Of a DNA stretch of 37,050 nucleotides, positions 1 to 37,050 are shown one piece after another. Within the stretch, counting starts at the first letter, position 1. Every line of letters starts with the position of its first letter. The notes beneath the pieces are model-generated. The model searched no databases. It worked only from the letters and a program-made list of their open reading frames with translations, and had not been told where the DNA came from. The position numbers and the translations under genes are program-made. The DNA is from Luteolibacter sp. (GTDB lineage Bacteria; Verrucomicrobiota; Verrucomicrobiia; Verrucomicrobiales; Akkermansiaceae), in assembly GCA_044358435.1 (NCBI GenBank), contig JBIKNX010000001.1, positions 1-37,050 on the forward strand, given 5' to 3'.

Positions 1-30
1 CTCCGCTTCTCGGTCGCGAGGGGAGAAGAA

Positions 31-222
31 TTTAACCACGAAAAGCACGAAGGACACGAAAGGAAGATGAGTGCTGGGTGTGGTTTTGGATTTGTGGGTG
101 AAGATTGCAGGCGGCTCTACAGATATTAAAGTTGGCTATTTCAAGATTGTAGTCTCGGGTGAGAATTTCTCATGAACGTAATTTTTATTCCTTTCGTGGG
201 CTTCGTGCTTTTCGTGGCTAAA
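31..222. repeat. Gene-less inverted-repeat element A (MITE/REP-like; 35-bp arms of 9-nt CACGAA units)
   Basis: Arm 31-65 TTTAACCACGAAAAGCACGAAGGACACGAAAGGAA matches the reverse complement of 188-222 at 32/35 positions. Confidence 0.85.
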
Positions 223-259
223 AATTTCTTCGCCTACGCTATCGCGCACGATGAAAATG

Positions 260-952
260 TTAGAGGCCTTTGAAGCCGCCGAATGCTTTATAGGTGCCTG
301 TGGGGACCGCGACAGGTCGCCATTCGCGGCCCAGGCGTCGGTATTTGGTGATGAACTGGGTTGGGTCCGCCCAGTTGCTCATGTTGGAAAGGACGCCGCT
401 GCGGTCCATACCGATGTAGATATTGTGACGCATTTCAAAATGGAGATGAGCCGGATACATGCCGCGGTTCGTGCCTATCGTGCCAATTTGTTGGCCACGT
501 TTGATGGATTGGCCGTTTTTCACGCTCATTTTGTCAAGGTGACCGTAGAGGGAATCGATAAATTTGACGGAGCCGCTGGATGGGTCCCGGTAGGCATGCC
601 GGATGAGCACGACATTTCCCCAACCGGCTCTGACATCGTGAGCGAACGTAACGATGCCATCGGCGCAAGAGTAAACCGGATCGCCAAGATCGGAGTTTCC
701 ACCGCTGCGTCCGTTCCAGTCTTCACCGAAGTGCTGGGGGGAGCGCAGGCGCAGGCCGCGGGCTTTGTAGTATCCGGTGCCGTTCGGCTTGCCGACCGGG
801 AAGTCGAAGCCATCGGCGATGTTGACTTTGGGTGCGGCGAGCGCGGTGGACGGGGCAAAAGCCGCCAGAAAGAGTGCGAGCAGAACACAAGAAAACATCG
901 GCCGACGGATTCGCCCGTATATGATCCGGATATTTCTGTGGAATCTTCTCAT
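260..952 (-). CDS. M23-family metallopeptidase (peptidoglycan endopeptidase), exported
   Basis: HFGED (HxxxD), YGHL and HLHFE (HxH) motifs; hydrophobic signal-like N-terminus. Start uncertain. Confidence 0.9.
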   Translation of the reverse strand: MRRFHRNIRIIYGRIRRPMFSCVLLALFLAAFAPSTALAAPKVNIADGFDFPVGKPNGTGYYKARGLRLRSPQHFGEDWNGRSGGNSDLGDPVYSCADGIVTFAHDVRAGWGNVVLIRHAYRDPSSGSVKFIDSLYGHLDKMSVKNGQSIKRGQQIGTIGTNRGMYPAHLHFEMRHNIYIGMDRSGVLSNMSNWADPTQFITKYRRLGREWRPVAVPTGTYKAFGGFKGL

Positions 953-993
953 CCGCGCTTAGTTGAGCCTTTGGAGGGAAGGTCGGGCAAGTT

Positions 994-1031
994 AAAAGAA
1001 AAACGGCGCGCCTTTGTGGGGCGCGCCGTTT
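994..1031 (-). terminator. Rho-independent terminator after the MFS gene
   Basis: Perfect 12-bp stem AAACGGCGCGCC (1001-1012) / GGCGCGCCGTTT (1020-1031), followed by a U-rich run on the minus strand. Confidence 0.85.
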
Positions 1032-1049
1032 GGGAAGAATTGATTGTGA

Positions 1050-2630
1050 TCAAGCCTTGCCTGAGGCCTCTTCAACCGTCAGCGGTTTGTATCCGCCGAT
1101 GGTTTTGAAGTAGAGGAACATCAGCAGGTAGATGACTGCCATACTGAGTGGAATGAAAGAATCAGCTTTGAGCGTGGCACGATCTCCTTTTTGGTCAGCA
1201 AGGACCACGGCTTTTTGGCTATCGGTTTTTTCCTTCGATTCTTTCGCCTCAGCCAGTTTCTTGCCATCGAGGCCGAAGGCCGCGGTGGCTGGAATATTGA
1301 GGAAAGTGGATGGTTTTTCCGCTTTATACTCTTGGTAGAGTGCGGCATCAGATTTTTTGAGTTCTTCTCCGGCAAAACGGTCTTTTGCGTAACCGAGGCC
1401 GGGACCGCCGATCAGTCCGGCAGAGAGCATTCCGATACCCCCCATGATGGACATCGCGACCGCACCAGTGTGTGGGAAGCGGTCACCGATCACGGCAAGC
1501 ATGGTTGGCCAGAAGAAGGTTTTGCCGACGGCGTAGATGCCCAGAGCGACCATTGCCACCGTGAAGGTCTGCATGCTGCTTGCGAGTGTGAGACCGACGA
1601 AGGCGATGACTGAAGAGGCAAAAAGCAGTCCAATGGGGGAGATTTTGAGCTTGGTTTCAATCCAGTGTGCGCAGAAGCGGAGTCCGAACATGATGGCTGA
1701 AGTCCAGAGGAAAAGGTATTTACCTTGTTCTGAGGAGAAAAGGTTGCCGGTGATATTCTGGATCCAGCCGTCAGTTCCGAGCTCAACAGCACCTACAAGA
1801 GCGTGGGTGATGAAGAGGGCGAACAGCAGGAACGAACCAATTGAAAATTTGGTCATGACCGCGACAATGATCAGAAGCAGGCCGCCGATTCCGTAACCGA
1901 TGAGGTTGGATTGTTCAGGGGATACGTTTTTGAAGATGTCACCAAAGAACAGGGCGAGAAGGTAGCAGGCTACGAGTGAGCCCAGGATACCGACGGATTT
2001 GAACATCTCAACAAAGCTCGCGCCTTTTTCAGCTGCTTCGGATTTGGGATATTTTTGTCCGAGGAACATCAGGCCGTAGATGGCGGTAGGGATGAGGTAG
2101 AGAGCCAGCTGGAGTTTCCAGTTGAGAGCCATTTTGTCGTCAAGGAGCCAGCCGGCGGCGACACCGAGGATCATACCTGCAGGCCATGCTGCGTGCACCA
2201 TGTTGAGGTAATGGGTGCGTTGTTTGGGGTAGAGAGTCGCGACGAGCGGGTTGGCGACGGCCTCAAGAATACCGTTAGCGAAAGCGAAGAGGAACATGCC
2301 CCAGAAGAGGAAGTCATAGGCATTTTGAGGTGTGCTTGCACCGAATGTGACGAAAGCGGACAGGATGTGGCAGAGGAGGGCGACGACCACCAGTTTGCCG
2401 TAACCGATTTTATCCACGATCACGCCGCCGATAATGATGCCGAAGCAGAAACCGGAGAAGCCAGCGCCGCCGATGGCACCAAGCTGTGCCGCGGTGAAGC
2501 CGAATTCCTTTGACCAGTTGTCGAAGATGCCGCCACGGATGGCGAAACCTACGCCAGCCGCGAGGATGGCGATGAATCCGGCCCAGAAGAGCCGGCTAGC
2601 GTTTGGTGCAATTGCGTCGTTATTACTCAT
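1050..2630 (-). CDS. MFS transporter (sugar/fucose-permease-like)
   Basis: Many hydrophobic segments; [12 protein letters not shown] resembles MFS motif A; [13 protein letters not shown]. Confidence 0.88.
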
Positions 2631-2754
2631 AAGTTTTTAATGGAGTTATTAAAGGTGAAGATGGGATTATCGGGTTAGCGCGGGGATGGCAAGAACTTCG
2701 GTGGGTCAATTTCGGGAAAATAATCTTGACTCTGCGGTCAATTTTCAAAAGCCG

Positions 2755-3468
2755 CTACAATGCCCCGAACCTTCTGTGGCGGGACTTGTATTCTTCGACG
2801 GCGGCGAAGAGGTCGCCTTGGCGGAAGTCCGGCCACATTTTCCGGACAATGACGATTTCCGAGTAGGAGATCTGCCAGAGAAGGAAATTGGAAAGGCGCA
2901 TTTCGCCCGAGGTGCGGATGAGGAGGTCGGGATCGGGGATGTCTTTGGTATAGAGATGTCGGGCGATGAGTTCGCCATCGATCTTGTCCGGGGCGATTTC
3001 ACCCGCCACGGCGGCTTTGGCGATGGCACGGACGGCGGCGGTGATTTCCTCACGTGCGCCGTAGGAAAGGGCGAGAACCAGGGTTATGGTTTGATGGTTC
3101 CTGGTCTGCTCCTGGATGCGATCCAGGCGGTTGCGCGTGGCGGCAGGGAGGCGGTCCAGATCGCCGATGGCTTTGAGGCGGATGTTCTGTTTGTCCAGCT
3201 CGTCGGCCTTATCATCGAGAAACCGATCCAGCAGTTTCATCAGGGCATCGACTTCGTTCTTTGGGCGGTTCCAGTTTTCCGAGGAAAAGGCGTAAAGCGT
3301 GAGATATTTCACACCGAGCTCGATACAGGCTTCCGTGACCTCGCGGATGGATTCGGCTCCGGCGCGATGACCCTCCGCCCGCGGGAGTCCACGTTCTTTC
3401 GCCCAGCGGCCGTTGCCGTCCATGATGATAGCGATGTGGGAAACCTGATGGTGGTTGGATGAGGTCAT
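2755..3468 (-). CDS. uppS: Undecaprenyl diphosphate synthase (isoprenyl transferase)
   Basis: HIAIIMDGNGRWA, YAFSSENWNRP, PDLLIRTSGEMRLSNFLLWQ and C-terminal RRFG. Confidence 0.97.
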   Translation of the reverse strand: MTSSNHHQVSHIAIIMDGNGRWAKERGLPRAEGHRAGAESIREVTEACIELGVKYLTLYAFSSENWNRPKNEVDALMKLLDRFLDDKADELDKQNIRLKAIGDLDRLPAATRNRLDRIQEQTRNHQTITLVLALSYGAREEITAAVRAIAKAAVAGEIAPDKIDGELIARHLYTKDIPDPDLLIRTSGEMRLSNFLLWQISYSEIVIVRKMWPDFRQGDLFAAVEEYKSRHRRFGAL

Positions 3469-3890
3469 GGTTCGTTTTCGGGTTGGAACATGCCGCCGTA
3501 GCCGGGTTTGTAGAGGAATAGAGGGGAGTGTTGCGCGATGATTTCGAAGTGGTTATCAACGGTGTATAAACGGACGTCGTCTTGAATCGCGATGGTGGCG
3601 ATGAGGATATCCATCCAGGGAAGGGAATGTCCGTTTTCGCGCAAACGCCAAGCAAGGGAACGCGCGTTTTCCCAGTCCGATTCCCGACATTGGCGGTAGG
3701 GAATCAGGGAAAAATAGTAAGAAAGATGTTTGCGCTCGTTTACCTTAGAACCACCGAGAACTTCCAGTCGGACGGGAGAACACCATTGAGCTTCGTAAAC
3801 ATCAAGCAGGCCATCGAGGGCTCGCTTGACTTCGATGCGTCCTTTTTTTCGGAAGCTCTCCATCCATACCGATGAATCGACCAGAACCAT
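3465..3890 (-). CDS. vapC: PIN-domain toxin (VapC family)
   Basis: VLVDSSVW, EVL, DILIATIA and YTVDNHF acidic PIN motifs; immediately downstream of a small antitoxin-like gene. Confidence 0.9.
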   Translation of the reverse strand: MVLVDSSVWMESFRKKGRIEVKRALDGLLDVYEAQWCSPVRLEVLGGSKVNERKHLSYYFSLIPYRQCRESDWENARSLAWRLRENGHSLPWMDILIATIAIQDDVRLYTVDNHFEIIAQHSPLFLYKPGYGGMFQPENEP

Positions 3891-3891
3891 T

Positions 3892-4122
3892 TCAGTCAGG
3901 GATGTAAGGAGGGAATGGATTGGTAGGATCCTCGCCGTTGTCGGTAGCTGGATCGGGATAGTCGAATGCGCTTTCGCGGATCAAACGACCAAATTCCTTG
4001 GCGCGTGTGCGGCGGACAAAATCTGTTACGGCACGTGCGACCGCTGGACTCTTGTTTTTATCCCCAGTGATTTCCAATAGATCCGCCAAAATGGCTTCAT
4101 CAATGTCTACGGTGATTCTCAT
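3892..4122 (-). CDS. vapB: VapB-family antitoxin (ribbon-helix-helix-like)
   Basis: MRITVDIDEAIL...KSPAVARAV N-terminus; 76 aa; 1 nt upstream of the PIN gene. Confidence 0.85.
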   Translation of the reverse strand: MRITVDIDEAILADLLEITGDKNKSPAVARAVTDFVRRTRAKEFGRLIRESAFDYPDPATDNGEDPTNPFPPYIPD

Positions 4123-4128
4123 GGAAGG

Positions 4129-4178
4129 AAAATAGCATCAAATTTCATCATTTCAAGAGACAAAATGATGAAATTTGA
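4129..4178 (-). promoter_or_regulatory. vapBC promoter with palindromic operator
   Basis: Perfect 16-bp inverted repeat TCAAATTTCATCATTT (4138-4153) / AAATGATGAAATTTGA (4163-4178), overlapping minus-strand TTGAAA-N16-TATTTT-N6-ATG. Confidence 0.7.
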
Positions 4179-4183
4179 GGATA

Positions 4184-5452
4184 TCAGAGACGCAAAGTCT
4201 GCTTGCGATCCGGTCCGACGCCGACGAATGCGATGGGAGCGTCGCAAAGTTCCGAGAGACGGGTGAGGTAAGCTTGGGCGTTTGGCGGCAGTTGGTCGTA
4301 GCTGGTGCACTCGGTGGTATCCTGTATCCAGCCGGGGAGGGTTTCGTAAATCGGTTTCGCGCGATCCCAGAACGAGCGGTCGGCGGGTGGAAGCTCGTGT
4401 CTGGTTCCATCGATGTCGTAGGCAACGCAGATTTTCAGATCCTCATATTCGTCGAGGCCATCGACATTGGTGACGGCGAGACCGGTGACGCCGTTGACCA
4501 TACAGGCGAAGCGCAGCAGGACCGTATCGAGCCAACCGCAGCCACGCGGGCGCCCCGTGGTCGCTCCGAACTCGCGGCCGAGGTTGTGGAGGTATTCGGA
4601 GAGACCTTCATCGCAGGTTGGGAAAGGACCGGAGCCGACGCGGGTGGTGTAGGCTTTGCAGACGCCGATGACCGATTCGATGGCCGTCGGCGGCAAGCCG
4701 GTGCCGGTGGTGGAACCGCCGGCGGTGGTGTTGGAAGAAGTGACGAAGGGATACGTGCCGAAATCGATGTCGAGCAATGTGCCTTGTGCGCCTTCGAAAA
4801 GGAGGTTTTTCTTTGCCTTCCATGCTTTGTGGAGGACAGGAATCGTGTTGGTCACGTGGGGGCGGAGGCGCTCGAAGGCCGCGTAGGTATCGGTGATCAC
4901 GGCATCCGCATGAAAGGTAGGGAGATCGTATTTCACCAGAATTTCGTTCACCTCGGCAACGCGGCGGGTGATCTGAGCTTCGGCAAAAGGACGGTCCAAG
5001 AGATCCGCCATGCGCAGGCCGCAACGGTTGACCTTATCGGCGTATGCCGGCCCGATTCCGCGTTTTGTGGTTCCGATTTTCTGATCGCCCAGAGAGATTT
5101 CACGGGCGGCATCGAGTTCCTTGTGGAAAGGTAAAACGACGTGTGCGCGATCGGAAATCAGGAGTTTCTCAGGGCAGATTTCGATGCCTTGGGCTTCGAT
5201 GCGTTCGATTTCGATGCAGAGGCCGATGGGATCGACGACGACGCCGTTGCCGATGACGTTGATTTTGTGATCCCAGAGAATGCCGGAGGGAAGCAGGTGA
5301 AGGACGTATTTGGTGCCTTTGGCGATGACGGTGTGGCCGGCGTTGTTGCCGCCTTGGCCGCGGATGACGACATCGGCGGACTCGGTGAGGTAGTCAACGA
5401 TTTTGCCTTTGCCTTCGTCGCCCCATTGGAGGCCGGTGATAACAGTGTTCAT
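4184..5452 (-). CDS. purA: Adenylosuccinate synthetase
   Basis: GLQWGDEGKGKIVD, GGNNAGHT, GTTKRGIGPAY, EGAQG and GATTGRPRGCGW. ATG at 5452 preferred over TTG at 5461. Confidence 0.98.
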   Translation of the reverse strand: MNTVITGLQWGDEGKGKIVDYLTESADVVIRGQGGNNAGHTVIAKGTKYVLHLLPSGILWDHKINVIGNGVVVDPIGLCIEIERIEAQGIEICPEKLLISDRAHVVLPFHKELDAAREISLGDQKIGTTKRGIGPAYADKVNRCGLRMADLLDRPFAEAQITRRVAEVNEILVKYDLPTFHADAVITDTYAAFERLRPHVTNTIPVLHKAWKAKKNLLFEGAQGTLLDIDFGTYPFVTSSNTTAGGSTTGTGLPPTAIESVIGVCKAYTTRVGSGPFPTCDEGLSEYLHNLGREFGATTGRPRGCGWLDTVLLRFACMVNGVTGLAVTNVDGLDEYEDLKICVAYDIDGTRHELPPADRSFWDRAKPIYETLPGWIQDTTECTSYDQLPPNAQAYLTRLSELCDAPIAFVGVGPDRKQTLRL

Positions 5453-5465
5453 GAATTTCAAATTT

Positions 5466-5501
5466 TTAACCGCAAATGAACGCGGATTGTGGCTGATTTT
5501 T
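5466..5501. repeat. Extra partial repeat arm next to the GxxExxY cassette
   Basis: TTAACCGCAAATGAACGCGGAT (5466-5487) is a direct partial copy of the arm starting at 5516. Confidence 0.75.
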
Positions 5502-5515
5502 TGGGATGTGGAAAG

Positions 5516-5966
5516 TTAACCGCGAATGAACGCGAATGGACGCTAATGAAGATTGGGTGGGTTGGAGTCTTTGGAGAGAACGACTCGTTCCCATTCCAGT
5601 CGTGGATTCTTGAAATTGATGATGAGTCCCAGTGGGAGTTTTGTGACGCGCAAGTAGTTGAGAACCTGGCCACGCTCGATATCAGTAATGCGATCGATGG
5701 TTTTAGTTTCGACGATGATTTTTTCGTGGGCGATGAGGTCGGGAATAAATTCGCCGACTTTCACTTGTTTCCAACTGACTGGATATCTCGGTTGTTGGAG
5801 AAATGGAATTCCTCTAAAACCGAATTCTACAACAAGGGAGTTTTCATAAATTTTTTCGTTTAGGCCGTGGCCATGACCGTTGGATATCTCCAGCGCGCAG
5901 GAGATAATCCCAAAGACTTCGTCTTTGAAAATTAATTCGCGTTCATTCGCGTTCATTCGCGGTTAA
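5516..5966. mobile_element. Putative mobile cassette: GxxExxY nuclease gene between 32-bp terminal inverted repeats
   Basis: 5516-5547 TTAACCGCGAATGAACGCGAATGGACGCTAAT matches the reverse complement of 5935-5966 at 30/32. Both outer ends are TTAA. The interior is visibly AT-richer than the flanks. Mobility is inferred. Confidence 0.65.
5543..5956 (-). CDS. GxxExxY protein (PD-(D/E)xK nuclease superfamily)
   Basis: GLNEKIY signature; PDLIAHEKIIVETK catalytic-type motif; QVLNYL and GLIINF. Confidence 0.93.
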   Translation of the reverse strand: MNANERELIFKDEVFGIISCALEISNGHGHGLNEKIYENSLVVEFGFRGIPFLQQPRYPVSWKQVKVGEFIPDLIAHEKIIVETKTIDRITDIERGQVLNYLRVTKLPLGLIINFKNPRLEWERVVLSKDSNPPNLH

Positions 5967-7110
5967 TCTTACTTGTCTCGATGAGTTCGGCGAAGTCGGT
6001 GAAAAAGTGAGACGCGTCATTCGGGCCGGGGGCGGCTTCCGGGTGGTATTGCACGGAGAAGATCGGCAGGGATTTGTGGCGCATGCCTTCGACGGTGTTG
6101 TCGTTGAGGTTGATGTGGGTGACTTCGATGTCGGCCGGTAGGGAATCGGGATCGACAGCAAAGCCGTGGTTTTGCGAGGTGATGGAGATTCTACCGGTGC
6201 GGAGATCTTTGACGGGTTGATTTCCGCCGCGATGACCGAATTTGAGTTTGAAGGTTTTTCCGCCGTAGGCGTGGGCGAGAAGTTGGTTGCCAAGGCAGAT
6301 GCCAAAAGTGGGGAGCCGGGTGATGAGTTGTTTGAGTTCCTTGTGAACGTAATCGAGCGCAGCCGGATCTCCGGGGCCGTTGGTGAGAAACAGACCGTCG
6401 GGGTTTTTCGCGAGGATTTCATCAGCGGAGGTTGTGGCTGGAACCACCTCGACCTCGAAGCCTGCCTGGCGCAGCATGCGGAGTTGGTTGAATTTCAGAC
6501 CGAAGTCGATGGCCACGACGCGGTATTTGACAGGTGGCAGTTCTTGGTAAGTTTCGGTTTCACCGATGGATGCGTTGGGAAGAGTCCATTTGCGGGATTC
6601 CTCCGACCAGAAGTAGGAGTGTTTGGTGGTGACTTCTTTGACGAAATCGGAGCCTTCCATCGGTGTGGAGTTTTTGGCAGCGGCGATGGCATCGGCTTCG
6701 GAAAGTTCGGTCGTGACGCAGGCGCGCATCGCGCCGAGTGAGCGAAGGTGTTTGGTGAGGGCCCGGGTGTCGATTCCTTCGATGCCGAGGATATCGTGGC
6801 GATGAAGATAAGAGGAAAGGCTTTCTTGGGAGCGCCAGTTTGACGGAATTTCACACAGCTCGCCGATGACAAACGCACGGATGTGAGGGCCTGCGGATTC
6901 GTTGTCTTCCTGGTTCACCCCGTAGTTGCCAATCATCGGGTAAGTCATCGCGACGATCTGGCCGCGGTAAGAAGGATCGGTGATCACTTCTTGATAACCT
7001 GTCATGGAGGTGTTGAAGCAAATTTCTCCGGTAGTGGTTCCGCTGGCTCCGAAAGAAATTCCGGAAAAGCAGCGTCCGTCTTCGAGGGCAAGGATAGCGG
7101 TCGTGGGCAC
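5953..7110 (-). CDS. carA: Carbamoyl-phosphate synthase small subunit
   Basis: GEICFNTSMTGYQEVITDPSY, NGPGDP, GICLG (catalytic Cys) and QYHPEAAPGP. GTG at 7110 is the likely start. Confidence 0.97.
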   Translation of the reverse strand: MPTTAILALEDGRCFSGISFGASGTTTGEICFNTSMTGYQEVITDPSYRGQIVAMTYPMIGNYGVNQEDNESAGPHIRAFVIGELCEIPSNWRSQESLSSYLHRHDILGIEGIDTRALTKHLRSLGAMRACVTTELSEADAIAAAKNSTPMEGSDFVKEVTTKHSYFWSEESRKWTLPNASIGETETYQELPPVKYRVVAIDFGLKFNQLRMLRQAGFEVEVVPATTSADEILAKNPDGLFLTNGPGDPAALDYVHKELKQLITRLPTFGICLGNQLLAHAYGGKTFKLKFGHRGGNQPVKDLRTGRISITSQNHGFAVDPDSLPADIEVTHINLNDNTVEGMRHKSLPIFSVQYHPEAAPGPNDASHFFTDFAELIETSKINRE

Positions 7111-7226
7111 GGGGCGGGAGGTTATGTACCTCAGGCGCGGGATGGAACACAAAATTTCAGGATAATTTTCGGAGTTTGGATCTTTTAACTCTGGGTCTAC
7201 AGTTGGCGGGCATATCGAGTGTGTTT

Positions 7227-7355
7227 AACCACGGAATGCACGGAATACACGGAGAAAGACAATACCGAAGGCTTGGAAACTAGCTTAACTCCATGGGTGT
7301 AATTGGGGTTCATGAAAGCCTTATCCATTCCGTGTACTCCGTGCATTCCGTGGTT
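7227..7355. repeat. Gene-less inverted-repeat element C (27-bp arms of 9-nt CACGGAAT units)
   Basis: 7227-7253 AACCACGGAATGCACGGAATACACGGA matches the reverse complement of 7329-7355 at 26/27; lies between divergent genes. Confidence 0.85.
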
Positions 7356-7451
7356 TGACATGCAGATTCGGGGTTTCACTTCTTGAATAGGGTGGATGGG
7401 GCTTTTGATGAAAGGGGTTGCAAACTCCTGCGGTGTATTGGAAACACCGGG

Positions 7452-8534
7452 ATGCAGCGCACCTTTGCAGAGTTGTTTCGGGCAGAGGCTTATCCACCGA
7501 TGAGTCATCCGGATGTCGATCCGGCGGTCAATGCCGAGGTCGCGAGGTTTTTCGGGCTGAGTGGACTTACGGTTGAGGGCGCGCGGATTTTGGAAATTGG
7601 CTGCGGAACGGGGCATCATTTACTTTCCGTAGCGAGCTTTTTGCCGACTGCGGAATGTGTGGGTGTGGATGTTTCCAAGCGACAGATCTCAAGAGCGAAG
7701 AATCTGGCGCGGCAAGCGCGGCTGAAAAATGTGAGTTTCTGTGAGAGTTCGATCCTGGATTACGCACCCGAAGGAAAGTTCGATTTCATCATCGCACATG
7801 GAGTTTTTTCGTGGGTGCCGGATGAGGTGAAGGTCGGAATGATGGATTTCATGGGTCAAAGACTCACGAAGCATGGCGTGGCGGTGATGAGTTTCAATGT
7901 TGCGGCAGGCTGGAAGGAGAGAATGCTCGTGGTTCAAAAAGTGCGAGCGGTTCAGGCAGCGGGAGGAGTGGATGAAATCACGGCGCTCGCCGTATTGAGG
8001 GATGTGGCTGATGCGCGAGAAGCGGAGATCGTGGATGACATGCTGGCCAAGCAAGCCGAGGTATTGGCATTTGACGATTTCGCGCCATTGATGGATCCGT
8101 GGTCTCTGGGAGCGGTGGTCAAACTTGCGGAATCAAGCGGATTGCGGTGGTTGGGTGATTCGGTGACCGGAGTGAAGGGCGATGATTTGACCGATGCGGA
8201 GAAGCGGACGACCTTTCGTTCCGAGATATTCTGTCGCAGCGATGTGACGCTTGGCGAATCCGTGCCTGTTCCGGTAAGGTCCGAGCTCGTCTTCTCCGTT
8301 CCGAATCATCCCAAACTTGATCCATGGCGGTTGGTTTGCGCGCAGGAATGCCTTCCATTGGTCGATCCAAAAATGAAATCCTGCATCTTTCCGTTTTCAC
8401 AACTCAAGGTTCTGGCTGCGATGGATGGCAGTCGTTCGGTCATGGCGTTGGCTGATTTTGCAAAAGAGGTGTCACCCGAACTGGATTTTGTTCCATGGTT
8501 GTGGTATGTGGCGCAACGGGGATTTTTCAGTTAG
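7452..8534 (+). CDS. Class I SAM-dependent methyltransferase
   Basis: RILEIGCGTG, VGVDVS and FDFIIAHGVFSWVP motifs. ATG at 7452 chosen as start. Confidence 0.88.
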   Translation: MQRTFAELFRAEAYPPMSHPDVDPAVNAEVARFFGLSGLTVEGARILEIGCGTGHHLLSVASFLPTAECVGVDVSKRQISRAKNLARQARLKNVSFCESSILDYAPEGKFDFIIAHGVFSWVPDEVKVGMMDFMGQRLTKHGVAVMSFNVAAGWKERMLVVQKVRAVQAAGGVDEITALAVLRDVADAREAEIVDDMLAKQAEVLAFDDFAPLMDPWSLGAVVKLAESSGLRWLGDSVTGVKGDDLTDAEKRTTFRSEIFCRSDVTLGESVPVPVRSELVFSVPNHPKLDPWRLVCAQECLPLVDPKMKSCIFPFSQLKVLAAMDGSRSVMALADFAKEVSPELDFVPWLWYVAQRGFFS

Positions 8535-8579
8535 GATTTCAAAATTGCTGGAATCTCATAAAAACCAAACGAATTTGAC

Positions 8580-9089
8580 ATGTATCCGCCAACTCCAACC
8601 TCATACCGCAACAAGCTGATTTTGTTGACCGCGCTGGTGACCATGGTCATCACATCGCTTGTCTGGTTTGGAATCGGAGCGGCTGGATATTGGTTGATGT
8701 ATAAGGAACCTCCGAGTTTCCAGATTTCGGTGGAGCATCCGGAGACGGTCGAATTGGGAGAGGAATTCGAGGTGAAAGTCTCGGTGGAAAATGTGGGCGC
8801 GAATGACATAAGCTTGGCGAACATCGACCTATATGATGGTCTGTTAGATGGTTTTGATGTCATCGAAATCAGTCCGAAGCCGCGCTCCTCGGAGAGGATC
8901 ATAGGTTATCATTCCCATAATCTGTGGAAGAAACTCGCGGCTGGAAAAAACCACGAACTTACCATCAAGCTCAAAGCAAAAAAGGTGGGATTTTGGGCTG
9001 GCGATATCGACGCCTGCAACACCGTCCAAAACATGGTGACGTATTATGCGGAGATCGAAGTGGTGGCTGTGCCGCCAGCGGCGAATTAG
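8580..9089 (+). CDS. Membrane-anchored hypothetical protein with an Ig-like beta domain
   Basis: One N-terminal transmembrane segment; PETVELGEEFEVKVSVENVG beta-sandwich pattern. Confidence 0.7.
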   Translation: MYPPTPTSYRNKLILLTALVTMVITSLVWFGIGAAGYWLMYKEPPSFQISVEHPETVELGEEFEVKVSVENVGANDISLANIDLYDGLLDGFDVIEISPKPRSSERIIGYHSHNLWKKLAAGKNHELTIKLKAKKVGFWAGDIDACNTVQNMVTYYAEIEVVAVPPAAN

Positions 9090-9122
9090 ACTTTTGGCAA
9101 ACGGTCCGATCCGGAAAAACAT

Positions 9123-10313
9123 CTAACTGCACATCGCCTTTTCATGCAGGGCCTTCATGGCCGCTGTCGGGATGGGAGACGGGTTGGGGTAATCGAACAT
9201 CTCTCCCTCGAAGTTGCGGAGGGTGATTTTGTTCGGGCTGTTATCGATGACGTAGTTCGGATTGAGTGGAATTTTTCCACCCCCGCCGGGTCCATCAATG
9301 ACGAATTGCGGGACGGCATAACCGGTGGTGTGGCCGCGCAGTTTTTCGATGATGTTCACACCTTCGGCCACCGATGTTCTGAGGTGCGATGATCCCGTGA
9401 TGAGATCGCACTGATAGAGGTAGTAAGGGCGAACACGAGCCATCAGAAGTTTATGCACCAACGCTTTTTGGATTTCCGCGGAATCGTTCACACCGCGAAG
9501 GAGAACCGATTGGTTGCCCAGCGGGATGCCGGCTTCCGCGAGGCGGACAAGACCGTCGCGGACTTCGGTGGTGAGTTCTTTGGGATGATTGGTGTGGATG
9601 GAGATGTAAAGCGGATGGTGCTTTTTCAGCATATCGCAGAGCTCCGGTGTGATGCGTTGCGGCAGGAAAATCGGAATGCGGGAACCGATCCGAAGAAACT
9701 GGATGTGCGGGATCGCGCGCAGGCGGGTGAGGATCTTATCGAGTTTCGCATCGGAAAACAGTAGCGGATCTCCGCCCGAAAGGAGGACATCGCGGACTTC
9801 CGTATGTTTTTCCAAATACTGGAAGGCGAGCTCCCATTGGGTTTCGAGGTGTTGCTCGCCGACACCGGAAACCACACGCGAACGGGTGCAATAGCGGCAG
9901 TATGAAGCGCAGCGGTCGGTCACGAGAAACAAGACGCGATCCGGGTAACGATGAACAAGACCGGGAACGGGCATGTGGGAATCCTCGCCACAGGGGTCGA
10001 CCAGTTCTTCGGGTGCGGTCCAGCCCTCTTCGATGCGCGGGATCACTTGGCGACGGATTGGGCAGTCCGGATCGTTTTGATCGATTAGATTGAAAAAGTG
10101 CGGCGTGATCGACATGGCGAGCTTGTTGCCTGCGAGCAGGACACCGGCGCGCTCTTCATCGATGAGATGGATCCGAGCCTCGAGGTCTGCAAGTGAATCG
10201 ATTCGATTTCTGAGTTGCCATTTCGGATCGTTCCAATCCTTCGGGTCGCAATCCGGCCAGTAGCCCGGAGCGTGAGAGGTGAAAGATGTGTCGGGTTCAC
10301 TTGGGGAAATCAT
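9123..10313 (-). CDS. KamA-family radical SAM protein (lysine 2,3-aminomutase-like)
   Basis: HRYPDRVL, CASYCRYCTR (CxxxCxxC), SGGDPL, NQSVLL and PGGGGK (PLP lysine). Confidence 0.93.
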   Translation of the reverse strand: MISPSEPDTSFTSHAPGYWPDCDPKDWNDPKWQLRNRIDSLADLEARIHLIDEERAGVLLAGNKLAMSITPHFFNLIDQNDPDCPIRRQVIPRIEEGWTAPEELVDPCGEDSHMPVPGLVHRYPDRVLFLVTDRCASYCRYCTRSRVVSGVGEQHLETQWELAFQYLEKHTEVRDVLLSGGDPLLFSDAKLDKILTRLRAIPHIQFLRIGSRIPIFLPQRITPELCDMLKKHHPLYISIHTNHPKELTTEVRDGLVRLAEAGIPLGNQSVLLRGVNDSAEIQKALVHKLLMARVRPYYLYQCDLITGSSHLRTSVAEGVNIIEKLRGHTTGYAVPQFVIDGPGGGGKIPLNPNYVIDNSPNKITLRNFEGEMFDYPNPSPIPTAAMKALHEKAMCS

Positions 10314-10382
10314 GCGCGTTAGGTTGGAATCGGATCGGTCGTGCAGGATCCATGATGGGTCAAGACAGGAATTTCTGGAATC

Positions 10383-11279
10383 TTATTTTGAAAGCCTGCG
10401 TATCAACTCGATCAGGCGCTCTGCGGAAGCTGCCAAAGTGGGACCAAAGGGGCTTTTTTCATCGGATTCGCCGGGCAGGAGGGTCGGGCGGGTGGCGATG
10501 CGGATGGCGGGCAGGTTCATTTTGTAAAGGGCGGATGAGAGGTCAAAATCGTCCCCGAGGTATGCGATATCCGCTCCGGCAATTTTACCGAGGTCTTCGA
10601 AGCCGACCGAGCTTAAAGCGCCGGAATCGCGTGAGGAAAACATGAGGGTTTCGGCATCGCCCATGGCCTCGATGCATAGGACCGCCCGCGGCTTGGTTTC
10701 TGTTTGGATCAGTTTGGATACGGTGATGGCGGTTTCCCGGATAGGGGCGTCATTTTCATTCACATGCGGAATGAAAATGAAATGGATGGGGCGAGCGGGG
10801 GAGAAATCGGCCAAGGATTGAGCTGCGGCAAGAGTGGCGGCAAGACCGGTGGCGTTTTTTTCCGCGCCACGGGAATGGTCGGGAGAATCGTAGGAGCTCA
10901 GGATCCAGATGGGTTCTGCGGAACGGTTGGTAGAGGGAATGGAGACTGTGATAACAGGAAATTCGGTAGGACTTTTGATTTTGGTCACTTTGTAGCCCGT
11001 GTTGGACGGTCCGAGTGTGCCCTCGATCATCGATGCGGTGGCGGCGAGTTGATCGGGTTTCTCGGTGTTGCGCTCACCTACCACCGAAATGAGCTTTTTC
11101 AAATCATCGGCGACAGAATCGGCTGAGACGTGTTTGGCAAAACGTTTTTCAGTCTTTGTCCGATCTGAGGCTTCGTTGTGAAAATACCTGACCAGGGCGA
11201 AGCCGCCGGAGGCGAAGAGCCACAGAGGAAGCAGAACAAGCAGCCAAGAAATGAGACGTGATTTTTTTTTGTCATCCAT
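10383..11279 (-). CDS. M28 peptidase-like membrane-anchored protein with degenerate metal site
   Basis: N-terminal TM segment; SSYDS...GAEKNATG in place of AHYDS...GADDNASG. Confidence 0.65.
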   Translation of the reverse strand: MDDKKKSRLISWLLVLLPLWLFASGGFALVRYFHNEASDRTKTEKRFAKHVSADSVADDLKKLISVVGERNTEKPDQLAATASMIEGTLGPSNTGYKVTKIKSPTEFPVITVSIPSTNRSAEPIWILSSYDSPDHSRGAEKNATGLAATLAAAQSLADFSPARPIHFIFIPHVNENDAPIRETAITVSKLIQTETKPRAVLCIEAMGDAETLMFSSRDSGALSSVGFEDLGKIAGADIAYLGDDFDLSSALYKMNLPAIRIATRPTLLPGESDEKSPFGPTLAASAERLIELIRRLSK

Positions 11280-11286
11280 GCTTCGT

Positions 11287-12171
11287 TCAGGGCGTTTCGT
11301 GTTTTTTCTTATCCTCGGCAGTCACGGTCTCATCACCTTCCGAAAAATCCTCAATTTCCGTTCTAATGCGTTGGGATATCAACGGGCGAATGAAACCATA
11401 GATCAGGTAGGCGCTGAAGAGGACGACCGGCATGATGTAACGAAAATGGATGGTCAAACTGACTAGGATGACCGCGCCCAGAATGGCTGCAAAGCTGCCG
11501 CGGGTTTTCCAATCGACGGACTTGAAAGAAGGGTAACGGACATCGCTGATCATCAGCCAGGATAGTCCGAGCATGACTCCGGCGAGCACGTATTTCCAAA
11601 CGCCGACCTCATGGTCGTTTTTGTAAAGATCGATGATGAGGAATGTTAGGGAGGCGATAAAGCCGGCGGCCATCGGAATGGGAATGCCACGGAAGTCATT
11701 TTTGGATCCGGGTTTTTTCGGAAGCGATGCGAGGCAGTTGAAGCGTGCGAGACGCATCGCGCCGCAGATGAGGTAGATGAGAGCGATCGACCAACCCACA
11801 TTTCCGAGGGGAAAGAGCACCGCACGTGAGAGCAGCATCGCCGGAGCCATGCCAAAGGAGATGATGTCGGCGAGCGAATCGAACTCCTGTCCGAAGGGTG
11901 ATTCCTGCCCCCCGAGTCTGGCAAGCCTACCGTCGAGCAGATCGAACAGGCAGGAGCCGAAAATCAGCAGAATGGCGTATTGGTAGTAATGACGGGAGAT
12001 CTCGTAATATTCCTTTGCGGCAATCACTCCATCACCGGATGCTTTTTGGACTTCGATCTGTCCTTTCAGAATCATCAGCACAGCGAAGAAGCCGCAGGCG
12101 AGATTGCAGGCAGTCATAAGGTTCGGCAGAAAGTAGATTTTCGGCTCGTCAGGGTCGCGTAAGCGGGTCAT
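11287..12171 (-). CDS. pssA: CDP-diacylglycerol-serine O-phosphatidyltransferase
   Basis: LPNLMT, DLLDGRLAR...GQEFDSLADIISFG, RLARFN and FRGIPIP. Start uncertain (12171-12207). Confidence 0.9.
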   Translation of the reverse strand: MTRLRDPDEPKIYFLPNLMTACNLACGFFAVLMILKGQIEVQKASGDGVIAAKEYYEISRHYYQYAILLIFGSCLFDLLDGRLARLGGQESPFGQEFDSLADIISFGMAPAMLLSRAVLFPLGNVGWSIALIYLICGAMRLARFNCLASLPKKPGSKNDFRGIPIPMAAGFIASLTFLIIDLYKNDHEVGVWKYVLAGVMLGLSWLMISDVRYPSFKSVDWKTRGSFAAILGAVILVSLTIHFRYIMPVVLFSAYLIYGFIRPLISQRIRTEIEDFSEGDETVTAEDKKKHETP

Positions 12172-12284
12172 GGGGGAAACCATGTACTGCAAACGGATCG
12201 CGCTCAACCTTGAAGAATGGGATATATCACTAGGGGAAATCGCTGACTTGCGTAAACAAGGATTTTTGCCTATAGATTTTGAGA

Positions 12285-13256
12285 ATGGCAGTGGAATTCA
12301 GGGATTATTATGAGGTTTTGGGAATTGGGCGGGATGCCTCGGCGGCGGATATCAAAAAAGCCTTTCGGAAACTTGCCCGGGTGCATCATCCGGACGTTGC
12401 GGCAAACAAAGCGACGGCTGAGGAGAAATTCAAGGAGATCAATGAGGCCTATGAGGTCCTGAGTGATCCGGAGAAGCGGAAAAAATATGATACATTGGGA
12501 GCGAATTGGGATCGCTATGGAGGAGCGCCACCGCAAGGGGCTTGGTCAGGAGGCGGTGCGCAGCAGATGCCGGAAGGGTTTGAGTTTGAATTCGGCGGCA
12601 CCGGATTCAGCGATTTTTTCGAGCAATATTTCTCCGGTGGAGGAGCCCGGCGTGCGGCGGGTTATGGGGGTGGTGGGTTTTCCGGGGCGAGGGGCGGAAA
12701 GCTGCGCGGTCAGGATATCGAGAGTGATCTGATGGTGACGATCCAAGAGGCGTTCAGTGGCTCGAAGCGGACGATCTCTCTGCGCAAGGCGGACCCGCGC
12801 AGCGGAAGGGTGACAACAGATGAAGTTGAGATCCGGATACCGGCGGGGATCGGTGAGGGTCAACGGCTTCGGGTTCCCGGGCATGGAGGCACAGGCTCCG
12901 GAGGTGGCGAGAACGGGGATCTCTTTTTGCGGGTTCGCATGGCGGCTGATCCGGACTATCGCGTGAAAGGTCATGATCTTTTCCGTGAGCTTTCTCTGGC
13001 TCCATGGGAAGCGGTGTTGGGTACGACGATTTCGATAAAAGTCCCCGGTGGGAAGTCCGTACAACTCAAAATACCCGCGGGAACCAGCCCGGAAGACCAG
13101 CTGCGGCTCAAAGGCTATGGCTTGCCGAAAAAGAACTCACCGGGAGACTTGTATGTGGAAATCTCCATCGCATCACCCACTGAGATCAGTCCGGAGGAAC
13201 GGAGCGCATGGGAAAAACTTCGTGACACCTCAACGTTCAATCCAAGAGAGCCATGA
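12285..13256 (+). CDS. cbpA: DnaJ-class co-chaperone without zinc finger (CbpA-like)
   Basis: DYYEVLG, HPD motif, G/F-rich linker and DnaJ C-terminal domain; followed by a CbpM-like gene. Confidence 0.9.
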
Positions 13257-13257
13257 C

Positions 13258-13545
13258 ATGAAAACGGTAGAACCCGATCCTCACCACCTGCATCCTCTGG
13301 AAGTCGTGATTCACATGACAGGCAGTTCACGTCGTAAAATCACATTTTACTGCCGCAAAGGACTGATCCGACCTGCCACCCATCAGGCGAGCGGATGGCA
13401 TTTCAACGAGGAAACCGTGCTGCGACTGCGTCACATCGAGACTTTGCGGCAACGCCACCGGATGAATTGGGCGGCGATCTCCACGATCATCGGTTTGGTT
13501 GATGAAATCGAAAGTCTGCGGGACGAGCTGAGATTCCGCAGATGA
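13258..13545 (+). CDS. cbpM: Chaperone modulator CbpM / MerR-like protein
   Basis: GLIRP...FNEETVLRLRHIETLR...MNWAAISTIIGLVDEIESLRDEL pattern; directly after cbpA. Confidence 0.8.
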   Translation: MKTVEPDPHHLHPLEVVIHMTGSSRRKITFYCRKGLIRPATHQASGWHFNEETVLRLRHIETLRQRHRMNWAAISTIIGLVDEIESLRDELRFRR

Positions 13546-13648
13546 TTTTCATGGCCCGGGCAAGTTATCGGGATAGACGGCAGATTTAATGATGGAAAGG
13601 GGCGGGATCATTCTGACATAAAGCAGCCACTTACCGCACACAAAATCC

Positions 13649-16600
13649 ATGACCATTCCATCTTTTGCCCCGCGCAAGCTGACCCGTACAATCTCCATTG
13701 GCCTTGTTGCCTTCAGTTTGGCGCATCCATATGAGACGGCCAACGCGAAATCTTTTTACAAGAATGCGCCGCTTTTCTCAACCGCCCCGAGCGAATCCCT
13801 ATCCGTCAATACGATCACGCGGTTCGGTCCGGTGGGGATGTCCATCGAACTGCATCAGCCTGCGTTCACGATGCAGGTTGGAGTTGTCGAGCCCGGTTCT
13901 CCCGCCGAGGCCGCGGGATTGCTCAAAAAAGGCCAGATCATCGAATCCATCAATGGTGAGAAACTCAAAGATATCGACCCGCGCATCCAGCTTGGCCAAA
14001 TCATTGAAAAGGCGGAAGCTACGGACGGGGTTGTGAAATTTGCAATCAAGGATGAGGCCAAGGATGTCATCGTCAAAATCCCGGTGCTCGGTGCTTACGG
14101 CAAAAACTGGCCGCTGAATTGCCCGAAGTCCGATAAAATTGTTAGAAATATGGCCGACTACCTTGCCAAGCCGGATTCTGACAAAGGCTTCGCTGATTTC
14201 GGGATGTTGTTTCTGCTCTCCACCGGCTAGGAAAAGGATCTCGCTCCCGTTAAGGAATGGGTGCACAGCCTCAAAGATAAAAAGGGCAACGGCTACGCAT
14301 GGCACATCGGTTACGGCGGTCTTGCGATTTGTGAATACTATCTCCGTACCGGCGATCCCGTCGCGCTTCCGATCATCAAAAAATGGGTGGATGCGGCGGC
14401 AAAAGGAGAATACCTCGATGCATGGGCGGGCCGCGGCGGAGTGGTCAAACTTGGCTACGGCAACGGTCACCTCAACGCCGGCGGAACCCACGTCGTGACG
14501 TTTCTTCTCCTCGCGAAACAGTGCGGCGTGGAAGTGAACGACAGCCTGCTTCATCGCACGATGGTTCACTTTTTCCGCTATGCGGGTCGCGGCATCAACC
14601 CATACGGCGATGACAGGCCGGAAAATTCATTCGTCGATAACGGCAAGCACGGCAAACTCGCTTTCGCCATGGCCGCCGCCGCATCGCTCACGCCCGAGGG
14701 TGAAAAATCGATTTATGCGAAAGCGCGCGATCATTGTGCGAAGACCAGTTTTTACACCACCACCTTCATGCTGCACGGTCATACCGGTGGTGGTATCGGT
14801 GAAATCTGGCGCAGTGCCTCGATGGGCCTCAAGCAGGAGAAAGAGCCCAAACAATACCGCGAGTTCATGGACAACCGCAAATGGCATTACGAGATGTCGC
14901 GTCGCTTTGACGGATCGTTCGGGATACTCGGTGGTGCCGGTTACGACAACGTCGAGTGGGGCAATTGCTATGCGATCACCTACACCATCCCGCGCAAAAC
15001 CCTGCGCATCACCGGCGCGCCGCCATCCAAATTTTCCAAGCCCTATCAACTCCCCACCCGCCCCTGGGGCACTGAGGCGGATGATATTTTCCTCTCCATG
15101 GATCCCGTCCCCGGCGAACCCGGCAAGCGCCTCGATATCGCTGGAGAAACCCTGGCTGAGGATTCCTCCAAGCCGCTCATTTCACGCCTGAATGAAAAGC
15201 CCATTACGGATGATGAAATCCGCCAATACATATCCCATCCGGAATACCTCATCCGCAACATGATCGCTCATGTGGCCGCCGGTCTGACTGCCGACTATAT
15301 GTTCCCCAAGCCCGCTTATGAAGTTCGGCCGAAACTGTTGGAGGAATTCGTCCTTCATGCCGATCCGCGCGTCCGCAATGCCGGCCTCCGCGCCGCGGTC
15401 AAAGCTTTCGATCCCAAACAGGATTGGTCAAAACGTCTCTTCGATCTCGCGATCGAGCGCCTCAAAGACGACAAAGAATCTTGGTTTGTGAAAGACGCCT
15501 GTTTTTCCCTCATCCAAAAAGGCACGCCTGACATGATCGTTCCGCACGTGGACATGATCGTCCCCTACCTGAAGCATTCCGAGCAATGGTTGCAGAACGG
15601 AGCGCTCATGACCTTGGCCCAAGTCGCGACCGACAGCCGTTGTTACGAAAAAGTTCTTCCGCCCATGGGCGAGTTGTTTCAAACCACTCCGCGGCAGAGC
15701 ACGACAGGTGGACCGCTCGGTCTGTTGAGGGAAAAACTTCCTGCCGCCGATGAGAAAGTCCGGGTTGTCGCGCTCAAAGCGATGGGTGGCGCATACGAAA
15801 AATACAACGCCCCGACCCGTTGGGAGGGCGGCCAGGATCTGACAGGGCACCGCAAGGAAACACTGGGCCGCCTTGCCGAGGCCCTCTCGGGTGTTCCCGG
15901 TGGATACGACCTGCTCTATCAGGTTTCGAAAAAGCAATTTCCCGGTTCAGCACTCCCGCACGACACCGTGTTCCTCTCTGCGGATCCCGAGCAATTCGGG
16001 CCCGATCTGAAAAAGATCATTCTCCCGCTCATCAGCGATAAACTCGTCTATCAATACATCGGTCAGAATCGCCGTAAGATTTTCAGTGAACTCGACAAAC
16101 CCGCCCAAAACGGCACGGTCATGAATTCCATCGACGGCCTCGTGGCGCTCTATAACAAGGTTGGAATCCATGATTACGATTGGAAGCCATTCGGCCCCGA
16201 TCTTAAAAATGCCGAATGGAATTACCATACCTTCGATCCTGCGGAAAAACTCGCCTACGATAAAACCCCATGGCGCTATCGTCCGGTGACTCTTCCACAA
16301 GGCATGGAGAACTGGTTTGCCAAGGATTTCGATGCCGCAAAAGCCGGCTGGAAAAAAGGGTTTTCGCCCTTTGGTCAATACAAAGGCGAACTGACGGATA
16401 ATTCCAAAGCGGAGCGCAATCATTGGGGAGAAAAGCCACGCACGCTGTGGGAAAAGGAAGTTCTGCTGATGAGTGGAAATTTCCAATTTCCAGCGCCCAA
16501 ACCCGGCCACATCTACCGCCTCCGTGCCAGCCGCGGACAGGGTGTTGGCGCAGGAGATGGATTTAAAATTTACGTGAACGGCAAAGCACTTGTCGAAACG

Positions 16601-17251
16601 CAAGAAGGTCTGGGTAGGCGCGCAGGCGACAACATCCAAGGCGGTTGGATGACCCCCGAATTCACCGGGGAATTCACCAAAGGTCCGGTCACGATTTCCG
16701 CCATCACCTTCATGCGTTATGGCGATCGCGCCATCGTCCAGATGCCTCCTGCCGCCCAAGGGATTTTCAGCTTGTGGATCGAGGAAAGAAAACTCCCGGC
16801 GCTCGATGCGGAGGTTCTCAGAAAAGCTGCCTCGTTCGTGCCGATGCTCTCCACGGAGTGGCAGAATCTTCAAAATCCGGATAAAACTCCTGAAGATCCG
16901 GATGAAGGAAAATATCTGTATGATGGCAATTTTGTCGCCAATCCAAAAGCAGAGGGGTCATGGACCGTCATCGCAACTGTGCCAGAGATTGAGAGCTTTG
17001 ATCCTGCGGCAAAACAAACCATCACGCGTCCGCCATTTGTCAAAATCACTCTTAAAGATGATGGTTTTACGCAGGATCCACGCTGGATCTGGTCTGGTGA
17101 GCGATTGTTGGATCTTGATCAAAATATCGCACAAAAAATGACTGTTAAGACCCTGGGTGGGGTTGATTATCTATTCATTGAAGCAGGCGCATTCGGTGCG
17201 AAAAATCCTGTCGGTTGGAAGTCACAGTGGTTGGTGTTGAAAAAAGGTTAA
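13649..17251 (+). pseudogene. Large exported DUF6288-type protein (PDZ-like, helical barrel, HEAT-like, beta-sandwich) interrupted by one in-frame TAG at 14228-14230; pseudogene or readthrough gene
   Basis: ORFs 13649-14230 and 14261-17251 share a frame and read LLSTG*EKDLAPVKEWVH. The intact paralog at 31614-34007 aligns across the stop (LLASGNPKYLPMVKK). Confidence 0.8.
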
Positions 17252-17258
17252 TCTCAAA

Positions 17259-18734
17259 ATGATGAAGTGTTCTTGCCTATTCCTATTTGCATGGATTGCC
17301 GGTTATTTGTTTTCGGCTGCCGCTGAAAAGCCGGTGAAAGTCTATATTTTATCAGGTCAATCCAACATGGTTGGGATTGGTCAGGTCGATGGTGGAGCAT
17401 CGCGTTGGGGTGCGGAAATTGATAAGCCAGTGCTTTCGGTTTACGAGGGAGCCTATGATGCGAGCCTGGATTATGATGCCGCCAAGCCGATCAAAACCCT
17501 GCCTCTTGAGAGTTATGGGGGAGTTAAGCCGACGGAATTTCCCGGTGGTGGAGTGCAAATCGTGCGCGGAACTTTCGCTGCAAAAGAAACTGGAATTTAT
17601 CAGTTCAACCCAGGATATGGTGATTCTGAGCACAACATCATGCTGATGAACGGGCAGGAGATTTATCGCAAGGAAGTTGGCAAAGGACCCATCCATCACT
17701 CGATCAAACTGACAGCCGGAGAAAAAGTTCCTTTTAAAGTCACTTACCTCACAGCCAATGCCAACGGATTGGGTTTTTACAAACGCATGGATATTCCCGG
17801 AACCCTGACGACTTTGGTTAAACAGGAAGGTAAATTTTCCTATTTGTTAGATAAGAATGGCAATTGGGCTTCGCGTGATGACGTTTGGTACAAGGGTGTT
17901 GTCACAGCTACTGGAAATAAATGGCTCAGCATCGGCTGTGGTGCGGGTGCAAGCCAAATTGGACCTGAGCTGGGATTTGGTTTTAAAATCGGCGATTTCC
18001 ACGAGGAGCCCGTTTTGATTCTTAAAGCATCTCAGGGAAATCGATCCCTCGCCTGGGACTTTTTGCCGCCTGGCAGCGAACGTTCTCTCGCTGAAGTTGC
18101 TGATAAAAGCGGCAACAAAACGATGAAGGTGATTGCTGGCTATAAGGAAAAGCCAGATATGTGGGATGCTGATCCGGCAAAAGGTTTAGCCACTGAGCCT
18201 CCTGCATGGCTGGACAAAACTGGCAAGCCCATCGACTGGTATGCTGGCAAACAATATGACGATTGTGTCAACGCAGCCAAAGATGTCCTCGCGAATTTCG
18301 ATGCGAATTTTCCGCATTAGAAAGGACGTGGTTACGAGATCGCTGGCTTTGTTTGGTTCCAAGGTCACAAAGACACTGGAAGCGAAGTCACTGCCAAACG
18401 CTATGAACATAACCTCGTCAATCTGATCAAAGCGCTTCGCAAGGACTTCAAGGCTCCCAGTGCTCCCTTCCTCGTTTCCACAGGCTGCGGCAATCCCGGG
18501 CGCGAAGGCAACGATCTAACAGTGGCCGAGGCGCAACTTGCGGTTGATGGAGGTAAAGGCAAATATCCCGAATTCAAAGGCAACGTGAAATCGGTGGATA
18601 TACGCCATATCTGGCCGGATCCCAAGAACTCGCCCAAAGACCAAAGTTTCCACTACCACCAAAATGGCGGTACTTACATGGAAATCGGGGAGGCTTTTGG
18701 AAAGGCCATGATCGAGATGCAGAGCTCGAAGTAA
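17259..18734 (+). pseudogene. Exported SASA / sialate O-acetylesterase-family (SGNH) protein interrupted by one in-frame TAG at 18318-18320; pseudogene or readthrough gene
   Basis: GQSNM motif, GPELGFG and KASQGNRSL before the stop. The frame continues FPH*KGRGYEIAGFVWFQGHKD...FHYHQNG for 137 codons to TAA at 18732-18734. Confidence 0.82.
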
Positions 18735-18784
18735 GAGTTTCCATGTTCATGGAGACGCATTATTTCGTGCTGTAGAATCATTCA

Positions 18785-18807
18785 AACGGCGACTGGAGAT
18801 CGCCGTT
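18785..18807. terminator. Hairpin between the convergent esterase and ppc genes
   Basis: AACGGCGA-N7-TCGCCGTT with only a short U tract. Confidence 0.5.
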
Positions 18808-18811
18808 GCAT

Positions 18812-21556
18812 TTACCCCGTCGTGCGCAGGCCTGAGGCGATCGCGTTGATGGATAGGAGAAGCTTGGGCAAGAGCGCATCCGCGGCGGTTTGATGGTCGC
18901 TGTTGATGTGACCGCGCCATTCCCTGAGAAGGGCGATTTGCTGGTGGTGTAGGACTTTCAGCGGAGCCTCACGGATTTCCAGCGTTTTCGCCATTCGGGG
19001 TCTGCGATCGTCCATGGAGCCTTCGAAAAGTTCGGTGAGAAGATGGCCGGTGAGATTGAACTCGGCGGTGATTTTTTCCGTGAACAACGCGCGGATTTTT
19101 TTATCGGTAACCAGCCCGGCATAGGCATGCATGAGTTCGAGGTTGGCGGAGGCCAGGTTGGTTTCGACGTTGGTCAGGACGTAGGAGAGGAACGTGGAAT
19201 GTTTGAGGGCTTCTTTGAGTTCGGCGAAATCCTTTTCAGATGCCCGTTTGAGATCGGCAAGTGCGCTTCCGACTCCGAACCAGCCGGGGAGATAATAACG
19301 GGCCTGGGTCCATGAGAAAACCCATGGGATGGCGCGGAGATCTGAAATGGAATGGGATTTCTTTCCGGTTCGGCGCGCGGGACGTGAGCCGATGCGGGCG
19401 TTTTCCAGGGCATCGATGGGAGTGGCTTGGCGATAGAAATCGATGAAGCCATCGGAGCGGAGTAGGGATTGGTAGGCTTTTTGGGAGGACGTGGAGAGAA
19501 TGGCAAGGAACCGATCCGCCGGATCCGGCGCTTCAGGCAGGTGCTTGTGCCGGGCGGTATTGATGGCCGCACCGGCAAGCAGCAGTTCCAGGTTGTAGGT
19601 CGCGTTGGCAAGGTTTGCGTATTTTTGAGCAATCGTCTCACCTTGTTCGGTCATGCGGAAACCGCCGGACATGGCACCGTGGGGAAGGGCTGCCATGAAC
19701 CAATGGGTGGGACCGGCACCGCGAGAAATGGTTCCGCCGCGGCCATGGAAGAAACAAAGCTTCACGCCTTTTGCTTGGCCGACTCTGGTGAGTTCGGATT
19801 GTGCGTGATGCAGGGCGACCTGCGCGGCGAGAATGCCGCAATCTTTGTTGGAATCCGAGTAACCGAGCATGACCTGCTGTTGAGGCTGCCGCATGGCGTG
19901 AATCGAACGCGAGGTGAGCGGATGCTCGAGAAAGGCATCCAGAATGCCGGCAGAGTTCGCGAGGTCATCCATCGTTTCAAAAAGCGGAACGACCTCGAGC
20001 GGGCAGATCATGCCTTGCTCGCTGTGCCGCATCAGGCCTGCCTCGCGGGCGAGGAGATAAACGGATAAGAGATCGGAGAGTTTTCGGGTCATCGAAATGA
20101 TGAGCGATCCGAGCCCGTCATGACCCCACGCCGCCATGTGGCGCACCAAGACTCGGTAAGTATCGAGAACATTGTCGGCATATTCACCAATGCATGATCC
20201 GTCGTGCAGGAAGGGACGGGTGGAACGGAGTTCCGCATTGAGAAAATCGATCCGTTTTGATTCAGGCCATGCGGCGAAATCACCGCCGTCCGGCACTCCG
20301 GCGGCGGTTAGAATTTCCGAGATCGCCTGATCGTGGAATTCCGAGTTCTGGCGCACATCGAGTTTGGCGAGATAAAAACCGAACATTTCGATTTTGTGGC
20401 GCACCGGACGGATCGCTTGTTCTTCCAACAATTTGCAACCCGATTTTTTCAGGGTGCTGGAAATGAGATCGAGATCGGCGGTGAGTTGTGCGGAACAAAC
20501 ATATCCGAGTTTCCCTCCGATTTGTTCACGCAGGCGCAAGGCCATGAGGTTGGCGAGCTGGCGCCAGGGTTCTTCGGTCTGATGATCGAGGATTTCCTTG
20601 ACCGCCTTGTCGTTGTCGATGGTGAAGCTCAGTTCATCGATTCTATCCTGCAGTTCATCGGGAACATGAACGAGCTGGCGTGAGATGGTGAGCTGCGAGG
20701 CGAGGTCCTGGAGCTCGCGTTCGAGAAGCTGGAAAGCAGCGATGCGCAGTTCGGAGAGGCTTTGCTCGGTGACGGCAGGAGTGACGAGCGGATGGCCGTC
20801 GCGGTCACCTCCGATCCATGAACCGAAGGACATGCGGGGGATGTTTCCGGCCGAGCGCAGGAGATCAAGCGGAAGTCCGGCATCACGCCATGCTTCGGTA
20901 AAATGGAGATCGAGGCGGTTGATGGCGGCGGGAAAAAGATCGCGGAGGTAGTGGATCGCATTACGCAACTCCGAGTTGATGTCGGGACGAACCGTGTGGA
21001 TTTCAGCTGTCAGCCAGAGGGTTTCCAGAGTGGTGACCACACGCTCGCGAATTCTGCGTTTTTCCCTCAGGGTGTATTTCGGGTATTCGTTGCGAGCCAT
21101 TTCCTCGTAAAGCGCACGTTGGCGGGCGCGGACGGATTCGCGCTTGGCTTCCGTCGGGTGGGCGGTCAGCACGGGCTCGACGTGGACCTCCTTGAGGACA
21201 TCGAGAATTTTCTCCGGTTCGAGACCGATTTTCAAAAGATCGCGCAGAGCCTGGGGCCAGAGACCGCGTATGGATTCTGCGCCCAGTGCTTTTTCCCGCT
21301 CGCGTCGGATCTCCGCGGCGACGCGTTCTTCGACCATGTTGAGTAGCTGGAAGCCGATGGAATAGAGTTTTGGAAGAGCTTCAGGAAGAGCGGCATCCGG
21401 ATCGGGAGCGGCACCGGACCAGGGCATGTGAGCAAGTAGTTCGGTTTCTCCGGCGCTTGCCAGGGCATCCTTCAGGCATCCAAGCAGGTAAGTGAGGCGT
21501 TCGTCGATCAGATCGAAGCCAGCGATGCGTAGTTCTTCGCGGGTGGAATGAGGCAT
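18812..21556 (-). CDS. ppc: Phosphoenolpyruvate carboxylase
   Basis: VLTAHPTE, SWIGGDRDG, QVMLGYSDSNKD, FHGRGGTISRG, LRAIPWVFSWTQ and C-terminal GLRTTG. Confidence 0.97.
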   Translation of the reverse strand: MPHSTREELRIAGFDLIDERLTYLLGCLKDALASAGETELLAHMPWSGAAPDPDAALPEALPKLYSIGFQLLNMVEERVAAEIRREREKALGAESIRGLWPQALRDLLKIGLEPEKILDVLKEVHVEPVLTAHPTEAKRESVRARQRALYEEMARNEYPKYTLREKRRIRERVVTTLETLWLTAEIHTVRPDINSELRNAIHYLRDLFPAAINRLDLHFTEAWRDAGLPLDLLRSAGNIPRMSFGSWIGGDRDGHPLVTPAVTEQSLSELRIAAFQLLERELQDLASQLTISRQLVHVPDELQDRIDELSFTIDNDKAVKEILDHQTEEPWRQLANLMALRLREQIGGKLGYVCSAQLTADLDLISSTLKKSGCKLLEEQAIRPVRHKIEMFGFYLAKLDVRQNSEFHDQAISEILTAAGVPDGGDFAAWPESKRIDFLNAELRSTRPFLHDGSCIGEYADNVLDTYRVLVRHMAAWGHDGLGSLIISMTRKLSDLLSVYLLAREAGLMRHSEQGMICPLEVVPLFETMDDLANSAGILDAFLEHPLTSRSIHAMRQPQQQVMLGYSDSNKDCGILAAQVALHHAQSELTRVGQAKGVKLCFFHGRGGTISRGAGPTHWFMAALPHGAMSGGFRMTEQGETIAQKYANLANATYNLELLLAGAAINTARHKHLPEAPDPADRFLAILSTSSQKAYQSLLRSDGFIDFYRQATPIDALENARIGSRPARRTGKKSHSISDLRAIPWVFSWTQARYYLPGWFGVGSALADLKRASEKDFAELKEALKHSTFLSYVLTNVETNLASANLELMHAYAGLVTDKKIRALFTEKITAEFNLTGHLLTELFEGSMDDRRPRMAKTLEIREAPLKVLHHQQIALLREWRGHINSDHQTAADALLPKLLLSINAIASGLRTTG

Positions 21557-21590
21557 GGGAAAATGAAACGAAGCAATTTCAGTGCCGCAT

Positions 21591-22517
21591 TCAGATGGAG
21601 AAAAGAGAGGTGACCGATTGACCTCCGTTGATTCGACGGATGGCCTCCGCGAGAAGCGGAGCGATGGTCACGGCCTGAACTTTGGTTCCACAAGCTTGGG
21701 GTACAGAATCGGTGGTGATGATTTCCTCGATGGGTGATTTCGCAAGGCGTTGGTTCGCAAGCTCGCTGATGATCGCGTGGGAAACGCCGGCAAAAATGCG
21801 TTTGGCCCCGTGTTTGTGGAGAATTTCCGCGGCAGCGGTGAGGGTTCCCGCGGTTTCCGTCATGTCGTCCACAAGGAGGACATCCCGCCCGTTCACGTCG
21901 CCGATGACATTCATGGCTTCCACGCGTGTGGCGGATACACGGTGTTTCGCGACGATGGCGAGTTCCGCGCCGAGAGCATCGGCGTAGGCGCGCGCCATTT
22001 TCACTCCGCCGACATCGGGGGAGACGACGGTGAGGTTCGAGGTGTCCGGATGGCGTTCACGCAGGTAGTTGATAAGGACCGGTTTGGCGTAGAGGTGATC
22101 GACCGGGATATCAAAGAATCCTTGGATCTGCGGAGCGTGGAGATCCATCGTCAGCACGCGGTTGACACCGGCGGAGGTGAGAAGATTGGCGACAAGTTTG
22201 GCGGTGATGGGAACGCGCGGCTGATCCTTGCGATCTTGTCTGGCGTATCCGAAGAAAGGCATGACCGCGGTGATGCGTTCGGCACTGGCCCGACGCGCGG
22301 CATCGACCAGGATCAGCAACTCCATGATGTTGTGATTTGTCGGAGGGCAAGATGGCTGGATGATGAAAACGTCTTCCCCGCGGACGTTTTCGTTGATTTT
22401 TACCGATGTTTCGCCGTCCGGAAAGGCATCCACTTGCACATCGGCAAGAGGTTGGCCGAGAGTGGCTGCGATGTTTCCGGCAAGTTCGCGATGGGCTGTT
22501 CCGCTGATAATTTTCAT
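21591..22517 (-). CDS. prs: Ribose-phosphate pyrophosphokinase
   Basis: FPDGE, YARQDRK, DLHAPQIQGFF, VSPDVGG and VDDMTETAGT. Confidence 0.97.
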   Translation of the reverse strand: MKIISGTAHRELAGNIAATLGQPLADVQVDAFPDGETSVKINENVRGEDVFIIQPSCPPTNHNIMELLILVDAARRASAERITAVMPFFGYARQDRKDQPRVPITAKLVANLLTSAGVNRVLTMDLHAPQIQGFFDIPVDHLYAKPVLINYLRERHPDTSNLTVVSPDVGGVKMARAYADALGAELAIVAKHRVSATRVEAMNVIGDVNGRDVLLVDDMTETAGTLTAAAEILHKHGAKRIFAGVSHAIISELANQRLAKSPIEEIITTDSVPQACGTKVQAVTIAPLLAEAIRRINGGQSVTSLFSI

Positions 22518-22628
22518 GGGCGGCCCGATTGTTCACAGCAAGACGGGATGGGCAACACTTTGCGGCTTAAATTTCAGCTTTTGGCAGTCACCATCCGTTA
22601 AGCCGGAGCCTGGCGTATGAAATGGCCA

Positions 22629-24836
22629 TTATTTGAGGCGAATTTCCGTGGATGGCAGATGATTTTCCTCCCGCAGCCTCAGGATTTGCTTCCGGATGTC
22701 TTCCATCAGCCTGTTGCGATTTTCAATGGGCAAATGTTTCGAAAGTTGCGGATGGGTTTTCAAAAGTTTTTCCGCTTCCATGAACAGGCGGAGTGCGTCG
22801 GGCTGACGTTGTGTTTCCGAAAAGTTTCTGGCGCGCTTGTAAAGCATGACCGCCACGTAGTAGTTGGCGCTGCCGGCACCCCTCAGGCGGTCATAAGCTT
22901 CATATTGAGAGAGGGCTTTTTCATATTCACCGCCGTTCTCCAGGGCCTGTGCGAGGTTGATATAGATGTGGGTCTGCAGCTCCTTGAACTTCGCCCCGTG
23001 GATATATCCGGTTGTTTGATTCAAATGGTTCTTCGCGAGCTCGTATTTTTTGACAGATTCGGGGTAATTTCCGTTCTGCAGTTGGAAGAGCGCCAGTTCG
23101 TGTAAAAGACCGGCGTATAGGAAATGACCGAAATATGCCGGTTCCATACCGCCCTGAAGTTGGATGGTCTTTTCATAATATTTTGAAGCCTCGTCATACC
23201 GGTAGAGCAATCTCAGCGTATTGGCGGCATTGCGCGGATGAAGGGGAGTGTGGGGATGGAGGGAAATGGCGGCTTGATAATCCTCCAACGCCTTTTTCAG
23301 GAGATTTCGATAATCGCCATCATCGGGGCCTTTTTCAACTGCCAGATCATAATACAGAGTCCCCCTTTCGGATAAGAGTGATTCGAGTTTCCATTTCCCG
23401 ATCCCACGCGTGTAAGCGGAAATTTTATCCTCGTGAGTGGCGGATGGAGTCAGCATCACATCGTTCCATAGGTACATCGCCACGCCGCTTCCTTTGTAGC
23501 CATGGACACACATGATCAAAATGAAAGCCAGGGAGCACAGTGTGAGAGCGAGTTGACGAAGCCATGGTCGGCTTGTTGGGGGATTTTTGGGGATTGTATG
23601 TCCATGGCTCGCGGCAGCCAGACAGATGGCGAGGATGATCGCTCCCGGGGCTGTGCGCAGAATACCCTCGAAATTGGATTGGATGAAGATGCCGATGAAA
23701 GCCGCGACACCGCCGATTCGCCATGCGTCGGAATGCGCGTATTTGCTCCAATCTCCCTGAACGAGAGAGCGGAATGTGCACAATATCAAAATCCCGAGAA
23801 TGAATGCACTGAGCAGACCGGCACCGATCATTCCATAATCCGTGAAAACCTGAACAAACTCATTGTGAACATGTTGCGGATCTGCCCCAAGCACACCCAT
23901 TTTCTCAATTTCCCAGAACTGATAATTTTCCCAACTGAAGCTCCGGCTCCCTCCGCCGGTTAGAGGATGCAGTAAAACGCATGAAAAGGCGATGCCATAG
24001 AGATAAAGGCGGAGGTTGTTATCCAACATGTCAATCAGATCGCTGCCTTCACTGCGGGTTTGTTGGACGGACTCAAGGGTGGATAGCGAGATGACCGTGA
24101 TGATAAGGATGACAATGGGAGCGACAACAAGTGCGACGCCGCTCCATTTGCGATCGTCCCGTTTGCCGGTGAGCAGCCAGTAGATGAGAAGCGCTGCAAC
24201 GCCACCGCTCGCGCCCAACATACCACTGCGGGATTTGGTGATATAAACAGCTGCCATGCCCATGAAGGCCAGCAACAGGAACACGATTCGGGCGGCCCTT
24301 GGCCAAGAGCCTCGCAAAGCGAACCCGCCCAAAAGCAATGAGCTCGCGATTAAAAATGTGGCGCAATGGCTGTAATGACGGAAAAATCCTGTTGGCCAGC
24401 TGCTTAACGCATGCGGGATAACAGGATTGTAGCCGACGTCTCGGATCTGCAGAGCCATCACTGCCAGGTTGGCGCAAAGCAACAAGGCGATGCCGATGAT
24501 GAGGATCATTTGCGCCCTGCTATGGCTGAACACGTTTTGTAAAACGATGAAGGTGGAAACCGCCATCGCCACGAGCGAGAGATCGATCCGTGCCATTTCC
24601 TCTACCGGTGAAAACCATGCCCTGCCGGCGAACCACGCGGCTGTCGCCAACCCCGTGAGGAGAATATACAAATTGAATTTGTCCAAACTGCCCCGCCAGA
24701 TGTTGGGAATGGAGCAGACTGTGGCTGCCGCGAAGCAAAGCATGGTGGGTCCCCAGGTCCAAATTTTCAGGGTTGGACCCATGATTGCGCTTAGGATGAA
24801 TCCGGCGATCCAGAAAACAGACGAGGCAACGGCCAT
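22629..24836 (-). CDS. O-antigen ligase / Wzy_C-family membrane protein with C-terminal TPR-like repeats
   Basis: About 12 TM segments; TKSRSG, HPLTGGG and HVHNEFVQ...GMIG motifs; helical repeat tail. ATG at 24836 avoids overlap with the upstream gene. Confidence 0.85.
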   Translation of the reverse strand: MAVASSVFWIAGFILSAIMGPTLKIWTWGPTMLCFAAATVCSIPNIWRGSLDKFNLYILLTGLATAAWFAGRAWFSPVEEMARIDLSLVAMAVSTFIVLQNVFSHSRAQMILIIGIALLLCANLAVMALQIRDVGYNPVIPHALSSWPTGFFRHYSHCATFLIASSLLLGGFALRGSWPRAARIVFLLLAFMGMAAVYITKSRSGMLGASGGVAALLIYWLLTGKRDDRKWSGVALVVAPIVILIITVISLSTLESVQQTRSEGSDLIDMLDNNLRLYLYGIAFSCVLLHPLTGGGSRSFSWENYQFWEIEKMGVLGADPQHVHNEFVQVFTDYGMIGAGLLSAFILGILILCTFRSLVQGDWSKYAHSDAWRIGGVAAFIGIFIQSNFEGILRTAPGAIILAICLAAASHGHTIPKNPPTSRPWLRQLALTLCSLAFILIMCVHGYKGSGVAMYLWNDVMLTPSATHEDKISAYTRGIGKWKLESLLSERGTLYYDLAVEKGPDDGDYRNLLKKALEDYQAAISLHPHTPLHPRNAANTLRLLYRYDEASKYYEKTIQLQGGMEPAYFGHFLYAGLLHELALFQLQNGNYPESVKKYELAKNHLNQTTGYIHGAKFKELQTHIYINLAQALENGGEYEKALSQYEAYDRLRGAGSANYYVAVMLYKRARNFSETQRQPDALRLFMEAEKLLKTHPQLSKHLPIENRNRLMEDIRKQILRLREENHLPSTEIRLK

Positions 24837-24853
24837 GGGTTGAATATCGAGAG

Positions 24854-26260
24854 TTATTTGGCTCCTTTTCCGAACAAAACCGCAGGTATGGTTTTGAGAA
24901 GGATTTGAATATCCAGCCATATCGACCAGTTATCAATATAGCGGAGATCCATCGCGACCCAGTCTTCAAAGCGAGTGATTTTATTGCGTCCGCCAATCTG
25001 CCACTCGCAGGTGATACCTGGCTTAACGCTCAATCTTCTGCGATGAGAAATTTCACAGAAAGCCTCCACTTCATAGAGTGGCAGGGGTCTGGGACCGACT
25101 AAGCTCATTTGTCCGATCAAGACATTCACAAGCTGGGGGAGTTCGTCGATACTGAGTTTTCTGAGTATGGCACCAAAGCGAAACACCCGCGGATCGCGAT
25201 CCAGCTTGAACACAGGTCCTTCCATTTCATTGCCGTGTGCTTCTTTGATGGAGTTGAGCAGTTCCTCCGCATTCGCCACCATGGTTCTGAACTTCAGCAT
25301 TCTGAAGGGCTTTCCATAACGCCCTGCGCGCATTTGAGAGAACAATACCGGAGCTCCAGGGCTGGCAATCTTGATTCCGATAAAAGCGATCAACCACAAG
25401 GGAGAAGTGCAAAGAATGATGATGAGGGAGAGGATCCGGTCCAGCAGTTCCTTGGCCAGCAGTCCCCATGAAAGGTCGGGAGTGGAGCGCAGGACCAACA
25501 TCGGTTTGGAACCGATCGAATCAAAGGCCGGGCGGGCAATCTGAGCGCGAATGAATGATGCGGCAATCCATGCTTCCACGCCTTGCAACTCGCAGATTTC
25601 AATCGCACTTGCGACTTTGTCAAATTCCGTCTCGCGAGTGATGAACATGACCCGACTGACCGATTTCTCTTTCAGTATGTTGAAGAGTTCTTCGGTGGGA
25701 TGTTGTGCGAGATTGAAGTGGCTGATGATATCCCACTCCTCCAGGGTGTCCGGATCGATTTCCGATAGGAAAAGCAGAATCTCCTCTTCATCTCCGACGA
25801 TGACGACCTGCTCTTTTCCGATTCCGCTTTTTCTGCGGCTTTTGAACCAAAATGTCGTGATGCGCTCTCTGGTCATTAACAATACAAACATCAGAAGCGC
25901 CGCAGTTCCGAGAATGAGACGCGGGGCTTCGTCCATTTTCCCGAAGACCGTGCCCAAAGAGATGGTCAATCCGATGATGAATATGCCCTGAATCAGTTCC
26001 CAGATGATGACATGAGATTTTTTGTAGCGTGATTTTTGATAAAAGCCGAATCGCTCCAAAACAAGCGGAGTGAACGGCACGGCGATATACAAAACCCAAG
26101 AGATGGCGTTGAGATCCGTTACATCGGTGTGGCTGAGATTGAGCAGATTGCGAATGGGATCCCGGAGCGAGGTAGCGATCCAGAATGACAGCCAAACCAG
26201 AAGCGCATCCGCGATGAGTAAAAATTGGACAGTGAAAGAATCTTTACGAGAGGAGACCAT
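24854..26260 (-). CDS. Polyprenyl-phosphate glycosylphosphotransferase (WcaJ/WbaP-like priming sugar transferase)
   Basis: KFRTM, DPRV, SIDELPQLVNVLIGQMSLVGPRP, KPGIT and DLRYIDNWS. Confidence 0.94.
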   Translation of the reverse strand: MVSSRKDSFTVQFLLIADALLVWLSFWIATSLRDPIRNLLNLSHTDVTDLNAISWVLYIAVPFTPLVLERFGFYQKSRYKKSHVIIWELIQGIFIIGLTISLGTVFGKMDEAPRLILGTAALLMFVLLMTRERITTFWFKSRRKSGIGKEQVVIVGDEEEILLFLSEIDPDTLEEWDIISHFNLAQHPTEELFNILKEKSVSRVMFITRETEFDKVASAIEICELQGVEAWIAASFIRAQIARPAFDSIGSKPMLVLRSTPDLSWGLLAKELLDRILSLIIILCTSPLWLIAFIGIKIASPGAPVLFSQMRAGRYGKPFRMLKFRTMVANAEELLNSIKEAHGNEMEGPVFKLDRDPRVFRFGAILRKLSIDELPQLVNVLIGQMSLVGPRPLPLYEVEAFCEISHRRRLSVKPGITCEWQIGGRNKITRFEDWVAMDLRYIDNWSIWLDIQILLKTIPAVLFGKGAK

Positions 26261-26368
26261 GTGAATGGATCGGAGATGGGTTAGGGTATGACAACGACAG
26301 ACCTATGTAAACGCCATTGGAGGCGATTTCAACGAATTCTTGTGAAAAAACGCCCGTTTGGCGATTTC

Positions 26369-27283
26369 CTAGAGCCCGCGATACTCCGCGGCGAGGTGTT
26401 TGGCGGTGGCGATGGTGTTGCGATGGAGTTTGGCTGTAAACTCGGGCTGTCGGTTGTAGCCGCCACCGTAGAGGATGGCAATGGGGATGCGGTTTTTGAT
26501 CATGGCACGCAGCAGGACTTCGTCACGGCGTTGGATTTCTTTCAGAGACAGGTGCATTTGTCCAAAGCGGTCGTTGCGATGGTTGTCCGCGCCTGAAATC
26601 CAGATCACCAGATCGGGGTCGAATCGATCGAGTGAATCGGCAAGGGTTTGAAAAAGGGCTTGCAGATACATTTCGCCTTCGACGTATCGAACGGTCTCCA
26701 CGTCCAAGGAGGAGTTGACCTTGCGGGTGGGGTAATTTTTCCCGACATGAATCGAATAGGTAAACACCCGCGGATCATCGCCCAGTAATGAGGCCGTGCC
26801 GTTGCCTTGGTGGGCATCCGTGTCAACCACCATGATTTTGATATGGGGTTGCTTGTCCTGGAGATCGCGGATCGCGATCGCAATGTCATTGAAAACGCAG
26901 TAGCCCTCGCCATGTTCGCGAAAGGCATGATGGGTCCCCCCCGCGAGGCAGACACCGACTCCTTCCGCAAGCGCGGCCTCGCAAGCGAGGCGTGTGGCTT
27001 CGACCTCCGTGGCGGAGCGTGAGAAGAGATTGGGAGAAGTGGGAAGTCCGAGCAGGAGTTGTTCTTTCCGATCCAGTGCCGCTGATTGGATTTTCTCGAT
27101 GTAGGAACGGTCGTGGACTCTCAGGATGCGGTGGAAATCGGCGGGTTTGACCTCGATAATTTCCTCGGGACGCAGAATCCGTTCGCTCAACAGCATTTCT
27201 TTGGAAACCCGGAACTTATCCATCGGAAACGGGTGTCCGTCAGGAAGTTCGAGCTCAAGAGCCTGAGAGTAAAAGCAACGCAT
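26369..27283 (-). CDS. Histone deacetylase-family Zn-dependent deacylase
   Basis: HPFPMDKF, GGTHHA, GYCVFND, DTDAHQGNGT, GAD and GGGY. ATG at 27283 is the likely start. Confidence 0.93.
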   Translation of the reverse strand: MRCFYSQALELELPDGHPFPMDKFRVSKEMLLSERILRPEEIIEVKPADFHRILRVHDRSYIEKIQSAALDRKEQLLLGLPTSPNLFSRSATEVEATRLACEAALAEGVGVCLAGGTHHAFREHGEGYCVFNDIAIAIRDLQDKQPHIKIMVVDTDAHQGNGTASLLGDDPRVFTYSIHVGKNYPTRKVNSSLDVETVRYVEGEMYLQALFQTLADSLDRFDPDLVIWISGADNHRNDRFGQMHLSLKEIQRRDEVLLRAMIKNRIPIAILYGGGYNRQPEFTAKLHRNTIATAKHLAAEYRGL

Positions 27284-27428
27284 CGCGGAAATCGTAAAGG
27301 CAAGACGCAAGACCGCAAGACGGAAGAAGGGGGATATGTCCGAGCCATCCGTTCGCTGCGATTTTACTCGTTGATATTGAAAAACGCTCGCGTGCCCGCA
27401 TGTGCTGGGTCATCTGGAATTCCAAAAG

Positions 27429-27462
27429 TTGACGCGGCCCGCGCGTTGACTAGAGTGGCGGC
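27429..27462 (+). promoter_or_regulatory. Sigma70-like promoter, probably leaderless
   Basis: TTGACG (27429-27434)-N16-TAGAGT (27451-27456)-N6-GTG start. Confidence 0.65.
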
Positions 27463-27825
27463 GTGTTTCAGATTGTTTTTAATGAAATCAGTGCGGCGGA
27501 AATTTCCGCTTTGGGGACTTTGGAGCAGCTTGAGTTGTTGGAGGAATTCCATGTGACCGAGCAGGATCTGAACGGCGCAGGGAGCGATCGGTTTGGAAAA
27601 ATCGAGCGGGATGGTCATGTGATGTATCGGTTCCGTGCAAAGGAATACCGTTTCTATTTCGAGGTCAAAGATGGCTCCATCATCGTCTGCCGTGTTCTGC
27701 ACAAGGGCACCCTTTCCGACTTTTTGTTCCGTTCCAAAATGCCACTCGCTGAAGACGAGGCGTTGGCCGGATCGAAGCATTTCTGGAAATTGATCGACGA
27801 GGGTCGCAACGCCCGCCGGCTCTGA
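27463..27825 (+). CDS. RelE/ParE-fold-like protein with no adjacent antitoxin
   Basis: FQIVFNEISAAEI...YRFRAKEYRFYFEV...IVCRVLHK pattern. Confidence 0.65.
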   Translation: MFQIVFNEISAAEISALGTLEQLELLEEFHVTEQDLNGAGSDRFGKIERDGHVMYRFRAKEYRFYFEVKDGSIIVCRVLHKGTLSDFLFRSKMPLAEDEALAGSKHFWKLIDEGRNARRL

Positions 27826-27849
27826 TATTCAACCCGGATTCAGAAGTGG

Positions 27850-27967
27850 AACCACGGATGAACGGAGATGGACGCGGATTGTAAGAGATTTTTGTAAATC
27901 TATTTCCCACCGATTGGTTGAGAGACAAGGTATTCAACTCTTTGATTATCTGTGTCTATCTGCGGTT
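27850..27967. repeat. Degenerate gene-less inverted-repeat element D (10-nt units)
   Basis: Left arm AACCACGGATGAACGGAGATGGACGCGGAT (27850-27879); right arm ATCTGTGTCTATCTGCGGTT (27948-27967); between convergent genes. Confidence 0.65.
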
Positions 27968-27984
27968 TATTTTCTTTATCATTT

Positions 27985-28617
27985 TCAGCCAAACACCTGT
28001 TTTTTGGAAGGGGTGATGTGTGGCGGTGCGAGATAGATGGGCTGCGGCGGTTTCGTGGTCCAGGCATCTTGCAACTCCGAAGAAGCATTTTCCCATACTT
28101 GCCAAATTCCGTGGGCTGAAGGCTGTTCGAGCGGAATGTTGAATGAGCGTATCGGCTCCATGGAAAAGCGCGAAGGGTTGAGATCGAGCGCTGCTTGAAA
28201 TCCGACCCCATCAGTCAGAATGGGTCCGTTGACGAGTTCGCCACCATTGATGTTCGCGATCCAGTAAGAGCCTCGGCGAGCATCCCCAACGGCGAGACAG
28301 GGTTTTCCTGAAAGGGCGGTTGCGGTGGCAAGAACGGATGGAATGGCGATCGTCCTGCACCCGGAAACCAAACCGGCTCCCTGAGCTGCCGCAATCCCAA
28401 CCCGTGTTCCACTGTAACTTCCCGGGCCGCTGCCCACCAAGATCATATCAAAATGCCGGCAACCGTATTCCTCGACGATTTCCGCCAGCGGCCCGAACAA
28501 CAATGCATTGTGGCGGCGATCACTGGTGAAAGTCCTTTCGATCACGATACGCCCATCAACCGCCAATGCGAGGGACGCGGTATCCGTAGAGGTTTCAAAA
28601 ATCAGAATCGCAGGCAC
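27985..28617 (-). CDS. tsaB: tRNA threonylcarbamoyladenosine biosynthesis protein TsaB
   Basis: ILIFETS, HNALL, GPGSYSGTRVG and DARRG. Confidence 0.93.
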   Translation of the reverse strand: MPAILIFETSTDTASLALAVDGRIVIERTFTSDRRHNALLFGPLAEIVEEYGCRHFDMILVGSGPGSYSGTRVGIAAAQGAGLVSGCRTIAIPSVLATATALSGKPCLAVGDARRGSYWIANINGGELVNGPILTDGVGFQAALDLNPSRFSMEPIRSFNIPLEQPSAHGIWQVWENASSELQDAWTTKPPQPIYLAPPHITPSKKQVFG

Positions 28618-28766
28618 GAATGCAGGCTAACGCGAAATGGAATTTATGGTAGATGAAATTCTTTTCTCTCCTTCACGGTTTACTTTTCTCCGATAACCCT
28701 TTCCATTCACGCCCGCATCAAGCTCTGACTTGAGGTTTAGAGTTCAGAAATTAAAGTTTCCGCCTT

Positions 28767-30659
28767 GTGTCCACCCTTCTCTCCGCCAACGAAATCCGCC
28801 TGTCATACTCTTATCAGAATCTTCTCGATGGGGTGACGCTGGCGGTGGCGTCCGGGGAAAAGGTCGGTTTGGTCGGGCGCAACGGTTGCGGGAAAACTTC
28901 TCTGCTCAAAATTCTGACCGGTGAGCAGCAGGCGGATTCCGGGGATCTCTCACTGCGCCGTGGGATCCGCACCGGATATTTGCCACAGGAGTTCGAGCTC
29001 GATCCCGAACTCTCGGTTCACGAAAACATCGCGGCCGGAGCCGCCGATATCGTGGAGGCAATGCGGCGTTACGAAAACGGCGATGGCACGGAAACGGAAC
29101 TTCAGGGATTTCTCGAACTGCTCGACCACACCGATGGTTGGAACCTGGACTCACGCATCATTTCGCTTTCCAACGCACTCGGCACGCCTCCTCTCGATGC
29201 GCCGACGGGTCCACTTTCCGGCGGTGAAAAACGCCGGGTCGCGCTCTGCCGGGCGCTTGCCTGCCAGCCGGATCTTCTTCTGTTAGACGAGCCGACGAAC
29301 CATCTCGATGCCGAGTCCATCCGTTGGTTGGAGGATGTGTTGAAAAGCTTTGCCGGTGCGGTGATCTTCGTGACTCACGACCGCTATTTCCTCGATGTCA
29401 TCGCCACCCGCATCATTGAGATCGATAACGGCCGCGCCTATTCCCATGCGGGAAACTACACGGCGTATCTGGAGAGCAAGGCCATCCGACAGCAGATCGC
29501 CGAGCAATCCGAGCGCCGCCGACAGCGTTTTTTACGCACCGAGCTCGAATGGGTGCGGGCCGGTGTGAAAGCCCGGGGAACCAAACAACGCACGAGGCTC
29601 GATGCGTTTTATGAAATCGAGGGTATGGAAGCGCCGCCTGAGGAGCGGGAGATGGATTTGCTTTTGCCCCCGGCATCGGATTTGGGAAATGTGGTGATCG
29701 AGCTTGAACAGGCGGGCGTCAACGTCGGCACGGAGAAACATCCGCGTTGGTTGTTCCGGCATCTCGATCTCTCGATCCGTCCGGGAACCTGCACGGGGAT
29801 CGTCGGTAAAAACGGGGTCGGCAAAACCACCTTGCTCAAGCTCTGCCTCAACCAGCTCGATCCCACCGAAGGCACGGCGGTTCTCGGGAAGCGCGTGAAA
29901 ATCAATTACATCGACCAATCAAGGATGCAGCTCGACGGAACGGGTTCGCTCTTGGATGAAATTTCCGATGGCAATGAGAAAGTCCAGTTCGGCAATGAAA
30001 CTCTCGGCGCGCGCGCTTATCTCCGACGCTTCCTTTTCAACAACGAACGCATCAACGAACGCGTCGATCTCCTCTCCGGTGGCGAACGCGCCCGCCTGAT
30101 GCTCGCCAAGGTTTTAAAAACTGGCGGCAACCTCATCATTCTCGACGAGCCGACCAACGATCTTGATCTGCCATCGCTGCGCATGTTGGAGGAGGCACTC
30201 TCGAGTTTCGGTGGAAGCATTCTCTGCGTCTCCCACGATCGGTATTTCCTGGACCGGATATGCGACCAGATCATCGCGTTCGAAGACGATGGCATCCACG
30301 TCACTCCCGGGAACTATTCGTATTACCTGGAAAAACGCCAGCAGCGCGAGGCGGCACAGAAGGCCCAAGCGCAGGCATTCAAAGCGCTCCAGTCCCATAA
30401 GCCGGCGGGGCGCCAAGACAAGCCCAGAAAGCTTTCCCAGAAAGAGCGCGCGGAGTTGGAGACGATTGAGGATAGGATTTTCGCCGCGGAGGATGAGGTT
30501 TTATCGATCGAATCACGCATCAACGATACGGAGTTTCAGCTGAATCATTACGAAAAAATTCCCGGCGAGATGGAGAAGCTCGAAGCCGCCCGCGCGGCGA
30601 CGCTTGCCCTCTACGCCAGATGGGACGAACTGCAGGCGATTGCGGATGCGGAAGTCTGA
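28767..30659 (+). CDS. ABC-F family ATPase (Uup/EttA-like)
   Basis: Two NBDs (GRNGCGKT, LSGGE, LLLDEPTNHLD; GKNGVGKT, LSGGE, DEPTNDLD), no TM segments, Uup-like coiled-coil tail. Confidence 0.94.
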   Translation: MSTLLSANEIRLSYSYQNLLDGVTLAVASGEKVGLVGRNGCGKTSLLKILTGEQQADSGDLSLRRGIRTGYLPQEFELDPELSVHENIAAGAADIVEAMRRYENGDGTETELQGFLELLDHTDGWNLDSRIISLSNALGTPPLDAPTGPLSGGEKRRVALCRALACQPDLLLLDEPTNHLDAESIRWLEDVLKSFAGAVIFVTHDRYFLDVIATRIIEIDNGRAYSHAGNYTAYLESKAIRQQIAEQSERRRQRFLRTELEWVRAGVKARGTKQRTRLDAFYEIEGMEAPPEEREMDLLLPPASDLGNVVIELEQAGVNVGTEKHPRWLFRHLDLSIRPGTCTGIVGKNGVGKTTLLKLCLNQLDPTEGTAVLGKRVKINYIDQSRMQLDGTGSLLDEISDGNEKVQFGNETLGARAYLRRFLFNNERINERVDLLSGGERARLMLAKVLKTGGNLIILDEPTNDLDLPSLRMLEEALSSFGGSILCVSHDRYFLDRICDQIIAFEDDGIHVTPGNYSYYLEKRQQREAAQKAQAQAFKALQSHKPAGRQDKPRKLSQKERAELETIEDRIFAAEDEVLSIESRINDTEFQLNHYEKIPGEMEKLEAARAATLALYARWDELQAIADAEV

Positions 30660-30765
30660 CCGCTGTGGCGAGTGGATGGTGGTTCAAACATGTCGTGTTT
30701 GGTAGCCAGTTGGGCCTTGAATTCTTTTGCTGGATTTCCCGTTTTGATTTGTGAGGGTGTGTTTC

Positions 30766-31467
30766 ATGAAACCGCATCCCGTTCTCCTCGCACTCTTCCT
30801 CGCTGGCATCGCACACGCCCAGGATCTCTCTCCGCTGTCCGATTTGATGAAAACGGCCTGGCCGAAAAACCGCACGATCCGGATCGTGTTTCATGGTCAC
30901 AGTGTCCCTGCGGGATTTCATAAGACACCCGAGGTAAAGCCGTTTGAATCGTATCCGCATCTGGTGAATCGGAAGCTGAAGGAACAATATCCGTTTGCGG
31001 TGCTCAATGTGATAACGACCGCGATCGGTGGTGAGAATTCGATATCGGGCGCCGCGCGTTTCGAGAATGACGTGCTGAGTTTGAAGCCGGATCTGGTCCT
31101 CATGGATTACGCCCTCAACGATCGCAGGCTTCCTTTCGACAAGATGGAGAAGGCATGGTTGGAAATGATTGCTGCCGCGAAAAAGGCGAATGTGCCGGTG
31201 GTGCTGATCACCCCGACGGGAGATTCATCCGCGAACCTTTCCGATCCCGATGATGCGTTGTGCCAGCGTGCGGCATTCATCCGTAAAATCGCCATGGACC
31301 AGAAATGCGTCCTCGCCGATGTATTCGCGGCATGGGTTGCCGAAGTGGGGAGGGGAACGCCGCAAACCGATTTGCTCAGCCAGGTGAACCACCCGAATTT
31401 GAAAGGTCACGAACTTGCGGCGGCAGCGATTTTCAAGGCACTTCAGGATGCGGGACTGAAGAAATGA
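30766..31467 (+). CDS. Exported SGNH/GDSL hydrolase
   Basis: Signal peptide; FHGHSV, IGGENS, YALND and VNHPN blocks. Confidence 0.88.
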   Translation: MKPHPVLLALFLAGIAHAQDLSPLSDLMKTAWPKNRTIRIVFHGHSVPAGFHKTPEVKPFESYPHLVNRKLKEQYPFAVLNVITTAIGGENSISGAARFENDVLSLKPDLVLMDYALNDRRLPFDKMEKAWLEMIAAAKKANVPVVLITPTGDSSANLSDPDDALCQRAAFIRKIAMDQKCVLADVFAAWVAEVGRGTPQTDLLSQVNHPNLKGHELAAAAIFKALQDAGLKK

Positions 31468-31613
31468 TCGGACTGGAACACTGGTAATGTGATGCCGTGA
31501 AAGTTTATGCGTTTGATTTTCGGATTCCGGGATAAAACCCCAATCCACTTCATACTCGGAAAGAAAAGTCTCGGCTCCCCGATCGCGCTGTCAGGCTACG
31601 AAGGCCGCGCATG

Positions 31614-34007
31614 CTACTTTTTAATTCGGATGAGTTCCGGAGTTTCGGTCGATGCTTCGATGGCGGCGATAGCATCACGGACGTCCTTTTCCTTCTGAAG
31701 GCTCAGATTTTTTGGGAAGGCCTTCTCACCTTTCGAAAATGTATCCGCTAGCTGGGTGAGTGCGGGAATGGTTGGCTTCGCATGAGTTCCATATGATATT
31801 AGGATTTTCAAGATTACTCCCGTACGAATCTGACTCGCCCATGGGTTCTGATTGCCCACATAGTCCACGCAAGCTTGGATTCCTTCCTCGACATGATGGG
31901 TTGCCAAGACTTGGAGTCCGGCGATACGAACTTCGTCAGCAAACATTTCACCACTGGGTGAGGGGACAGCTGCTGCTTGGAAAATCGCTGGCAGGAGGGG
32001 TTGGATTTCTTCACTGGAAAGCTTTTTATAAATCGATGAAATGCTGCCGCGTGCCCGACCGTCTTCGTTTTTCAAGCCGGCTTTGATAGCCGTTGCCAGT
32101 TTCTGACGATCCAAACCATCGAGAGGGTTTCTGAGCATTTCTCCGAACACGATTGATGAAATGAAACGCTGTTCCATGCCGCGCGGATCTTCTTTGGTGG
32201 GTCCTTTGGCGATGATTTCCAGTAATTCTGGTAATGCGACCATAGCGGGTTTGCCGATATTGGCCAGTGACTCAGTCGCTTTCACCCGCATCCATAAATC
32301 TTTATCTTTTAGTGCTAATTGAAGTGCGGGAATCGCAGGCTCAGCTTTTCCTTTGAGGTAACCGAGAGCGACACAAGCGCCAAGGCGGGTGTTGAGATTT
32401 TCTGATTTCAACATTTCAACCAAAGTGGAAATCGGAGTGTCTTTTTTTCTGTTGAGTGCCATCGCGGCACGGTCTCTAACAACGGGTGACCAGCTAGATA
32501 GCTTTTCTAAAAGCTCATCCCCATCCATCTGATCATAAGCGCTGTTACGATCTTTGTTGTTCCAACCGCGGCCATCAATTACGATGCTTTTCGCTTCGGT
32601 AGCGTTGAGTTGCTTGACTTTATTCGGGTGCTTACCTGTCAAGTAGGTTTGCTTTAAAGGCATTGCGTAGGCGAGTAGGAAAGCTCCAGTTGAATCCCAG
32701 CCTTTGGTGGAGTCTCCTTTTGGTTCAGGTGGTCCTTGATGGGGGAATGCGAAGTTTGAATTACGCGCTAAGTCGAAATACCATCTGCCAAATTCTTCCA
32801 TCCACGCACCCGTTGCTTGCGGGCCGGATTGGACAATGCCTGGGATGGCCCAAGTCATGTTCCAGAAATTACCCGTGTGACCGGTGTCGCGTTCCATGCC
32901 GTGACAGGCAAGGCTCATACGCGAAAAGTATTCAGAGGCTTCATGATCATCCAATAAACCAAACAAGACCGCCGCCATACCGTTTTTACCATTATCATCA
33001 TGATTTTGTATCCATGCGTCATGGTCGCCATAGGGGATGGAACCTTTGCCGGTATAAAAGCGAAGCAATTTTGTGCTGCGATCGATGGCGAGGTCGATCG
33101 CTGGATCCTTGAGGCCGGCGTTGCGTGCCAAGACAAGTGAAGTTGTTAGAGGGACTCCGGGTGCGTTCATCATGCCGTAACCAAAGAGTCCACCATCGGG
33201 CCTTGCGAATTTATGGCCCCATGAGCCAACGTTGCTCTGACCTTTCGCCGCTTCCATGGCAATACGGGTCAAGCCAGGCATGATGGATTCGTCACCTGTG
33301 ACTATTTTGTAATCGGAGAGGAATGACAGGACATAACCATAATACCAGGTTTGCATTCCATCGTTTGAGAAACCTGCGGCCCACTCCGCTTCTTTTTTCA
33401 CCATGGGCAGATATTTTGGATTTCCGCTGGCTAACAGGGCATGAGCGTTAAGTGCGCGGGTCACAGGGCTTTGGGTTCGGTCATAACCGGCTGTCTCCAT
33501 GCGCTTTGCCAAAGCTTCGCAGCCGGTTTCCAGAATGCGTTTAGATTTCGGACAGTTGAATGGAGCTGTTGCGCTGTAGTCTCCGAGGACGGGAATTTTG
33601 ACGATAACTTCTTCGGTTTTTCCATCGCGCCATCGGGTTAATTTCAATGCTCCTTTGCCGGCATCGGATTCAGCGGTGGTGAGGGCCTTGCCAAATTCTG
33701 TGCGTGGATCGTAAGAAAACGGTTTACCCGCCATACCGAGAATGACATCGCCTTTTTGAAGAACTCCTGCGGCTGGTGAGTCGGGTGAGACTTCGACAAT
33801 GGCGATTTGCCGAGCATCGATCGTGGTGAGTTTATCGCAAAACATCCAGCCTCGCGCGCCTGTGGCACCTAATGTCCAGTAATGATTCGATTCTGCGGGA
33901 ATTTGTTCTCCTTTGGTCAGGTCGATATTTTTCAAAGCCACTTTGGGTCCGGCGGCGAAAGTGAGTCCACTGAGAAGGATGCCGAGTAAAAATGGATTGG
34001 GTTTCAT
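31614..34007 (-). CDS. Exported DUF6288-type protein (PDZ-like, helical barrel, HEAT repeats); intact paralog of 13649-17251
   Basis: Signal peptide; SPAAGVLQKGDVI; VIVKIPVLG...NCPKS, DNGKNG and GHTG motifs shared with the paralog; HEAT-like repeats such as AIPALQLALKDKDLWMRVKA. Confidence 0.82.
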   Translation of the reverse strand: MKPNPFLLGILLSGLTFAAGPKVALKNIDLTKGEQIPAESNHYWTLGATGARGWMFCDKLTTIDARQIAIVEVSPDSPAAGVLQKGDVILGMAGKPFSYDPRTEFGKALTTAESDAGKGALKLTRWRDGKTEEVIVKIPVLGDYSATAPFNCPKSKRILETGCEALAKRMETAGYDRTQSPVTRALNAHALLASGNPKYLPMVKKEAEWAAGFSNDGMQTWYYGYVLSFLSDYKIVTGDESIMPGLTRIAMEAAKGQSNVGSWGHKFARPDGGLFGYGMMNAPGVPLTTSLVLARNAGLKDPAIDLAIDRSTKLLRFYTGKGSIPYGDHDAWIQNHDDNGKNGMAAVLFGLLDDHEASEYFSRMSLACHGMERDTGHTGNFWNMTWAIPGIVQSGPQATGAWMEEFGRWYFDLARNSNFAFPHQGPPEPKGDSTKGWDSTGAFLLAYAMPLKQTYLTGKHPNKVKQLNATEAKSIVIDGRGWNNKDRNSAYDQMDGDELLEKLSSWSPVVRDRAAMALNRKKDTPISTLVEMLKSENLNTRLGACVALGYLKGKAEPAIPALQLALKDKDLWMRVKATESLANIGKPAMVALPELLEIIAKGPTKEDPRGMEQRFISSIVFGEMLRNPLDGLDRQKLATAIKAGLKNEDGRARGSISSIYKKLSSEEIQPLLPAIFQAAAVPSPSGEMFADEVRIAGLQVLATHHVEEGIQACVDYVGNQNPWASQIRTGVILKILISYGTHAKPTIPALTQLADTFSKGEKAFPKNLSLQKEKDVRDAIAAIEASTETPELIRIKK

Positions 34008-34159
34008 AAGGTTGGACAGATCCTATGATGAATTTCCGATATCCAGCGAGAGGAAAGATTCAGCGCCCTCCTGTCATGTGAAAGGGGCTCAATATCCGGC
34101 TTGAGTCTCCAATTCTGGGGATTTATCGACTAAAAGGCCCAAATGCCCTTATCACGATT

Positions 34160-36772
34160 CTACTCCTGAGACACCACATCAGGCTCGACCCAGTGTTTCA
34201 CGAAATCCTGCCAATTTTGCTTCCATGATATCCGGTCATGGGATGCCCAAGCAATGTGGGCTTTGTGAAAAGAGGCGCCGGCGAGAGGGAGATTCCGGTT
34301 TTGAAGATTTCGATCCGCCAGCATGGGGTCTGTCATGGGAGGCGTGGCTTGCAACAGCTGATCGACCAATGCGGAGAATTTTTCGGCGACAAAGTGCGGA
34401 GTGCCTTCGCTTTTCTTGCGATGAAGCGAGCGCGGGGTTTTGTATTCGATCACCGGTCTGTCGTCGGTATTGACGGGGTAGCTTTCGAACAAATTCCGCG
34501 ATGCGCTCACATTGCCACAGTAGAACAAGAGGATGGTTTGCTCATTCATGGGTAAGAACAAATTTTGGATATCCGTGTATTCGGCGCCCTGGACAGCCTG
34601 TTGTTTGTCATTTTTAACATCGAGATCACAAGCGGGTAGCGGGGACTGGTTGCGGTGGCCGACCAGAGCGACGATTTCCGAGCCGGGCTGGAAGTTGTGG
34701 CGCCACAACGTGACTTGGTCGAAGGCTTGCAACATGGTTCGGGTGATGACGCCGAATTCATATTCCGAGACCTGATAAAGCGGCAACCATTGCACGAACA
34801 CGCCGCCCGGATTGAGATGTCTTTTTGCGGATTGAAAATGCTCCAGGCTGTAGAGGCTTCCCGTGCCGCGCTGATAGGGCAGAAACAGGTCGGCATTGAT
34901 CATGTCGAATTTTTCTTCGGTAGCCATCAGATGATTTCTTCCGTCCTCGACCAATACCCTTGCTCTGGGGTCGTTGAACAAGCCATGGGTGTGATCGATT
35001 CCATCGATTTTTCCGGTGAAATATTTTTTGGAAGCGGTCACGACATCTGGCGAGAGTTCACAGACCACGACCTTGTGGATGTTTTTGAAATCCTCCTTGT
35101 TCAACGCTTCGCCCGCCGTCGCGCCGGTACCCATTCCGAGGTAGAAGACACTTCCGGTTTTCGGATATGCAAGGAGTGGAATCCGGGTCTGGAAAATTTG
35201 GGACATGGCCGAAGCGCTTGAGCCGAGGCTGTAGCTGGAATTGATTTTGATGGAGTGTCCGCCGATGTCGGTTTTTACCACGGAAACGGTATTGTCGCTG
35301 GCCTCCCAGACTTCCACAAGGGTCTCCGGTGCCGCGCCGGGGATGGTTCCCGTGACAGGAAGCTTTGCGGGGCTGAGGATCGTAAAACAAATGACAAGCA
35401 TGAAGGCGGTGAGGGTTTTCGTCGCGCCGTTGAGGGCGCTTTTTCCAAGCGGCATGATCAAAGCGACAAGGAAATAGGTTGCGGCGATCATCTGAACCGA
35501 GCGCCACATGCCCAGATATCTGAGCATGACAAAGCCACAGACCAGCGAGCCAAAAATCGCTCCCAAGGTGTTGATCGCGGAGAGAATGCCGATGCTTTTC
35601 CCCGGCTGATCCGTGAAGCGTTCTTCGCTTTTCATCAGAAACGGGAAAACCGTTCCGAGAATGAAGCACGGTATGCCGACGGCCGTAAAACCCGTTCTGA
35701 AAAGATTCCATACATAACTTCCGAACGACATATCGGTCGCAATCATCCGCAGTTTATCGGTGATGGAGAAAAAGATGGAGGGTGAAATACAGACACTGAT
35801 ACCGCTGAAGATCATCAGGAAAAACAGCGTCTTGAGAGGATGTGCGCTACGCTTCGCCAACCACGATGCCAATAGCGCCCCGACAGCGAGCGAGATCAGG
35901 ACCACGATCAGAACCGCGGAAAAGCTGTAGACCGAGTTTTCATGAACTTGCGCAAACATCCGGGTCCACAGCACCTCGAGCGCGAGCACGTTGAAGCCTG
36001 AAATAAAGGCAAGTGCGTAGATTGCGGATCGCGATGCGGCTGGGTTTTTTTCGATGGGCGTCTCGCCGATATCCTTTTTCCTCCGAAACGATTTTCCTGA
36101 TGAATTCTCTTTTTCATCCGGGACTTTGGCCGGTGCCTCCGCGGGCGCGGGTTCGGGCTTGCGCGCAAGAAAAAATGAGACCGCGGCGATGAACATGGAA
36201 ATGAAAATTCCCAGAAAGCAGGTCTGTTTGAAGCCTAACAGAACGATGAAATAAAAGCCGGTCAGGAATGCTCCGAGAGCGGCGCCGACCGTATTGATCC
36301 CGTAGATTTTTGCAGACGTTGTTCCGAAGGTATTCCGGTTCCTGATGAGAAATTGTCCCAGGACGGGGATGGTTCCTCCCATCAGAAACGAGGCGGGAAA
36401 AACCATCAGCCAAGTCAACAGGCATTTTAGGACAAGCAGATTTCCTCCCGGCCCGACCGCCTGATAAATGATTGGGTAGATGTCATGGAAGTGGTTCAGG
36501 ATGAGTAAGAAGAAAATCCCGCAAATGCCGATCCCGATCTCCAGCCATGCGTAAGTCCGCAAAAGTCCGGGCAGACGTTCGCATCGGTTTCCCCAAAACC
36601 AGCTTCCGCTGGCGAGTCCGAGAAAAAACACCCCGAGGGTGATGGCTGCGGCGTGCGAGGTGTTTCCCAACAGCAAGCCCAGCTGTCTCATCCACAGAAT
36701 CTGGTAGAGCAACCCGGCAAAACCTGAGAAGAACACCATCACATAAAAAACGCCGCGCTTTGAAATACTCAT
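34160..36772 (-). CDS. Fused membrane (MFS-like) / spermidine-synthase-like protein
   Basis: SGFAGLLYQILW and NTVGAALG repeated in two TM halves; LGMGTG, ELSPDV, DGRNHL and QWLP in the C-terminal domain. Confidence 0.88.
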   Translation of the reverse strand: MSISKRGVFYVMVFFSGFAGLLYQILWMRQLGLLLGNTSHAAAITLGVFFLGLASGSWFWGNRCERLPGLLRTYAWLEIGIGICGIFFLLILNHFHDIYPIIYQAVGPGGNLLVLKCLLTWLMVFPASFLMGGTIPVLGQFLIRNRNTFGTTSAKIYGINTVGAALGAFLTGFYFIVLLGFKQTCFLGIFISMFIAAVSFFLARKPEPAPAEAPAKVPDEKENSSGKSFRRKKDIGETPIEKNPAASRSAIYALAFISGFNVLALEVLWTRMFAQVHENSVYSFSAVLIVVLISLAVGALLASWLAKRSAHPLKTLFFLMIFSGISVCISPSIFFSITDKLRMIATDMSFGSYVWNLFRTGFTAVGIPCFILGTVFPFLMKSEERFTDQPGKSIGILSAINTLGAIFGSLVCGFVMLRYLGMWRSVQMIAATYFLVALIMPLGKSALNGATKTLTAFMLVICFTILSPAKLPVTGTIPGAAPETLVEVWEASDNTVSVVKTDIGGHSIKINSSYSLGSSASAMSQIFQTRIPLLAYPKTGSVFYLGMGTGATAGEALNKEDFKNIHKVVVCELSPDVVTASKKYFTGKIDGIDHTHGLFNDPRARVLVEDGRNHLMATEEKFDMINADLFLPYQRGTGSLYSLEHFQSAKRHLNPGGVFVQWLPLYQVSEYEFGVITRTMLQAFDQVTLWRHNFQPGSEIVALVGHRNQSPLPACDLDVKNDKQQAVQGAEYTDIQNLFLPMNEQTILLFYCGNVSASRNLFESYPVNTDDRPVIEYKTPRSLHRKKSEGTPHFVAEKFSALVDQLLQATPPMTDPMLADRNLQNRNLPLAGASFHKAHIAWASHDRISWKQNWQDFVKHWVEPDVVSQE

Positions 36773-37050
36773 CGTTTGCTGATTGCTGGAGACGGATCTT
36801 CCTATCCGCCCATGCCAAGCCTGCAAAGGAAATTAAGGCTTCCGCCGTTGTTGCAGGGTTTTGAGCGAGACGCGCGGACGAAGCATGTGGACTCCGTAAA
36901 TCCAACCCACCAACGAGCCTCCCAAGTGGCAGGCATGATCCTAAAGAGGAAAATGGAAATCTGGTCATCACGGGCTAAGTATTGTAACTACGGGGAATGG
37001 ATACCTCAAAGTCGCCGATTTCTCTTCACCCAAAAGGTGAGTTAGAAAAT

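What the first reader, a model, noticed from the sequence alone, without database searches (positions are those of the whole stretch)
5516..5966. GxxExxY nuclease gene packaged exactly between 32-bp terminal inverted repeats: candidate non-canonical mobile element
Seen: the 137-aa gene fills the whole space between two arms that match at 30/32 and both end in TTAA. Its ATG lies inside one arm and its TAG inside the other, where one of the two arm mismatches (CGCTAAT vs CGCGAAT) creates that stop. It sits between the housekeeping genes carA and purA. Known: GxxExxY proteins are PD-(D/E)xK-like and, to my knowledge, have no established function. Inference: this 451-bp unit is a minimal mobile element whose enzyme is not a DDE, HUH, Tyr or Ser transposase, and the repeats are its recognition sites.
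Basis: partly seen in the sequence, partly recalled or inferred. Interest (0 to 1): 0.85.

Follow-up and report, generated by a model that had tools for sequence, protein, structure and literature searches.

The report
Nuclease cassette with matching repeat arms
A small nuclease-like gene of unknown function sits between mirror-image repeat arms at one spot in many related lake bacteria, the same arms occur without the gene at dozens of other sites, and near-identical relatives of the gene sit with their arms at different sites, so this is likely an undescribed kind of mobile DNA whose enzyme is predicted to act on its own repeats.

Summary
Observation confirmed: arms match 30/32, start and stop lie inside them, and the upstream arm also holds carA's stop. 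The arms are three tandem 10-bp boxes, shared with about 40 gene-less elements in this genome. The reading is partly supported. For: 143 of 150 GxxExxY genes have such arms (0 of 150 random sites); a sister clade has 90-94% identical genes plus arms at different sites; extra arms of this type follow this gene clade across genomes (20 of 22 vs 7 of 29); the catalytic residues are intact under purifying selection. Against: this clade is locked at carA-purA (19 of 19 checked) and is swapped in place between species; TTAA is not a target duplication; the only provably recent copying of arms used IS1380-type ends; non-nuclease four-helix-bundle genes share the design; a second clade's specificity test was inconclusive. 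No cleavage or movement by the enzyme is shown. Best reading: a RAYT/REPIN- or Ssn-like system built on a RecB/Cas4-like nuclease. Not found in print (9 searches); the scan noted the gene-plus-arms design before in other genomes.

The parts
5543..5956 (-). GxxExxY gene, 137 aa, PD-(D/E)xK fold with E34, P72-D73, E83-x-K85 and Q97-xxx-Y101
5935..5966 (-). Upstream arm: AACC plus three 10-bp boxes; holds carA's stop (5955-5953) overlapping the gene's ATG (5956)
5516..5547 (+). Downstream arm; third box is the CGCTAAT variant, which supplies this lineage's TAG
5466..5487 (+). Partial extra copy of the downstream arm just before purA, seen only in the closest relatives
5953..7152 (-). carA (host gene); its last codons lie inside the upstream arm
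4184..5452 (-). purA (host gene), ATG at 5452
24..229 (.). Gene-less element of the same family, 9-bp CACGAA-type boxes
7222..7360 (.). Gene-less element of the same family, 9-bp CACGGA-type boxes, upstream of carA
27850..27967 (.). Degenerate gene-less element, 10-bp boxes
36940..37050 (+). End of a high-copy IS1380-type insertion sequence (not part of the cassette; candidate helper for some gene-less copies)

Best explanation
This is a long-resident copy of a widespread gene-plus-arms cassette whose small RecB/Cas4-like nuclease likely recognises the tandem boxes of its own arm type and is predicted to drive, with host repair, the spread and replacement of arm-bounded DNA. Shown: the arms bound the unit; the gene is coupled to carA by an ATGA overlap supplied by the arm; it is under purifying selection; the unit is gained, lost and swapped between species at carA-purA; gene-less arm pairs with unrelated spacers come, go and replace each other at gene junctions; a sister clade occupies several sites. 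Inferred: the protein binds the boxes as DNA (three boxes about one helical turn apart), nicks or cuts near the outer CC/GG ends, and recombination or repair then pastes the unit at an AT-rich gene junction or over a resident hairpin without a target duplication. It would work like RAYT/REPIN or Ssn/SRM, with a different enzyme family.
For: Arms at 143 of 150 genes vs 0 of 150 random sites. Arm period needs 25 changes on the protein tree vs 60.3 shuffled. Eight site groups in a sister clade, cross-site identity up to 94% protein and 89% DNA, ends in register at the arms. Gene count vs arm count over 121 genomes: Spearman 0.64, control pattern 0.05; 10 gene-less genomes have median 4 arms. Three or more extra arms of this type in 20 of 22 genomes with this clade vs 7 of 29 arm-rich genomes without a relative; these arms do not follow a second clade (p = 0.12). 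dN/dS 0.03-0.17 where dS is measurable. Catalytic residues invariant in 50 sequences except E83; model pLDDT 93.7, best matches Cas4 SSO0001 and lambda exonuclease. No G-U bias between arms (120 vs 119), as expected for DNA sites. Cassette dS 0.17 vs 0.91 carA and 0.66 purA between G000 and G003, 7th lowest of 1,463 windows. None of 8 scored Y1 transposase genes of G000 has this arm pair as its best inverted repeat.
Against: No binding, cleavage or transposition event was observed. This clade has not moved in 19 of 19 close homologues. The only identical multi-copy arm pairs in G000 carry IS1380-type ends and 5-bp duplications. Four-helix-bundle genes, not known nucleases, have inverted tandem-word arms in 23 of 30 cases, so the design does not need a nuclease. 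The second clade's arms followed both clades and did not separate A-only from B-only genomes (p = 0.58). Seven genomes with no close relative of the gene have 5-29 arms of this type. Genomes are kin, so the p-values overstate. Host slices of equal length also reject the host tree (delta logL 24-45 vs 101 for the cassette), so recombination is common here anyway. No joint joining carA to purA is among the listed joints of 4 DNA runs.
Confidence: 0.5

Rival explanations
1. The arms are moved by something else (IS1380-type transposases for some copies, an unknown shared factor or plain recombination for the rest), and GxxExxY is a passenger that may bind or cut its arms for another purpose, such as autoregulation or Ssn-like control of incoming DNA.
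For: IS ends fused to arm pairs with 5-bp duplications in G000 (5 exact and 1 near-exact complete copies) and in three other species; a full 1,717-bp IS with these ends encodes DDE_Tnp_1_4; related 140-bp copies in G080, G068 and G094 have IS-like outer ends. Four-helix-bundle genes share the design. One arm pair encloses unrelated DNA (L337). Several gene-free carA-purA junctions hold other tandem-word hairpins (read by eye).
Against: IS ends explain 10 of 57 end matches and a minority of arm pairs in G000; the window unit and the sister-clade cassettes show no IS ends in their printed flanks and no duplication. Type-specific tracking of extra arms by this clade is not expected from an indifferent helper.
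Confidence: 0.3
2. The unit works at RNA level like an ORF-bearing rRNA intervening sequence: the arms pair into a long stem in the carA-purA transcript, RNase III would cut it out, and the unit spreads by ordinary homologous recombination.
For: A near-perfect stem of about 30 bp is predicted. Elements lie at gene junctions, 0 of 22 between convergent genes (crude gene calls, p about 0.02). Contigs in two RNA runs bridge the gene and the start of purA (not proof of transcription). The Coxiella IVS has this layout (PMC4990558, abstract).
Against: No bias to G-U pairs on the coding strand (120 vs 119). Box sequence, not only pairing, is conserved within protein clades across phyla. It does not explain new sites. 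No Rfam match.
Confidence: 0.12
3. The gene is a domesticated, vertically inherited host factor tied to carA and purA, and the arms are local regulatory sites.
For: Long residence at one site, purifying selection, translational coupling to carA.
Against: Absent from 15 of 28 scored junctions, scattered over the host tree, frameshifted in 2 of 13 carriers; family members occupy 51 distinct sites among 112 loci; cassette tree conflicts with the host tree.
Confidence: 0.08

Closest known systems
RAYT / REPIN systems and TIRtrons (PMC3116915 passages; bioRxiv 10.1101/2021.07.10.451892 abstract and section 4; PMC3733652 passages)
   Same: A conserved gene that stays at one extragenic site, flanked by inverted repeats, with gene-less inverted doublets of about 100-140 bp that have conserved ends and variable spacers.
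   Different: Enzyme is PD-(D/E)xK, not HUH/Y1; arms are tandem 8-10-bp boxes; up to 9 clades per genome; the gene tree conflicts with the host tree and sister clades occupy new sites, whereas RAYTs are described as vertical and non-jumping.
Ssn nucleases with NTS/SRM repeats (PMC11893778; abstract, sections 7, 8, 12)
   Same: Single-domain small nuclease gene flanked on both sides by a cognate repeat that is also dispersed in the genome; many enzyme-repeat pairs.
   Different: GIY-YIG versus PD-(D/E)xK fold; SRMs are single hairpins, these arms are tandem boxes; two-sided flanking is 42% for Ssn and 143 of 150 here; activity is shown for Ssn, untested here.
IS1380-family insertion sequences such as ISEcp1 and their MITEs (PMC7864471 passages)
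   Same: Two gene-less arm families in this genome have CCTA...TAGG ends and 5-bp duplications.
   Different: The GxxExxY unit itself has no such ends, no duplication and no DDE domain.
ORF-bearing 23S rRNA intervening sequences (PMC4990558, abstract)
   Same: Small ORF inside a long predicted stem, patchy and horizontally acquired; four-helix-bundle genes (the IVS protein type, recalled) show the same arm design in this genus.
   Different: Located between protein genes; nuclease cargo; no G-U bias; many dispersed gene-less copies.
PDDEXK_3 / PF13366 / TIGR04256 family (PMC3424549, table row)
   Same: This protein is a member; the paper lists function unknown and multiple transfers.
   Different: The row read mentions no flanking repeats or mobility.

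Membership tests
GxxExxY (TIGR04256 / PF13366) | Score above curated cut-off and GxxExxY motif | tested here: met
   117.8 vs 35 bits and 107.1 vs 22 bits; G31, E34, Y37
PD-(D/E)xK nucleases, RecB/Cas4-like | Fold and E, PD, ExK, QxxxY residues (motif names recalled) | tested here: met
   Foldseek E 2.3e-4 and Z 8.2 (rmsd 3.5, 106 aligned) to Cas4 SSO0001; residues
PD-(D/E)xK nucleases, RecB/Cas4-like | Nuclease activity | not testable with these tools
   needs purified protein
DDE insertion sequence or MITE | Terminal inverted repeats | tested here: met
   30 of 32
DDE insertion sequence or MITE | Target-site duplication | tested here: not met
   Non-palindromic outer 4-mers: 3 direct vs 13 inverted of 73; longest direct repeat in the window's outer flanks 4 nt
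DDE insertion sequence or MITE | DDE transposase inside the unit | tested here: not met
   Only PF13366 hit
RAYT / REPIN | HUH/Y1 transposase | tested here: not met
RAYT / REPIN | Gene-less inverted doublets with conserved ends and variable spacer | tested here: met
RAYT / REPIN | Gene fixed at one site with host-congruent tree | tested here: inconclusive
   Fixed site met for this clade; congruence rejected, but host slices are also incongruent; sister clade at several sites
Ssn / SRM | GIY-YIG domain | tested here: not met
Ssn / SRM | Cognate repeat on both sides of the gene and dispersed in the genome | tested here: met
Ssn / SRM | Site-specific ssDNA cleavage | not testable with these tools
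   needs biochemistry
rRNA intervening sequence | Located in rRNA | tested here: not met
   between carA and purA; no Rfam match of note
rRNA intervening sequence | RNase III excision | not testable with these tools
   only contigs were available for RNA runs
Free-standing homing endonuclease | Site-locked gene exchanged with flanking co-conversion | tested here: inconclusive
   95-97% identity across the unit vs 75-90% in most flank windows for G000/G003; 29 of 1,463 windows elsewhere included are also low
Free-standing homing endonuclease | Cleavage of the empty allele | not testable with these tools
   needs biochemistry

The most novel reading that the evidence does not exclude
GxxExxY proteins are the mobilising enzymes of a very large, undescribed class of mobile elements: a 130-aa RecB/Cas4-like nuclease reads a clade-specific array of DNA boxes, moves itself and gene-less arm pairs into gene junctions without target duplication, and overwrites resident elements in place. 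With 19,224 clusters at 50% identity this would be a fifth transposition chemistry and a large natural set of tiny sequence-specific nucleases with their targets written beside each gene.
Probability: 0.35. Interest if true: 0.92.

Novelty: new variant of a known kind. Interest (0 to 1): 0.72.

Why it matters
GxxExxY is a very large family without a known function. Each gene carries its predicted substrate beside it, so binding and cleavage can be tested at once with cognate and non-cognate arms. If the enzyme moves the unit, it is a transposition route outside DDE, HUH, Tyr and Ser enzymes. If it does not, the shared design of nuclease and non-nuclease cassettes still points to an unknown process that fills and refills gene junctions with arm-bounded DNA. 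This locus adds population-level evidence: long residence, purifying selection, swapping between species and type-specific tracking of gene-less copies.

Tried and rejected
TTAA as a piggyBac-like target duplication: rejected. A general target duplication outside the arms: longest direct repeat of 7 or more in 10% of 107 loci vs 5.5% shuffled, no fixed length; single filled/empty pairs showed 7-nt repeats that could be duplication or microhomology (L058, L317). The arm mismatch as a designed stop: rejected. Gene-less elements as internal deletions of the gene: spacers of 11 elements showed no similarity to the gene interior (best z 2.8). A resident RAYT with these arms: not found among 8 scored of 9 distinct Y1 loci in G000. 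IS1380 transposase in G000: no match, but 47 IS ends all run off contig ends, so the IS is probably unassembled. Arms as recombination hot spots: low divergence was enriched only near sites shared by both genomes (8 of 40 windows, about three sites, vs 19 of 1,076 far) and not near unshared ones (0 of 34, 2 of 93), which ascertainment can explain. Single-sequence folding failed (pLDDT 29.7); the alignment-based model was used. The homodimer job gave no answer. No PHROGs, PADLOC or PDB sequence match. Promoter and terminator scans were at chance level. The duplication-finding pattern matched nothing because it was too strict; duplications were read. The careful protein tree did not finish; the quick tree was used. 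Literature: 9 searches found no paper linking GxxExxY or PF13366 to repeats; the library lacks most subscription papers and no supplements were read.

Full report
1. Observation. The arms at 5516-5547 and 5935-5966 match at 30 of 32 positions, the 137-aa ORF starts in one arm and stops in the other, and the T at 5544 makes the TAG. The protein is a GxxExxY / PF13366 member between carA and purA. Close relatives are titled Luteolibacter or Akkermansiaceae. Each arm is AACC plus three tandem 10-bp boxes. The upstream arm also holds carA's stop, which overlaps the gene's ATG; in the 14 further close orthologues the ATG is likewise in the first box. A partial third arm lies at 5466-5487.

2. The arms are a dispersed family. 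G000 has 8 GxxExxY genes by tblastn (9 matches by profile); the printed flanks of all 8 show arms, of several box types. One search gave 69 raw arm pairs, which reduce to 36 distinct gene-less sites listed, two more found there, and 6 complete IS-ended copies. Eleven gene-less elements of the window's box type are mostly 127-149 bp, 8 carry the CGCTAAT third box, and their AT-rich spacers resemble neither each other nor the gene. They are labile: of 18 sites in G003, 4 could not be scored, 2 faced large unaligned inserts, 8 were absent in G000 and 4 held a different element. Of 33 sites in two closer species the script scored 13 unscorable, 13 with an arm motif in both and 7 without one in G000. 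At the C173 and C72 slots the spacers of G000 and G003 are unrelated (z -0.6 and 1.1), so whole elements were replaced.

3. The protein. With a 50-sequence alignment the model has pLDDT 93.7. Best structural matches are Cas4 SSO0001 (E 2.3e-4; Z 8.2, rmsd 3.5, 106 aligned), lambda exonuclease and other PD-(D/E)xK proteins. E34, D73, K85, Q97 and Y101 are invariant and E83 is present. The family has 19,224 clusters at E 1e-10, with two-domain forms among the top hits.

4. Family-level link. Of 159 loci searched, 152 genes passed the filters, 6 ORFs lacked the motif and 2 had short flanks; 143 of 150 scored genes have an inverted-repeat score of 14 or more, against 0 of 150 random site pairs. 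The set is biased to this genus and to relatives of the query; 118 remain below 90% identity. Arm period needs 25 changes on the quick tree against 60.3 shuffled; this shows co-inheritance, not recognition. Over 121 genomes, gene count and arm count correlate (0.64; 0.48 after removing two arms per gene; control 0.05). For this box type, 20 of 22 genomes with the clade have three or more extra arms against 7 of 29 arm-rich genomes with no relative. The cross-control was one-sided: these arms did not follow a second clade (p = 0.12), but that clade's arms followed both clades (p = 2e-4 and 0.004) and did not separate A-only from B-only genomes (p = 0.58); two frameshifted carriers were left out. 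Kin are not independent.

5. Mobility. In a sister clade, genes 90-94% identical lie in eight site groups, in most of them with the arms in register between an upstream stop and a downstream start; over all 112 loci with both flanks there are 51 sites and 31 cross-site pairs at 90% or more. So gene plus arms moves as a unit in the family. The window's clade does not: 19 of 19 checked of 20 homologues at 66% or more are at carA-purA. Of 28 scored junctions (30 best DNA matches of 61 genomes, 2 lacking carA in the locus), 13 hold the gene, 2 of them frameshifted, 1 holds a single arm and 14 hold neither, several with other tandem-word hairpins. Carriers are scattered over the host tree, and the cassette rejects the host topology (delta logL 101, AU p = 1.7e-9), though four host slices of the same length also reject it (24-45). 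Between G000 and G003 the gene's dS is 0.17 against 0.91 and 0.66 for carA and purA, 7th lowest of 1,463 windows from 627 kb of G003's 2.3 Mb, where 29 windows are low. dN/dS is 0.03-0.17 where measurable. The picture is old residence, repeated loss and swapping in place.

6. Ends. There is no target duplication: TTAA is the soft outer edge of the repeat (97 of 302 ends; both ends in 19 of 151 elements), and non-palindromic outer 4-mers are inverted (13 of 73) more than direct (3 of 73). Mismatches between arms show no G-U bias (120 vs 119).

7. Evidence against the enzyme as mover. Two 164-bp families of near-identical gene-less copies in G000 have CCTA...TAGG ends just outside the arms and 5-bp duplications. 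The same ends occur 47 times at contig ends, a full 1,717-bp element with them in G083 encodes an IS1380-type DDE protein, and ISEcp1 has similar ends and 5-bp duplications (PMC7864471, passages). Such fusions occur in other species. Four-helix-bundle genes have inverted tandem-word arms of their own in 23 of 30 cases. One arm pair encloses unrelated DNA. In four DNA runs no listed joint joins carA to purA. Contigs in two of four RNA runs bridge the gene and purA, which does not prove transcription.

8. Mechanism. I favour (0.5) a resident nuclease that recognises its own boxes in DNA and, with host repair, spreads and replaces arm-bounded units. Binding, cutting and the insertion step are all inferred. 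A passenger model (0.3), an RNA-stem model (0.12) and a host-factor model (0.08) remain.

9. Comparison. It works like RAYT/REPIN (PMC3116915 passages; bioRxiv 10.1101/2021.07.10.451892 abstract and section 4; PMC3733652 passages) and Ssn/SRM (PMC11893778 abstract and sections 7, 8, 12) but fails their enzyme tests, and it is not an IS or MITE. PMC3424549 (table row) lists PF13366 as unknown with multiple transfers. Nine searches found no account of these arms; the two papers naming GxxExxY were seen as listings only. Earlier scan notes describe the same design and the IS1380 fusion in other genomes; I found both here before reading those notes, and took from them the leads to the Ssn and TIRtron papers and the IVS comparison.

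10. Verdict. Real, apparently undescribed in print, a new variant of the gene-plus-cognate-repeat kind; interest 0.72. The boldest reading, a new transposition chemistry, has probability about 0.35.

Noticed in passing
window 36940-37050 and 46 other contig ends of G000: Ends of a high-copy IS1380-type element, unassembled, with an N-T-(T/A/C/G)-A-N target preference; its ends are fused to arm pairs to form two MITE families whose spacers resemble the IS left end (z 3.4 and 5.5).
   Followed up: yes
L371-L400: Four-helix-bundle (TIGR02436) genes in this genus are bounded by inverted arms of tandem, mostly 7-bp words in 23 of 30 cases, each with its own word.
   Followed up: partly
L015, L016, L019, L025, L026, L027, L029 carA-purA junction: Junctions without the gene often hold other tandem-word hairpins or tracts, as if the site is a slot refilled by different repeat families (read by eye).
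   Followed up: partly
Not retrievable.
   Followed up: no
L337 about 1500-2020: A 515-bp arm pair encloses short unrelated ORFs instead of GxxExxY and is absent at the orthologous G000 site.
   Followed up: partly
G000 gene-less elements; L401-L420: Lengths of gene-less elements of this box type cluster at about 135-140 and 108 bp although most spacers are unrelated.
   Followed up: partly
L415, L420, L053, L059, G000 C91: A recurring motif close to GGCGATCAAGCTAGGGA lies just outside several arms and may be the end of another element.
   Followed up: no
window 3465-4122: VapBC-like toxin-antitoxin pair directly downstream of purA.
   Followed up: no
L095 (G000 C2 8400-11900): Two GxxExxY genes and several arm pairs surround a DNA methyltransferase-like ORF whose N-terminus includes arm-derived sequence.
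   Followed up: no
G000 C97, C290, C186: Y1 transposase genes with their own inverted repeats, unrelated to the GxxExxY arms.
   Followed up: partly

What the first reader, a model, noticed from the sequence alone, without database searches (positions are those of the whole stretch)
5931..5966. The 10-nt-period arm acts as a frame-independent stop and restart device that rewrites the end of carA
Seen: the minus strand reads TTAACCGCGA-ATGAACGCGA-ATGAACGCGA-ATTAA. Stops fall at 5965 (TAA), 5955 (TGA) and 5945 (TGA), 10 nt apart, so one lies in each frame, and two are ATGA stop/start overlaps. carA's last codons (NRE*) are encoded by the arm, and its TGA overlaps the nuclease ATG. The next position in the series (5935-5933) would stop the nuclease ORF, but it reads TTA instead of TGA. 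Inference: the repeat lets the cassette land at the 3' end of a gene in any frame, terminate it, and become translationally coupled without its own promoter or RBS.
Basis: partly seen in the sequence, partly recalled or inferred. Interest (0 to 1): 0.78.

Follow-up and report, generated by a model that had tools for sequence, protein, structure and literature searches.

The report
Repeat arm starts a nuclease gene
The repeat is one end of a small, likely mobile cassette; it supplies the start codon of the cassette's predicted nuclease gene and, in this lineage only, also ends the neighbouring carA gene, but its stops in all three frames are not kept in relatives and are likely a by-product rather than a built-in device.

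Summary
5932-5966 is the 5' arm of an inverted pair around a GxxExxY gene (TIGR04256) between carA and purA; the genome holds 64 such 10-nt arms and 61 of period 9. Three-frame closure occurs in 27 of 156 5' arms and 16 of 143 3' arms, and the window's leading TAA in 3 of 11 carA ends with the same overlap. At 31 of 39 host sites no host stop lies within the repeat. At carA, 23 of 38 cassette-bearing ends stop before the repeat; read-through ends fall in one clade and add about 2-5 residues rather than replacing any. What holds: no cassette-free CarA ends in NRE (0 of 18); the in-frame unit keeps ATG in 149 of 156 arms against 106 of 312 out-of-frame units; an in-frame stop at unit 3 is avoided (2 of 89). 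So the arm is a selected start, and a stop only where a host gene came to need one. The scan noted GxxExxY arm cassettes before in other genomes; my searches found them nowhere in print.

The parts
5953..7152 (-). carA, carbamoyl-phosphate synthase small subunit; last codons N-R-E-stop lie in the 5' arm (ORF limits from the first TTG; the true start may be a little later)
   Evidence: TIGR01368, 502 bits, residues 19-392
5932..5966 (-). 5' arm: leading TTAA, then three 10-nt-period units (5962-5935); holds the carA stop (5955) and the GxxExxY ATG (5956)
   Evidence: (I2)
5543..5956 (-). GxxExxY (PDDEXK_3-type) gene, 137 aa; PD...(D/E)xK and QxxxY motifs present; predicted fold nearest to Cas4 SSO0001 and other restriction-endonuclease-like nucleases; its TAG lies inside the 3' arm
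5516..5550 (+). 3' arm, inverted copy of the 5' arm (35 nt, 91% complementary, 381 nt apart)
   Evidence: (I2)
5466..5487 (+). second, partial copy of the 3' arm, 50 nt further on; present only in the window's closest relatives
   Evidence: (D9, I6)
4184..5452 (-). purA, adenylosuccinate synthase; ATG 90 nt after the GxxExxY stop, so not overlapped by it

Best explanation
5932-5966 is the 5' arm of an inverted-repeat cassette carrying a GxxExxY gene; the arm supplies that gene's start codon, and carA likely came to stop inside it only after this lineage lost carA's earlier stop, so the stops in three frames are likely a by-product of AT-purine-purine spacers at a 10-nt period. Shown: the arm pair and gene; the arm family; ATG kept in whichever of the three units is in frame; cassettes lying mostly just behind a host stop; read-through at carA confined to one clade, with a longer tail. 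Inferred: the cassette arrived behind an intact carA stop; a point change or 1-nt slip in the A/T run then let carA run 2-5 codons into the arm, and the spacer base that made the next stop (ATGA rather than ATGG) was kept because carA needed it; the resulting -4 overlap would let terminating ribosomes reinitiate on the nuclease gene. Also inferred, untested: the arms are DNA sites for the predicted nuclease and take part in spreading the cassette.
For: In-frame unit ATG 149 of 156, out-of-frame 106 of 312; one locus per host-gene cluster 47 of 51 against 30 of 102; registers used: unit 1 in 85, unit 2 in 51, unit 3 in 10 loci. Host stop outside the repeat at 31 of 39 sites; 32 of 39 called upstream genes have a Pfam match at 1e-9. 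carA: 56 distinct ends, 18 without cassette, 23 stopping before or at the arm edge, 15 inside; the 13 in-arm rows of the tree all lie in one 16-row clade (SH-aLRT 100) and the 22 cassette rows of the other, 30-row group all stop earlier. Tail after the conserved F-x-x-L-I: 4-6 aa in 17 of 18 cassette-free and 23 of 23 early-stop ends, 7-10 aa in 14 of 14 measured in-arm ends. L032 and L054 are 95-96% identical on both flanks, end carA with the same codons and TGA, and differ only by the cassette. L145 reads stop-N-R-E-W in the frame where the window's clade reads K-N-R-E-stop. Arms of one cassette match each other better than shuffled pairs (3.2 against 6.4 mismatches in 28). 9-nt arms, with three frames closed in 2 of 61, flank most GxxExxY genes of this genome.
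Against: The order of events is not proven: the tree is a quick one, rooted at the midpoint, and an independent insertion slightly upstream of the stop in the window's clade would give the same pattern; the GxxExxY tree has few columns and weak support. Three-frame closure is about three times a letter shuffle (17% against 6%) and reaches 19 of 64 in this genome's 10-nt arms. A host stop touches or enters the arm at 18 of 39 sites. No sense-strand G-U bias in the arm pairs (110 against 158), so an RNA stem over the ATG is predicted but not supported by selection. No experiment on nuclease activity, mobility or coupling.
Confidence: 0.7

Rival explanations
1. One reading: the 10-nt period is selected so that the arm stops any upstream gene in any frame and restarts translation on the nuclease gene, letting the cassette land inside gene ends.
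For: Exact pattern in the window; in-arm host stops at offsets +4, +7, +8, +14, +17, +18, covering all frames; 10-nt arms close three frames far more often than 9-nt arms (19 of 64 against 2 of 61); only 8 of 156 5' arms lack any stop; gap between host stop and arm ATG is -14 to +29 nt in 51 of 72 distinct site-gap values.
Against: Three frames closed in 27 of 156 5' arms; ATGG (no stop) is the commonest unit 1 (83 of 156); 3' arms are as stop-rich; leading TAA in 3 of 11 members of the window's own clade; 31 of 39 sites have no host stop in the repeat; in this genome carA is the only real gene called as ending inside any of 64 10-nt arms (the other 'inside' call is purA's antisense frame); no truncation seen: the C-terminal Pfam domain ends before the arm in the four in-arm hosts where that can be read (L055, L155, L234, L258).
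Confidence: 0.1
2. The arm is a selected start-and-coupling module: the cassette is aimed just 3' of host stop codons so that one of three staggered ATGs falls in reinitiation range, and expression of the nuclease depends on the host gene's ribosomes.
For: ATG retention by register; 39 of 51 sites have a host stop within -60..+40 of the arm; an SD-like core precedes the arm in only 28 of 85 unit-1 starts and 6 of 51 unit-2 starts; the two arms are predicted to pair over the ATG (z -6.15); coupling works best at -4 to +3 and persists to about 30-40 nt (PMC12548453, passages).
Against: Operon spacers are short, so any tolerated insertion lies near a stop (survivor bias, not tested against a null); 12 of 51 sites have no host stop within 60 nt; gaps are scattered and overlaps occur at 6 of 46 sites; the register is fixed inside a cassette and does not depend on where it lands; purA here also lacks an SD (sequence).
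Confidence: 0.3
3. The arms act mainly as an RNA stem (processing or stability element, like REPs or an intervening sequence) and codons in them are incidental.
For: Predicted 30-bp stem closing the whole gene; arms covary within cassettes; REPs near stop codons affect translation (PMC12306157, passages).
Against: Mismatches do not favour G-U on the transcribed strand (110 against 158 in all 143 pairs; 42 against 54 one per site); no Rfam match; no RNA contig joins carA to purA across the cassette, and one 554-nt contig holds the cassette joined to purA (contigs only, weak).
Confidence: 0.12

Closest known systems
Ssn nucleases with NTS/SRM repeats (Chenal et al. 2025, PMC11893778; abstract and discussion read)
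   Same: Small single-domain nuclease gene flanked by 20-50-nt inverted repeats that also occur in many gene-less copies; repeat-gene-repeat layout likened to an insertion sequence.
   Different: Ssn is GIY-YIG; this protein is PD-(D/E)XK. Each arm here is a tandem triplet with a 9- or 10-nt period and supplies the start codon. No activity shown here.
REP/RAYT REPtrons and TIR/TIRYT TIRtrons (PMC3733652; passages read)
   Same: Intergenic repeats in inverted pairs, many just behind stop codons, with a cognate gene between some pairs; expression thought to come from read-through transcripts.
   Different: The enclosed gene is not a HUH tyrosine transposase; a GTAG, GTGG or CGTC tag precedes only 4 of 156 arms.
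MIRU repeats of mycobacteria (one passage of the review PMC12548453; the primary paper not seen)
   Same: A repeat element whose ORF is coupled to a host gene by a -4 overlap.
   Different: MIRU ORFs relay to the downstream host gene; here the -4 overlap is with the upstream gene, occurs at 1 of 46 sites, and the cassette ORF ends 90 nt before purA.
Bacterial MITEs fused to host ORFs (ERIC, RU, RPE, Correia; PMC2229807; passages read)
   Same: Repeat sequence recruited into a host protein's end; some have stops in all frames.
   Different: MITEs carry no enzyme gene and have TA target duplications; no clear duplication here.
GxxExxY / PDDEXK_3 family (TIGR04256, PF13366; table row in PMC3424549)
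   Same: The enclosed protein is a member.
   Different: Listed as function unknown; the passage seen mentions no repeats.

Membership tests
GxxExxY (TIGR04256) | Score over the curated cut-off | tested here: met
   117.8 bits against 35
PD-(D/E)XK nuclease fold | Core fold and PD...(D/E)xK motif | tested here: met
   pLDDT 92 model; best matches SSO0001 (4ic1, E 4.5e-4, TM 0.57), 3ijm, Hjc, lambda exonuclease; P65, D66, K78 invariant in 22 sequences
PD-(D/E)XK nuclease fold | Nuclease activity | not testable with these tools
   needs biochemistry
Ssn-NTS/SRM system | GIY-YIG single-domain nuclease | tested here: not met
Ssn-NTS/SRM system | Gene flanked by inverted repeats with dispersed gene-less copies | tested here: met
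   143 of 156 5' arms have a 3' inverted arm; 64 + 61 arms and 9 genes in the genome
REPtron / TIRtron | Enclosed HUH tyrosine transposase | tested here: not met
   enclosed gene is GxxExxY; 10 Y1_Tnp matches exist elsewhere in the genome, their link to the arms not examined
REP (GTAG/CGTC-tagged) | Terminal tetranucleotide tag | tested here: not met
   4 of 156
IS / MITE | Target-site duplication | tested here: inconclusive
   TTAA on both sides in 25 of 143 (about 15 expected from the marginal counts, and it is part of the inverted repeat); no 6-nt repeat in 143; none in the L032/L054 pair
MIRU-like relay | Element ORF coupled to the downstream host gene | tested here: not met
   GxxExxY stop 5543, purA ATG 5452
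   27 of 156; 13 of 51 one per site
Translationally coupled pair | Downstream translation depends on upstream translation | not testable with these tools
   -4 spacing is present; needs reporters or ribosome profiling

The most novel reading that the evidence does not exclude
GxxExxY cassettes are an undescribed kind of selfish element whose nuclease recognises its own periodic arms and places the cassette directly behind host stop codons, where the arm's three staggered ATGs give the promoterless nuclease gene a start within reinitiation range; the same spacer bases act as a reserve of stop codons that lets host genes and the nuclease gene itself run into the arms without harm.
Probability: 0.3. 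Interest if true: 0.72.

Novelty: new variant of a known kind. Interest (0 to 1): 0.4.

Why it matters
GxxExxY is a widespread protein family of unknown function; three full-text hits for its name and two for its Pfam/TIGR identifiers do not describe flanking arms in what I saw. That its repeat arm is also its translation start, under selection by register, adds a testable piece to how such a cassette could be expressed without a promoter. The specific claim of a universal stop device does not hold, and the carA overlap itself is the commonest kind of bacterial gene overlap.

Tried and rejected
Rfam scan of the window: no match. Viral contigs: 64 pattern matches, none a relative. Promoter and terminator scan of 4000-7700: counts at shuffle level, no promoter-like site on the minus strand in front of the GxxExxY gene; uninformative for this phylum. 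RNA runs: contigs only; no joint skipping the cassette; no contig bridging carA to the cassette; cannot show level, strand or start. One search aligned two neighbouring stretches by mistake and was not used. Thinning kin by GxxExxY identity collapsed to 15 or 6 clusters by single linkage (13 of 15 against 13 of 30 ATG), so host-gene clusters were used instead. The stricter gene caller called 102 of 169 arm loci and missed the window and several of its clade, so the read-in versus three-frame table (1 of 15 against 18 of 80) is biased and is not used as evidence; carA was counted separately. L019 and L137 (apparent frameshifts in carA) were dropped by the filter; L139, L210 and L215 were too short for the tree. 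Of 257 loci with a GxxExxY hit, 255 were analysed, 182 had a 10-nt arm upstream, 169 within 110 nt of the anchor, 156 distinct. TTAA as a target duplication: inconclusive. 'TGA mutated to TTA' as a special event: rejected, TTG/TTA Leu is the norm (72 of 89). Literature searches found no description of these arms; subscription journals and supplements were not seen.

Full report
Observation. The minus strand reads as described. Stops lie at 5965 (TAA), 5955 (TGA) and 5945 (TGA), one per frame; ATGs at 5956 and 5946; 5935 is TTA. CarA (TIGR01368) ends ETSKINRE* and overlaps by ATGA a 137-aa GxxExxY ORF (TIGR04256), followed by purA. The arm has a 91% inverted copy at 5516-5550 and a partial second copy at 5466-5487.

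What the arm is. The genome has 9 GxxExxY genes and many more arms: 32 of period 10 and 59 of period 9 by a strict pattern, none in a shuffle; 64 and 61 by a looser one. Two of the nine genes have 10-nt arms, five clear 9-nt arms, two degenerate ones. The family therefore does not need a frame-rotating period. The protein is predicted to have a PD-(D/E)XK fold nearest to Cas4 SSO0001, with the catalytic P-D and K invariant in 22 relatives.

Test 1, CarA ends. From 41 related genomes and further loci I obtained 56 distinct carA ends. None of the 18 without the cassette ends in NRE. Of 38 with it, 23 stop before the repeat or at its leading AA (offsets -3 to -11), 11 at +7 as in the window, 3 at +8, 1 at +14. 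The tail behind the conserved core is 4-6 residues without read-through and 7-10 with it: the arm lengthens CarA, it does not replace anything. In a quick tree of 53 proteins, all 13 in-arm rows lie in one 16-row clade (SH-aLRT 100) and all 22 cassette rows of the other main group stop early. L032 and L054, 95-96% identical on both flanks, end carA identically with and without the cassette. Unit 1 is ATGA in 11 of 11 ends that use it as carA's stop and ATGG in 21 of 23 that stop earlier. The leading TAA, needed for the window's three-frame set, is present in 3 of those 11. The +7 GxxExxY proteins form one group (support 85) in a weak tree in which carA-site proteins stand apart from those of 49 other sites (the sample was drawn by likeness to the window's protein). 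The simplest reading, inferred, is long residence behind carA, loss of the old stop in one lineage, and fixation of the next available spacer stop. A second insertion at a shifted position is not excluded.

Test 2, other sites. I gathered 257 GxxExxY loci, mostly Verrucomicrobiota but with other phyla; 156 distinct ones have a 10-nt arm next to the gene, 143 of them with an inverted 3' arm. An upstream gene was called for 102 of 169 arm loci, in 51 host-gene clusters; 32 of 39 representatives tested match Pfam. Of 39 clusters with a host stop within -60..+40, 8 have any stop inside the repeat and 12 one at the leading AA, 18 together. In-arm stops fall in all frames. The exact ATGA overlap with the used start was found only at carA, of 46 sites; overlaps of any kind at 6. 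In the window's genome carA is the only real gene called as ending inside a 10-nt arm.

Test 3, are the stops kept? Three frames are closed in 27 of 156 5' arms, 16 of 143 3' arms and 6% of shuffles; mean stops per arm are 2.17 and 2.24. The 3' arm's stop-bearing strand faces away from the operon, so equal numbers argue against selection for terminating host genes. The 10-nt arms are richer in stops than 9-nt arms (19 of 64 against 2 of 61 three-frame), as expected from AT-purine-purine spacers.

Test 4, the start. The unit in frame with GxxExxY reads ATG in 149 of 156 arms, out-of-frame units in 106 of 312; with one locus per host cluster 47 of 51 against 30 of 102, and for unit 1 alone 27 of 28 against 15 of 23. 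Baseline in 3' arms is 117, 101 and 57 of 143 for the three units. Kin are not fully independent. The position equal to 5935 is a stop in 2 of 89 arms where it is in frame, 29 of 67 where it is not, and 57 of 143 3' arms; in frame it is TTG or TTA in 72 of 89, the Leu also found in 56 of 75 proteins of other layouts. So the missing third stop reflects selection for an intact gene, nothing more special. As a mirror case, the GxxExxY stop lies in or at the 3' arm in 25 of 143 loci, including the window's clade.

Coupling. The gap from host stop to arm ATG is -14 to +29 nt in 51 of 72 distinct values, the range in which coupling is reported, and -4 is the commonest overlap in prokaryotes (PMC12548453, passages). 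The arms are predicted to pair over the ATG, but mismatches do not favour G-U on the transcribed strand. An SD-like core precedes a third of unit-1 starts (28 of 85), so some cassettes may initiate alone. Coupling at carA is likely, untested.

Comparison. It is laid out like Ssn-NTS (PMC11893778, abstract and discussion) and REPtrons/TIRtrons (PMC3733652, passages) but fails their enzyme and tag criteria; it resembles MIRU coupling only at this site (PMC12548453, one passage); MITE-derived protein ends are known (PMC2229807, passages). PF13366 is listed as unknown (PMC3424549, one table row). PMC12306157 (passages) and 10.1101/2021.01.26.428298 (one passage) add background only. Seven answered searches found no account of these arms; subscription papers and supplements were not seen. 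Earlier agents of this scan described GxxExxY arm cassettes in other genomes; none of the notes shown covers the start-codon result.

Verdict. Observation confirmed; interpretation partly supported. The three-frame stop device is not a property of the element; the arm as a selected start, with opportunistic use of spacer stops, is. Interest 0.4.

Noticed in passing
window 24-65 / 188-229 and 7222-7253 / 7329-7360: Inverted pairs of 9-nt-period arms with no GxxExxY gene between them; the second lies just upstream of carA.
   Followed up: partly
window about 27850-27965: A short inverted pair of 10-nt-period arms, too close together to hold a GxxExxY gene.
   Followed up: no
window 4132-4184: AT-rich 22-bp hairpin at the purA stop, terminator-like.
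   Followed up: no
L015, L018, L020, L024, L026, L030, L032, carA-purA spacer: Cassette-free relatives hold other short repeat or hairpin families in the same spacer, so this junction collects unrelated small elements.
   Followed up: no
L033, carA-purA junction: carA's TGA overlaps purA's ATG directly with no spacer; may be a deletion product.
   Followed up: partly
L023, L028, L016, L025: Decay stages at one site: a lone partial arm, an internally deleted cassette of 186 nt, and frameshifted GxxExxY genes.
   Followed up: partly
L055, L087, L214, L184, L258, L070: Several cassettes sit behind defence-type or mobile genes (type I S subunit, N6 methylase, PglZ, SbcD, RhuM, Fic) as well as housekeeping genes.
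   Followed up: no
window 3465-3890: VapC-like toxin ORF (below the NCBIfam cut-off) overlapping the start of uppS, downstream of purA.
   Followed up: no
G000, 10 places: Y1_Tnp (HUH transposase) matches; whether any is flanked by these arms was not examined.
   Followed up: no
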